Assembly: GCF_964194155.1 (NCBI RefSeq) | Contig: NC_135895.1 | Coordinates: 94,054,001 to 94,118,000 of the forward strand | Direction: 5' to 3' | DNA length: 64,000 nucleotides | Source of the DNA: Cetorhinus maximus | Taxonomy: Eukaryota | Shown here: positions 1 to 64,000 of the stretch, one piece after another | Layout: the number at the start of each line of letters is the position of its first letter | Numbering within the stretch: the first letter of the stretch is position 1 | Translations under genes and position numbers: made by a program | The notes under the pieces: model-generated | What the model was told of the DNA's origin: nothing | The model's input: the letters and a program-made list of their open reading frames with translations, nothing else | The model's database searches: none

Positions 1-216
1 AAGGCCGCTTGGGTTTATCGCCTGCCCGTCAACCTTAAGTTTGGACGGGCAGTGTTCATAAGTGCTTTAATTAATTTCTTAATGGCCTTAATAGGCCGTT
101 TACATTCCGCCGAACGAAATATCGCGATGCCGCACGATGATGTCGGGACGCACGCCTGATGTCATCGCGCGTCATTTTACGCATCAGCGTGTCGGGCCTG
201 ACAGAAAATTCTGCCC
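1..216 (+). mobile_element. Right end of a Harbinger-type MITE (family A), cut by the window edge
   Basis: Ends in the TIR aaaattctgccc and shares internal sequence (aaccttaag..ggacgggcag, ttaatggccttaataggcc, gatgatgtcggg..cctgatgtcatcgcgcgtcattttac) with the copies at 15369, 34031 and 39113. Confidence 0.8.
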
Positions 217-281
217 TGTATGTAAAATGTATAATGGAGCACCTTACGTTGCGATTGTGAATTAAAGTGAGACTGCCTGCT

Positions 282-477
282 GGGGCGGGATTTTTCCCTG
301 TGGGCTTCTGGACACTGCCATCAGGCTCGAATGGAGGCAGCCTGAGGCTCCTGCTGAACCCAGGTAGGTGGGGGTGCTGTGCCACACCCTGCATTGTGCC
401 ACTAAGAAACTGCGCCACCAAGAAACTGCGCCACACAAGCAACTAAACTGTCTCCTGCCAACTGTAAAATCCCAGTC
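282..477. mobile_element. Short Harbinger-type MITE
   Basis: Imperfect TIRs ggggcgggatttt ... aaaatcccagtc. Confidence 0.4.
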
Positions 478-1978
478 AACCTCTAAAAACAGGTCTCAAT
501 TAAATTTAATTAGTTCAGTTGGCATCCAGTCACATGCAGGCAGGTAGCCCTCCCACAACCCCACCCCATCCCGCCTCAGGAAAATTGCTTGGGGCAGGAT
601 GAAACTGCGGAACCTATATGTTGTTCAGTGGTGCTATTTTTAGTGCCCATCTGTCTCCGTTTCTAGTCCCAGGGGGCCTACAAATCTTTCCCTTGGTTCA
701 ATCCCTCTGTGGTTATCAGCTGTATTGAGGCCAGGCACGTCCACAAAGGACATGGGGAGTATCAGTGAAAGAGTTATTGCCAAGGCCATCAATGTAGTGT
801 TGCTGTTGAGCAGCGGGGAGGTCAGCCTCAGTGATATGTTAAGCGGATTGTGCTCTGAAGAGACCAGAAAATAAAGACACAATACACACACGAGCACACA
901 CGCAGGCACATCCTTTGCAATTCCAATAATTCAAGTTCATGAATGCTCCAAAAAGACTCAACTTATCATTCATCAGTCTTACTGCAAACTTCACAACGTC
1001 AACAACATATTGGATAACAAACATTCTTTGATGTTTCAAGCTTTAGATAACATATTCACCAAGCTAAGAGAAACTCTACCAGAATATGAAGTTCACTACC
1101 ATTTTGTATTATAATAACATCCTGCAAGTGACTGTATGAAGTATAATTATAAAGGTAAAATTTTCAATGTATCCTGAAAAGAGGCACCGCTGATTTGCAT
1201 CTCAGTCTGCCGATGGTGTAGGAGCTGATGGACACCATTCACCTTCTCCTGGTTTATATTAGATTGACTTGAAAACATGATGTAAGTTGTCTCTTTGAAG
1301 CAGCTTGTTGACCAATAATAACCTACTGATTATTCCAAATGTTTGTGTTGACCAATAGCAATGGTGCAATCGCTCTACACGTTCATTTCTGAACAGTGGC
1401 ATCATTTGGATTAATTTGTGGGAGCAACAGTTACTGAAAAATCTCATCTCTTACTGGCACCGAGAGATATTTTGTTGTCGATATTTAGTCAGGCTTTAAG
1501 GATAGTGAGAGCTGTAGCCAGGGAAAGAATTTCCAGATAGGAAACCCAGAAGTGCAAGTTTCGCGGACATGCTGCCAAATATAATGGCAGAATGTATTTC
1601 ACATTTTTTCTGTAGGTTTCTCATCTGACAAGCCCCCGATAACAAGCTGGCTGTCCGTCAAGCTGGAAATCAGCCAGGGAGTGGTTGGCAGGTAAGTTTG
1701 ACATTGTGGGGCTGAGTGGCATTGCGGGGGTGGGCTGTGGGGAGTGGTGTAGATGTTCTGAGGAGTCAGACATTGTGGGGAGGTGAAATTTGGATACTGC
1801 CATATGCGTCAGATATTTGCCAATTGCATGGAGGTAATCTTATTGTACTGCAGAAAACTCTCCTCCTCCTCTTGGCCCACAAGCAGTGCTTTAAAGACAC
1901 ACGCCCGGCCTCCCTCACCTCCTTTTAATTGCCCTTAATGAGGTTTTAAACAGCTTTCATTGGTCCTGGATTGGAATA

Positions 1979-2127
1979 GAGCTGGATTTCTCCTGCCTCC
2001 CCCAGCCCTGGTGATTATTGCTGGTGCCCAGGATTAGTGTCTTGGAACTGACACACCGCCTGGTGCTGGTATTTCGGGCCCTGCCTCCACCTCTGTTCCC
2101 AACCTTGGGGACCCTGAAAATTCAGCC
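1979..2127. mobile_element. Short Harbinger-type MITE
   Basis: Imperfect TIRs gagctggattt ... gaaaattcagcc. Confidence 0.35.
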
Positions 2128-3716
2128 ATTGTGTCTGTTTCCCGTTAACTGTTGCTCACTGGTTTTGAGTGTCACAATTGGTCGATGGGTATACTGTGTC
2201 TGAAAAATCCCATCACTCATTTGATCTTGATGACCAGGTATTGGTGACAAAGAATGCCATCAGAGTGAATAAGTAACATCATTGGTTGGTTTGAACTGCT
2301 TCTTTTGGGCTGGAATTTTCTTCAAAAATGCATCGCCAAGGTTGTAAATAAATTGGCAGTAAAAATTCAACATGGCTTTTCCATTTATTAGGAAAATTAA
2401 GAGAAAAAATGTAGCAGGAATTGATAAGAATTTGACTATCAGGATTAAATATTTAAATAAATACAAGGAATAATATTGTAAGACGCCATAGCCAGCACAG
2501 TGTTGCTAGTGCCAAGCAAGGTTTGGAGAATTCATGTTATCTTATCTCTGGTCCGAGAACTCCTCACAAAATTACTCCCATAGTGTAAAAATATAATTTG
2601 GTAAATATACCTTTCTTACATTCTTGATTGTAGATTAACTTGTATTAAAATTTAAACACGTTCGTGTTTTTGAAACAACAATACTATCACAAAAGATTTC
2701 TCCTATATTTTTAAAAAAAGGTGTATCCCCTTGCAAAGTTCACACCCCTGGTTATGTGGAACCTTTATAATTCTCTCACAGCCGAAAGTATTTTTCAATG
2801 TTAGTACAACATTCTCAAAATGGCTGTCTCTTGAATCTCTTTCTACTTGGTTGGCATATAAAGGGCTTGAAAATATCACAAGAGAACGTCACCACAATAT
2901 GTCTGCGATGGAAGGGAAAATGGAAAAGTCTGACAAGTTCCAGAGGTCACAATTTGCCAGTAAAATGTGCAATTTAAAAGAAGCAGCCAGACTGGCAATT
3001 TGGGATAAAGGCAGTTGGCCAGTAAGGGCTTCATATAGGTTTGACTACACTTTTTTTTTGGAAAAGAAGCACATCCTCCCTTTCCCTTCAAACCCACCTC
3101 CAACACAACTCCCCCGCTAAAAATATGGGCATTGTCAGAAATCAAAGTCAGAATAACAGTTTTTACAAGGAGAATATATTGTGAGGCTTAGAGTTGTGCA
3201 GCTCTAATGACTTTTTCCATATTCCATCTCAGATTCTGAAATTCTTCCAGATTCTTCATCCTCCAGGATTTGAAAATTAACCTCAGTCCAAAAATAAGTC
3301 TGCAAAGGGAGTTAGTGATACAAATTGTGCAGCACAAAAAAGCTTTCCAGAATTGCAATTTCTTATATTCTTCAAGAAAAGATCTGGGCCCAAACATCCT
3401 TCGCAATAAATGTTCTTTTATGAAAATTACCCACTGGACAGTTATCTGAAAACCCCCATATAATGAGTCAGAATATTGTTTCGGAATACTCTTGCTACAT
3501 ACGCACAGAAAACACACGCACTTCCATGACATTTCCTTATGCCCTATACTTTGAAAGGCATCTATCAATGACTCCCAGGGCCTTGAAGGGCTTTTGTTGT
3601 TAAAAGGCGCACTCCTTAAAAGGAGGAATTTTGGCAAATCTTTTTGACTGGGGAAGCAGTGGAGCCAGTGGAGCTGTACACAAGAATTACAAGATGATTT
3701 ATGTTGTCATGAAGGA

Positions 3717-4240
3717 AACACAGAAACATGGTAATTAGGAGCAGGAGTAGGTCATTCGGTTCTTCGAGCCTGCTCTGCCGTTCAATACCATCATGGCTGA
3801 TCCTCTATCTCAATACTGTACTCCTGTGCTCTCCCCATATCCCTTGATGGCTTTAGAGTCCAGAAATCTAATTAATTCCTTCTTGAATATATTTAAGTGA
3901 CTTGGCCTCCACAGCCTTCTTTGGCAGAGGATTCCATATGTTCACCACCCTCTGAATGAAGAAATTTCTCCTCATAAAAACAAAAAACTACTGCGGATGC
4001 TGGAAATCCAAAACAAAAACAGAATTACCTGGAAAAACTCAGCAGGTCTGGCAGCATCGGTGGAGAAGAAAAGAGTCGACGTTTCAAGTCCTCACGACCC
4101 TTCAACAGAACAGGAAGGGTCGTGAGGACTCGAAACGTCGACTCTTTTCTTCTCCAAATTTCTCCTCATCTCAGTCCTAAATGGCTTAACTCGTATCCTA
4201 AGACTGTGACCCCTTGTTCTAGACACCCCCAGCCAAAGGG
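3717..4240 (-). mobile_element. CR1 LINE 3' fragment interrupted by a Penelope-derived insert
   Basis: CR1-type 3' UTR (aggagcaggagtaggtcattcgg) and RT C-terminal remnant matching the copies at 19968 and 53590; sequence resumes after the TSD at 4156-4169. Confidence 0.75.
3976..4155 (-). mobile_element. Penelope-like non-autonomous insert (inverted pseudo-LTR ends) with 14-bp TSD
   Basis: TSD aaatttctcctcat at 3962-3975 and 4156-4169; 43-bp hairpin arms 4061-4103 and 4114-4156 (42/43 complementary); hammerhead-like motif on the minus strand. Confidence 0.75.
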
Positions 4241-4759
4241 TGGGGTGTATTTATAGAGCACCTTTCACAATCTGAAGACATGTCCCAAAGCACTCATAGA
4301 AGATTTACCCCATGCGGTATGCCTTATGCTGATGTAACACAAATAAGTCATCCAGTATAACGAGACTTAAAACTACAAGGATAGATCTTTACAAAATGTC
4401 TGGAATGCAGCAATTCCTTGACATGTTGCTACCCGACAACCTGCAGTGACTAAGATGCAATTAAAGGGGAGATGTTTTTTGAACATAAGAGCATTCTATA
4501 ATAAAAAAAATCCATCATTCTCAGACAGAAACTCAGCTCAATATCCAACCAGTCTAAGGTTGCGGTTCCATTACATGAATGGGCTGCAGCTGTTTGCCAC
4601 AGAGCAAAAATGCAGATGAGGAAGACAAGACAACAATAGACAATAAGGCAGTACCATATTTGTTAAATGAGTATTTTGTACACTCATTTTCACAGTGGAA
4701 AGAGAACTAAGTGTACAGCCAGTTTTGGAGAACATATCTTCAGCATTACAGCTAGGATA

Positions 4760-5770
4760 GCGTTAGGGCCTGTAGCCTTTGCTATGTGCATGTTGAGTGA
4801 ATTGAGTGAAGACTGACATCTGCGGTGGTGGGGACTTCGTGAGAAAGCCAAGATGGATCACTTAGGCTGAAGATGGTTGCAAACACTTCAGCTGTGTATT
4901 TTTCACTCCTTGTGGGCTCTGCCATCATTGAAGATGGGAATGTTCATAGAGCTTCCTCCTCTCATTAGTTGCTTAATTGGCCCTCACATCACAACTGGAT
5001 TTGCCAAGACTAAAGAGATTTGATCTGATTTATTTGTGGAATCACTTAGCTTTATATATAACATGCTGCTTCCACTGTTTAGCATGCACATAGTCCTGTA
5101 TTGTAGCTTCACTAGGTTGGCACCACATTTTTTGGTGTCCCTGGTGCTGATCCTAGTATAATCTTCTACACTCCTCATTGAACTAGGGTTGGTCACCTGG
5201 CTTGATGGTAATGGCAGAGTGTGGGATATGCCAAGCCATGAAGTTACAGATTATGGTAGAATGAAATTCTGCTGCTGAATACCACTGTGTCTCATGGATG
5301 CCCAATTTTTAGTTGCTAGATTTGATCTTAATTTATCCCATTTAGCACAGTGGTGGTGCCCCAATCATCCCCAATCATGGGATTTCATCTTCACAAGGGC
5401 TGTATGATTGTCACTCCTATCAGTGCCATGATTGACAAAGGTATGTGTAACAGGTAGATTGGTGAGGGAGAGATCAAATAGATTTTTCCCTCTTGTTGGT
5501 TCTCTCACTATCTGCTGCCAACTTGGTCAGCAGTGGTGCCACCAAACCACTCTTGGTGATGGGCATTGAAGTCCCCCACCCAGAGTACATTCTGCCAGCC
5601 TCACCTCTAACCACTCTTTCAAGTGGTGTTCAATATGGAGGAGCACTGATTCATCAGCTGAGGGAGAGTGATAGGTGGTAATCAGCAGGAAGTTTGCTTG
5701 CCCATGTTTTATTTGATGCCATGAGACTTCATGGGATCCGGAGTCAATGTTGAGGACTCCCTGGACCACT
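4760..5770 (-). mobile_element. Degenerate CR1/L2-group LINE fragment (APE endonuclease region)
   Basis: Minus-strand translation HGQANFLLITTYHSPSADESVLLHIEHHL followed by a frameshifted GDFN-type motif (ggggacttcaatg). Confidence 0.65.
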
Positions 5771-7849
5771 GGTGGAGTGGAGAATCTTGCAGAGGTAGAT
5801 TGCTGCAAAAACATGCATTTATTTTAGACACCCAATGTTTTTTTTTTAAAAAGCGATAAGAATTGCTAAAAAAAAAGAATTCATTCAAATGCAGAATGTG
5901 CAGCAAAATATAAACTCCCTAAAAAATGTTTTAAGCTCACACTCAGAGACAGTATACAGAGTTTCAAACAGTTGTTGTGAGTGGCTGTCAGAAACCTGTG
6001 CAGTGTGTAGCGAAACCTACACTTAGATAGACTTTACTCAAAGGAGGTTTTAATAGGGATTTTTTTTCAGACTTCTTTTTCCTGAAAGGTTCAGCTTTGT
6101 GCTAAGTTCATTGACAATTCTTAAGAGCAAAAACTGGCGATAGCCAAGATATCCATTTCAAAGACAAAAAGAGCAGTTTTTGGTGACGACATAATTGTCA
6201 AGCTGCAAAACAATTCACTCGCACGCTGCCTATTCCAGGAATTCCTTTCTGTTGGAAATTTGAGCCATCCCAGTGTGACATTATACTTGGGATATTTTTT
6301 AATGGATTTACAAGGCGGGTGTTGTATCCAACACTGGCAGTGAAAACCTTTTCATGGAAAAGATAACATTTGTTTCAGTTAATTTTATGAATTTAGTACC
6401 TTTTCTTTATTTCCTATCATAGTTTACAGTGCCTGAGCTGAGGGACTGTCCCCAATCATTTTACCTCTGGTTCTCATGGGTATCTGAAGTATGATTGGAG
6501 GCAGAGCTTGCAATGGATTTCCACCTCTCTTCCCATCTATTGGGCTCTTCCCCCCCAGTTACTGGTGATCCAGTGGACCAGGCAGCTTGAGAGGCTGGAC
6601 GCACTGGCAGGCCACAGCCGGGAAGTGGGGAAGAAGGAGCGAGGAGGAGATCAAGGATCAGTGGAGAGGTCAGAGGTCAGGATTGAGATCAGAGGTCAGG
6701 GTGAAGTCAGAGCTCAGGGGAGAGAGATCAGGTTAAATTTGAGGCATATAGTCCTATTAATATTCCCATGTAGCAGGCTGTTGGACAATAGAACTCGTGA
6801 TGGTGATTAACTACTACATTCAGTTCAAAGAATCTCACCCATGAATTGTGATTATATTATTTCTGTGGTTTTATTATTATTCTCCTTCCATACTCTTTGT
6901 CTCCTGAAGACAGTTCCTCAAACCACATGCTCAAATGCAGTTCTACAGGTGATAACAGGCCTTTAGTGTCTCATTCAGGTGCCCATCTTCCTTTATAGCA
7001 TCAGTAGGCCACGTGACTACAAGGACATTACTGATGAGTTCAGTCCTGTTTCCACTCACCATCAACAAAACTTACTCATCAGCTGGAATTGCTGCTGTTA
7101 GATAGAAATCCAAAGACATTTTTCTCTCTCAGGCTAGCAAATGGAGCCAAAACCAATTTCAGCATCAGTCCCTCCCACCCCCATTATTGGCCTCACAGAG
7201 ATTGGCTACATGTCGCAATTGGGATTCCCCATGGTTTAAGTCACTCAGACCACAGTGGATGGACCCTTTGGACCTACTGGTCTTTTTTTTTATTTGAAAG
7301 GATCCTGTTGGTCTGGGAAACACAAACACTCCAGAATCCCTGCTGGTATGGACTGCTTTCTGATAGTTCACATGTGTGTAACTTGGAAGCACAAATGGTT
7401 GGAAATTGGACTTGATGGAATCTTTTTTCTTGGTGCTATAGTGCCTTTATGTTTCCAAAATTGCACATGCAGTGTTGTGCGCACACTTTTGACACAACTG
7501 TGTCGGATGCCATCTTGTTAAAGGCATTAGCCTGCCAGAGGTATGCAAAGCAGACAGATCGTGACATCAGTCAGCATATGACACTCCTGCCATAGCCCTC
7601 TCTTAACCTTACACAACTGAGTTGTGTTAAACTGCAGTAAGGACCCCCCTACCAATGCTATTTAAAGAGATCAACAACTACTACAGATTAGTTATTGATT
7701 GATTTCTTCTGGCTATTGCTATAATTCTCTGCACTCTTGGTGCTTTTCCTAATTGCGTCAAGTTTGAAAAATCTACATGGAGCGGTCTGGCAGGCGCTGT
7801 CGTATCTTTTGCCGACTTCAAGGCTTCCGCACAAAGCAGTTACTCTCTG

Positions 7850-8890
7850 CCATGGTCCAATCGCTGGCTTTCCTCTTAGAATAAAGCATGACTTGAAGAA
7901 GGCAAAGGGGGCATATAGAGAAGGACAAGCTACTGGAAGAGGAAGGAGGGTGGGAAGGAGGACTTTCAGTAGGAGGCCATCTCCACCCAGGGTGTTAAGA
8001 GAGCAATTCTGCTACCTGAACCTCAATGAGGAACAGCAGGTCAGATGTCTGCACTTCAGTAAGGACCTCCTCACTGGAATCTGCCAACTGCTGCCACCAC
8101 AACTCCAACTTCAGGGCAGGGTCAGAACTGCTTTGCCAGTGAGTGGGAAGGGGCCTGTGGCTGCTGCATAAGGGAGGTCACAAGTCTCTCGATACAAGTG
8201 AGATCATTTCAATTCATTCCCTCTTGCCAAAGAGAATGACCACAAGACTTTGCCAGGATTCCCCATGTGCAGGGTACCATTGACTGTATGTTGTGGGCAC
8301 CGCATGCCAGTTCAGCCATATACTGGAACCAAAAGGGTTTCCACTCCCTCACCACCTAGCTGCAGTGTCACCATAGCAAATCACGCCGGTCTATACCAAG
8401 TATGCTGGCAGCAGGCATGATGCCTTCATTCTGTGGCAGTCCACTCTGCCAGATGTATTTCAACCTTGTGGGCAAACTAAAGGGTGGCTAATGGACGACA
8501 CAAAATAGCCACTGATGACATGGCCGATAAATTTGATTTGTAAACCACCATACATATACAGCATGCATACAATGAGAGCCATGCTGCCACAAGAAATGTG
8601 ATAGAGCAAACCGTTGGCATACTGAAACAACAATTCTGCTGCTTGGAACACTCTGGGGAAGGCCTTTAGTCCTTGGCTGAGCAGGTCTCAAGATTCATGA
8701 TGGTATTCTGCATGCTGCACAATGTTGCCAATATGCAGGCCCAGGCTTTGTCATCACCTATCGGGCAAGGAGCTGAGGAGCAGGAGCATGCAGAGTAGCA
8801 GGAAGAGGATGAGAAAGCAAGGCAGCAACCTAAACAATCCCTTTCTCCCTGGCTGTATGTGAAGAACTAATTCAGATGTGGTACCAGTAA
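7850..8890 (+). pseudogene. HARBI1-like DDE transposase pseudogene
   Basis: Fragments PPRVLREQFCYLNLNEEQQVRCLHFSK, VQGTIDC (~8267), KGFHSL (~8333), GSRHDAFILWQS (~8407), RNVIEQTVGILKQQFCCL (~8592), CMLHN (~8709); multiple frameshifts and stops. Confidence 0.8.
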
Positions 8891-9049
8891 CTACAAGTCC
8901 AATTCCAAGTTCATCAACAGTCAAACACTCCTTATCTTCCCTCTGTCACTAACCATCATTGGCCACAATGCAAAATTGAAAGACAACACAAAATACACAT
9001 TCCAAACAAAATGTATAAATGAAATCAATGCTACTTTGCATCCAAAAAT

Positions 9050-10330
9050 AAATTATTCACTCTTCTGCATTCCCTTACTGCCTGTCCTAGTGCTCCAACA
9101 CAGAACCACACCAGTGGCTACAGCAAGACTGGTAGAAGGCTGCTGCTTTACAGAAGGAGAGACTGCAGGTGGCCTTGGAGGGCCATGTCAAGCAGCTCTA
9201 AGGGGGTTAAGAGGCTTGGGTTCAGACTCTGCCATCTTAAGCATCAGCAGTAGCAGTCTGGCTGACAGATAATAGCAAGTGCATTGGCAGATTGGCAGTG
9301 ATGAGAGGACAAATGCTATCACAGTGAGAGCGGACAGCAGGTTCATGCTCCAAGGAAGCCACGACCACACTCCTGAGGCAACACCTCAGCAATCTTATTT
9401 AATGTCTTGTCAATTACATTGTTAAAGTTAAGAGAAACAGGTGACGGGCGTTAATTGTCTTTGAGCATATATAAATAGAGGATCAGTCCCAGGAACATCA
9501 TTTTAATTTAATTAGTTAAAAGTTTCCTTTCAAAGTTTTATTTTTGTTACAGTGCCTCATCAGGGGCTGTCACCCCTCTTAATTGTTAATTATTTTACTG
9601 ATCATTGCTTTTCTCAAAAGAGCATATAAATTGGGGATCCCGGCATGGCAGCTAATGGAATTTAAACTCACTTAATAAATCTGGAATTAAAAGCTAATCT
9701 CAGTAATGGTGACCAGGGAAATTATCATCGATTGACTCAAAAGAGTACAAATTGGGGATAGCTGGGACACTGGTTTGTGTGAGAGGAGACCTGTGAGACT
9801 GAACAAGTCAACAACTCTATCAATAAAGAAAATCTCTAATTCTTAGTTTTGGCTTCACCACCAAGCTTGGATCCTGTTAACCCTGATAATCTACTGGGGG
9901 GCGGGCAGGGTGCGGATTGCTGGGCTGCTGTGGGACTCTGCAAGACCCTTTGAACACTGGTATGTACAGCCATGATTCTGGCAGTCTAAGCTTGCTTTAG
10001 TCTGAGTTTCCATTGCAGCATTGAGATGTTGGGTGGCTTCTGCTTGCGCTGGAATGAAATCTGAGACATCAGCTGTCTGACATTGCATTATGGCCGGGTC
10101 CATATATGTGTTGTTGGAGCTGGACACCAATTCCAGGCTGCCAAGGATCAGTTCTAAGCTCTGTGCAAAACTGAGTGCCAACTTGGTGCCAGCTTCCTAC
10201 ATGCTCTTTGACATTCACTACAATTTTCCTGGCAGAGCTCCCAATTTGCCAAGCAATTTGTACTGCACACCCATCAACCTTTCTCTGTAGCCTAGCCCAT
10301 CAAAATCCTCACCTGAATCCTCTGCCTCAG
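9050..10330 (-). pseudogene. 3' part of the Harbinger Myb/SANT partner gene (degenerate)
   Basis: ORF 9891-10181 (ALSFAQSLELILGSLELV..MDPAIMQCQTADVSDFIPAQAEA) is homologous to ORF 42022-42327 of the second relic; convergent with the transposase. Confidence 0.55.
9396..9888 (+). mobile_element. Probable degenerate solo LTR inserted in the Harbinger relic (contains a SINE fragment ~9640-9735)
   Basis: Flanked by atct at 9392-9395 and 9889-9892; internal AATAAA at ~9823; TA..TA termini compatible with decayed TG..CA. Confidence 0.4.
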
Positions 10331-11195
10331 AACTCTTTGGTTAGACCGCCAACTCAAACTGGGGGCAGTGTGCAACATGGCAGCTCCGCCCATTTGAGCC
10401 CTGAAATGGCAGCAGGTTCACGTTGATATCGTCGGATCCCAGTTTAAATACTGAAATCGGCCACGTGCTTGCTTCGGGCAGCTACTTGGATGCCGACTCT
10501 GGGGAACCCGGCAAGAATGGCCACAGCCTTGGCAACGGCAAGAACGGGAATGAAGTGATAAGATCTGCCCTGTGAGTTTTAGGGTGTTATCATTCTGTTT
10601 ATACCGGATGAGAGGCCAAAGAGTCTCCCCCTACACTTCAGGACAGCCTTGCATTACTTCTGGTTATTTTTGACTGACGTTCTCTTTCAGCCTAAAGTCT
10701 ACTTTTGTGTCTTTGTGGACACATTCTGGCACACATTCCATCCACAAAGTTGAATGACCTTTTAATCAAACGATTAGATACGCTGACTCATGATCTGGTA
10801 GATGTCAGTGTTGACAAACAATGATCTGTATGTAAGAGTAAAGATAGGCATCAAGATACTGCATTGTGCATCTTTTAGCTGCAGTACATCAACCTTCTAA
10901 TATAAATGCAAATTCTTCTTTTAATATCAGATTTAAATTCATGGCAATACCCAGAAGGGAGGATAGGATTAAACTTCATTTATACACACCACCAGAACAG
11001 AAAAGGAAACATGTGCATGGTTATGGGAAAAGAACAGGAGATTAGGGACTAATAGGATTGGTCTTTCAAAGAGCCAAACATGATGCGCTGAATGGCCTCC
11101 TTCTGCACTGTAAGGTTCGATGATGCCTATAGCTTCAAAAGATTTTTATTGAATATCAATAAGATAACATCTCAATTTATATATTTAAACAAGGT

Positions 11196-12230
11196 GGGCT
11201 GGATTTTCATCCTCGAGGCAGGTAGCAGGAGTCAGGAAATTTCCTGGCTTGGCCCACTCGCCTTGGGAGCAAGTGCCCGCAAAGACCAGATTTTCATTGT
11301 GCTGGGGAGGTGGGGGAGTGGTGTGTGCAGGCTGGGGTCAGGCAAGCCAATCCGGGGAAGAGTTTGGAGGCAGCAACAGGGGCTGTCAGGTGTGGAGGTG
11401 GGCTGTTTAAAAGGCTGTGGGACTTTATCCCAGTTATAATAGAAACAGCAAAAGCCATCCAGCCCTCACCCCTCACACTCTCCACACGCTCCCTAAAGTC
11501 CAACTGTGACACATTATGCCCCTCACTCACCCACTATGGTCCCTCATACCTCCCATGCCAAGATATGCCCCCACCCAAATACCCCCCGCCCAACTTCCAT
11601 TTTATTGGCCTGTAGTAAAAGGGATATTTTCTTTAAAAAAGTGGCAAGTTATCAATGAACGATTGTTTTTTAAAGCTTTTTTTTTTTACACATCTACTGT
11701 CACCATTAGGTTCATTGGTTCTACATAGTGTTCAATCGGTGAACGGATATGGAAATGCCTTAGCTTGGCATGAGGGGCATAAAGGGGTCATAGTGGGTGG
11801 TTAGTGGGCATACCAAGGCATGGGGGTGTGAGGTGCCATAGTTGTTGTTGTGGGCCATACCTTGGCATGGGGGGCATGAGGAGCCACAGGGGGTGGGCAG
11901 TCAGGAGGACATTTTGAACTTACCTTTCAAAAGGTTCCCTCACACAGACTATGGTTCACGATGCCTCTGAGGTACCATGAGCCACAACTATGAAAAGCTG
12001 GCCCGATTCCATGAAACTTACAAGGGACAAAGACATGCCAATCCCCGCAAAGAGGCTGGCAAGGCCAGGAATGCAGGGTGCTGGCTCGCCACCCAAACCA
12101 GTCTGCACCCTTAAAAGGCCCCGGTTAAAATTGGAAACCCCAAGAATGTGGTCAGGAATCCCGGAATTGGGTCCTGGCTGCCATTTTTAGAGGTTTGCAG
12201 AATCTCCCTGCCTCCGCAAAAATCTAGCCC
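11196..12230. mobile_element. Harbinger-type MITE (~1 kb) with internal inverted arms
   Basis: TIRs gggctggatttt / aaaatctagccc; internal arms ~11510-11565 and ~11762-11812 are reverse complements (cccactatg..cccatgccaag / cttggcatg..catagtggg). Confidence 0.65.
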
Positions 12231-12357
12231 CATATGATTAAAAAAAAGTAACAAACAGCTTTTGTATTCTGCAGAAAAGAACATTTTTCCAAACTACGAA
12301 CATGGCAACACTTTCCAAATGAGACAGTTATCATCCTACTCCTTATCACTCCCTCCT

Positions 12358-12660
12358 GTTAATGGATTTGTTAAGGGAAGGTTGTGTCTGTCTAACTTAA
12401 TTCAATTTTTTGAGGAGGTAACAAGGAGGGTCAATGTGGGTAGCATGCTTGATGTAGCCTACCTGGATTTTAACAAGGTTTTTGACAAGGCCACACATGG
12501 CAGATTTGTCAGAAAAGTAAAGGCGAATGAAATGAGAGGTGGGCAAAGTTGGGTCCAAAATTGACTCAGTAGCAGGAAGCAAAGGTCGACAAGTGTTTTT
12601 GTGACTGGAAAGCTGTTTCCAGTGGGGTTCTGCAAGACTCAGCTCAGACTCCTATGCTTT
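12358..12660 (+). mobile_element. CR1 RT fragment
   Basis: GFVKGRLCLSNLIQFFEEVTRRV..DVAYLDFNKVFDK. Confidence 0.85.
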
Positions 12661-12865
12661 TTACATATTTATACACCAAGATGTATATATTGGGATGCAG
12701 GGACCATGGCCCCCTGTATAATTCAGTCCTTTAGTTTGACAAAGTGATTGGTGATAGTATGGGAACCTCTGGCTCTTGCTAAACTCAATGACATCATCCT
12801 CTGCACACATACAATATTGGTTTCACTTATAAGCACTGCACATCACCACCTCCAATATTATCACA

Positions 12866-13052
12866 TGGAGAGTATTAGTGCTGTGTGTTATTTGAACTGG
12901 GGAGTGTTCGTGCTGTGAGTTGTTTGAATTTGGGAGTATTAACACTGTGTGTTGTCTGAGCTGGGAGTGCTAATGCTGTGTGTTGTCTGAACTGAGAGTG
13001 TTAAAGCTGTGTGTTGTCTGATTTTGGGAATGTTAATGCTGTGCCTATCTGA
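12866..13052. repeat. Minisatellite, ~31-bp unit x6
   Basis: Repeats of gggagtgttaatgctgtgtgttgtctgaact with variation. Confidence 0.85.
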
Positions 13053-13121
13053 ATACAGTAGCCTATGACAATGACAAATTACATATTGAACAGAATCGCA
13101 GAGAACTTCAGTCAAACACTG

Positions 13122-14210
13122 TGGCCTAAATTTTTGCAATGATGGAGAGCCTCTATGCTATTACAGAAATGGATCTGGAGGCAGAAGTCTGGAGGTCCCT
13201 CCCCTGAATATGGCCATGACCAGCAGTTTCAGGGAGTCGGGGGTGGGGAGCCATGGGGGAAATCTGGGTGGGTTCCAAATTGCACAGTTCATGGAGACAG
13301 CTGCCTATATAAAATAACACTTGCCTCCAATCAGGCCCAATTTTCGTTAGCCAGGAGAGCAAATGCGTCGTGTGCTGATTAGTAGGTGCAGGTCTAAACT
13401 TTGTGAAGTTGCTCAGATGGGTAGGGTACCCTCTTGGACATGGTCCTGGGATACTTTTGGGTAAGTCAGGTGTCCTTTGAGAGAAGTAAGCTACCCTTTG
13501 GAATTATTAAAAATAATCATGAATGTGTGTAAAAAGTACAGTCAAGCTCATTGGGACTATCAAGAGCATTGTCAAAAGGAGTTGACAAAAGGAGCTGTCA
13601 AAGGGAACTGTCCAGCTGTCAAGGCATCAAAAAAACTCCTGACATTTAAATATTTGAAAAAATACTCTGCAGTGTTGAAAAAGAAACGAATGCTCATTAT
13701 TTCACTCTGTTGACATAAGCTTGAGGGTTGTCATTACTGGATTAGTGCTGCAATACTGATTTCACAGTTTCCCATTATTGCGGCTGGCATGGAGGGCCGT
13801 GGGGGATGGTGTGGGGACATGAGGTGGTATGGCGGGTATGAAGGGCCGTGGGGATAGCTGAGAGCATGAGGTGGCATGGGTTGGCATGGATGGGGCATGG
13901 GGAGTGCATGGGGGTGAAGGGTTTTGAGGGATGGAGGCTGGAGATCTGTTTCATGTTTTATTGTTCTTTTAAAAAACACCGACACAGTGCCAGTGCATCG
14001 AGGCAGGCCTTTCGCCCAGCCCACCTCCACACTCGGCAGCCTCTGCACACATTCCGGGGTCGCCTGCCATGATGACTTGCAACCCAACCCCCTCCCTGAC
14101 CCATCACTGGACCAAAAATCTAACCTGCTGGGGCACTTTCTCCCGGGTATGCAAACTCTGTGTTTCCAAACCGGGAGTGAAACTTCAGGCCTCCGAGTCT
14201 ACAGCTTGAC
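13122..14210. mobile_element. Composite/nested non-autonomous DNA-transposon (MITE) sequence
   Basis: ggcctaaatttt terminus; (ggcatg) G-rich tract at 13785-13925 resembling the 11196 MITE interior; boundaries uncertain. Confidence 0.35.
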
Positions 14211-15368
14211 TGAATCACATCACACATTCCAGCAAATTGTTGGGTAATTATTGGCCTGCCACTTCCGAGAAGAGCCAATACCACATCTTGTTAATTATAG
14301 TGGGTGGTGTCACTAAATGCAGCCAATTAGAATAATCAAATACACACATGAAAGTTAGTTACAAACAGTGAAGTCACGTCATTGTCTGAGTTAAGTAGTT
14401 GGGTTTATTAAGATACATAAGCGAGCAGTTTCATCTAAACTAGGAGTCTGGCTTTCAGTCTTTCTTTCTTTATCCCTTCTCGCTGCATTCAGCCGGCTGG
14501 CTTTCAAGGGCAGTTAGGGATGGGCAATAAATGCTGGCCCAGCCAGTGATGCCCACATCCCTTGAACGAATAAAAAAACACAGTTTATAACTTTCCAATG
14601 AAGTACATGCTGCAATGTTTGTGATTGCGCATTGCGTGCATGTGTAAATCAGCATACAGGCACACTCGGGGCGCTTTTAGAAGTTTGCAATGCAATTGGG
14701 AAACTTTCCCATGTGCAGCACAAATTGAAAATTCAGATATGCAATGCCCACAATATTCTGACCAACGTGGCGGAAAGATTCCTTGTCCACTAGCAAGTAA
14801 GGCTCATAAAATTTCCACTGATATTTGTAGAATCTTTGGCCCATCGTGCCTGTGTCAACTCATTGACAGAGAGATCCAATTAGTCCCAATTCCCCTACTC
14901 TTTCCCCATAGCTCAGGAAATGTAACCTTTTCATTCCAGATCACAACAACCCGCTGTGTAAATACATTTCTTCTCATCTCCACCTGTTTTTTCTTTACCC
15001 ATTAGCTTAAATCTGTGTCTTCTGGTTACCAACCCTCCCGTTTACATAAATTGAACTTTAAAATGTTCTCTGATTTCTTCATTCCCCTGGTCCTTTTCAA
15101 TAACAAGTAATGCTAATCACACAGGCCTCAATAGTTATGTGCTGGCATGTTATTCAGGTACTGGGCTTATCACAGACAAGGTCAATTCTGTGCCTGCCTA
15201 ATGTCCAGGCAAACATATTTGCTGCATTTAGGTTTGGCAACCCTAAGCAGATTCCACCCCTAACTCCCTACCCTGATCCCCATCGCCACCCAACCCCAAG
15301 TCCGACAGACCGTGGGGTCAATTATAACTTTCCTACTGCTCCCTGAATAGAGATATAACTAGTTCAAT

Positions 15369-16048
15369 GGGGCAGAATTTCACCCTTGTCGGGTGGGCTC
15401 GGCAGGGGCGGTCAGGAAGTTGACCGCGATCGGGGCCGGAAGGCAATTTCACACTGGCGGGCCAATTAAGACCCGCCCAGCGCAAAACGCGAGCAGCAGC
15501 GCTTAGCACTACCAGCGCAGGCAGGGGGTTGCGGGGAGTGCAAGCAGGGGGAATGCGACCTTGGCGCATGCGTGCTTCATAATCTCCCTGAGGCACAAAG
15601 CTGCCTCAGGGAGATGAAGTGTTGTATATAAAAAAATAAAGAAAATAAAAATGTAATGAAACAGGTACCTGCATGCGACTCTGTCACATGAGCAGGGGCA
15701 TGTTGTTGATTAAGTTTTAAAACTTTTATTTTATTTTTATTTGCTTTTGGAAACCTCATCCCGCAAATGGATGAGGTTTCCTAAAAAGTGCAAAGGCCGC
15801 TTGGCCTTTTTGCCTGCCTGCCGACCGTAAGGTTGGACGGGCAGCGAAAAATTCAAGTTAATTGATTACTTAATGGCCTTAACAGGCTTTTTAATTGTCA
15901 GTGGATGTGGTGCCGACTCCGGCGCGCGCCCGCCGACCGAAATATCGCGCGAGTGTGCGATGACGTCAGGGCGTTCGCCTGATGTCATTGCGCGTCATTT
16001 TAGGCTCAGTCAGGTCGGGCGCGCCAGCCAAGCTAAACGTTTTACCCC
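15369..16048 (+). mobile_element. Harbinger-type MITE family A (~680 bp)
   Basis: TIRs ggggcagaattt / cgttttacccc; colinear with the copies at 34031 and 39113; internal hairpins. Confidence 0.8.
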
Positions 16049-16589
16049 TGGAGTTGAACCTTCCTGGTTAACAGCTCTCGGTCCTTCATTAGAAAACACA
16101 TTGCATCTTTTTTTCCCTTCCTTCTGAACATGATGGTGCTGGTGCAGATTCGGGTGGCAGTTAAGCAGAGAAAAGTTGCATAGAAGGGGGTGGAATGCGC
16201 AGGGCTTCCCGTTAGGGCTCAGGTTACTAATCCATTATTATTTTAATATTAAAAGACCTTCCACAGGTGCCTGGCTCCACACTGGCAGCGACTGACTCCT
16301 CCAGCAAGTCTGGCCTATACTGCTGCCAATTCAAAAATTATGGCCCATGTCGTTTATAGTGGCAAAAAAAGTTTGATTTCAGCAGGAATCAGACCTCCCT
16401 TTCCCCCCATAAAATGCAGTGTAAAAACTACTGAGTTGACTGAGTATCTTTCCTCAACTCATTTCCTGGGAAAGTTCAAATAGAACAAATTTCATCAGAA
16501 TCCAATTTACTCTTCGCACGCTAATACAGTCTGCTCTCTGAAGTACAAATCTGGTTCTAAACTGCTATATTTTTTTTCAGATTGCTTCT

Positions 16590-16830
16590 TAGGATGAGGG
16601 AGTTACTGGCAGGGCTGGCATTTATTACCCATACCACTTTGCCAGGCCACTCCAGAAGGCAGTTAAGAGTCAACCGTTACTGGTATGGGATTGGAGACAC
16701 ATATGATCTAGACTAGATGAGAACACAGGTTTCCTTGGGGGCATTAATAAATCAGTCGGGTTTTTCTGACAGCCTGATAGCTTCATGACCACTTTTAGTG
16801 ATGCCAGCTTTTTATTTCCAGGTTGTTTTA
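16590..16830 (-). mobile_element. tRNA-derived SINE (family B) fragment
   Basis: Shares ggcagttaagagtcaacc and the ctggcatttatt.ccca tail with 45212 and 56182. Confidence 0.6.
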
Positions 16831-17199
16831 TTGTTCTGACCTATTACATTAAAGAGGAATATCACCGCCCAAATTTATTATCAGAAACCCAATTAAGAAA
16901 TCTCTCAACAGCAACAATGCAAAAAAATTGTGAAGCTAGAAGGAAAAGCATAACTGAAAAATAAGTGGCAAAAACTGTCTAACAATCTGCTCACCGATCT
17001 ACTTGTACAATTACTCAATATTGTGGAGGAGAGTTCAGAATCTGCTTGTATAGTTTTGGCAAAAGTGATGTTTAAGAAAGTACAGTGCCACTAGTAAAGG
17101 GTGGTTGTGTGCTGAAGAATATTCAGAAAATGCAATGTGAAATATTCAGATCAATCCATTTAGGTAGGTGATTCACACTCACTGTAGTCTGTCAAAGCA

Positions 17200-17655
17200 A
17201 TAAAAAAGCAGCACATTTTTTATAGCACCTTTCACAACCTCAGGACATCCAAAAGTTCTTTACAGTCAATGAAGTATTTTTGAAGTGTAGTCACTGATGT
17301 AATGTAGGATACAAGGCTGTCATTTTACATGGAGCAGGCTCTCACAAACAGCAATGTGATAATGAGCAGATAATCTGTTTAACTGATGTTGATTGAGGTA
17401 TATATATTGGCTAAGACATTGGAGAGAACTCCCCTACTCTTCTTTGAACAGTGATGTGAACCTTATATCTGAGAGGGCAGAAAGGAATGCGGTTTAACAT
17501 CTCACCTGGAAGATGGTGCCTCTGACAGGGGAGCAATCCTTCAGTAGTGCATTGGAGTGTCAGCCTAGTTTTGAATTCAAGCCTCTGGAGTGGAACTTGA
17601 ACTCACAACCTTCTGACTCAAAGGCAAGTATTGCTGCCTACTGAGCCACAGGTTG
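17200..17655 (-). mobile_element. SacSINE1/DeuSINE-like SINE, near full length
   Basis: Minus strand begins gtggctcagtagg..gagtcagaaggttgtgagttcaagt (tRNA A/B boxes), has a central conserved domain and an L2-like tail (tatagcacctttcacaacctcaggacatcc on +). Confidence 0.75.
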
Positions 17656-19967
17656 CAAAAATAGTGATATCTTCAGTTCGCCTGTGAGGTGCTTGGATAT
17701 AAGTATTCTTTGACTAGAGGTAACCTTTTGTTATCTGCAGCATTCCAATAATTTGGAGTTCTTCATTCAATGCCATTTTATAGCCCTCTCTAACAGTTGA
17801 AATGAGATCGGTCCACCTTACAATGAATACTGTAGACAACATGAGCTATTTATTAACCAGAACTTGCTACTTCCAGCATATATAAGATGCAGATACATCA
17901 TCCCATGTTAAAATAAAAAAATGGAGTTGAAAATAGTTTTAGATTTAATTAAATCCAGATCATGACTGAAACATTTAAAAAACTAAAAGAAAAACATTTT
18001 CCCTCCCTCTTATCTCACCAAGGGTATTGACTCCTGGGTGCAGGTGATTGTTGCCTTCTAGTGCTTTAAATGTGTGAACCTAAATAGTGGCTATAAGTTG
18101 GCTATTCAACTGTAGTAGGCCAAAATTTTCTGGATGGCAACCAGGATTGGCAACCCTGATTGATGCTTACCTCTGCAATCCCAGGTACTGCTAGGTCAAT
18201 TCAGCATTCCTACTTGCAATCGGTCTACTCAAGTTTAACCAAACTTCCTGCGAGGGAGACACAAGGCAGTGCCATCAACTGAGCGACAGCCTGAGCCCGA
18301 CGCGATAAACTATATTCTAGATAAATTTATGAAAGGAAGCAGAAGATATCACCCAGTTATGAATTGCACCCATACACCAAAGCAGTTGCTGCCACCTCAT
18401 CTGCCTTATCTGTTCCAATAAACAATAGGACTTGTGGCAAACTTGGTGCAATGACATCAGGAACAATTAGCCAGCCAAAGTTTCCATTATGTGAGCTGCA
18501 GCGGCCTCACAGTATAAGATTTTATAGGTGTCTTTGCTGCCTGCGCAATGAGGTTAAGGTTCAGAATGATGGTTTTCAGCGAGTATGTAACCTGGCCAGT
18601 TATAACTGCCCACCCACCTGGTTTTTGCTGGCTGGGGTGTCTTACAGTCAACAAGCATTGATGGTAATTCCTCTTTAAAAGAAAATGTAATTAAAGGACA
18701 AATTCAGAGAACTGAGGAAGCCTGTGATTGGAGTAGCTCTTTACAGGTTGAAGTATTTTGGGCTTTACGATAACTGATGTTGCAGAAAAAAAAGCATATT
18801 TTAAAATAGAGCAAACACTTCTAGCACACCAAACAGTGAAGCCTGCCTATTTCTAAATGACATTGATGGACTCCTGAGTGATAGATCACGAGGGCAAATG
18901 GCATTAATCAAAATGTCACTTGCAGCTGGATGTATGGGCAAAGTTTCAGGGAATGTTAAGCTTCAAAATAATTTTGATTGTGTTGAAAGGGACATCCGAA
19001 CAAAAATAATTATTTTGCTAGATTCCATTTGACTTGCAACAGAGTGTGTTCTGACTCAGATAAACATTGTGCCATGATTAGGAATAAAACCATGTGATGG
19101 CTGCATTTCATAATAAAGGGAGAAGAGGCAAGCACTTTGAGACACAAAATTATATTTTTACTGGATTCCATTTATCATGTAACAGAGTGTTCTCCTGACT
19201 GAAGATAAACATTATGCAACAGAATATTGTGCAATGGAGTCATTCTCATAAGCAGGAATGAACACGTCGGGTGAGTTTGAATAGAGATGCAATGGTCAGA
19301 GTCCAAACCCAGTTGCAAGCTGCTTGGGTGTTTTCTGTTACTTAGATCTCTGAAATGGAAGTTTGTGCAAAGCAAATTGTATCTTGCTGTCAGCAGTGCA
19401 ATACAAAATTGGCTTGGAAGTGTCTTTGGGTGGCTTAATTGGTCAAGAAAGCTGGGAATACAGATCGAGGTGATCTCCTAAGAAAAATAAACCAGTTTCC
19501 AGTTCCTGGTCATAGTGTAAGAACCCCTGCTGCGAGGTGCATGTATTCAAACATTGGGGTGGGATAGGTTTGGCCTCACCTTTGTTACTGCATATTTTGT
19601 CCAGTAGACAGTAACTTACTAACACAAGAAATGTACATTTTGGTAAAGTATTGGAGGGCAGCTATAGCACCTGTAGAACTGTGGCAGGAGGCAAAACCTT
19701 GTGGAAAGATGGGGAGACAATTGGCATAGAAAATTGACTTGGTATTGCAAATATGAAGGGGGTTATGTACGTGTTCAAGTACATATTTATCAATCAAATA
19801 CAGCTGTGTTAGGAATCCTAAAAAATGGGAGAATTAGGAACCGTGAATTTGGTTTGTTGCAGTTCTTGCCTTAGGAAAAGATTTTGTCCACATCAAGCTT
19901 TTTTGCATCAAGCATCATCAGTTTTGTGGAAGACTGTACAGAATTCCAACTTATTTAATCACTCCAG

Positions 19968-20345
19968 AACACAAGAATACAAGAATTAGGAGCAAGAGTC
20001 GGCCATTCGGCCCCTCAAACCTGATCTGCCATTCCATAAGATCATGGCTGATCTGATTGTGGCCTCAACTCCACTTTCCTGCCTGGCCTCCATAACCCTT
20101 GACTCCATTGTCGATCAAAAATCTAACTCAGCCTTGAATATATTCAATGGCCTAGCCTCCGCTGTTCTCTGGGGAAGAGAATTCCACAGACTAATGACCT
20201 TCTGACAGAAAAAAATTCTCTTCATCTCACCCTTAAATGGGAGACCCCTAATTTTCAACTTGTGTCCAACTTGAGACTCCCTCGCAATGCTCTCAGCATC
20301 TACCCTGTCAAGTCCTCTCAGGATCTTATATGTCTCAGATATCAG
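19968..20345 (-). mobile_element. CR1 3' fragment
   Basis: ETYKILRGLDRVD..KRIFFCQKVISLWNSLP; 3' tail of (TTCTTGT) repeats. Confidence 0.85.
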
Positions 20346-20624
20346 AAACATGGTTTTGAAACAAAAGAACATCCTTTAGCATCACATGGGAAAGTACAAG
20401 AGATGACAAATCAATTAAGCTCAAAGGAGAATGTACTTGTGACTCAACTTTCCAACACAAAGGATTAAATACATTCATAACTTCATTGTAAAAGTGGAAA
20501 AGTAATATCTCTAAATTCCCGAGCAGAATGGGGTAATGGGAGAAGAGATTGGCTGAATGCAAAATGTGGAGGATGTCATGATTAATGTCTATAATGTTAT
20601 TGGAAATCATTTTTAAATTGGTAT

Positions 20625-21387
20625 TGTAGTAGGGCCTGTGTCTATGCGTGTATCTGTGTGTGGCTTAATTGGATTAAAGCCAGCTAGTCTGGGTGCTTTG
20701 ATGTATAGTAGCTTTGGGATGTTAATTAGATAAACGTAAGGAAGTTAAAAGGTAAAGTACAATTTGCATTTTTAAATAAACCATTCAAAAGAATGGGTGA
20801 AATCTTGCACCTAGCTGGGAGACACCAAGCAATGTGTTTATATTACTAATAAAATCAGTGGGATGAAAATATTATTGTTAGGAGAGATAAAATTAAAAAC
20901 TTAGTAATACACTGGAAAACTTACATTCAAAGGGGAAGCTAGGTATAAACAGAAAGGGGTTTGTGGGTGTAAGTCAGAGGCATTTAAGATCTAACCAGCC
21001 TGTAAATCTGTGTTTGCAAAGAAACCAAACTGCAAGGAACCTCATTTTGAATTTGAAAGGTCAAATGTGCTTTGCCTGGTGTCTGTTTAAGTCTATGGGT
21101 TATTGGTGCCTTGGTGAAGATTTACCTGGGAGTGATTAATTTGGGGATTTGTTTAAAAGTTATTATGGTAATAATTTGTAGATATGTGTATGTGTTTAAT
21201 TTGTTGTTAATTGAATAAATGTTTAATTTAGGTTTAGATAGAAAACCTTTGGAGACTCGGTGGTCTTACTCCTGAATTCAGAGCTGCATCTCAAACATAC
21301 CAATTGAAAATATAGGTTATGACAGTTTTTTAAGTTTCCGTCTAGGATTTAAACAAATCAGCCTTTAACAACTGCTGTGTCATAACA
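20625..21387 (+). mobile_element. Solo LTR (763 bp)
   Basis: TG..CA ends (tgtagtag / cataaca); flanks ggtat / gggat (5-bp TSD, 1 mismatch); TATA-like gtataaa at ~20943; AATAAA at ~21214. Confidence 0.65.
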
Positions 21388-22204
21388 GGGATTCATCGTC
21401 ACACAGCCTGTGATTGAGCAACAGAGCTGCTTTTACACTTAGATTGAACCTATAACAGTGATTTTTCTGCAGCGCAATACTATTGAAGGCGAACAATACA
21501 CATGGCATACAGCTTCTTTTTTTTTTACTTACGTTGGGTGAGCTTTACTTGTTAGAGAACCATCCTGTTCTTTAGGCCCCTCTTTATCATTTACCTCCAG
21601 CGCTAGGGTCTTTGATACTGTGGACTGCCAGTTTTGGTGCCTTTCTTCTGAAAGGAGTCAGCAATGTTGGAAATACTAAAGTTAAAACAAAAGAAAATGA
21701 CCAAAATAAGTGGAATATCTGGTTTGCAATTGAAACGTGATACAATCCTGAAGTTCCAATGGAACAGATTTATTTTTTATTTCCTCCCTTTGATTTGCTG
21801 CAGGTGAGGTGATTTGCTCAGCTCATCCACCTAACTTTAGTTCACTATGTTATATGATATCTAGAAAATAATAGTCCTGGGGATAAATTACTTGTCCAAA
21901 TTATATGCACTTGTCATAGCAAAAGAAATTCATATTAAACATTATCCATGAATTTAAGAGGGGCTTTCTACTTCAGCAATCTCTGCTTAGGCCAGGAGTG
22001 CAAAATTAAATTGGGAAATGGTCTATCCTGAACCTATGATTTTCTGACCAAGGTTTTTTTTTGAAAAGATGAAGTCCAGGTATACCATGAGATTATTTAC
22101 CTAACCATGACTATTATTAGATTTCACATTGCCAGGAATGCAAAAAGATAGCCCCAGAACCAGACTAGCATGATGTTTCACTGGTAAGGATGCAATAAAG
22201 GAAA

Positions 22205-22925
22205 AAGAAAGATATGTTACTTCTGTAGCACCTTTCACAACCTCTGGACATCCTAAACTTCACAGCCAATTAAATACTTTTCTCAAGTGTAGTCTCCGTT
22301 CTAATGTAGAAAATGTTGTGTTTTTATAGCGATATAAAGGCACCAATCATTCATAAAATGATTGGGTAAACACGCTGTGGGTTCATTTATTGAGACTAGA
22401 CACTTGAGAACAGATATACATGGGTATAAAGTTTGAAGACACCAGCAGCAGAGTTGTCTGAGTGTCCGTGTGTGCTCTGCATAAAAGCAAAAGTGAAACT
22501 AAAACTAGATGGCATGACACACGTCCTTTCAAGTGATGTTATGTTGCAATTCCTTAAAGGCATATTGAAACAGGAAATGCGACAGCCAATTTGTGCACAG
22601 CAAGGCCCCATAAACAACAATGTGAAAACGATTAAATAATCTGCTTTGGTGATGTTGATTGAGGGATAAATATTGGACTGGACACAGCAAGAACTCCTCT
22701 CCTGCTTTTCCAATAGTGCCATGGAATCATTTACGCTCTCCCGAGAGGACAGATTGGGCCTCAATCTGCCTCACCTGAAATTTGGCACCTTCAGCAGACC
22801 AACACTCCCTTCGTACTGCTCTGATGAGTCAGCCCAAATTATGAGTTTAAGTCTCTTGAGTCAAACTTGAACTCACAACCTTCTAACTCACTGGTGAGAG
22901 TATTATCTCTAAGCCACAGCTGATA
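22205..22925 (-). mobile_element. SacSINE1/DeuSINE-like SINE split by a solo LTR
   Basis: Same domains as the 17200 copy; the sequence taatgtag(g)aaa|tgcgacagcc is interrupted at 22314-22572. Confidence 0.7.
22314..22572 (-). mobile_element. Small solo LTR (259 bp)
   Basis: tgtt..aaca termini; TSD gaaaa / ggaaa; minus-strand AATAAA at ~22385-22390; cleanly interrupts the SINE. Confidence 0.6.
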
Positions 22926-25236
22926 AAATTAAGCTTGTTAAAGGGCACAAAAACTTATCCTTTGCAAATGAATTTGAATTTGAAAGAACAGTTTGTTCTG
23001 AGATATAAAATTGCTTTGATATGATTTCTTGGCATTTTAGAACGCTTAAGATAGTCATCACTATGATTGTGAAAGTGGCTGTCAGTGAAGTACAGACCAG
23101 AAGTGTGGGATGAATTTTGAGAAAATGTTAACACTTGTTTAGATCAGAGTCACAGGCTGATTTACGGCACTTATGGAGATCTTTCAGCCCATCGAGTCTA
23201 TGCTGGCTCTCTGTGGAGCAATCCAATCAGTCCAATTCCTCTGTTCTATCCCTGTGACCCTGCAAGTTTATTTCCCTCAAGTGCCCATCCAATTTGCTTT
23301 TGAAATCATTAATCGTCTCTGCTTCCACCACCCTCAAGGGCAGTGAGTTCCATACGTAAAAAAACGTCTCCCTCACTTTCCCCCTGCATCGCTTGTCCAA
23401 AATCATAAATCTGCGTTCCCTAGTCCCTGTTCAATCAGGTAATGGGGACAGTTTTCCTTGTATACCTTATCTAAACATAATCTTGTATGCCTCTAGCAAA
23501 TCTCCCCTCCATCTCCTTTGCTGTAAGGAGAACAACCTCAGCTTCTGCAACCTAACCTTTTAACTAAACCATACCCCACCCCCACATTCCTGGAAACATT
23601 CTGGTAAACTTCCTCTGCACCCCGCAAGAAGCCTCACATCCTTCATAAGTGTGTTACCAGAACTGGATGCTTTAGTTGGGGGTCTACCCAGAGCTTTTTT
23701 AAAATATCCGCATATCGTCCCTGCTTTTGTACTTAATGCCTCTATTTATGAGGCCCAGGCTCTCATATACTTTGCTAACCACTCTCTCAGTACAACCTAC
23801 CATCTTCAAAGATATATGCACCTGAACCCCCAGGTCCCTCTGTTCCTGCACACTTCAGAATGTGACAATGAGTCTATTTGGTCTCTTTCTATCCCTTCTG
23901 CCAAAATGCATAAACTCACACTTCTCTATTAAATTCCAACCAGCACTTGTCTGCCCATTCTGCTCGTCTATCTACATCCTGTTGCCGCCAATTGGTATCA
24001 TCCTCACTGTTTGCCATTCCATGTTTGGTCTCATCGGCAAATTTTGAAATTTTACACTGTATTCCAACGTCCAAGTAATATTTATCTATCAAAAAAGCAG
24101 TGGTCCTAGCACAGACCCTTGAGGGACACCACTGTCTACCTGAAAAATAACCATTGGCCATAACTCACTGTTTTCTGTCCCTAAGCCATTTTTTAAATTC
24201 AACTTGACACAGACCCTCCTATTCCATGAGTTATAATTTTGTTAAGCAGTCTTTTATGTGGTACCTTGTCAAACGCTTTCTTAAAATCTATATAGACAAC
24301 AAACACTGCTTTCCCTTCATCAACTTTTTATATTATTTCATCAAAAAATTCAATTGGATTGGTCAAGCATGATCTGCCTTTTACGAATCTACACTGGCTC
24401 TCCTTATTTAACTCAAACCCTTCAAGTGCTTGTTGACTTTTTCCCTGAAAACCTTACCCACCACTGATGTTAAACTAACTGACCTGTAGTTGCTACCCTT
24501 ATTCAAGAAAGGGTGTAAGGATATCATGATTGCCATTCTTCAACCCTCAGGACCTCCCTGCATCTAGGGAAGAATGGATGATTATGGTAAGCTCTTTCTC
24601 TCCATCCCTACTTCATTTAGCAACCTGGGATGCAAGCCATCTGGACCAGGTAACTTCCACTCTAGCAGAGCCAGGCTTTTCAGTACCTCCTGCCTCAGTC
24701 TATCCAAAACCTCCGCCATCTCCACTTCTGCTAATATTTTGTCAGATTCCTCTTCCTTAGTAAACACCAATACAAAGTACTCTTAGTATTAAGTATTCTA
24801 ACCTTTCTGTGCCTCTAAGCATATATCACCTGTTTATCTCCAACAGGACCCACTCTGCCTCATGCTCTGGTTTTGGGGTTCCCTTTTATGTTGACTGTCA
24901 TTGTATTCTCTTATCCTCTCTTTGCCAGTCTATTTTCCTTTCCAATTCCCCATGCAACTTATTGGGTGGAATCATCCCAGCTTTGCACTAAGTGCGGCAG
25001 CAGGTGGGTAAAATGACGTTTTACCCGCCGGCCATAAAGGCGGGCTTTTACGCGATATCGCCCCCAAACCCGTCACATTATGCACACCCAGGAAACATGC
25101 CATTTCCATGGCGGCCAGGCACTCATTCGCCCACCTGCCATCACCTCGCTGCTTCACCACATTGGGCACCACATTTAAAGTCCAGCCGCAAGCACATATC
25201 TCAGTGCTTCCGGTCCACAACTGTTACACGAAAGAT

Positions 25237-26991
25237 ATAGCCCTGAAACTGAATACTGCAGCCCCCAGGTTCAGCGACACGTCCCTCGAGCGCCTTTTGG
25301 ATGCAGGCGAGGCCTGCCGTGATGTTCTCTATTCCCACTCTGGCCGCAGGATGGGCAGCAACAGCACTAACCTGGCTTGGGAGACGGTGGCAGCGGTGGT
25401 CAGCGCCAACTGCCTTAAAAAGAGGACCGCCACACAGTGCCGCAAGAGGATGAATGATCTCATCCGTTCTGCCAGGGTGGGTCACTCTTCTCATCGCTCT
25501 CAAATCACAAACACAAACCCATCGCGCATCCACACTGATCTCACTCACTGCTGGTTCAAGGGACATCAACTTTCACACTCACCTTTATTGTCCTTAGCCT
25601 GTCCATGGCACAACTCACCACTCACACAGGCCAGGTATACTTATAATCTGGCCTGACAGGTGTCCTACTTACACATTCTCCATCTCTATTCATGTAGGAC
25701 AAGCTGGCACACAACAAGAGGGAGAGGTCACAGACCAGTGGCAGAGTGCCCGAACATCAAAGTTCTCAGAATTTGAAAACAGAGCCATCCAGCTGGCCAG
25801 CGATGACCAGGACTGGTCCTGTGCTGATGGTGAGGTCATTGGTGCTCTACCAAGTGAGGATCCAGCAATGCAACATCCATCAGGCAACCATGCTGTGAGT
25901 GATGTGTCCTGTTTCACAGGCCACTGCCTGCACTAATTATCTCCCTTTCTTCCTCAGGCACATCTGGGAAACAGCCCATGGAGTCCACCAGACATGGCCT
26001 CAAATCAAGCCCTGAAGAAACCTCTGAAGAGGAATCTGAAGGCACCCTCCCTGAGGTCCCATCACATCGCTCACCCACACCCTCCACCAGTGCAGAGACA
26101 CACACCTCGGTGGGACCTAGCTTTACAGTAGCCCCAGGATCACAATCTGGTGAGCACATCGCACTTTCTAATCCACAGCAGGCAACAGCAGGGTCTTCCC
26201 AGGTCCCCGGCACTTGGAGAACTCCTAGAGGTCAGACATTTGCTGAGTCCGAGTCAGATGACGAGCCTCTGGACTTGGTCATGTCTCTGTTGCTGGAGTT
26301 GCAAAGGCAGCTTGGGAACATCAGGAAGTGATTCCGCTGCACTTCACAGACTGTGAGACAGGATGGAGGAGTCCATCCGCCTTCAGGCTGAGGTGATAGT
26401 GCCGGCAAGCAAAGGCACCGAGGTCAACACTGGCAGGATGGCGGCCGCTATGGAGGCCTTGGTCCAGGACGTCGCTCCTTCACTGCTGTGTGGGCTCAAC
26501 TCCATCGCTGATGCTGTAGTTGGCCTCCAACAGTGTGTACACGAGAGGGGTGCGGGGCAGCTCGATCTCACTCCAGCTACCCCTACTCCTCAAGGAGTCA
26601 GCCTGGGGCCCCCGGGCACCCACAGGGAGGAGGATCAGCAGGTGCACACTCCGGGCCCATCCACCCAGGTGACTTTGAGTGTGTCCGGCCCATCCAACTC
26701 CCCTCTTCCTGTGATCTCTGCAGCTTCAGCTCCACAGGCTAAGGAGGGTGCCACTGTCACACAGAAGAACCCCAAAATCACACCGGGACCCACCAAGCCT
26801 TGGCCCTTCAGAGGACGCCCAAGGTCATCACAGACAGGGCGACACAGTCAGCAGCCTGCCTCTACCTCCACTGTAGGTGTCGGGGAGCGCCAAGATTTAG
26901 TGGCAGGGTTAGTAAAATTAAGGAGAATTAGTTGCACAGCCTGGGCATGGGTGTTAATCACTCGTACATACTGTGCACTATTGTCAATAAA
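25237..26991 (+). pseudogene. Harbinger Myb/SANT DNA-binding partner gene (3 exons, NAIF1/TSNARE1/MSANTD-like)
   Basis: APRFSDTSLERLLDA..AWETVAAVVSA..RTATQCRKRMNDL; donor at 25477; exon 2 from 25698 (DKLAHNKRERSQTSG); exon 3 from 25958; AATAAA at 26986; probable start codon mutated to ATA. Confidence 0.8.
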
Positions 26992-27634
26992 TTCCCAAAA
27001 ATGTCTCCCTGCCTATGGCTCCTTGTTCTGATGAGCAGTGTTCTTGTACAGAAAGGTTTCACATCTGATTGACAAGATAAAGGCAGGTGTCTCAGTCCAG
27101 GGCCTCTTCCATGTTCCCTGTGCAACCTTCAGACCACAGTGATGGTCCAGCCTCACACTCCCTGGAAACATTACTGATGCCTGCACCTCGGCGGTGCTGG
27201 TCATTGCTGCCAGAATGTAGTGGGCAAGCGCCAGAGAGTTCTCTCATTCTCTCTGTGTGCTCTCAGCACCTTTAAGGAGGGGCTGGCCCCCATCTCTTCA
27301 GCATCTGTGACCAGTGACGCTGTGCTCTTGAAGGGCTCAGATGCTGAAAGTGAACAAAGGATCAGGTGCTTCTAAAGTTTCATGACTGCGTCTCTATGAT
27401 ATGACTCTATTCACAGAGCACAAGCCAGACAGGAGTCAGACACTCTCAGAAACTATGTGAAGGTCTATGGAGTGTCCTCACTGCATGTCATCATCATCCT
27501 CCTGTGATCAAGCGACTATTAGGGCCTCCACTGTATATCCATGACAGGAGCATTCTCAGAGGGTATTCACGCTGCCACAAGCCAGACTGGAGTCAAACGT
27601 TCATAGATGCGATGTGAGGATCTATGCGGTCACC

Positions 27635-28866
27635 TCACTGCATGTCATCATCATCCTCCACAACTCTAGCAGCTATGAGAGCCTCTCGAGCGCCCCTGCC
27701 TCATCTAGCCAGTGGGAGGGCCTCATCTCTGTCATCATCACCTCCAAAGACCTACTCAATCCCATCCCCGTCAACGTCCTCCTCATCAGAGGAGACGCGA
27801 AGCTCCTCCATCTCCTCCTCAGCCACCTCATCTCCACATTGCAACGGTTGTAAAGGACGCAGCAGACGACAAGGATGTGTGACACCCTCTGTGGACTGTG
27901 TTGCAGGGCTCAACCAGACTGGTCCAGGCACCGGAACTTCATCTGCAGCATCCCGATGGTCTGCTCCACTAAGTTGCAAGCTGCTGCATGAGCCTCATTA
28001 TAGCGCCGCTCTGCTGCACCCTGAGGCTGCCACACGGGTGTCTTCAGCCACGGCCTCTTTGGGTAGCCCTTGTCCCCGATGAGCCATCCCTGCTGCTTCA
28101 GTAGACCGTGGAGGACCCCAGGGATCTGCGACCGACTGAGAACTTAGGAGTTGTGCACACTCCCTGGAAACCATGCGCACACCTCAGGATGCGTTTCTGG
28201 TGGTCGCACACCAGCTGCACATTCAGTGAATGGAAACCCTTGCGGTTAATGAAGTCCACCGAGTGTTGAGATGGAGATCTGAGCGCCACATGAGTGCAGT
28301 CGATCGCACCCTGCACTGGTGGGAAACCCGACATCTGGGTGAATCCAATCGCTCTTGCATCCTGGCTGTCCTGGTCCCAGGCAAAATGTTCAATGTTGTG
28401 TGTCCTCAGAAAGGTGGCATCCGTGACCTCATGGATGCATTTGTGGGTGGAGGCTTGTGAGATCCCACAGAGGTCACCTGTGGAGCCCTGAAAGGAGACA
28501 CTGGTGTGGAAATTGAGCGCCGCAGTCACTTTCACAGCTACTGGCAGTGGATGCCCTCCATGTCCCCGTGGCACCAAATCCTGCAGTATCTGGCAGGTGT
28601 GACCGACCAGTTCCCTAGACATGCGCAGTCTTCAGCGACACTGGTTCTTGGTCATCTGCAGGAATGAAAGGCGGCGTCTGTAGACGTTTCGTTTGGTGCC
28701 GGCTCGCTGTGGCTCTTGGGCAGCGTGTGCGGGAGCTCCTGCTGCCCGTTCTTCCTGAGGTTGCTGCTCCTGCCTCTGCGCAACCAGGAGCCTCCGTCGC
28801 TCTCTCCTCCGTCATCTTCGCGCTCTGTAGGTCATCAGGCCATACAGCTAGTTCACCAGGCTCCAT
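27635..28866 (-). pseudogene. HARBI1-like DDE transposase (frameshifted)
   Basis: LPVAVKVTAALNF, GFPPVQGAIDCTHV, NRKGFHSLNVQLVCD, LIGDKGYP, VEQTIG, CCVLYN and an acidic tail ending VEDDDDMQ*; upstream 5'-UTR intron 29523-28882 (GTGAGT..CTGCAG). Confidence 0.9.
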
Positions 28867-30350
28867 GATCCTGATGTATTCCTGCAGGATGAGAGAGAGA
28901 GACACGTGGTTACCATGGGTGTACCAAGAACCTGTCCTGGTTAAGCGTGACGGCCCTTAATGCATCCCGGAGAGTGCTGGCCACCACTTGGAAGGCCAGA
29001 GATTAGTGTGCTGTATGGCTTCCCTGTTAGCTTGAACCATGGGGGACACTGGTCCAAACCGGGATGCTGAGATTGCAATGGGCTGTGAGCACCTCCAGCA
29101 GTGACTGCTACATGGCCAGTGTTGGCGAGGAGATTGTACAACACGTGCAGTCGTCCAGCTGTTCTTCAGTTCATTAAAACTCTCATGAATTTGCAGTATG
29201 CTGGGGTGGGGGGAGCGCTGGAGAACTTGGCGGCACTTTGATGCCTCTGTGTTGCTCGACTGGGCAGATAAGCTGGGAGCCTGACCTCAATCATATCAAT
29301 GTGGCTGCGCCTGAACTGTCTCAGTTGCAGAGGAATGGTCACTTTCTACAGGTTTCCCGAATGTGTGGCCACTTCTCTCGCCCACCCTACCCCCTCACCC
29401 TGAATGCTTGTGTGCTATATGCAACAACAAGGCTGCCCTTGCTTCCCCCCCACCCCACCCCCGCCGACGCCCCTGCAGCTTGGCAGCCCTGGCAAGCGCT
29501 GCACAACGTTACTGTGTACTCACCTCCGAGTTCCTCTCCAAGTTCAGGCCGCCAAGTGCATGTCTTTTATGTGCTATTGTGTAACACGTCGGCTTGCTTT
29601 CCCACCAACATGGACGAACGGTCCAGCGGGGTGCGGGGACGATTCCAGCCGGCTTGCTTGATAATGATATGCTGATGTATTACAATGAGGTTCCTGACGT
29701 CTGATGGCGGGAAACATGGCCCGCCTTTGGCAGGCCAAGTGGACGATCGGAAACTGGTTTCCCGAAGTCGTAAAGCTGATTACGTCATTTGTCTGCTCAC
29801 GCCATCGATCATGCCCAATGCCGGTGGGCATGGAAAATTCCGCCCATTGTATTTGACCTGGTTCTCATTTGAAGAATTCACCTGACATGCATCATATACC
29901 ATTTTTTGTTTCATCGTAATCCCTACCCACCTTGTCATCCAAAAAGGCCTGTTTTTGGATTCCCTACCTTTCACTCTTGTTGGAATGTACCTACCCTGAA
30001 GCATCTCCTTAAATGTTACCAGTTGTCCCAATACAGATTTTCTGTTCAATCTTTGGTTCCATTTTACCATGGCTAGATCCTTTCTCATCCCATTGAAATT
30101 AGCACTCTTCCAACTTAGACATTCTAATTTAGATTCAAAATATAATCAGAATATATTCTAAATATATTCTATTTGACAAAAGCCTTAAGATTAATACAGC
30201 ATTAGCACTGAAGGTATCCAACATATTCAACGAGGTGAAAATGTATTGTTAAATGTCAAATCACATTGGTGAAAGTCAGTGTTAGTTTAGCAGATGCAGC
30301 AATAGGCAGGATATTTTAAGATATAAAATTAGATCCTGCATAGCTATTAT

Positions 30351-30548
30351 GGAAACAACAACTTACGTTGATATAGTATCTTTAATGCAGAAAAACATCA
30401 AGATACTTAACAAAAGCACAATTCAACAAAAATAGGAACTGAGCCACGATATTAGGAGGGATGACTAAAAACTTGATCAAATAATTGGTTTTTAAGGAGG
30501 ATCTTAAAGGAGGAAATGAAAGTGGAGTAGCAAAGAGGTTTAGGGAGG
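30351..30548 (-). mobile_element. L2-like LINE 3' end fragment
   Basis: aacaacttacgttgatatagtatctttaa tail, similar to 33825-33975 and to the SacSINE tail. Confidence 0.45.
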
Positions 30549-31804
30549 TAATTTCTTTGAGGAAGTGACAAGAAGGGTTGATGAAGGTAGTGCAGTGGAT
30601 GTTGTGTACATGGATTTTAACAAGGCATTTGACAAGGTCCCGCATGGCAGATTAGTCAGGAAAGTAAAAGCCCATGGGATTCAGGGTAATGTGGCAAACT
30701 GGATAAAAGGTTGGATTTGTAACAGGAAACAAAGGGTAATGGTCGATGGGTGCCCTTGCGAATGGAAAGTTGTCTCAAGTGGTGTTCCACAGGGCTCGGT
30801 GTTGGGACCCTTGCTGTTTGTGTTATATATTAATGATTTGGACGTGAACGTGGGGGGCACGATTGGGAAATTTGCAGATGACACAAATATTGGCCGAGCA
30901 GTGGATAGTGTAGAGGATAGCCATAACCTCCAGAACGATATAGATGGATTGGTGGAGTGGGCGGTAAAGTGGCAGATGGATTTTAACATAGAAAAGTGTG
31001 AGGTCATACATTTAGGGAGGTCAAACAGTTACAGGGATTACAAAATAAATGGGAATATACTAAGAGGGGTAGATGAAGTGAGAGATCTTGGCGTACAAGT
31101 ACACAGGTCCCTGAAGGCAGCAGTTCAAGTACACAAGGCTATAAAGAAGGCATATGGATTGCTCTCCTTCACTGGCAGAGGTATAGAATATAAAAGTAAG
31201 GATATAATGTTGGAATTGTATAAAACACTGGTGAGGCCACAACTGGAGTATTGTGTGCAGTTCTGGTCACCACATTACAGGATGGATGTAATAGCTCTGG
31301 AGAGAGTACAGAGGAGGTTTACAAGAATGTTGCCAGGGTTAGAAAAGTGTAGCTACGAGGAGAGATTGGATAGGTTGGGGTTATTTTCCTTAGAGCAAAG
31401 AAGGCTGAGAGGTGACTTGATTGAGGTGTACAAAATTATGAGGGGAATAGATAGAGTGGACAGGATAAAATCGTTTCCCTTGGTGGAGAATTCTAGAACC
31501 AGGGGACATAGATTCAAGATAAGTGGCAGGAGCTGTAGGGGGGACATGAGGAAGAACTTTTTTACGCAGAGGGTAGTGGGTGTCTGGAATTCGCTGCCCA
31601 AGTTGGTGGTGGAGGCAGAAACTCTAAACTCTTTTAAAAACTACCTGGATCTGCACCTAAAGTGCTGTAAGCTGCAGGGCTATGGGCCGGGTGCAGGAAG
31701 GTGGGATTAGAAAGGGCACCTGGATATCCTCGGGCTGGCATGGACAAGATGGGCCGAATGGCCTCCTTCTGTGCTGTAACTTTTCTATGGTTCTATGGTT
31801 CTAA
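30549..31804 (+). mobile_element. Young 5'-truncated CR1 LINE
   Basis: Uninterrupted RT C-terminal frame, CR1 3' UTR (gggccgaatggcctccttctgtgctgtaa) and (TTCTATGG)n tail. Confidence 0.95.
30565..31710 (+). CDS. CR1 ORF2 C-terminal portion (reverse transcriptase), 381 codons open
   Basis: [48 protein letters not shown]; 5'-truncated so unlikely to be expressed as such. Confidence 0.85.
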   Translation: MTRRVDEGSAVDVVYMDFNKAFDKVPHGRLVRKVKAHGIQGNVANWIKGWICNRKQRVMVDGCPCEWKVVSSGVPQGSVLGPLLFVLYINDLDVNVGGTIGKFADDTNIGRAVDSVEDSHNLQNDIDGLVEWAVKWQMDFNIEKCEVIHLGRSNSYRDYKINGNILRGVDEVRDLGVQVHRSLKAAVQVHKAIKKAYGLLSFTGRGIEYKSKDIMLELYKTLVRPQLEYCVQFWSPHYRMDVIALERVQRRFTRMLPGLEKCSYEERLDRLGLFSLEQRRLRGDLIEVYKIMRGIDRVDRIKSFPLVENSRTRGHRFKISGRSCRGDMRKNFFTQRVVGVWNSLPKLVVEAETLNSFKNYLDLHLKCCKLQGYGPGAGRWD

Positions 31805-32862
31805 AAAGTACTAAATGTTACAATACTCCAATGAATGCTAGAAGAAATGAATATTGCCAAACAGTCTTAGCGTTACATTTAGGTCGATGCGAAAAGTTTT
31901 TTACTATTTGAAAACAGCCAGCCTATAATTTAATTTCCACAAGTAAAAGCTGAGTCAGTCCTACATGAAACGAGTTACCACTCTGAAGGCTGTGCCACTA
32001 AAATTGCCAGGATACATTTGAAACGACCAAGATATTGAGAAGTAAAGAATGCAATTTCGAAATCCACAGACGGAGATAAGAAATTGGTGATGTGCAACAT
32101 TAACGGCTGCCACTGAAGCATCGATGGACTGCAGGGTAAGTGGGTACTGTCATGGGACAATGGAAAGCTTGACTGGTTGAGAATGAATGAGGGTGATATT
32201 GGCCATGGGTGAGGGTGCAATCCTGGCAGTTTTGCATCATTCACCGTTATACAACCCTCCCTTCCGTGATATTCAGTTTCCTGAAAATCAAATGTGTTCT
32301 ATCACAATCGGCAAAAGCGACTGTGCTCGTCTTGTGCCCCCATCCAAGTCCAATTCCAACCGCAGCTTGTTTCGAGTCATTGCGGTTGTATTTTTGCATA
32401 ACTACATTGTGATTACCGAATAGTTCAAAAAGAGAAGAATATGGATTTAGCGCCTAATAGATCTGCTCAGTGCGACAGGGGAGGTCAAATATTCTGAGAA
32501 AAGAAGTGAATCACTGAACTTTGTGATCCACAACAGAGCTGAACCGACAGAAATTAGTCCCCAATAGACAAGAAGCCAAGTTATTTCAAAATGTGCTTTT
32601 AAGCAGCTCTAATAAAAACTGACAGTACCTTACAGCAAAAAAAAACAGACTTATCGAAAGAATCTTTGCTAAGGCCTTTGTTGCCTAAGCATCCAAATAA
32701 TTCCGTTTATGTTGGACTTTTCTTCCCTTTTGTGGTTGGGAATAAACATCCAACATTGGAATTCTGGTGTGGTTTCTTTCCCTGGGTGCTGAGCTCTGGC
32801 TGAATTTGCTAGTCACTCTCTTGCTAAGAGCTTACAGCTGCCAAAACACCAGAAGAAAATAT

Positions 32863-32931
32863 ATACATGGCCCCATTTAAACTCTGTATCCGTTAATAGG
32901 CTTTACAGAGTTAAAATGGGACCCTATGTAT
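32863..32931. repeat. Isolated ~26-bp-arm inverted repeat (mini-MITE-like)
   Basis: atacatggccccatttaaactctgta ... tacagagttaaaatgggaccctatgtat. Confidence 0.7.
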
Positions 32932-33094
32932 TTGATTCCTTAAAGCAGCATCGTGTATGGGGGTGTAGGTGGAGGCCAGGTAGAGTAGCCAATGTATAAA
33001 CAGATGTACAATGGACTCAGCCTCAGAGAAGTTAAGCAAACATTAGTTTTAAAGTGGTAAACAGTGAACAAAATTTAAATTAACAACTCGTTTT

Positions 33095-33460
33095 TGTATT
33101 CCTTCAAGGGATTTGAGCATCACTGGCTAAGCCAGTATTTACAGACCCTTCCAAACTGCCCTTAAGAAGATGGTGGCGAGCTGCCTTCTTGATGAAGGTA
33201 CACCCTCAATGCTGTTAGGGAGGATGTTCCAGGATTTTGACCCAACAACAGTGAAGGAACGGTGATATATTTTCGAGTCAGGATGGTGCGTGACTTGGAG
33301 GGTAAGTTGGAGACGGCGGTGTTCCCATAGGCCTGCTGCTCTTGTCCTTCCAGGGTTGTGAGCTCACAGGTTTAAGAGGTGCTGTCAAAGGAGCCTTGGC
33401 AAGTTGCTGCAATGCATTTTGTAAATGGTACACATTGCTGCCACGGTGCACTGGTGACTT
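33095..33460 (-). mobile_element. LINE 3' end sharing its tail with SINE family B
   Basis: gcatcactggctaagccagtattta..aactgccctt then gaagatggtggcgagctgccttctt; minus-strand ORF remnant HLQNALQQLAKAP. Confidence 0.6.
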
Positions 33461-33534
33461 TGACATGGTATTTTGTTCACATCATCTAAAAATATGTTTT
33501 TATAGGAATTTAGTACAGTTCAGTGCAGCAGAAA

Positions 33535-33815
33535 GAACTAACTTATACAGCAAGTTTCACAAAATCTTGAAAGAATTTCATAGCCAATTAAATACTTTTG
33601 AAGTAAAGTCACTGCTGTAATGTAGAAAAACTCAGCAGACAATTTGCACATAGCAAGTTCCCACAAATAGAAATAAATTAAATGATCAACTAATCTGTTT
33701 TGGTGATTTTACATCAGGGATAGATGTTAGTGCAGTCACCAAGAGAACTCTTCTATTCTTGGGGCCTTGGTATAACATCTCATCAGAAAGATAGACCCTC
33801 TGCTAATGCAGCACC
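33535..33815 (-). mobile_element. SacSINE1/DeuSINE-like fragment
   Basis: agccaattaaatacttttgaagt..gtcactg.tgtaatgtag..aatttgcaca.agcaag.tcccacaaa. Confidence 0.6.
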
Positions 33816-34030
33816 CAACAGCAATAACAGCTTGTTTTTATATAGCACATTTAACATAGTACTCCTGTGAAACACTGTTGGACATTTGGCTATCAGGCAA
33901 AAAGATACAGATGCAAAGGCAGAGAAATTAGGGCAGACAAGAGGTAGATTTTAGGAGCATCTTAAATGAGGAGCCCTATTGTGTATTGTCTGCTTAACCA
34001 ATTGATTTTAAGGATGGAGAAGGAAACAAA

Positions 34031-34729
34031 GGGGAGAATTTTCTCCCCATTGGGCAGGCCGGTTGGGAGCAGGCGCAGAGCCGATCACCGTTTACAATCG
34101 GCTGCACGCCGCCATTTTACGTGGGCGGGCCAATGAAGGCCTGCCCAGCGTGACGCGCACCCAGAAGCGCTCAGCACTACCTGTGCGGGCAGAGGGAGGA
34201 CGGAGAGTCCGTGCGTCATTTTATGTGTCGGCATGCACACGAAAGAGCGCAGAAATCTCCCTGAAGCACGGAACTGCCTCAGGGAGATGAATGTCATCAT
34301 GAAAAATGGAATAAAAGAATAAAAAAATGATTCAGACATGTCCCCTCATGTGCCAGTGTCACATGAGCTGGGACAAGTTTATGAATTTCAATAAAAATTT
34401 TTATTTAAGCTATGAACTCTTCATGAAACCTCATCCCGCCCGTGGATCAGGTTCCATGAAAAATGCGAAGGCTGCCTGGGCTCTTCGCCTGCCTGCCAAC
34501 CTTAAGGTTGTATGGGCAGCCCAGACAACTACTTTAATTGGATCATTAACGGCCTTAATAGGCCTTTGACAGTTCGGCGTGCGTGCAGCCGACTCCGGTG
34601 TGCGTCCGACGAACAGAAGATCAGAATGACACGCGGTGATGTCGGGACACACGCCCAACATCACCACGCGTCATTTTAAGTGTCGGTGTGCGGGGCCCGC
34701 CCCCACTTGCCGAGCAGAAGATTCTGGCC
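34031..34729 (+). mobile_element. Harbinger-type MITE family A
   Basis: TIRs ggggagaatttt / aagattctggcc; 3-bp TSD AAA; colinear with 15369. Confidence 0.8.
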
Positions 34730-35162
34730 AAAGTGAATGACAGAAAAGGGAATAGGCTTTAATAGTTTTTAAGAATAGGAAGAATTCTTATTCTATTCTT
34801 AACTCTTAATTCTATTTTAAGAATAGAAAGAAAAATAAAAAGAGGATAGAGGTTAGATTTCAAAGAGAGAAAAGGAGACAGAAAGGAAAAGTAAGAAAAA
34901 AGTTTAAAAGCATAACATTTATCATTTATAAGACCCCTTAGGAACATTTCTTTCACCTTCAGGAAAAAGATTCCACAGTTTCGATCCTTACCTTTCTGAG
35001 CCAGAGAAGTTAAGTTTCATGGCAGGAAAACAGGTCATGTTTTTAACATGGCCCTTAGAACACGAGAAAGCATTACCTGATTATCTGTGGTGAGGTTCAT
35101 TTGTATTTACAGCCTAAATACAGCAATTTCTTGAAACTCATGGTGGAGTTAAAGGTGCGCTT

Positions 35163-35862
35163 GGCCCAGATTTTAAAGTGGTAACAACAGCGCAACTGTC
35201 AGAGTTTGACATATTTACTGAAATTCACAGCACTTTTTTGGAGTCTGCACATGCACAGAATAATACAGAGATCCAGAAGTTATTGTCAGTGATTCAACAC
35301 TTCTCTGCCAAGGTCCCTCCAGACTGCTATCAAATTATGAATTGACCAGAACTTCCATCCTTTTTATGCTATTTGTCTCATTATAAAAAACCCTTGAAAA
35401 CCTTGTTGAATGAGGTGTAACTTAGCTTTAAATGGCATACTAATGTCACAATTACTGCTAAACACTCTTGTCTGAAATACTAATTTTATATTTGTGCAAT
35501 ATCAAATTTAATACAATAAAAAACTCCACATTTTCAATTTTTTGCTAATCTTTAATGTAGCTTCTAAGCATAATAGTTTATTTTGCTATCTGAAATATTA
35601 AATTAAAAATAAAGACATTCAATGCTTTTAACTTCCTGGTTTGCTGCCTGTAGGAATACTTCAGTGTAATTGGTTGCTTATCCTGCTTGCTGACATCACT
35701 GCTGCTGCATGCCTGGATATCCCCTTGACTTGGCATCAGGTTTGAACTGCAATGAGGATAGGGGAAATCCATGCCACAGAAATTGCTAGATCATAGTGGG
35801 CAGCTTCCTTCGAGATCAGCAGCAAGCATCTCTGCGTCACTGCTGACCACAAATTTCAGGCC
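35163..35862. mobile_element. Harbinger-type MITE (~700 bp)
   Basis: TIR-like ggcccagatttt..gtggtaacaacagcgca / tgcgtcactgctgaccacaaatttcaggcc. Confidence 0.5.
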
Positions 35863-37934
35863 CCTATTTTTGCAAAGTTAATAGTGGAGCAGCACAAATT
35901 TTGTGGCAATTCACAACTAATGGGGCATTTCTTCCTCACCACAAATTGCTGGGCTGGGCTTTTTATGCATCATTAATGGAAGATGACGTGAGCTAATATT
36001 TGGTACAATTTCTCGTGCTGCTTGCCCCTAAAGAAATGAATGGGAAATCATTCACTAAATTTATTTAGTATTTAATATTTTTTTAAAAATTAAGTCACAG
36101 TCTCTGATCCTGAGTATTCAGTCACAGACATACTTTGTTTGTTCTAATTTAGTTTAGAATGTGCTCTCATAGGTCAACTCAGCAAGGAACAGCAGTCAAC
36201 TTTTTCCCCTTCATTTCACCAAATGTGGTCCAGCAGCGACCAAATGAGAAACTAGTGGCCAAGTTATAATGCCTCAACTAAACTACATCTCAGTGTACTT
36301 GCTCATATTGACCGGGTCCATCTCTTGTGGCACTGCAGTGCTCTAATAAAACTGCTATACACGTGTGCGAGGAAAATACCTGCAGTTGAATTATTTTACT
36401 GCTCATTGGGGCTCATTTTCCTATTTTGTGAAGGATTGTAGAATTTAACTGAAGAAAGTCAAAGTGGCAAGGTTGTGCAATTTTACTGCTGGAAGATTTT
36501 TTTTTGCATCCTGACTTCCATAGAAGGAAAGAAACGAAAAGGCAGCCGATCATGACACACCTTTAGTAATGTATCTGTCACACATCTCATGTTGTTCTTC
36601 TGTCTGCGGTGTGTGTTGTAAAGAATGATTCACTGAAAAACCTGTTTCGCTGATCAAGACCTGGAGTTTTTGATGGACAGCATTTTGCAAAAAGGATGAT
36701 GAAAAATGAACTTTCAGAAGTGAGGGGGCCCTAGGACATTTGGTACAAGGATCAAAGGAATACATTACTGGCCAGGTCAGCTTGGAGCTGACTATTATAA
36801 CTACCTGGGAGGAGGAGGTATATTTTCATCACATGAAAAATAATAATATGGAGATAAAGGGGATAGCCACCTTACTTATTTACTTCTAATTTTCTTGAAA
36901 AAATTATTGATGTGCAACTGAATATATAGCTGATAATTTTCCACAGCAATTCTTTTACCAACTTTTAATGCCCATTGTATTTGAATTTGAGGTTTCCTTC
37001 TGCAGGGTGAGCATTCAAGAAGGAATTAGCAGTAGCTTCAGAATGGGTAACAATGTAGTGGTGCTGGTATGGGGACAGTGACCCCAAGAAATACAGCACA
37101 GGTACAGATGTATCTTCTATAAACTGCATCAGTATTGGCGTACGTCTGCCGGATGCAGATAAAACCTAATCGGTTCAATAGGGTTGTACAAAATCAGTAA
37201 CATTGATGTTATAATTCCAGTGTCAACATAGGGAACATCTGACATTATTTTAAGATCAGTTTTGATTACCATATTGCAACGTGTGGCATACTGTAAAACC
37301 AAAGATTCATAATTCTGGTAGTGATCTGTAGTGTGGTGTAAAAATCAGACACCATGGACAACTCTTGAAAAGCAAAAATGGGGATTACATAGCTGCCAGA
37401 CATGCCATTTACATTTGACATTTACTATTCTGTTGTAGGTTTGTCGTGACTGCGAGGATGAATCAGTGGTTTCCGCCCCAGACTAAAAAAATTGGAATGT
37501 TGGAGATGATATCCTGCAGGTACAATGAAAATCTTCCTTCTTTATCTCTTGTGCTCCCCAAGCTTCTTGGGGAGGGTAATAGGATTGGTTACGTTCCTTT
37601 AATAGGGCATTAGAGCCTCCTTAAGGCCATCAGAGAATTCACGTCAGCCCTCACCCATATGAAGATGGAATTTCCCTGAATAGCCTGAGAATAGTCAATT
37701 CTAGCCCTAGGTAAGAGGGAATGTGCAGCACATGACTCCCTACTGCAACTTAAAGGGCAACTTTAGTATGACAGAGTCTAACAGAATGGTTTTCATCCTA
37801 AATTTCCACCCCAAGCAAAAGTCTCCTTTTCCCTAAACCAAAGGAATTTGGGGTCTTACTGTAGAATGTGCTTCAGCAAAAGTCACTAGTTCAATTAAGA
37901 AACTGTTTTAATTGCATTATTAAACTCGGGTTCA

Positions 37935-38478
37935 GCCTTAATAGGAATATTGTGTCCAATCCTGGGATGTGAAAAGGCTTTAGAGTAGGTGTAGAAAAGA
38001 TTTACAAAAGTGGTTCTAGGGATGAAGGACTTCTGTTACTTGGATAGATTGGAGAAGCTGAGGTTATTCTCCTTAGAGGAGATTTGATAGGGATGTTCAA
38101 AATCATGAAGGGTCCACATAGAGTGGACAGGGAGAAACTGTCCCCATTGGCAGAAGGGTTGAAGAACCAGAAGGCACAGATTTAAAGCGACTAGCAAAAG
38201 AACCAAGGGCAACATGAGGAAAAGCTTTATTTTAGGCAATGAGTGGTTGGGATGGGGAATGCACTACCTGAGAGGGAGGTGGAAGCAGATTCAATGACTG
38301 TTTTCAAAAGGGAATTGCATAAGCACCCAAAAAGGAAAAGGAAATTTCATGGCTATTGGGGAAGGAGGGGGTGAGGACAGTAGGGTGCATGGGACGAGCA
38401 AAATTGCCCTTGCAGAGTGTCAGCATAGACTCCACAGACTGAATGGCTCCTTCTGTGCTGTAACCATTCTATGATTTC
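37935..38478 (+). mobile_element. CR1 3' fragment
   Basis: Degenerate RT C-terminus (agattggagaagctgaggttattctccttagag) and tail ctgtgctgtaaccattctatgatt. Confidence 0.8.
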
Positions 38479-39112
38479 CCAGGATTTGAATGTGATTACC
38501 ACATCTTTCTTTTATACAATAATTTTAATGATAAAGTGGAAGTAAGTAGGTGGCAGTGTTGATAGGGACCACACACAGATTATTAATCTATGTTTAGCCC
38601 AAATCTGCGGACTTATATTCCTCAAGAAATGGATTAATGAGCCCAAGTAAAAATTTCAAGAGCGCCACCCGTTGCTTGTTGAAGCCGAGAAATGAGTCAT
38701 CTCCCACAATAAGCAATTCAAAATGTCTTTACTCTGTTTATTTGGCTCCTCAACTTGAGCTGGCACTCTGACGATCTGCTTTAAGATTCTACAAAAACAA
38801 GAATCACCTTTAGAACTTAACGGTACAGCTTGTAGCAAAAATCCAGGGAGTAGAGCTTAGTACACAAGAGCAACATACTTGCAGCAAAAACCTCTCATTG
38901 GCAATAAAATCTTTGCCAGTCCTAAAAACCAAAGTCCTTGATGATCACATAAGCACTAGGTTATTTATGCATTCAGCTCTTACAAAATGACAATCATCTG
39001 GCAATTTATTCTTTAAGTGATGCTGTCCTGATAAAGCGCAGATGCAGTTCTCTGGCCAAGCAGCGGCTAGATTTTGATTGATCTCTTCCGTAATCAGTTA
39101 AAAATACACACG

Positions 39113-39811
39113 GGGCTTGATTTAACGCTTGGCATGCAGGCGCGCGGCTGAAACGCACGAGAGTGAAATAGCGCGCGATGACGTCGGGCGAATGTCCCAA
39201 CGCCATTGCGCACTCGCGTGGTATTTCGGTCAGCGGGCACCACTGGAATTGGCAGCGCGCCCGCCGAACATTAAGAGGGCTGTTAAGCCCATTAATAAAT
39301 TAATTGAAGTGAATTTTTCCCTGCCCGTTAAATCTTACGGGTGGCGGGCGGCCCAAAGGCCAAGAGGCCTTTGGGTTTTTGAGGAAACCTCATCCATGGG
39401 CAGGACGAGGTCTCCGATGTTAATTAAAAATAAGATAAAAATTTTTAAATCTCATTTTTAACATGTCCCTGCTCATGCGGCAGACTCACATATGGGGGCA
39501 TGTTTACCTTAATTTTAAAATCTTTATTTATAATGTTAGAGGTCTTCAGCTCCCCGAGACAGCTCCATGCCTTCAGGAAGCTTTCACTGAGCGTACCCGC
39601 ATGCACGCGTCGATTTCTGTGCTTGGCCTCCTCCCCACCCCCCTCACCCAGGCAGCACTGAGCGTTTCAGCGCGTTATTCATGCTGGCTGCCCGTTAATT
39701 GGCCAGCCAGTGTGAAATCGCGGTCGGGGACCCAATTGCAGGTGGTGGGCAGTTTTGTGCTTCTCCCGGCCCCACCCACTGTACCGGCCCGACGAGGTAA
39801 AAATCCTGCCC
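39113..39811 (-). mobile_element. Harbinger-type MITE family A, reverse orientation
   Basis: TIRs gggcttgattt / aaaatcctgccc; flanks ACG / ATG; reverse complement of the 15369 and 34031 copies. Confidence 0.8.
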
Positions 39812-41072
39812 ATGTTGATTCCAAGAATCTATGATTGGTAAACTTAAAGAGTTATAACCTGTTCGGCATCTTTACCATGTACTGCTTGCTGTCTCTTCAT
39901 CAGGTAGTCACAGTCTATAGCTGCAGTATGTAACTCTTACTTTATGCTCTTCTGTTCCTATCCTGAGCTGTTGATGAGTGTTATTCAGCAAAAATAGACT
40001 TCTTATTATTTACACACCCCTGTGCACCCCCCCAACCCAACGCATACACACACACACACACTATTCGTTGTGCTTCTAGCCTGCGTTTGCACTAGTACCT
40101 GTATTATAATGCATTATCATGCTGAATTTTCTAGCTGCTTAACAGAGGTAAATGTTCATGAAATTTAGCTCCAATGATATCAAAATGGAAATGGTAGACC
40201 TTGGAGAAGCAAACATACAAAACTAGTGTTGCCTCCATTCATGTGGCCTTTAAAATACAACCTACTTACTCTGCAAAATCATCCATCTTGGTGACTATGA
40301 GATTATGATGACTAGTAAGTCATAACATCCACATATAATGGAGTGATCTGCCATTATCATGTGGCTCGTTATTATTTATGTACCTGACCTTTGACTGTTC
40401 TAATCTTATCTTGTCTCCTTCCCTGCTGTCTGACTATCCAACATTTGCTGGCATCAGTTAACTCAGCTATCTGTCTTTACTATGATTTGTTCTATAATTC
40501 AGAAACAACAGACATTGTGTAATCTTCTAAAATGATAAATATCATGATGAGGGGCAATTACCAACAGAAGAAAATTGTTAGCAGATGGGATTGACAAAAA
40601 TATGTCGTAGTTTGGGAATGATCAACTGCTGTAACTGACTTGGAGTAACAGATATTAAACCCTGATCCACCTAGGATTAGTTAACAAATGCAATGCTCTG
40701 GTCTTTTATTACCTCTGCCACCACTGGATGGATTTCAATGAGACTTGACACACAGATAGGAAGAGCTGATTAGTTTTTGTTGAAGATGTGGATCTTGATC
40801 CTGAAATTTTTTAAAAGATCTGTTAACATTGGGAGACAGGGTAAATTTACTTTTACTTAAAGAATGCTGTGGATCTTCTCAGAATGTGAGCAGAGTTTTC
40901 AGAGCAGGTTGTCAGATAGGGATTGGCCCGAAGCCTACTCATTGGGCTGGAATCTCTTTAGAGAAAATATTTATTTTTTCAGTGTTGTAGTTACAGAGCA
41001 TCAGCCAGGTAGGGGAAAGCCTAAAGGAAGGGTAATCATAATAATTTGAGTATTGATGAATAAAGAGACATG

Positions 41073-41108
41073 CTGATGAAGCTTTTCATCTTGCGCTCAT
41101 CAGGACAG
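41073..41108 (-). ncRNA. Minimal type I hammerhead ribozyme motif (partly degenerate)
   Basis: Minus strand ctgtc-CTGATGA-gcgcaagat-GAAA-agct-TC-atcag. Confidence 0.65.
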
Positions 41109-41532
41109 AATCAAACAATACCAAGTTTCAGAGGGAACAACAGATTGATACTGCATGAGAAAAAAGTGCAGATTATTTGGCAACTAGATTCTGACTGGTT
41201 GAGGTGTTGCCATGCAGAATACACCAGGGAACTGTTGTCCACCAAGCTTTTGTTTAGCTCAAAAAAAAACTCAATGCTTGGACATGTTCTTTTTGTTTGC
41301 AGAGGACAAGGCCCTGCGTATGAATATATGTAGCTTCTGGTAAGTTTAAAAGTGCCACATTGTGAGCCCAACTAATAATCTTGAGTTTAAATAAATGCTT
41401 GACAGACAACTGTTCCCTGGTGCATTCTCCATGGCAATGCCTCAACCAGAGTCCACTTACCAACCAATCAGCACAATTTTCTCAGGCAGTATAAATTTGT
41501 TGGTCCCTTTGAAATTTGGTATCCTTGAGATT

Positions 41533-41568
41533 CTATCCTGATGAGTGCAAGATAAAAAGCTTTGACAG
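41533..41568 (+). ncRNA. Minimal type I hammerhead ribozyme motif (CpG-decayed)
   Basis: ctatc-CTGATGA-gtgcaagat-aAAA-agct-Tt-gacag. Confidence 0.55.
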
Positions 41569-41699
41569 CATGTCTCTTTTTTCAGACATACTCAGTTGTG
41601 ATAAGTTAACAAAGCATGGCAGAAATATGTGCTCCACAGAGTTCCCTCATCACCTGTTAAAGCTGTGACTGTCGCCATGCACCTTTTCCTGTTCTACAT

Positions 41700-43807
41700 A
41701 TAGGAGTTTAACACTATTATTCACATTTGTAGTGCCTGTTTCTTTGGTGTTACGAGTGCTGTTTTGTCTCCAAAATGGTGTCAACAGCAGACGCGCACAT
41801 TCCTTGTGCTAAACATCCTGGATGCCATTTTGGTCAGGTCATTATCAAGTACAAGGATAATCCACACGAAACTGGCAGAATAAGCAGATCTTGTCATCAA
41901 TCAGCGTAATGCCTTTTGACATCAGCCATCCCATTTTGGATCTCAATGCTCTAGTTAACTCCTTCTCTTGGCCTCACTTGGCTGAACACATATTAAGCAG
42001 CAGGAGGATTCCCCAACAGTGCTATTTAAAGGAATCATCAACTACTCTCAGGTTAGTTGCTCCACTGGCTCCTGCTGCAATTTGGAAGTGTTTGGTAGTT
42101 TCCAAAGCAGCCCGAGCTTGTGTGGCAGCAAACTGAGCTTGAATGACATCAATCTGAGCCTCCGCTGCAGCTCTCAGAGGTCGGGCGGCTTCTGCTTGCA
42201 CTACAATAGAAGCCGAGACGTCGGCCATCAGTCGCTGCACTACGGTTGGGTCAGCAAGTGTGCTCATGGATTTGGCCACCACTTCAATACTGAAAAAGAT
42301 GGACACTAATCTCTGCGAAAGCCCCATGTCAGTTTGGTGCCAGACATCTCCATGCTCATTGACAATGACTGGAGGCTTTCTGGCAGACCCGCTAATGCAC
42401 CAAATATTTCATTGTGCATACTCAGCACCCCTCTTCGGTAGCCTGCGCCATCAAACTGCTCATTTGAGATCTCTGCAGCAGAACTCCTATGTGACCTCAT
42501 ATAGTGGCAAGTTGGCACTGGTGATACCCTTGTCCCCTGCCCTGGCTGCAGCTCATTTGTGCCTAGTATCGCACCACATGCAGATCCTGCCCCTAGACTA
42601 TCCTCCAAAGTATGTACTGTGTCAGTATCTGAACTGGTAGTTGTAAGTGTGAGAGTAAGTGACAAGTGTTTTCTCTTCATAACTGTCTTCCTGTTCTTCC
42701 TATTTCATCACTGCCTGGTCAGGCTACAGTTCTTTGATAGCTGAAAGGACAAATGTACAAGGGTAGGCACATGCTCAGGGTTGGGGGAGAAAGCAAGAGG
42801 TGCACCATCTGCAGCCTATAAATCGGAAGAGATTATGGGAAGAGGAGGGATGGGATGTGAGATGGAGGATTAGGTAACAGCTCACCAACCATCTTTGATG
42901 GTTTCAGATTCCCCACTGAGCACGGCCTCAGTTGTGGCTACTCAATGATAGTGAGTATTGTCTCCACTTTGGGGGTGAGGACACGCAGCCATGCCTGCCC
43001 CCACCAATTAGGTACCTCAGATTGTGTGCCAACTTGTCCTGCGAGTAGGAATTGTCTCAGTGTGTGGAGCAATGTAGATGGTTGGACTGTCATGGTTGAA
43101 TAGCTGACTGTGGGAAAATTGTGAAATGTTAAAGTGAGGTTTTTGTAACAGTGCTGAATGTGTGAGGGTGAGGTAAAGCAATGAATATTAGATATGAGTC
43201 ATGATTGATAAAGAATGCTGGTAGGTGAATGATGAAGGTGTGGTGTATTGAGTAATGCCTGAGGTTAATGGTACAGCAGGTAGGATATTTGACGATGTGT
43301 TCACTGACCTCGACCACTCGTGTGTGGTCACTGAACCTCTTGCAGCACTGCATCCAAGGGTCTTAACTCCTGGCATTAACCACCTCATCTATCTGGTTCC
43401 ACTGTCTTCTCAAAGCTTGTCGGGAGGATCTCTGGGTCCCCTGTGGATAGATGACATCTCTCCTGCCGTCCACCTCCTGCACCAAGAGCTCCAGTGCAAT
43501 GTCAGAAAGTATTGAAGCCTTTCCTCTACCATGTGCAATTCTTGCACCATTCCCAAGTTAAAATCACTTTCAGAGTGACTTCCACCACCTGTTGCATCCA
43601 CAACGCCGCTCCCCTTTTAAGAACTGCAGGCTAGATTATAGTGAGAGTTACCTTGAACTCGTGCTAACCTCTCACGAGTTTATTCTTCCTGAGCTGAGGC
43701 ACGCAGCATGTTTGTGCGCTGACTGTATCAGAAGCATCTACAGGCACACATTAATCGCACATGGCAATTTCCAAATCTGTTTTCGGAAGTTATTGAATTT
43801 TGTGCCC
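41700..43807. mobile_element. Harbinger relic lacking the transposase but retaining the Myb/SANT partner gene (minus strand)
   Basis: Minus 43520-43290 gives FSDIALELLVQEVDGRRDV..QWNQIDEVVNA..MQCCKRFSDHTRVVE (Myb/SANT); 42022-42680 gives the coiled-coil-like C-terminus; right TIR-like gaattttgtgccc. Confidence 0.7.
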
Positions 43808-44060
43808 AAGGAAACTTCCTTTTTTAAAGGCATTTTTCTGGATCTGTTCATTGTGAAAATATTCAAATTTTCACAACATGTATTCCATTTCAGCAATGCA
43901 GAGACTGATGTTTATAAACTGGATCCTTGCACAAATATACATGTCTGTTTTGTAATTAAAACATATGCCGTCATGTTTGCAAAGCACATTAAAAATGGAA
44001 TTTTAACTCCCACTAGTTAATTATTTCCACATGCTGCCACTGGTCACACTTATAAGATTA

Positions 44061-44150
44061 CTGGGACAGATACAATATGGGCCATCCTGGGACAGGTATG
44101 GTACAGTCCCAACATGGAACAGGTATACTACTGGCCAACATGGGACAGGC
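44061..44150. repeat. Short tandem repeat (~27-bp unit x3-4)
   Basis: Recurrent tgggacaggta..cca.ca. Confidence 0.6.
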
Positions 44151-45211
44151 TATCATCAGTGCTGGAGCATTGAAAATACTACATTTTAAATTCTGAGATG
44201 ATTGACTTTTCATTTAAATATTTCAGATGAATATAAAGAGATACCTTATATAGAAATAGTTATCCCTCATTGATACAGCATGGCACACATTATTAGAATG
44301 TGGGTCTGCACTCATGAATCTCCAGACAGTAGATTTTTAATCATCACCTCATTGGGAGAGATATGTAGAGGCAAGGCACTTTTTAATTCACCCACCTTCA
44401 TGTGACTAGTTGAAGTGTGATTTTGAGTATTGAGAGTGTGAAAGAGAGAGAGACGGAAAGCACAACTGGAGATGGAACAGTAGCACCCCCATTTAGTGAG
44501 AGAATGTTGTGAAGCACAGTTCTCCATTCTGTGAGTGGGAAGAGAGAAGGAAAATAACATGTTAACTTTATGATATAACTAAGCTTCAGACTACATATAT
44601 TGTCACCACTTCAGCAAGAGTGCAATTTTGATGGGTTATTCATAATAACTAAATTACTAAAAGCCTGTCAGTAACAATAAAGATAACTATAGTAAAGTTT
44701 GTTTTTCAAGGGATGTGAACTGTTTACGCTTTCAAACAGCTATGTCAATAAAAAAAATGCCAAAACGGACTGAACACATTTTAATTCTTTTCTCTTTTAT
44801 TTCCTGCTTCTCCACAAACCCAAAGATTTCAGTTTCATCAAACAAGCTATTGGGAGATTGGAGCTCCACATTAACAAAGTTGAGATCATTTTTATATCAA
44901 ATGGACACAGGCAATGCTTTATGCATTAATTTGTACAAAATCATTCAAATTGACATATGCATCTTGTCAGAGTCCATTACCCTCAAACATAAATGAATGC
45001 ACAAAGCATCCAAGAATGCAGAACAATAATACACAAATTTTGACAGGATTTGGAGGTCTTGACATCTTTATATTTCAATCCAATTTAAACTCAAATGAAT
45101 TGTAGGTCTTAATTTTGAATGAGCCCTATCTTTTCAAACAAACCCATTTCTGAAATCTTGACATTGCCACCTTTTTCAAAACCTTTGCAAGTTGTGAAAT
45201 GAAGCTGTAGA

Positions 45212-45732
45212 CTTTTTTTATATTCATTTATGAGATGAGGACATTGCTGACAAGGCTAGCATTTATTGTCCATCCCAAAATACCCTTACGAAGGTTGTGG
45301 TAAGTTATCTAGGCCATTTCAGAGGACAGTTAAGAGAAGCCCGTTGCCGTGGGTGTGGAGCAACGTACCCTCTAATTATTTTTTTAAGTTTTGTGCGGAT
45401 GATTTGTTTAAATTGACAAACCCATTAATTTTTTTTGCAGGGCCACTTAAAGGGGCTAACTTGTGCATAGGGGGTTGCTGTGCAGCTGGTCTAGAGTCAC
45501 ATATAGCCCAGAATAATAAGGGCAACAGAGTTTCCTAAAGGACTTTAATGAATCAAATCAACTTTTATATCATTCCACTAGTTTCATGGTCACCATTACT
45601 GATGGGAATTTTTTCTTAAATTTCCAGATTTAATTGAACTTAAATTCCCAGCTGGGATTTGAATACAGGTCTCCATCTCATGAGCCTCAGGGCTGCTAGT
45701 CAGATAACATAACCACTGTGTTACCATACCCT
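45212..45732 (-). mobile_element. tRNA-derived SINE family B with a ~125-bp internal insertion (45361-45487, possibly hAT-type)
   Basis: Same layout as 56182; the insert starts caacgtaccctcta and has flanks gtgtggag / gtctagag. Confidence 0.6.
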
Positions 45733-46479
45733 ACATTGCTGTAGTAATACTAAGTACATGGTGGAACAGCTTTGCTATTTCAGCAATTTCAAATTTTACA
45801 TTGGATAATATTACAATAGGAAGAAATTAAGTGATTAACTTTTTTGTTGTTAAAGAGATGCTACAAACAAATTGTTCTCCAGCCTCAGGCTAAATAAAAC
45901 AATTAAAGCTCTACTGGCTAATTACCCATTGTTTCCTTAAACCTACAAATTAAATTAAAATAATTTAGTGCATAATTATTTGTTTTTGCCTCCTTTATGC
46001 TCTGTTTTCCTGCTCAGTGCCCACATGCAGGCATGTCCTTTCTTTTATATACATGCTTTAAATTTGCTCTTTAAGAATGTCAGGCCTTTGGATTAATTGC
46101 CAGATTTTAAACACCTATTAACTGGATGCGAGGTGGAACAACCACCGTGCCTTTCCCCTTTGACTGTTTACTGGCTTCAGTAATGAACCTTGCATGCAAA
46201 CCCACGTCTCAAGGCATCAAAAGCTTAAAGGTTAGAGGGGGTTATCAAGCCTCCTGGGCATTAATTTAAATTTCAACCAACATTTCACATAATCTAGTCC
46301 GGTGATTCAATACAGCATTGAGACATTACTGCATTGTTGGTGGAGATGGCATTGCTGCGAAACAAAGAGAACAAAGAACAAAGAAAAGTACAGCACAGGA
46401 ACAGGCCCTTCGGCCCTCCAAGCCTGCGCCGATCATATTGCCTGTCAAACTAAAACATTTTGCACTTCGAGGGTCCATA

Positions 46480-49300
46480 TCCCTCTATTCCCATTCTAGT
46501 CATGTATTTGTCAAGTTGCCTCTTAAACACCACTATTGTACCTGCTTCCACCACCTCCTCTGGCAGTGAATTCCAGACACTCACTACCCTCTGCGTAAAA
46601 AAACTTGCCCCGCACATCTCCTCTAAAGTTTTCTCCTCTCACCTTAAATCTATGTTCCCTAGTAATTGACTTTTCCACCCTGGGAAAAAGCTTCTGACTA
46701 TCTACTCTGTCTATGCCACTCATAATTTTGTAAACTTCTATCAAGTCGCCCCTCAATCTCTGTCACTCTAGTGAGAACAATCTGAGTTTCTCCAACCTCT
46801 CCTCATGGCTAATAACCTCCAGACCAGGCAGCATCCTGGTAAACCTCCTCTGCACCCTCTCCAATGCCTCCATATCCTTCTGGTAATGTGGTGACCATAA
46901 TTGCATGCAATATTCCAAGTGTGGCCTAACCAAGATTCTATACAGCTGCAGCATGACTTCCCAGCTTTTATACTCAATACCCCTGTCTATGAAGGCAATC
47001 ATGCCATATGCCTTCCTGACTACCTTATCCACCTGTGTTGCCACTTTCAGTGACCTGTGGATCTGTACACCTAGATCCCTCTGCTCGTCGATGCACTTAA
47101 GGGTTCTGCCATTTACTATATAAGTCCTGCCTGTGTTAGACCTTCCAAAATGCATTACCTCACATTTGTCTGGATTAAACTCCATCTGCTACTTCTCCGC
47201 CCAAGTCTCCAACCGATCTATATCCCGTTATATCCTTTGACAATCCTCTTCACTATCTGTAACTCCTCCAACCTTAGTGTCAGTCTGCAAACTTACTAAT
47301 TAGCCGAGTTACATTTTCCTCCAAATCATTTACGTATTCAATAAACAGCAAAGGTCCCAGCACTGATCCCTGCGGAACTCCACTAGTCACAGCTCTCCAT
47401 TCAGAAAAACACCCTTCGACTACTACCCTCTGTCTTCTGTGACCAAGCCAATTCTGTATCCATCTTGCCAGCTCACCTCTGATCCTGTGCGACTTTACCT
47501 TCTGTACCAGTCTGCCATGAGGGATCTTGTCAAAGGCCTTACTGAAATCCATGAAGATAACATCCACTGGCCTTCCCATCGTCAATCATCTTTGTCACTT
47601 CCTCAAAAAACTCGATCAAGTTAGTGAGACACGAACTCACCTTTACAAAACCATGCTGCCTCTCACTAATACGCCCATTTGCTTCCAAATGGTAGTAAAT
47701 CCTGTCACGAAGAATCTTCTCCAATAATTTCCCTACCATTGACGTAAGGTTCACCGTCCTGTAATTTCCTGGATTATCCCTACTACCCTTCTTAAACAAT
47801 GGAACAACATTGGCCACTCTCCAGCACTCTGAGATCTCACCTGTAGCCAGTGAGGATACAAAGATTTCTGTCAAGGCCCCAGCAATCTCCTCCCTTGCCT
47901 CCCTCAGTACTCTGGGGTGGATCCCATCTGGCCCTGGGGACTTATCCACCTTAATATTCTTCAAGACACCTAACACTTTCTCTTTTTTGTTCTCAACATG
48001 ATCCAGGCTATCTACACACTCTTCCCTAGACAAAACGACAGCTAAGTCCTTCTCTTTGGTGAATACTGATGAGAAGTACTCATTTAGTATCTCTCCCATT
48101 TTTATGGCTCCACACAGATTCCCACCTCTGTCCCTGAGTGGGCCTATCCTTTCCCTGGCTACCCTCTTGCTTTTTACATATGTATAAAAGGCCTTGGGAT
48201 TTTCCTTAATCCTGGTTGCCAATGACTTTTCATGACCCCTTTTAGCCCTCCTGACTCCTTGCTTAAGTTTCTTCCTACTTTCTTGATATTCTCCACAGGC
48301 TTCATCTGTTCCCAGCCTTCTAGCCCTTACGAATGCTTCCCTTTTCTTTTTGACTAATCTCACAATATCCTTTGTTAACCAAGGTTCCTGAAACTTGCCA
48401 TACTTATCCTTCATCCTAGCAGGAACATGCCGGTCCTGAATTCTTATCAACTGACGTTTGAAAGCCCCCCACATGTCAGTTGTTGATTTGCCCTCAAACA
48501 TCCGCCTCCAGTCTAGATTCCTCAGTTCCTGCCTAATACTGTTATAATTAGCCTTCCCCCAATTAAGCACCTTAACCCGAGGACTCCTGTTATCCATATC
48601 CACCAGTACCTTGAAACTTACTGAATTATGGTTACTTTTCCCGAAATGCTCCCCTACTGAAACTTTGACCACCTGGCCGGGTTAATTCCCTAATACCAGG
48701 TCCAGTATTGCCCCTTCCCTAGTTGGACTATCTACATATTGTCTCAGGAAGCCCTCCTGGATGCACCTTACAAATTCTGCACCATCCAAACCCCTAGCAC
48801 TAAGTGATTCCCATTCAATATAGGAAAAGTTAAAATCACCCACCACAACAACCCTAATGCTTTTACATCTTTCCAAAATCTGCCTACATAGCTGTTCCTC
48901 AATCTCCCGCCAGCAATTGGGAGGCCTATAGTAAACCCCCAACATTGTGACTGCACCCTTCCTATTCCGGAGCTCTACCCATATTGCCTCGCTGCATGAG
49001 CCCTCCGAGGTGTCCTCCTGTTGTATAGCTGTGATATTCTCCTTAACCAGCTGTGCAACTTCCCCACCTCTTCTACATCCCTCTCTATCCTGCCTGAAAC
49101 ATCTAAATCCTGGACCGTTTATCTGCCAATCCTGTCCATCCTTCAACCAAGTCTCTGTAATAGCAATAACATCATAGTCCCAAGTATTAATCCAAGCTCT
49201 AAGCTCATCTGTCTCGCACTGAAACAAATGCATTTCAGACCCCCAGTCCCACTGTGTTCAGTAATTTCTCCCTGCCTGCTCTTCCTCTTAGTCCTACTGG
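46480..49300 (-). pseudogene. CR1 ORF2 (APE endonuclease + RT), frameshifted
   Basis: [81 protein letters not shown]. Confidence 0.9.
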
Positions 49301-50276
49301 CCATATTCACTAGTTCCCAGTCATTTATTTCACCTGCTGACCTATTGCTCTGATTCCCACCCCCCTGCCATACTAGTTTAAACCCTCCCAAGTGACACTA
49401 GCAAACCTTGCAGCCAGGATATTGGTGCCCCTCCAGTTTAGATGCAACCCGTCCTTCTTGTACAGGTCCCACCTGCCCCGGAAGAAATCCCAATGATCCA
49501 GATGCTGGAAACCCTCCTCCTACACCATCTGTTCAGCCACGTGTTTAGCTGCACTATCTTCCTATTTCTAGCCTCACTGGCATGTGGCACAGGGAGTAAT
49601 CCTGAGATTACAACCCTAGATGTCCTGTGTTTTAACTTTCTGCCTAACTCCCTGAACTCCCGCTGCAGGACCTCGTCACTCTTCCTGCCTCTGTCGTTAG
49701 TACCAATGTGTACCACGACCTCTGGCTGTTCTCCGTTCTCCCTCCCCCTTCAGAATGTCCCATACCCGATCAGAGACATCCTGGACCCTGGCACCAGGGA
49801 GGCAACATACCATCCTGGTGTCTCTTTCATGACCACAGAAGCGCCTATCTGAGCCCCTGACTATAGAGTCCCCTATGACAATTGCTCTTCTGAACTTTGA
49901 CCCCCCCCTGCTGAACAACAGAGACAGCCGCGGTGCCACTGCTCTGGCTGCTGCTGTTGTTTTCCCCTGATAGGCCATCCCCCCCAACAGTATCCAAAAC
50001 AAGAGGGGGACAGCCACCGGGGATTTCTGCACTGACTGCCTGCCCCTTCTAGCGGTCACCCATCTATCTGTCTGTACCTTGGGTGTGACCACGTCTGTAA
50101 AACTCCTGTCTATGAATGCTCCTAAGTGCATCCAATTGCTGCTCCAACCGATCCATGCGGTCTGTGAGGAGCTGCAATTGGGTACACTTCCTGCAGATGT
50201 AGTTGTCCGGGACGCTTGAAGCGTCATAGACTTCCCACATCCCACAGGTGAAGCACTTCACCCCAGCAACTGCCAT
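49300..50276 (-). pseudogene. CR1 ORF1 (N-terminal Cys4 zinc finger/leucine zipper + SGNH/GDSL esterase), frameshifted
   Basis: CFTCGMW..YICRKCTQLQLLTDRMDRLEQQL; IVIGDSIVRG, CLPGARV, VHIGTND, VVISGLLP. Confidence 0.85.
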
Positions 50277-50574
50277 TTCTAGAACTATTTAATAAATTAA
50301 TTTAAATCTAATAACTGCTTATTGACTCCTTATTAACTATACGTTCCCTAGATAAAGGACTAGATTTCTACTATAAATGCTAAATTCTAAGGACAGGAAT
50401 CCCCTGCTTCTGGTCTAAATACCCTCTACTTATTAATTAAGTGATTCATTTATTTGGTTTAATTAGTTTAAAATGTTTTAGTTTCAAATTCAGTGTAGAT
50501 TCCCTACCAGCCAATCAGGTCACAGATTTACCGTGACACCACTTATAATTTTTTTTTTTACATTTAACTGAGCT

Positions 50575-50860
50575 CCTGTCTGCTAACTCAGGTTGATGTA
50601 AAATATCCCATTTCTTCCTGAAACAAGCCCACATAGCACTCTTGGTGCTCCAGTCAAAATTCTTCCCTCAGCCTATACCCCGTTTACAGATTATCTGGCT
50701 GTTCATGCATTTGCTGTTTGTGGGGTTTTCTTGTGCACAAGTTGGATTCTGCTTTTGCTTAAATAGTAACAATAGCTGGAGTCCAAATGTAATCTATTGC
50801 CTTAAAGCGCATTAGGAGGCCTTAATAATGTAAGGTGGCAAAATAAACGCAAGCTCTTTC
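50575..50860 (+). mobile_element. SacSINE1/DeuSINE-like fragment
   Basis: caggttgatgtaaaatatccca..cagattatctgg..ttgctgtttgtggg..cttgtgcacaagttgg. Confidence 0.55.
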
Positions 50861-50936
50861 TTTCTTATTGCAAATTGGCCATTTTTTTTTTTAAACAGGA
50901 TTAAGTGAAAAAACGCATATCATTCTCAGAGACATA

Positions 50937-50980
50937 GGCTGGCATTTTCCATCCCAGCCTTGGCCTGGAAAATCCCAGCC
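50937..50980. mobile_element. 44-bp micro-MITE (Harbinger-type)
   Basis: TIRs ggctggcattttcca / tggaaaatcccagcc (14/15), 14-bp spacer, TSD ATA on both sides. Confidence 0.7.
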
Positions 50981-51554
50981 ATATTATTTCATTCATCTAA
51001 TTTTAATTCATATAGCAATGAAATTAAGTTTGAAATCTATGTGGCTCAAACTGAGTTTGGTTCATGCATGAAATCACGCAGTTTAAATTAAGTTCCAACA
51101 TTTTTCAGAATCAAGTTTTCAAATACAACATTGTTTAGTTTGCGAATATATTCAGACTCATAAGTTCACTTTTGAACCTATAATATAATTGAAGAGAGAG
51201 GAGCTGCGTTCTGCCCTAACAGTTCTGCAATGTGATGCCTCATTCTACTGAGTTCCTAATCGCTGATGTAGTATGGGGGAACACTACCATCTCAGTAGGG
51301 AATAGGCACCATTCCATACATGTAAGTGAGGGGGAAAGAACTCAGAAGTTGCTATCTCTAGACCCCATCAGCCTGCTTTCTAGTAAGGGACAGAATAATA
51401 AGACTCATACACATAACTAAATGAATATTGATGAAGCGGCAACAACTTAATGCATTAAAACATCCTACGGTATTCCACAGGAGTTTAATCAGACAAAATT
51501 TGACACTGACTCAAGGTAATTTGATCTGAAATGTATTAATGTAGAGAAAAAAGA

Positions 51555-51860
51555 AAGAACTTGCAGTTATACAACAACTTTCACAATTTCAGGACATTTC
51601 AAAGCACTCCAATGAACTGCTTTTGAAACATAATCACTATTGTCATGTTGCAACCATGGCAGCTAATTTGCAAACAGCAAGATCCCACAAACAGCAATGA
51701 AATAAATGGCGAGATCATTTGTTTTTAGGCGTTGGTCACAAGATAAATGTTGGCTGGGATATTGTGGGAACTCATTTTCTCCGAGTAGTGCAGCAGATGA
51801 TTTACGTCCACCAGATGATTTACTGCCCTGTACCTCAAAGACAGCATCTCCAACATTGTA
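51555..51860 (-). mobile_element. SacSINE1/DeuSINE-like fragment
   Basis: aagaacttgca..ctttcacaatttcaggacatt..aatttgcaaacagcaagatcccacaaacagcaatg. Confidence 0.6.
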
Positions 51861-52954
51861 ACCAAAGACACCAATCTTTCTGACCCAGATGCAAGAGCGC
51901 TGGGCCAAGGCTGACAGTGCTGTCCAATTCATGTGATTGGTCTGAATTAAATATCAGACCCTGCTTTCAACTTTTTTTCTCACTCGCTATCAATCACAGT
52001 TCCCTACAAATCTATCAGATCATTTTATCTGTTCTGGATCTACAAGCACTTCCTGTTCTAGTTACTCAGTCTATAATGATTAACAGAAAGCCTTGCCAAT
52101 TATTCTTATAGCAATCACTTGATATCTGGATCAGGAAATCCCAGTTGTTCCAATAACGCGGTTGTGGTGGTCTAATTGATTGCTATGATTGATGGACCAT
52201 AACAGGCTATTTAAAAAGGTAAATTGAAAGTATCCGGTTCAAATAACATGAATGTTACAGTATTCAGGTTTGAAATTATAAACCTAAAAGTAATAAAGTC
52301 GGTTTCATGTGAAGATTAATGCACATAATTTGATTTGAAAGTTTGAAATTCTATTACCATTTCGAAACGAACACATCTGGAATGAATTTCCAAATGCAGT
52401 AATAGTGAAATTACTATTTGAACAACTGATTGATTAGCAGGAGGTAAATTTAGGTTTAAATCTCCAATTGAATGAAATTCTCCGTCATCTATTGTAACAC
52501 TAGAAAAGCTCCATGTGACAGAACGTCACTTTGAAACTGTAAAATAATATTTGTTCTGATAGCACAACTTTTCCAGGGGAACAGTTCGGGCAGAGTTAAG
52601 AACGAAATTTGTGCTAGTCGCTTTATACAATGAGCTCAAGCTGCATGTTATTCAGCCAAGTGTTGCCCACTCTATGGATATCATTCCTATTAACAGATTT
52701 TAACCCCAACTCATCTCTCCTGAAGTTCCTGTTTGATTCCCTCCAGCCTAGAGTCAGCTTTCCTCACAGCATTGAAGTAGTCCATGTTACAGTCACAAAT
52801 CCCTTTTCTTGAACCCTTGACTGCCTCAGTCTCATCAGACTACATGTACGATATCAAGTCATGGATGATAACAACTTCCTCCATTTCATAATTGGGAATG
52901 ATGAAGGTAGACATGCATCATGCACTCCGCTCCCTTGCCACTGACTCAGTGTGA

Positions 52955-53098
52955 GGTACTTTTAACCTAACTCACAGTGCAGAAAACCCACGGGATTGGG
53001 TGGAACATTAGTTTTACTCTCCACTAATCAATGAGTGTAAAACTAGCATTGCATCTGACCCTGTCAGTGCCGAGTGGCAGGTTAGGTTAAAATTGTCC
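52955..53098. mobile_element. Short MITE
   Basis: ttttaacctaac ... gttaggttaaaa inverted ends. Confidence 0.45.
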
Positions 53099-53362
53099 TT
53101 CATATCATTCCTTGCCTCTGGGGCTAAGGAGGGAAATAGAGAGAGAGCACTAGAGGAAGTACTAAAGATTATTTCAATACAAAAATTTCAATGGCCCAGC
53201 ATTTCATCCATCAATTAATTAAAAATTGAATCCTGCCCCATTGGGAAAACATATGAAGGTTGAGTAGATTTATGCACCAAACTCTTAACTGCTCCAGACT
53301 CTCAACATAGTGATATGGCAACTATGGGCAAAGAAATAGGGAGACTCCTTATCCAATAATGA

Positions 53363-53496
53363 GAAAGCAGAAAATGCTGCAAATATTCAGCAGGTCAGTC
53401 AGCATCCATGGAAAGCGAAACAGAATTAGTGTTGCAGGTTGAAAGAATTTTCTGTGTTTATTTCAGATTTCCAGCATCAGCCGCATTTTGCTTTTG
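53363..53496. mobile_element. Penelope-derived short inverted-end element (same family as 3976)
   Basis: cagaaaatgctgcaaatattcagcaggtcagtcagcatc ... tttcagatttccagcatc. Confidence 0.6.
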
Positions 53497-53589
53497 TACT
53501 CCTTGTACAACAGTTGTTGCACATTTTTTCAAAAGACTAAGCTACTTTTCGAAACAAAGTTACAACAAGCCATTCATTTGTCCCTGTGA

Positions 53590-55265
53590 AGAAAACGTAA
53601 GAAATAGGAGCAGATGTAGAAGATTCAGCTCCTTGAGCCTGCTCTGCCATTCATTACGATCGTAGCTGAACTTATGCCTCAGCTCGACTTTCTCACCTGC
53701 ACACATACCCCTTGATTCCCTAGGAGGTCAAAAATCTTTCAATTTCAGTCTTGAATATATACTCAACAAAGGAGCATCCATAACCCTCTGAGATAGAGAA
53801 TTCCAAAGATTCACAACCTTTTAAGTGAAGAAATTTCTCCTCATTTCAGTTGTAGATGATTGCCCATTATCCTGAGGTTGCACCCCATATTCTAGATTCC
53901 TCAACCAGGGCAGAGAACCTCTCGGTGTCTGCCCTGTCAAGCACCTTCAGAACCTAGTATGTTTCAATGAGGTCACCTCTCACTCTTCTACCCCAGAGAG
54001 TATAGGCCCAATTTACTTAGCCTCTCATTATAGGACCCTTAAACCAAGGTCAAGCTGCCTAGTTTAAATTTTCCTTGACATTATGTTTGGCAGTTAATTG
54101 TCAGTCGCCATCACTGGTGCATTCTCCATGGCAACGCTTCTACCAATCTGAGTCCACTTGCCAACCAATCAGCACTCTCTTCACATACAGTATAAATTGT
54201 TGTTTTCCCCTTATATTGGTATTCTTATGAAGGGCCCTGATAAGTGCAAGATGAAATGCTTCAGCATGTCTCTTTTTTCAGCAATGCTCAAGTTCTGTAC
54301 TACTAAACCACTATTCATTAATACTATAGATTGTAAATATCTGAGGCCCCAGCACAGATCCTTGTAGCACTCTAGTCACAGCCTGCCAACTTGAAAATGC
54401 CCCATTTATCTCTCTCTCTGTTTCCTGCCCATTATCAACTCCCATCCATGCTCATATATTATACCCAGCTCCATGACCCCTTATCTTTTGCATTAACCTT
54501 TTGAGTGGCACCTTATTGAAAGCCTTTTGGAAATCCAAGTAGACTACATCTACTGGTTCCCCTACTAGTTACATCCTCAAAATACTCTGATAATGTCAAA
54601 CACTATTTCCCTTTCATAAAGCCATGTTGACTCTGTCTTAGCATATTATGATGTTCTAAGTGCATTGTTAAGACTTCCTTAATAATAGATTCTAGCATTT
54701 TCTGAGGACTGATGTCAGGCTAAATGGCCTGTGGATCTCTGTTTTCCCTCTCCTCCCGCTCCCCACAACCACCACCACCCCCACCCCCCGCCATCTTGAA
54801 TAGTGGTGCTACATTTTCTAAACTGCTGAGACCATTCTACAATCTAGGGAATTTTGTAAAATTTGTTCATTCACTATCTCCACAGCTACCTCTTTTAGAA
54901 CCTTAGGATGTAGGCCATCAAGTCCTGGGGATTTGTTAACTTTTAATTCCTTAAGTTTTTCTCTGCTGACATTAATTACCTCAAATTCCTCACTCTTTTT
55001 AGCCCCTAGGTTACCCTCTTTTTCTAGTCTGTAATTTGCATCCTCTCCAGTGAAGACAAATACAAAATATTTGTTCAATGTCTCTGCCATTTCCTCATTC
55101 CCCATGATGATTTATCCTGTCTCTGCTTCTAAGGGAAACAATATTTACTTTAGCTACTCTCCTCTTTATGTATTTGTAAAATCTCTTACAATCTGTTTTT
55201 ATATCCCTGGCTAGTTTACTCTCATGTTCATTTTCCTCTTTTAATCAACTTTTTGGTCGCCCTTT
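53590..55265 (-). mobile_element. CR1 ORF2/3' UTR fragment interrupted by a Penelope pLTR
   Basis: MGNEEMAETLNKYF..KSPGLDGLHPKVLKEVAVEI; CR1 3' UTR at 53595-53660. Confidence 0.8.
54040..54310 (+). mobile_element. Penelope-like pseudo-LTR copy (same family as 41047)
   Basis: ctggtgcattctccatggcaa..gagtccacttgccaaccaatcagcac..cagtataaatt..CTGATaAgtgcaagatGAAAtgctTC..gcatgtctcttttt. Confidence 0.8.
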
Positions 55266-55360
55266 GTCTTCATACATTAATTTATCCTTTGCACTTCAAT
55301 GCACCATGGACTTTTACAGTCACCAGGTAAATACTGATTTCTAAAATCAAAGATTAATAA

Positions 55361-55470
55361 GTAAACAAAAAACTACGATCAGAACTGTCATCGACCTGAA
55401 AAGTTAACTCCATTTCTCTCTCCACGGATATTGCCTGACCTGCTAAGTGTTTCCAGCATTTTCTGCTTTT
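55361..55470 (+). mobile_element. Penelope-derived short insert with 16-bp TSD
   Basis: TSD aatcaaagattaataa at 55345-55360 and 55471-55486; gtcatcgacctGAAA..ctctctccac..cctgacctgct.agtgtttccagcattttctg. Confidence 0.75.
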
Positions 55471-55980
55471 AATCAAAGATTAATAATGCAGCTGCTTTGG
55501 ACTTGAATAGAGGATAAAAGACATTTGGCTTCCAATATTTCACAAGCAGCACTGACTCCATCTAACACTGATCCTGGCCAGAATTTGTGAGGTTAGTGGG
55601 CTTTTTTGGAAATTGCCCACAGAAATAATATAACCAGAGCCCATGTACCGCTATTAAATAGCTATAAAAGAAAACTGGGAAGGTACAATCTATACAGAAC
55701 AGCCAATACTTGTCAGCACAAAAAGAACAACTGAGGAAAAGTAGATGTGGACTGGAAAAGTTATGAATAGATCATACAATGTTAATGCATGATCATAGCA
55801 ATTTACAGCAGTCTGGGGATGGATACTAATTTGGAAGCTTTCCACTTCCATAGCTCCTGAAAGTACCTGGAAAATGAGTGTCATCTGCTTAGGGAGTTTC
55901 GCAGGCCCACATCGACCCAACTCCAGCCATTGTTCAGATCTATATTTTGGAACATTTCTACACCTGGATCTGGAACTACA

Positions 55981-56121
55981 GGCCAGGATTTTCAGGCCCC
56001 ATCGTGGCAGGACGCCCCTCCCCACCCCACTGTGGGTGAATTGGCGGCTCAGCCAAAAATCCATTGACTTTCGACGGGACCGGGTGATCCCACCGGCGGG
56101 CGGGGCTGGAAATTCCCGCCC
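55981..56121. mobile_element. Short Harbinger-type MITE (~140 bp)
   Basis: ggccaggattttcag / ctggaaattcccgccc. Confidence 0.55.
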
Positions 56122-56181
56122 ATGGACTTTTGGTCCAAAGCTAAATAGACTTGGGTGCTCAGAAAGAGGATGGAAGGGAAA

Positions 56182-56580
56182 ATTATTTTATTCTTTCACA
56201 GGATATGGGTGTCACTGGCAAGGCCAGCATTTGTTGCCCATTCCTAATTGCCCTTGAATTGAGGGGCTATCTAGGCTACTTCAGGGGGCAGTTAAGAGTC
56301 AACCACAATGCTATTGACCTGGAGTCACAAGTAGGCCAGGCCAGATAAGGATGCCAGATTTCCTCTCCTAAAGGGCATTAGTAAACCGGATTTTTTTTAC
56401 AATAATTGATGATATTATTATTACTGGTTACCATCACTAAGACTAGCTTTCAATTCCAGGTTTTATTAATTGCGCTTAAATTCCACCAGCTGCTATTGTG
56501 GGATTTGAACCCATGTCCCCAGAGCCTGGGCCTCTGGATTACTGGGATCAGTGACATTATCACTACACCACCATCCCCCC
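56182..56580 (-). mobile_element. tRNA-derived SINE family B, near full length
   Basis: Minus strand ggtggtgtagtgataatg..ggttcaaatccc (A/B boxes); LINE-derived tail shared with 33095 and 14495-14575. Confidence 0.75.
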
Positions 56581-57197
56581 TATTAAAATAAACTAGCTTG
56601 CAAAACTGATTCTACATATGCAGAAATAAGAGCCCAAAGTACCACTATTAAACAGCTGTAAAAACAGCTGGGAAGGTACAATCTATATGGAACAGCCAAT
56701 ACTTGTAAGCACAATAAGACAACTGAGAAAAAGTAGATATGGACGGAAAAACTTCTGAATAGATAATGCAATATTAATGCATGATCATAGCAATGCACAT
56801 TAGCCTGGCAATGGATATTAATTCTGAAGCTTTCCACTTCCATAGCTCCTGAAAATTAAGAGCCGATGAAACCTGCGTCTGGATACAGAGCATGCACTGA
56901 AGTTATCGGTGCTGTCGATGATCAGCTGGTTATGCCTGCCATGCAGACAGCAAAAAAAAAAGTTATATTTGAACCACAAAACATTTCTTTTTCCACATTG
57001 CATCAGTTTTCAACATTAATGTCTCCTTGAAACGAGAACTGCAAATGATGTGCTTGCTCTTCATTTTTGTTAGGTTTTAATGAGCCACGATTCACCCACC
57101 TTTTCAAAAAAAAGTAGCAAGACTTTCCCAGTTTAAACAAAAACATTAGAAAAGTCCAGTACAGAGCTGTCACGAAGGATTTACAAAGAAGACTTAC

Positions 57198-57343
57198 CTT
57201 TGTGACAAAGATCACTTTCCTCGATGTGAACAGCTAGAATATTTTGTTTCTTGTGTGCGTGTACGTACGCCGACCTGTCTTTGGGCTGAAGTTTCTTAGA
57301 ATTCCGTACTTTCTCTGTCATAAACGAAGCTGATGTAAGATGC
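57198..57343 (-). other. Candidate host exon (146 bp)
   Basis: Acceptor ctttttttttcctgcag and donor AAG|gtaagt; one open frame HLTSASFMTEKVRNSKKLQPKDRSAYVHAHKKQNILAVHIEESDLCHK; CpG-rich; product not recognised. Confidence 0.4.
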
Positions 57344-58407
57344 CTGCAGGAAAAAAAAAGCTAACATTCTGGGCATTCTTGGGAGCTAGCCAAGGATCCC
57401 AGAATTCCACCAGTAACACAGGCTGTTTCAATTAGAGGTGCTGATTATAACCAATCACGGCAGTTTAGAGCCATTTTTTACTGGCCTGAGGGACTCTGCC
57501 TATTACTGACAACAAGCACTGTATGAAAAGTGCTGTCAGTCCACAGCTTCATTCTGTTATACGATTATAACTTTCCAAACCAAAAAAAAATACCCCTGAC
57601 AGTAAAATGGGAAGGAAATCAAACTGCGACGTCAGCATTATAGTCCCAAATTTCACTTGTGTGGATTTTGGAATTAAACAGAAAATTTCTGACCTTCCCC
57701 CTCTCCCAGAATACATCTGCTGAAAGCAAGTAAAATGTGCTTTAAATTAGCCAAACTGTACTCAAAAACTCGAGAATCGAATGCACTTGTGTTTTGGAAA
57801 CAAAACTCTTTTTGTCTAACTGCCATGCATGCTATCGAACTAAATCTGTCAATGATTTTGGCCCCAGTCTGTTGTGTAGATTGTCGTAATATTGAGGGAT
57901 CAAAAATTATTTCACTTACAATGATTTCAAAAAACTGAACAATTTTACATTGAGGCTTCTGAGAGAACAGATTGTAATGGAAGCAAAAGGCCTGATTTTA
58001 ACTCTCCAGACCTGGTGGGAACTGAGTAAGTGGGTGGACAGGCAGTTAAAATCATCCAGGAGATTTAACCACCTACATCTTATTCTGTTGCCTTTGTTTT
58101 ATGTTTCCATCTGAGCAGAGGCAAGGGCACCTGCCTGAAGCCAGTGGGGCCTCTCATTTAAATATGCAGTTCAGGGTCTAATGATTCCCTTAGCCCCAAA
58201 TGCTATTTTAACTGGTGGCCTGAGCTGGGAAGCTTTCCCAACAGATGAAGACTGTGAGAAGATCAATCACCTGAAGAAGCTCAATCACACAAGTTTTTTC
58301 CTTGTAAAACCAAGAAGTGAGGGGCCCCACAAGGAAAGGAAAGGTCAGGCCTCCTCTTTCCTCGAAACATTCACCACAAATGCAAGACTATGCTAAAACT
58401 GCCTTCC

Positions 58408-58437
58408 CTTCTCGGCCTTTTGGCTGAGATCAAGTGT
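58408..58437 (+). ncRNA. U2 snRNA 5' fragment (nt ~5-34)
   Basis: cttctcggccttttggctgagatcaagtgt vs vertebrate U2 CTTCTCGGCCTTTTGGCTAAGATCAAGTGT (29/30, reference from memory). Confidence 0.9.
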
Positions 58438-58438
58438 T

Positions 58439-58458
58439 GCAGGGGCGACACCATGATC
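58439..58458 (+). ncRNA. U1 snRNA-like fragment (nt ~12-31)
   Basis: gcaggggcgacaccatgatc vs U1 GCAGGGGAGATACCATGATC (18/20, reference from memory). Confidence 0.7.
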
Positions 58459-60006
58459 CTGCCAAGGCAAGGTCTGGATGGAAAGGCTATAACCAATCGA
58501 AATCCATACCGTGGGTTACCTATCACCGTCCGAGTCACGGTGAACAACAGCGAAGGAGGATCACCTATGGATCGGGACTTCTTCGCCAGGAGGATCCTGT
58601 TGAAGGCGTGCGGCTTCGAAGCTCCGGAGATCTACACCCTGCAGGACTTCCGCAAAGCTGGTTATTTCGACGTGACGTTCAAGCGGGTGGCAGACTGCGT
58701 CCAGCTCCTGAGGGTGTTCGAGGAGAAGAGAGACCTGCCGGAGATGAAGATCCTGACGGCGGAGCCGCACTTTTCTCTGCCGTTGCAACGGGAACGTGTG
58801 GTGATGGTGCATGTGTACAACCCCTTCGTCCCTGTCGCCGACGTGGTCACCTTCCTCACCAGGTACTTCGATAAGGTGGGGAGCGGCACCGAGATTCGAG
58901 ACGACTTGGGGATCTGGACAGGCAAACGCCTGTTTAAGGTCACGCTAAAGACCGATGGTAAGGGAGCCATTTTCCACCCTCCTTCCAGTTTTGCTATCGG
59001 GGGAAACCGTGGCTACCTGGTCTACGCTGGGCAACCCAAGCATTGTCGCTCATGCGGCAAGGCTGGTCATGTGGCGGCCAACTGCCGCGCCTCCCTCTGC
59101 AAGATCTGCAAACAGGAAGGGCACCAGACAAAAGACTGCAAACAGGCCAAGTGCTGCAACCTGTGTGGCGAGGCAGGTCACCTCTACAGGACCTGCCCCA
59201 AACGCTGCCGTACTTACGCACAGGCAGCCAAAGCCGACGAGGGGGAAGCAGAAGAAATGTTTCGTGTCACTCCAACCACCAAGGCCCCCAGGGAGCTCAA
59301 CGGGACAAAGGAGGACACAGAGAGAGACAAGGTGGAGAAAGAGATTGAGGCAACAGACAGCCAATCAGCAGCACTACCCCCAGTACCTCCCAGTCCTCAG
59401 GACAGCGAATCAATGGAGGAGGAGGCAGCAGTGGAAAAGCAGCAGGGGGAGTGGCGGACGGTGAAGAACAACAAAAGTAAGAAGGAGCGAAGAAGAAGCA
59501 AAGCCATTTCCCAGAGAAGCGGCAAGAGGCGTCTCCCATCCGACATGGATGACAAGGGCAGCAGCTCTTCGGAGGATGAAGTGCCAGGGCGGCACCGACA
59601 GAAGAGGCGGCAAAGCTCCAGGGCGTTGGAGGACGAGACACCCGAGCTCCAGAAAATTGGAGACAACAAGGAGACCAGCGCACCCCAACTTTGCCTGCAA
59701 CCTGAGGAGGCCAGTGCACCACAGCCCCTGGAATCTGGGAGCAGTGAGGCAATCATCGCACCCCAGCTCCAGGAAGCCGGGAACGGCAACACCCCAGAGG
59801 GGGTGAGTTTTGGAGAAGCTTCTCCAGCAAAGGTCATCTCAAAACCCGCTCTCTACGTGAACCTCCAGATGCCACCTGAGCAGAACACTGCCAAGGAGAT
59901 CTACCTCAGCCCATCCAAAGTGAAGGAATTTGAGCTCACTACGGGTATGAAGGAGCAGACTAAAGGTCTGGGACTCTCAGAGACAGTGGGTTTGGTAGGA
60001 GAATAA
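58453..60006 (+). CDS. Tx1 ORF1p: RRM-like N-terminus + 3 CCHC zinc knuckles (ZCCHC3-like) + disordered C-terminus, ~517 aa
   Basis: YFDVTF, DDLGIWTG, GQPKHCRSCGKAGHVAANC, CKICKQEGHQTKDC, CNLCGEAGHLYRTC; the ORF-track start 58390 lies outside the TSD, so ATG 58453 is used. Confidence 0.9.
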   Translation: MILPRQGLDGKAITNRNPYRGLPITVRVTVNNSEGGSPMDRDFFARRILLKACGFEAPEIYTLQDFRKAGYFDVTFKRVADCVQLLRVFEEKRDLPEMKILTAEPHFSLPLQRERVVMVHVYNPFVPVADVVTFLTRYFDKVGSGTEIRDDLGIWTGKRLFKVTLKTDGKGAIFHPPSSFAIGGNRGYLVYAGQPKHCRSCGKAGHVAANCRASLCKICKQEGHQTKDCKQAKCCNLCGEAGHLYRTCPKRCRTYAQAAKADEGEAEEMFRVTPTTKAPRELNGTKEDTERDKVEKEIEATDSQSAALPPVPPSPQDSESMEEEAAVEKQQGEWRTVKNNKSKKERRRSKAISQRSGKRRLPSDMDDKGSSSSEDEVPGRHRQKRRQSSRALEDETPELQKIGDNKETSAPQLCLQPEEASAPQPLESGSSEAIIAPQLQEAGNGNTPEGVSFGEASPAKVISKPALYVNLQMPPEQNTAKEIYLSPSKVKEFELTTGMKEQTKGLGLSETVGLVGE

Positions 60007-60016
60007 ATGCTTTAAA

Positions 60017-63000
60017 ATGGGTTTAAAGATTGTATCCATAAATGTGCGTAGCATTAAATCTACTACGCGATGTGTTGCGACCTTGGACTACCTAGCCAAG
60101 GTCAAAGCTGACCTGTTGTTTCTGCAGGAGTGTGCGATACCGCACCTCAGCTCCTACAGGCAATGGCCACGATGGTGGTCCCATGGGCCATCGATCTGGT
60201 CGGGCGGAAATGACTCTCGTTCCTCCGGCCTGGGTATTCTGCTGCGGGGAGGCAACTTCACCGTCTCCGAGGTTAAGGAGGTGGTGGGCGGGCGCCTCCT
60301 CGTAGCAGACGTAATGTGCAAGAACGCTCCACTCCGGTTAATTAACGTGTATGGCCCGGCACAAGGGGCTGAGCGGCTGGAGGTTTTTCAGCAGCTCCCA
60401 CTGCTGCTGGCGACCTCCAGGCCGGTCATTCTGGGCGGTGACTTCAACTGCATCATCAATGCGGCTGGACGATCCAGCAGGGCCGGCAGCAGATTGGACG
60501 CTACGTCCAGATCCCTGATGGAAACAGTTAAGGATGCCAAGCTGCACGACGTCTTCAGCAACCCTGCAGACGGAGCGCAGCGTAGATACACCTGGTCGCG
60601 GCCAGACGGGTCCATTCGTTCCAGGATAGACTTCCTGTTTGTGTCCCGTGCATTCACAGTCAGATCCACCGAGGTCAAGCCGGTGTTCTTCTCTGACCAC
60701 TGCCTCCTACTGGCGGACTGCCACTTGGAGAAGGACCTGAGGGTGGGCAGGGGGGCATGGAAGCTAAATGTGCAACTGCTGACCCCAGAGAACATTGAGG
60801 AGCTCAAGAGGGATTACAAAGGTTGGAGAACCGTGAAACCCCTCTTTGAGTCCCTGACACACTGGTGGGAAGCGATCAAGGGAAGCATCAAGAGGTTTTT
60901 CATCCTCAAAGGCACCCAGAAAGCTAGAAAGGAACAGAGGGAAATGTCCCGACTCCAGAAAAACATGCAGAATCTGCTCCGGCTGCAGTCGATGGGGGTC
61001 GATGTCAAGGAGGAGCTCCAAGAGGTGAAGAGCCAGCAAGCCTCGCACTTTGCCTCGGAGGCCTCCAAGATCATCTTCCGTTCCAGAGTCCGCTCCGTGG
61101 AGCAGGATGAGACGTGCTCACGTTTCTTCTTCCAAAAGGTACACAGAGAGAGCTCTGTGATCAGCAGCCTGAAGGAAGAAGACGGCTCAGTAAAGTCATC
61201 ACGGTCCGACATTCTGAGGATCAGCAAATCCTTTTATGCCGGATTGTATGACGTGAAGCCCACGGACAGCACGGCCTCCCAGTCCTTCCTGTCCTCTATC
61301 ACGGAGGTCTTAGACGACAGTACGCGGGAGAGCCTGGACAAACCGCTAACTCCTGATGAACTGACTAAGGCCCTTGAGTCCTTCGAGAAGAGTAAAACTC
61401 CCGGAAGCGACGGCTTGCCGGCGGAGTTGTATTCGGCTCTGTGGGACTTGATCGGCCCAGACCTGCTAGGAGTGTACGAGAGTATGCTCCTGGCCGGCAG
61501 CATGTCAGAATCCATGAGGAAAGGCATCATCACCCTCATCTACAAGCACAAGGGGGAAAGGGAGGAAATTAGAAATTGGCGACCCATTTCACTGTTGAAT
61601 GTGGACTATAAGATTCTGTCCAAGGTCATCGCCAATCGGGTCAAATCCGCTCTGGAATTGGCGATTCACCCTGACCAGACTTGCTCTGTGCCAGGCAGGA
61701 AGATCTCTGACAGCCTGGCGCTGCTCAGGGATACGATTGCCTATGTACAGGACAGGGGTGTGGATACCTGCCTCATCAGCTTGGATCAGGAGAAGGCCTT
61801 TGACAGAATATCGCACACCTACATGGGGGATGTGCTCTCCAAAATGGGCTTTGGGGAGGGAATTCGAAATTGGATCCAACTGCTCTACACTAACATCAGT
61901 AGCGCAGTCTCAATCAATGGGTGGGAAACAGATAGCTTTCCGATTAAATCTGGAGTCAGACAGGGCTGTCCTCTCTCGCCTGTTCTTTTCGTGTGTTGCA
62001 TAGAACCCTTTGCCGAGTCCATCAGGAAGGATCCGGGCATAAGAGGAGTGACGATCCCAGGCAGTGGAGGCACTCAGGTAAAAGCCTCCCTGTACATGGA
62101 CGACGTCGCCGTCTTCTGCTCGGATCCGCTGTCGGTGCGCAGACTGATGCACATCTGCGACCAGTTCGAACTGGCCTCGGGAGCCAAGGTAAATCGTGGG
62201 AAGAGCGAGGCCATGTTCTTTGGGAACTGGGCTGACCGATCCTTTGTCCCCTTCACTGTCAGGGCTGACGGCCTGAAGGTGCTGGGGATATGGTTCGGAG
62301 GGACCAGGGCATGCGTTAGAAACTGGAAGGAGCGAGTGGCTATGGTGAAAAGGAAACTGGGCATGTGGGAGCGACGCTCCCTCTCCATTGCGGGTAAGAA
62401 CCTGGTCATCAGGTGTGAGGCACTCTCGCTGTTGCTGTACGTGGCGCAGGTCTGGCCCATTCCAGACTCCTGCGCGATGGCGATCACTCGAGCCATCTTC
62501 CGCTTTATCTGGAGGTCGAAAATGGATCATGTCCGCAGGGACGCGATGTACAAGCCTCTAGATAAAGGGGGAAAAAACGTGCCCAACATCGCCCTCATAC
62601 TGATGGCCACCTTTGTGTGTGGCTGTATCAAGCGGTGCGTAGACCCTCAGTACGCAAACACCAAGTGTCACTACGTGCTGAGGTTCTACCTGTCCCCGGT
62701 GTTGCGAAGGATGGGTCTTGCCACGCTGCCGCGGAATGCTCCAAGTAGTTGGACCGTGCCGTACCACCTGTCCCTGGTGGAAAAATTTATGCAGAAAAAC
62801 ACCTTTGACCACAAGTCCATCAGGCAGTGGTCAGCACGTAACGTCCTAGAGGCCCTGAGGGAAAAGGAGAGGGTGGACCCTGTGGGATGGTTCCCCGAGC
62901 AGACTGTCAAAGTCATTTGGCAGAATGCCTCATCGCCAGAACTTTCCAACAAGCACCAAGACGTAGCTTGGCTGGTGGTGAGAAAGGCCCTCCCCGTCAG

Positions 63001-63417
63001 ATCCTTCCTACAGGCCAGGAGTCTCACCCCCTCTGCACGTTGCCCTCGAGGTGGCTGTGGTGGGGAAGAGACCGTTGTTCACCTCCTTGTGCCTTTGCAA
63101 AGAAAGTCTGGAGAGAGATGCAGTGGTTGCTGTCGAGGTTCATCCCGAGCAGTTCTGTGACACAGGACTCTGTGCTCTACGGGGTGTTCCCAGGGACACA
63201 CACCGAGACAAACATCAACTGCAGCTGGAGGATCATCAACTCGGTGAAAGACGCGCTTTGGTCTGCCCGAAACTTGTTGGTCTTCCAGCACAAAGAGTTG
63301 TCCCCGACCGATTGTTGCGGACTGGCACAATCCAAAGTCCAGGACTACGTGCTGAGGGACGCACTAAAGCTTGGGGCAGCTGCCGCAAAGGCGCACTGGG
63401 GAAGGGTCGCTGTGTAA
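60017..63417 (+). CDS. Tx1 ORF2p: APE endonuclease + reverse transcriptase + C-terminal CCHC; single frameshift at ~63090
   Basis: SINVRSI, LFLQE, LGGDFN, SRIDFLF, FSDH; KTPGSDG, NWRPISLLNVDYKI, DQEKAFD, GVRQGCPLSP, YMDD; the C-terminus CAFAKKVW..WGRVAV* continues in another frame to 63417. Confidence 0.92.
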
Positions 63418-63621
63418 GACCTTTCTGCCACAGCGCACTGAGAGACTGGGAACTGTTTAAATCCCCTCGGGCTGTACAGCTCAAAATGAAAGGCTGTAAA
63501 TGATTGTAATATTGTTTGTACTGATGCACCTGGTGATACATTTTGTGAAAGTTTAACCTGGATTGTACCCTTGTAATGGTGTTTTTGAAATGGTTTGGAA
63601 TGTGATCGAAGATATTTTATG

Positions 63622-63654
63622 AATAAAGTATATTTTTGCAAAAAAAAAAAAAAA
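63622..63654 (+). terminator. Polyadenylation signal and poly(A) tail of the Tx1 element
   Basis: AATAAA at 63622-63627; A15 at 63640-63654, partly shared with the TSD. Confidence 0.9.
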
Positions 63655-64000
63655 CTGCCTTCCCTACAGCTTACCTAGTGCTGGCCAATGTTCCTTCCAA
63701 TGCTGGCCAGGGACCTCCTGTCACCGACAATTATGCTTCCACTCGCTGGAAACAGGCAACTGAGCAAATACACAAAGATGAGATTCAGGGAATAAAATTG
63801 ACTAGACTACAGTTGCTGAGGTCATGGGTTTTGGCACTCACCTCGATCCCCTGCCTGCCTGATTCCCACTCCAGGTTAAAATTGGGCCTCATGCATTTAC
63901 ACTAAGGGTACTAGCATGCTCTACTTGGATTGAGACCACTAATTGATATAATTTCCACACAGCCAGCACTCTCTTTAACTTTGCTATACAGTCTTCAAGA

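Follow-up and report, generated by a model that had tools for sequence, protein, structure and literature searches.

The LINE found in the window (the whole 64-kb stretch of DNA analysed here) is, with a probability of about 0.75, a dispersed member of a young Keno-like Tx1 lineage that targets snRNA genes, makes use of their promoters and has captured the start codon of its ORF1 from U1.

Structure of the window element

Positions 58410–63654 of the window hold a 5.2-kb Tx1-type LINE with two ORFs on the plus strand. The element is flanked by a 15-bp target site duplication (TSD): the sequence 58395–58409 recurs at 63651–63665, behind a tail of 15 A. The empty site is preserved in a contig of another organism (run X6), which reads 58300–58409 and then continues with the 3′ flank of the window from 63666. 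The following features were assigned:

58395..58409, no strand: 5′ copy of the TSD, 15 bp, from the repeat match and the empty site of run X6; the final 2 nt are compatible with U2 nt 5–6 as well
58410..58437, plus strand: U2-derived head, U2 nt 7–34, from the U2 match; fuller copies start at nt 1
58438, plus strand: junction base between the U2 and U1 matches
58439..58458, plus strand: U1-derived segment, U1 nt 12–31, 19/20 to U1 variant L040
58453..58455, plus strand: putative ORF1 ATG, U1 nt 26–28, where stem and loop of U1 stem-loop I meet
58459..58472, plus strand: diverged U1 nt 44–57, ORF1 codons 3–7, from the intermediate subfamilies L150, L129, L131 and L134
58483..58485, plus strand: codon 11 (Lys), where the ancestral ORF1 ATG stood before its loss in the window lineage, from subfamilies and homologues
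58453..60006, plus strand: ORF1, 517 aa, with two ZCCHC3-type RNA-binding domains and a CCHC knuckle, from the ORF and domain search
60017..63417, plus strand: ORF2 with AP endonuclease, reverse transcriptase and zf-RVT, from the domain search; frameshifted in the window copy
63418..63654, plus strand: 3′ UTR with AATAAA at 63622–63627 and poly(A) at 63640–63654
63651..63665, no strand: 3′ copy of the TSD, its first 4 nt overlapping the poly(A)

Comparison of subfamilies indicates that ORF1 codons 3–7 were joined to codon 2 through two 6-nt deletions. The Pfam domains of ORF2 are Exo_endo_phos, RVT_1 and zf-RVT. A 7-nt deletion after 63086 shifts the frame of ORF2 in the window, leaving 1047 aa compared with 1135 aa in intact copies. 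The first-pass annotation had described an autonomous LINE that starts straight after the TSD. Intact copies with both ORFs do exist, but the window copy itself is not autonomous because of the frameshift; likewise the TSD is confirmed, but the true start lies at 58410 and fuller copies begin at U2 nt 1. The nearest named proteins are annotated in the basking shark (93–98%) and in other sharks and rays. Contigs of run X1, which are RNA only by guess, cover 58675–59821, with the head outside this coverage. Gene models (P0001) stretch ORF1 5′ into the flank, the U2 head being open in the frame of ORF1; this is an annotation artefact. An ATG at 58390 was rejected as a start, since it is located in the flank, beyond the TSD.

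Origin and fixation of the snRNA head

The resemblance to the 5′ region of U2 (nt ~5–34, 29/30), noticed from the window alone, was recovered with the same score against the U2 of the same genome: 58408–58437 agree with U2 nt 5–34 at 29 of 30 positions. The resemblance to U1, at first put at 18/20, is also real, but its score depends on the variant and its extent had been underestimated. The segment 58439–58458 matches U1 nt 12–31 at 19/20 positions in variant L040 and at 17/20 in variant L031, and the U1 part extends to about 58472. Elsewhere in the window, no site on either strand exceeds 17/20 to any 20-mer of the U1 compared. Three U1 variants coexist in the genome (L031–L042, L350–L377); in a common one, a pair of stem-loop I has changed in a compensatory manner, which removes the ATG. 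The 28 promoter-bearing U1 starts read ACCATG in one case, CCTTG in 10 and another variant in 17.

The head is present in all 40 best DNA hits, 21 of which begin at U2 nt 1. The exact U2–U1 junction through the ATG occurs at 611 places in the genome, with 0 control matches; most of these seem to come from younger sister sub-lineages, as do 28 of the first 30. Since these sets were selected by the head, copies were also picked by a downstream motif (49 matches, 30 of them read). Head and ATG are present in all 30; the junction is the usual one in 29, and U2 extends to nt 43 in the other. The U2–U1 head is thus a fixed trait of the family and not a one-off event, a point that the first-pass annotation had raised as a question. 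In the window (58410–58490) and in L060, L334 and L116, the head and the first codons are predicted to form a single long hairpin (z −2.4 to −3.1). This hairpin is modest in U1-headed stages (z −0.9 to −1.8), and no function is claimed for it.

Copies inside U2 and U1 genes

All 40 exact U2 promoter-plus-start sites were read. Thirteen are intact, and 17 carry the head and ORF1 directly after the promoter; the remaining interrupted sites contain truncated or rearranged pieces of the element (8) or are interrupted first by another small insertion (2). Fifteen of the 17 full-length copies were fetched at length and one of them is cut by a contig end, which leaves 14 complete copies. Both ORFs are intact in 13 of these 14 (ORF1 520 aa, ORF2 1135 aa), and a 1135-aa ORF2 was found in 8 of 39 dispersed copies (the dispersed ORF and 3′-end counts cover 39 of 40 regions, L088 being left out). 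After the poly(A), U2 picks up at nt 39 in all 14 complete copies. Source-type copies behind a U2 promoter and with U2 downstream, which the first-pass annotation had envisaged, therefore exist.

The full-length in-gene copies join after U2 nt 34 or 37, and truncated ones retain U2 to nt 40–52, which represents a short TSD. The in-gene copies are 99.0–99.8% alike. Of the 17 full-length copies, 16 fall into a younger sister sub-lineage, and the sole copy of the window type (L251/L329) is decayed. An element-type T-to-C change is present in the U2 part of 7 of the 17, behind two promoter types, and at none of the 23 other sites.

Junctions of the tail to U1 were found at 96 places, many in duplicated arrays, where loci may be mutual duplicates and not independent events. 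The element interrupts 5 of 28 U1 promoter sites, and at locus L175 a U1 promoter leads into an older element with a U1 head, behind which U1 nt 41–162 follow. The family thus targets both U2 and U1 snRNA genes. The site of the element in U2 and U1 genes is taken at L344, L345 (C1271) and L374 (C1507) by a small insertion of unrelated sequence whose 5′ sequence is the same in each case; it is possibly a SINE mobilised by the element.

Dispersed copies and the start of the element RNA

Most copies lie outside snRNA genes. The flanks of all 40 dispersed copies gave no Rfam hit at gathering score, and no U1 or U2 promoter was found upstream of any of the 68 sampled junction copies, 10 of which sit directly behind another copy. 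The dispersal to non-snRNA sites proposed at the outset is borne out by both counts. The two bases next to the tail are TC in 11 of 39 dispersed copies versus 7.6% expected, a faint trace of the U2 site. In the upstream flanks, two unnamed repeats were hit more than once at a near-constant position, in old and young subfamilies: one by L088, L201 and L219 (also L100, L106 and L394) and the other by L063, L075 and L085 (also L140).

Among dispersed copies that start at nt 1, a G is found at position −1 in 20 of 33 U2-headed and 11 of 16 U1-headed ones, a count that includes any G belonging to the TSD, while G makes up about 25% of the flank (p 3e-5 and 3e-4, respectively). The base at −1 in U2 genes and most U1 genes is C. 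For L1, an additional G at the junctions of full-length copies is interpreted as a cap mark in PMC11702581. It is likely, as judged from these junctions, that the element RNA begins at the snRNA +1 and is capped.

Proposed mechanism

We propose that the element inserts into U2 and U1 genes about 32–41 nt past their start and is likely to be transcribed from the promoters of these host genes. The in-gene copies would be the only sources, and the source RNA would be capped and consist of the snRNA 5′ end followed by the element. A slightly 5′-truncated copy landing in the other snRNA gene would found a new head. In U2 genes, the head of the cDNA may anneal to the target, which would produce the precise full-length joins and overwrite the 5′ end of the gene. 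Such annealing and overwriting of the target 5′ end has been proposed for the melanogaster-type R1 (PMC2718515).

Alternatively, the heads could have been acquired by template switching onto free U1 and U2 snRNA, with the element having its own internal promoter and the in-gene copies being mere targets. This model, proposed for the heads of SINEU (PMC4494074), would account for heads that begin at snRNA nt 1 and have several lengths (U2 to nt 34, 37, 43 or 54), and dispersed copies do number hundreds. It is nevertheless unlikely to explain the data as a whole. Changes specific to the element are fixed in the head, and the same junction is repeated at its 611 places. Furthermore, the end-points of the heads are those at which truncated insertions join snRNA genes (U2 nt 40–52, U1 nt about 45–56), and intact copies are concentrated behind U2 promoters. 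The first-pass annotation had left the choice between snRNA-gene transcription and template switching; the association with snRNA genes stands, and the data favour insertion into and read-out from these genes over template switching. The two routes are not mutually exclusive for the founding events, and an internal promoter may be located downstream of +1.

Order of the subfamilies

Older subfamilies were recovered by searches with a piece of the horn-shark ORF1 and with the U1 5′ end. A tree was built from 86 ORF1 segments with the head left out; duplicates of other loci (7) and nearly identical copies from arrays (3) were dropped, 10 of 20 dispersed window-type copies were kept, and the placement of the long-branch rows L102 and L115 was not used. 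The tree is a ladder with its main nodes starred (98–100/86–100) and with a root that rests on two long-branch rows. The end branches shrink from 0.06–0.09 in stage (a) to 0–0.005 in the intact in-gene copies, and the order of the stages is therefore supported without reliance on the root. The stages are:

Stage (a): longer leaders, several of them U2- or U1-headed
Stage (b): U2 nt 1–37, then 9 nt, then the old ATG
Stage (c): U1 nt 1–57 minus 6 nt; U1 ATG in frame, 12 codons 5′ of the old ATG
Stage (d): old ATG gone
Stage (e): another 6-nt deletion
Stage (f): U1 nt 1–10 replaced by U2 nt 1–34; intermediates with U2 to nt 54 or 43 (L155, L320)

The succession read from these subfamilies is a long UTR, a U2 head, a U1 head and finally the U2+U1 head. 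The passage from a U1-associated to a U2-associated stage, as initially suggested, is correct in that U1-headed copies precede U2+U1-headed ones in the tree and the subfamilies, but it is incomplete, as a U2-only stage came earlier. In the U2-only stage, the 9-nt linker together with the ATG is complementary to U2 nt 1–12. Locus L380 (G000:C215 near 415161, minus strand) contains a U1 promoter, U1 nt 1–45, U2 nt 4–44, the U1 part and 75 nt of ORF1, followed by unrelated DNA. This broken three-part U1-U2-U1 head has the layout that would be expected of a next head switch.

Origin of the ORF1 start codon

The ATG at 58453 opens the 517-aa ORF1 and is the sole in-frame ATG within the element upstream of Met39 (58567). 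On the basis of the subfamily ladder and its alignment, codons 1–7 of ORF1 derive from U1 nt 26–31 and 44–57. In the alignment, the old ATG corresponds to codon 11, the point at which the ORF1 proteins of two other-species homologues start; the cross-species comparison covers proteins only, with these two homologues aligned. In the ladder, the old ATG was lost only once the U1 ATG stood in frame. Where the ATG-less U1 variant forms the head, the old ATG is kept in all four copies found, which may be one sub-lineage, and L144 and L163, of the same stage, contain both ATGs. It is thus likely from the sequence comparisons that the U1-captured ATG at 58453 serves as the ORF1 start codon and has replaced the old one. 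No prior report of such a start-codon takeover was found in a literature search that excluded Repbase and most subscription papers.

It could be argued that the head derives from U1 with its ATG being incidental, and that ORF1 is translated from Met39 or from a non-AUG codon. The ATG at 58453 does lie within the predicted long hairpin of the head and early ORF1 (z −2.4 to −3.1), and the leader of full copies is merely 48 nt long. Initiation at Met39 is nonetheless highly improbable. The match to the first RNA-binding domain begins at residue 25, 5′ of Met39, so that a start at Met39 would truncate this domain and remove its first strand. The position of Met39 is occupied by Val in both aligned homologues. 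In addition to the late loss of the old ATG, all four indels that became fixed in the lineage in the stretch from the U1 ATG to Met39 (−6, −6, +6 and +3 nt) preserve the frame. A chance or convergent resemblance within a short Kozak-like sequence, in line with the lack of an Rfam U1 call at the window head and the score of only 17/20 to a common present-day U1 variant, is refuted by intermediates with longer U1: the direct precursors L132, L134, L140 and L155 have an identical ORF1 start with U1 nt 1–11 still attached, and the older L150 carries U1 nt 1–57 (Rfam U1 E 0.005).

Long duplications next to snRNA genes

Three sites show an intact snRNA gene, then the element, and behind it a second copy of the remaining part of the gene together with the downstream DNA. 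The repeats measure 582 bp (100%), 785 bp (99.4%) and 263 bp (100%). Loci with an intact U1 or U2 gene and one or more elements, each with a repeat of 260–790 bp behind it, are L378 (G000:C22:23456500-23466400), L307–L311 (C1476, C31), L235–L236 (C30) and L243/L245 (C535). One site has tandem units whose junctions back to U1 lie at nt 41, 39, 34 and 39 but whose far breakpoint is common; between two of these units, 32 of 5192 positions differ. This arrangement is suggestive of repeated insertion into the intact gene, in which the head of each new cDNA would anneal to the head of the previous copy. In Phytophthora, intact U2 genes are located upstream of Utopia, for a reason left unresolved in PMC4640811, and R9 has an exceptionally long TSD according to a reference title in PMC2861651.

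A broader and more tentative idea, which we regard as possible though rather doubtful, is that of a promoterless LINE with its whole 5′ end taken from snRNA genes, which alternates between U1 and U2 by position and farms its targets via the 260–790-bp duplications. If it were true, the promoter, cap, leader, homing tag and first seven ORF1 codons would all be supplied by snRNA genes. The element would be targeted to a place just behind a Pol II start and not to a common sequence, and an intact gene would stay upstream.

Significance and comparison with known elements

The intact young copies right behind U2 promoters make the transcription of snRNA-headed elements testable. One genome keeps every step in which the non-coding U1 stem-loop I appears to have become a protein N-terminus and an old start codon to have been replaced. 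A compact element that inserts into U1 and U2 genes, shows no sign of its own promoter and joins through a short homology tag is also relevant to the targeting and integration of AP-endonuclease LINEs.

Autonomous Tx1 elements with snRNA heads are already known from crocodilians (PMC4494074). In the Tx1-Mar families, U1 heads are found on Tx1-2_Crp, Tx1-2B_Crp and Tx1-4_AMi and a U2 head on Tx1-11_Crp, and SINEU-1 has U1 and U2 heads added serially (PMC4494074). Like the shark element, the Tx1-Mar families are coding elements with a U1- or U2-derived 5′ end, and they group with Keno (PMC4494074). However, they are old (85–87% to consensus), have single heads and show a preference for Mariner (Mariner-N4_AMi) as target (PMC4494074), whereas the shark lineage is young, has a tandem head and includes source-type copies behind snRNA promoters. 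The transcription of snRNA-headed Tx1 elements is left open in PMC4494074, and ORF1 and its start codon do not figure in the parts of that paper examined. In contrast to SINEU elements, which are short (under about 500 bp) and non-coding, the shark element has 5.2 kb and two ORFs.

The first-pass annotation knew of no autonomous LINE with a tandem U2+U1 head and an snRNA-derived ATG. None was found in print, but single-headed autonomous Tx1 elements are known (PMC4494074). Neither a tandem head on a young LINE nor in-gene source copies were found in print, Repbase and most subscription papers lying outside the search. Within the same literature, again with Repbase outside the search, no report was found of U1-gene targeting by a LINE, dual U1/U2 targeting or shark examples. 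The only U1-targeting element listed in the consulted part of PMC4640811 is the DNA transposon Dada-U1.

Keno is a U2 gene-specific member of the Tx1 clade with an AP endonuclease (PMC4640811, PMC4494074), and U2 nt 39 is the site of Utopia, which is equated with that of Keno (PMC4640811). The shark element is called Keno-like from its site and domains, the comparison with Keno being made by description. Like Keno, it has an AP endonuclease and a reverse transcriptase, two ORFs and a CCHC knuckle in ORF1, and it inserts into U2 genes with U2 continuing from nt 39 (14 of 14 complete in-gene copies). Unlike Keno, it is not U2-specific, given the 96 tail-to-U1 junctions and the insertion of most copies elsewhere, and it has an snRNA 5′ end as its leader and a probably U1-derived ORF1 start. 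Like R1 (melanogaster type) and R2 (PMC2718515), it would have target-gene sequence at the 5′ end of its RNA; its full-length copies join precisely, with a small deletion of the target, its truncated copies have TSDs, and it takes target tags along to off-target sites. It differs from R1 and R2 in that its targets are Pol II snRNA genes, that two genes have been used in turn and that the tag now appears to be protein-coding. By analogy with these systems, the shark element would work like Keno with the addition of an R1-type read-out from the target gene.
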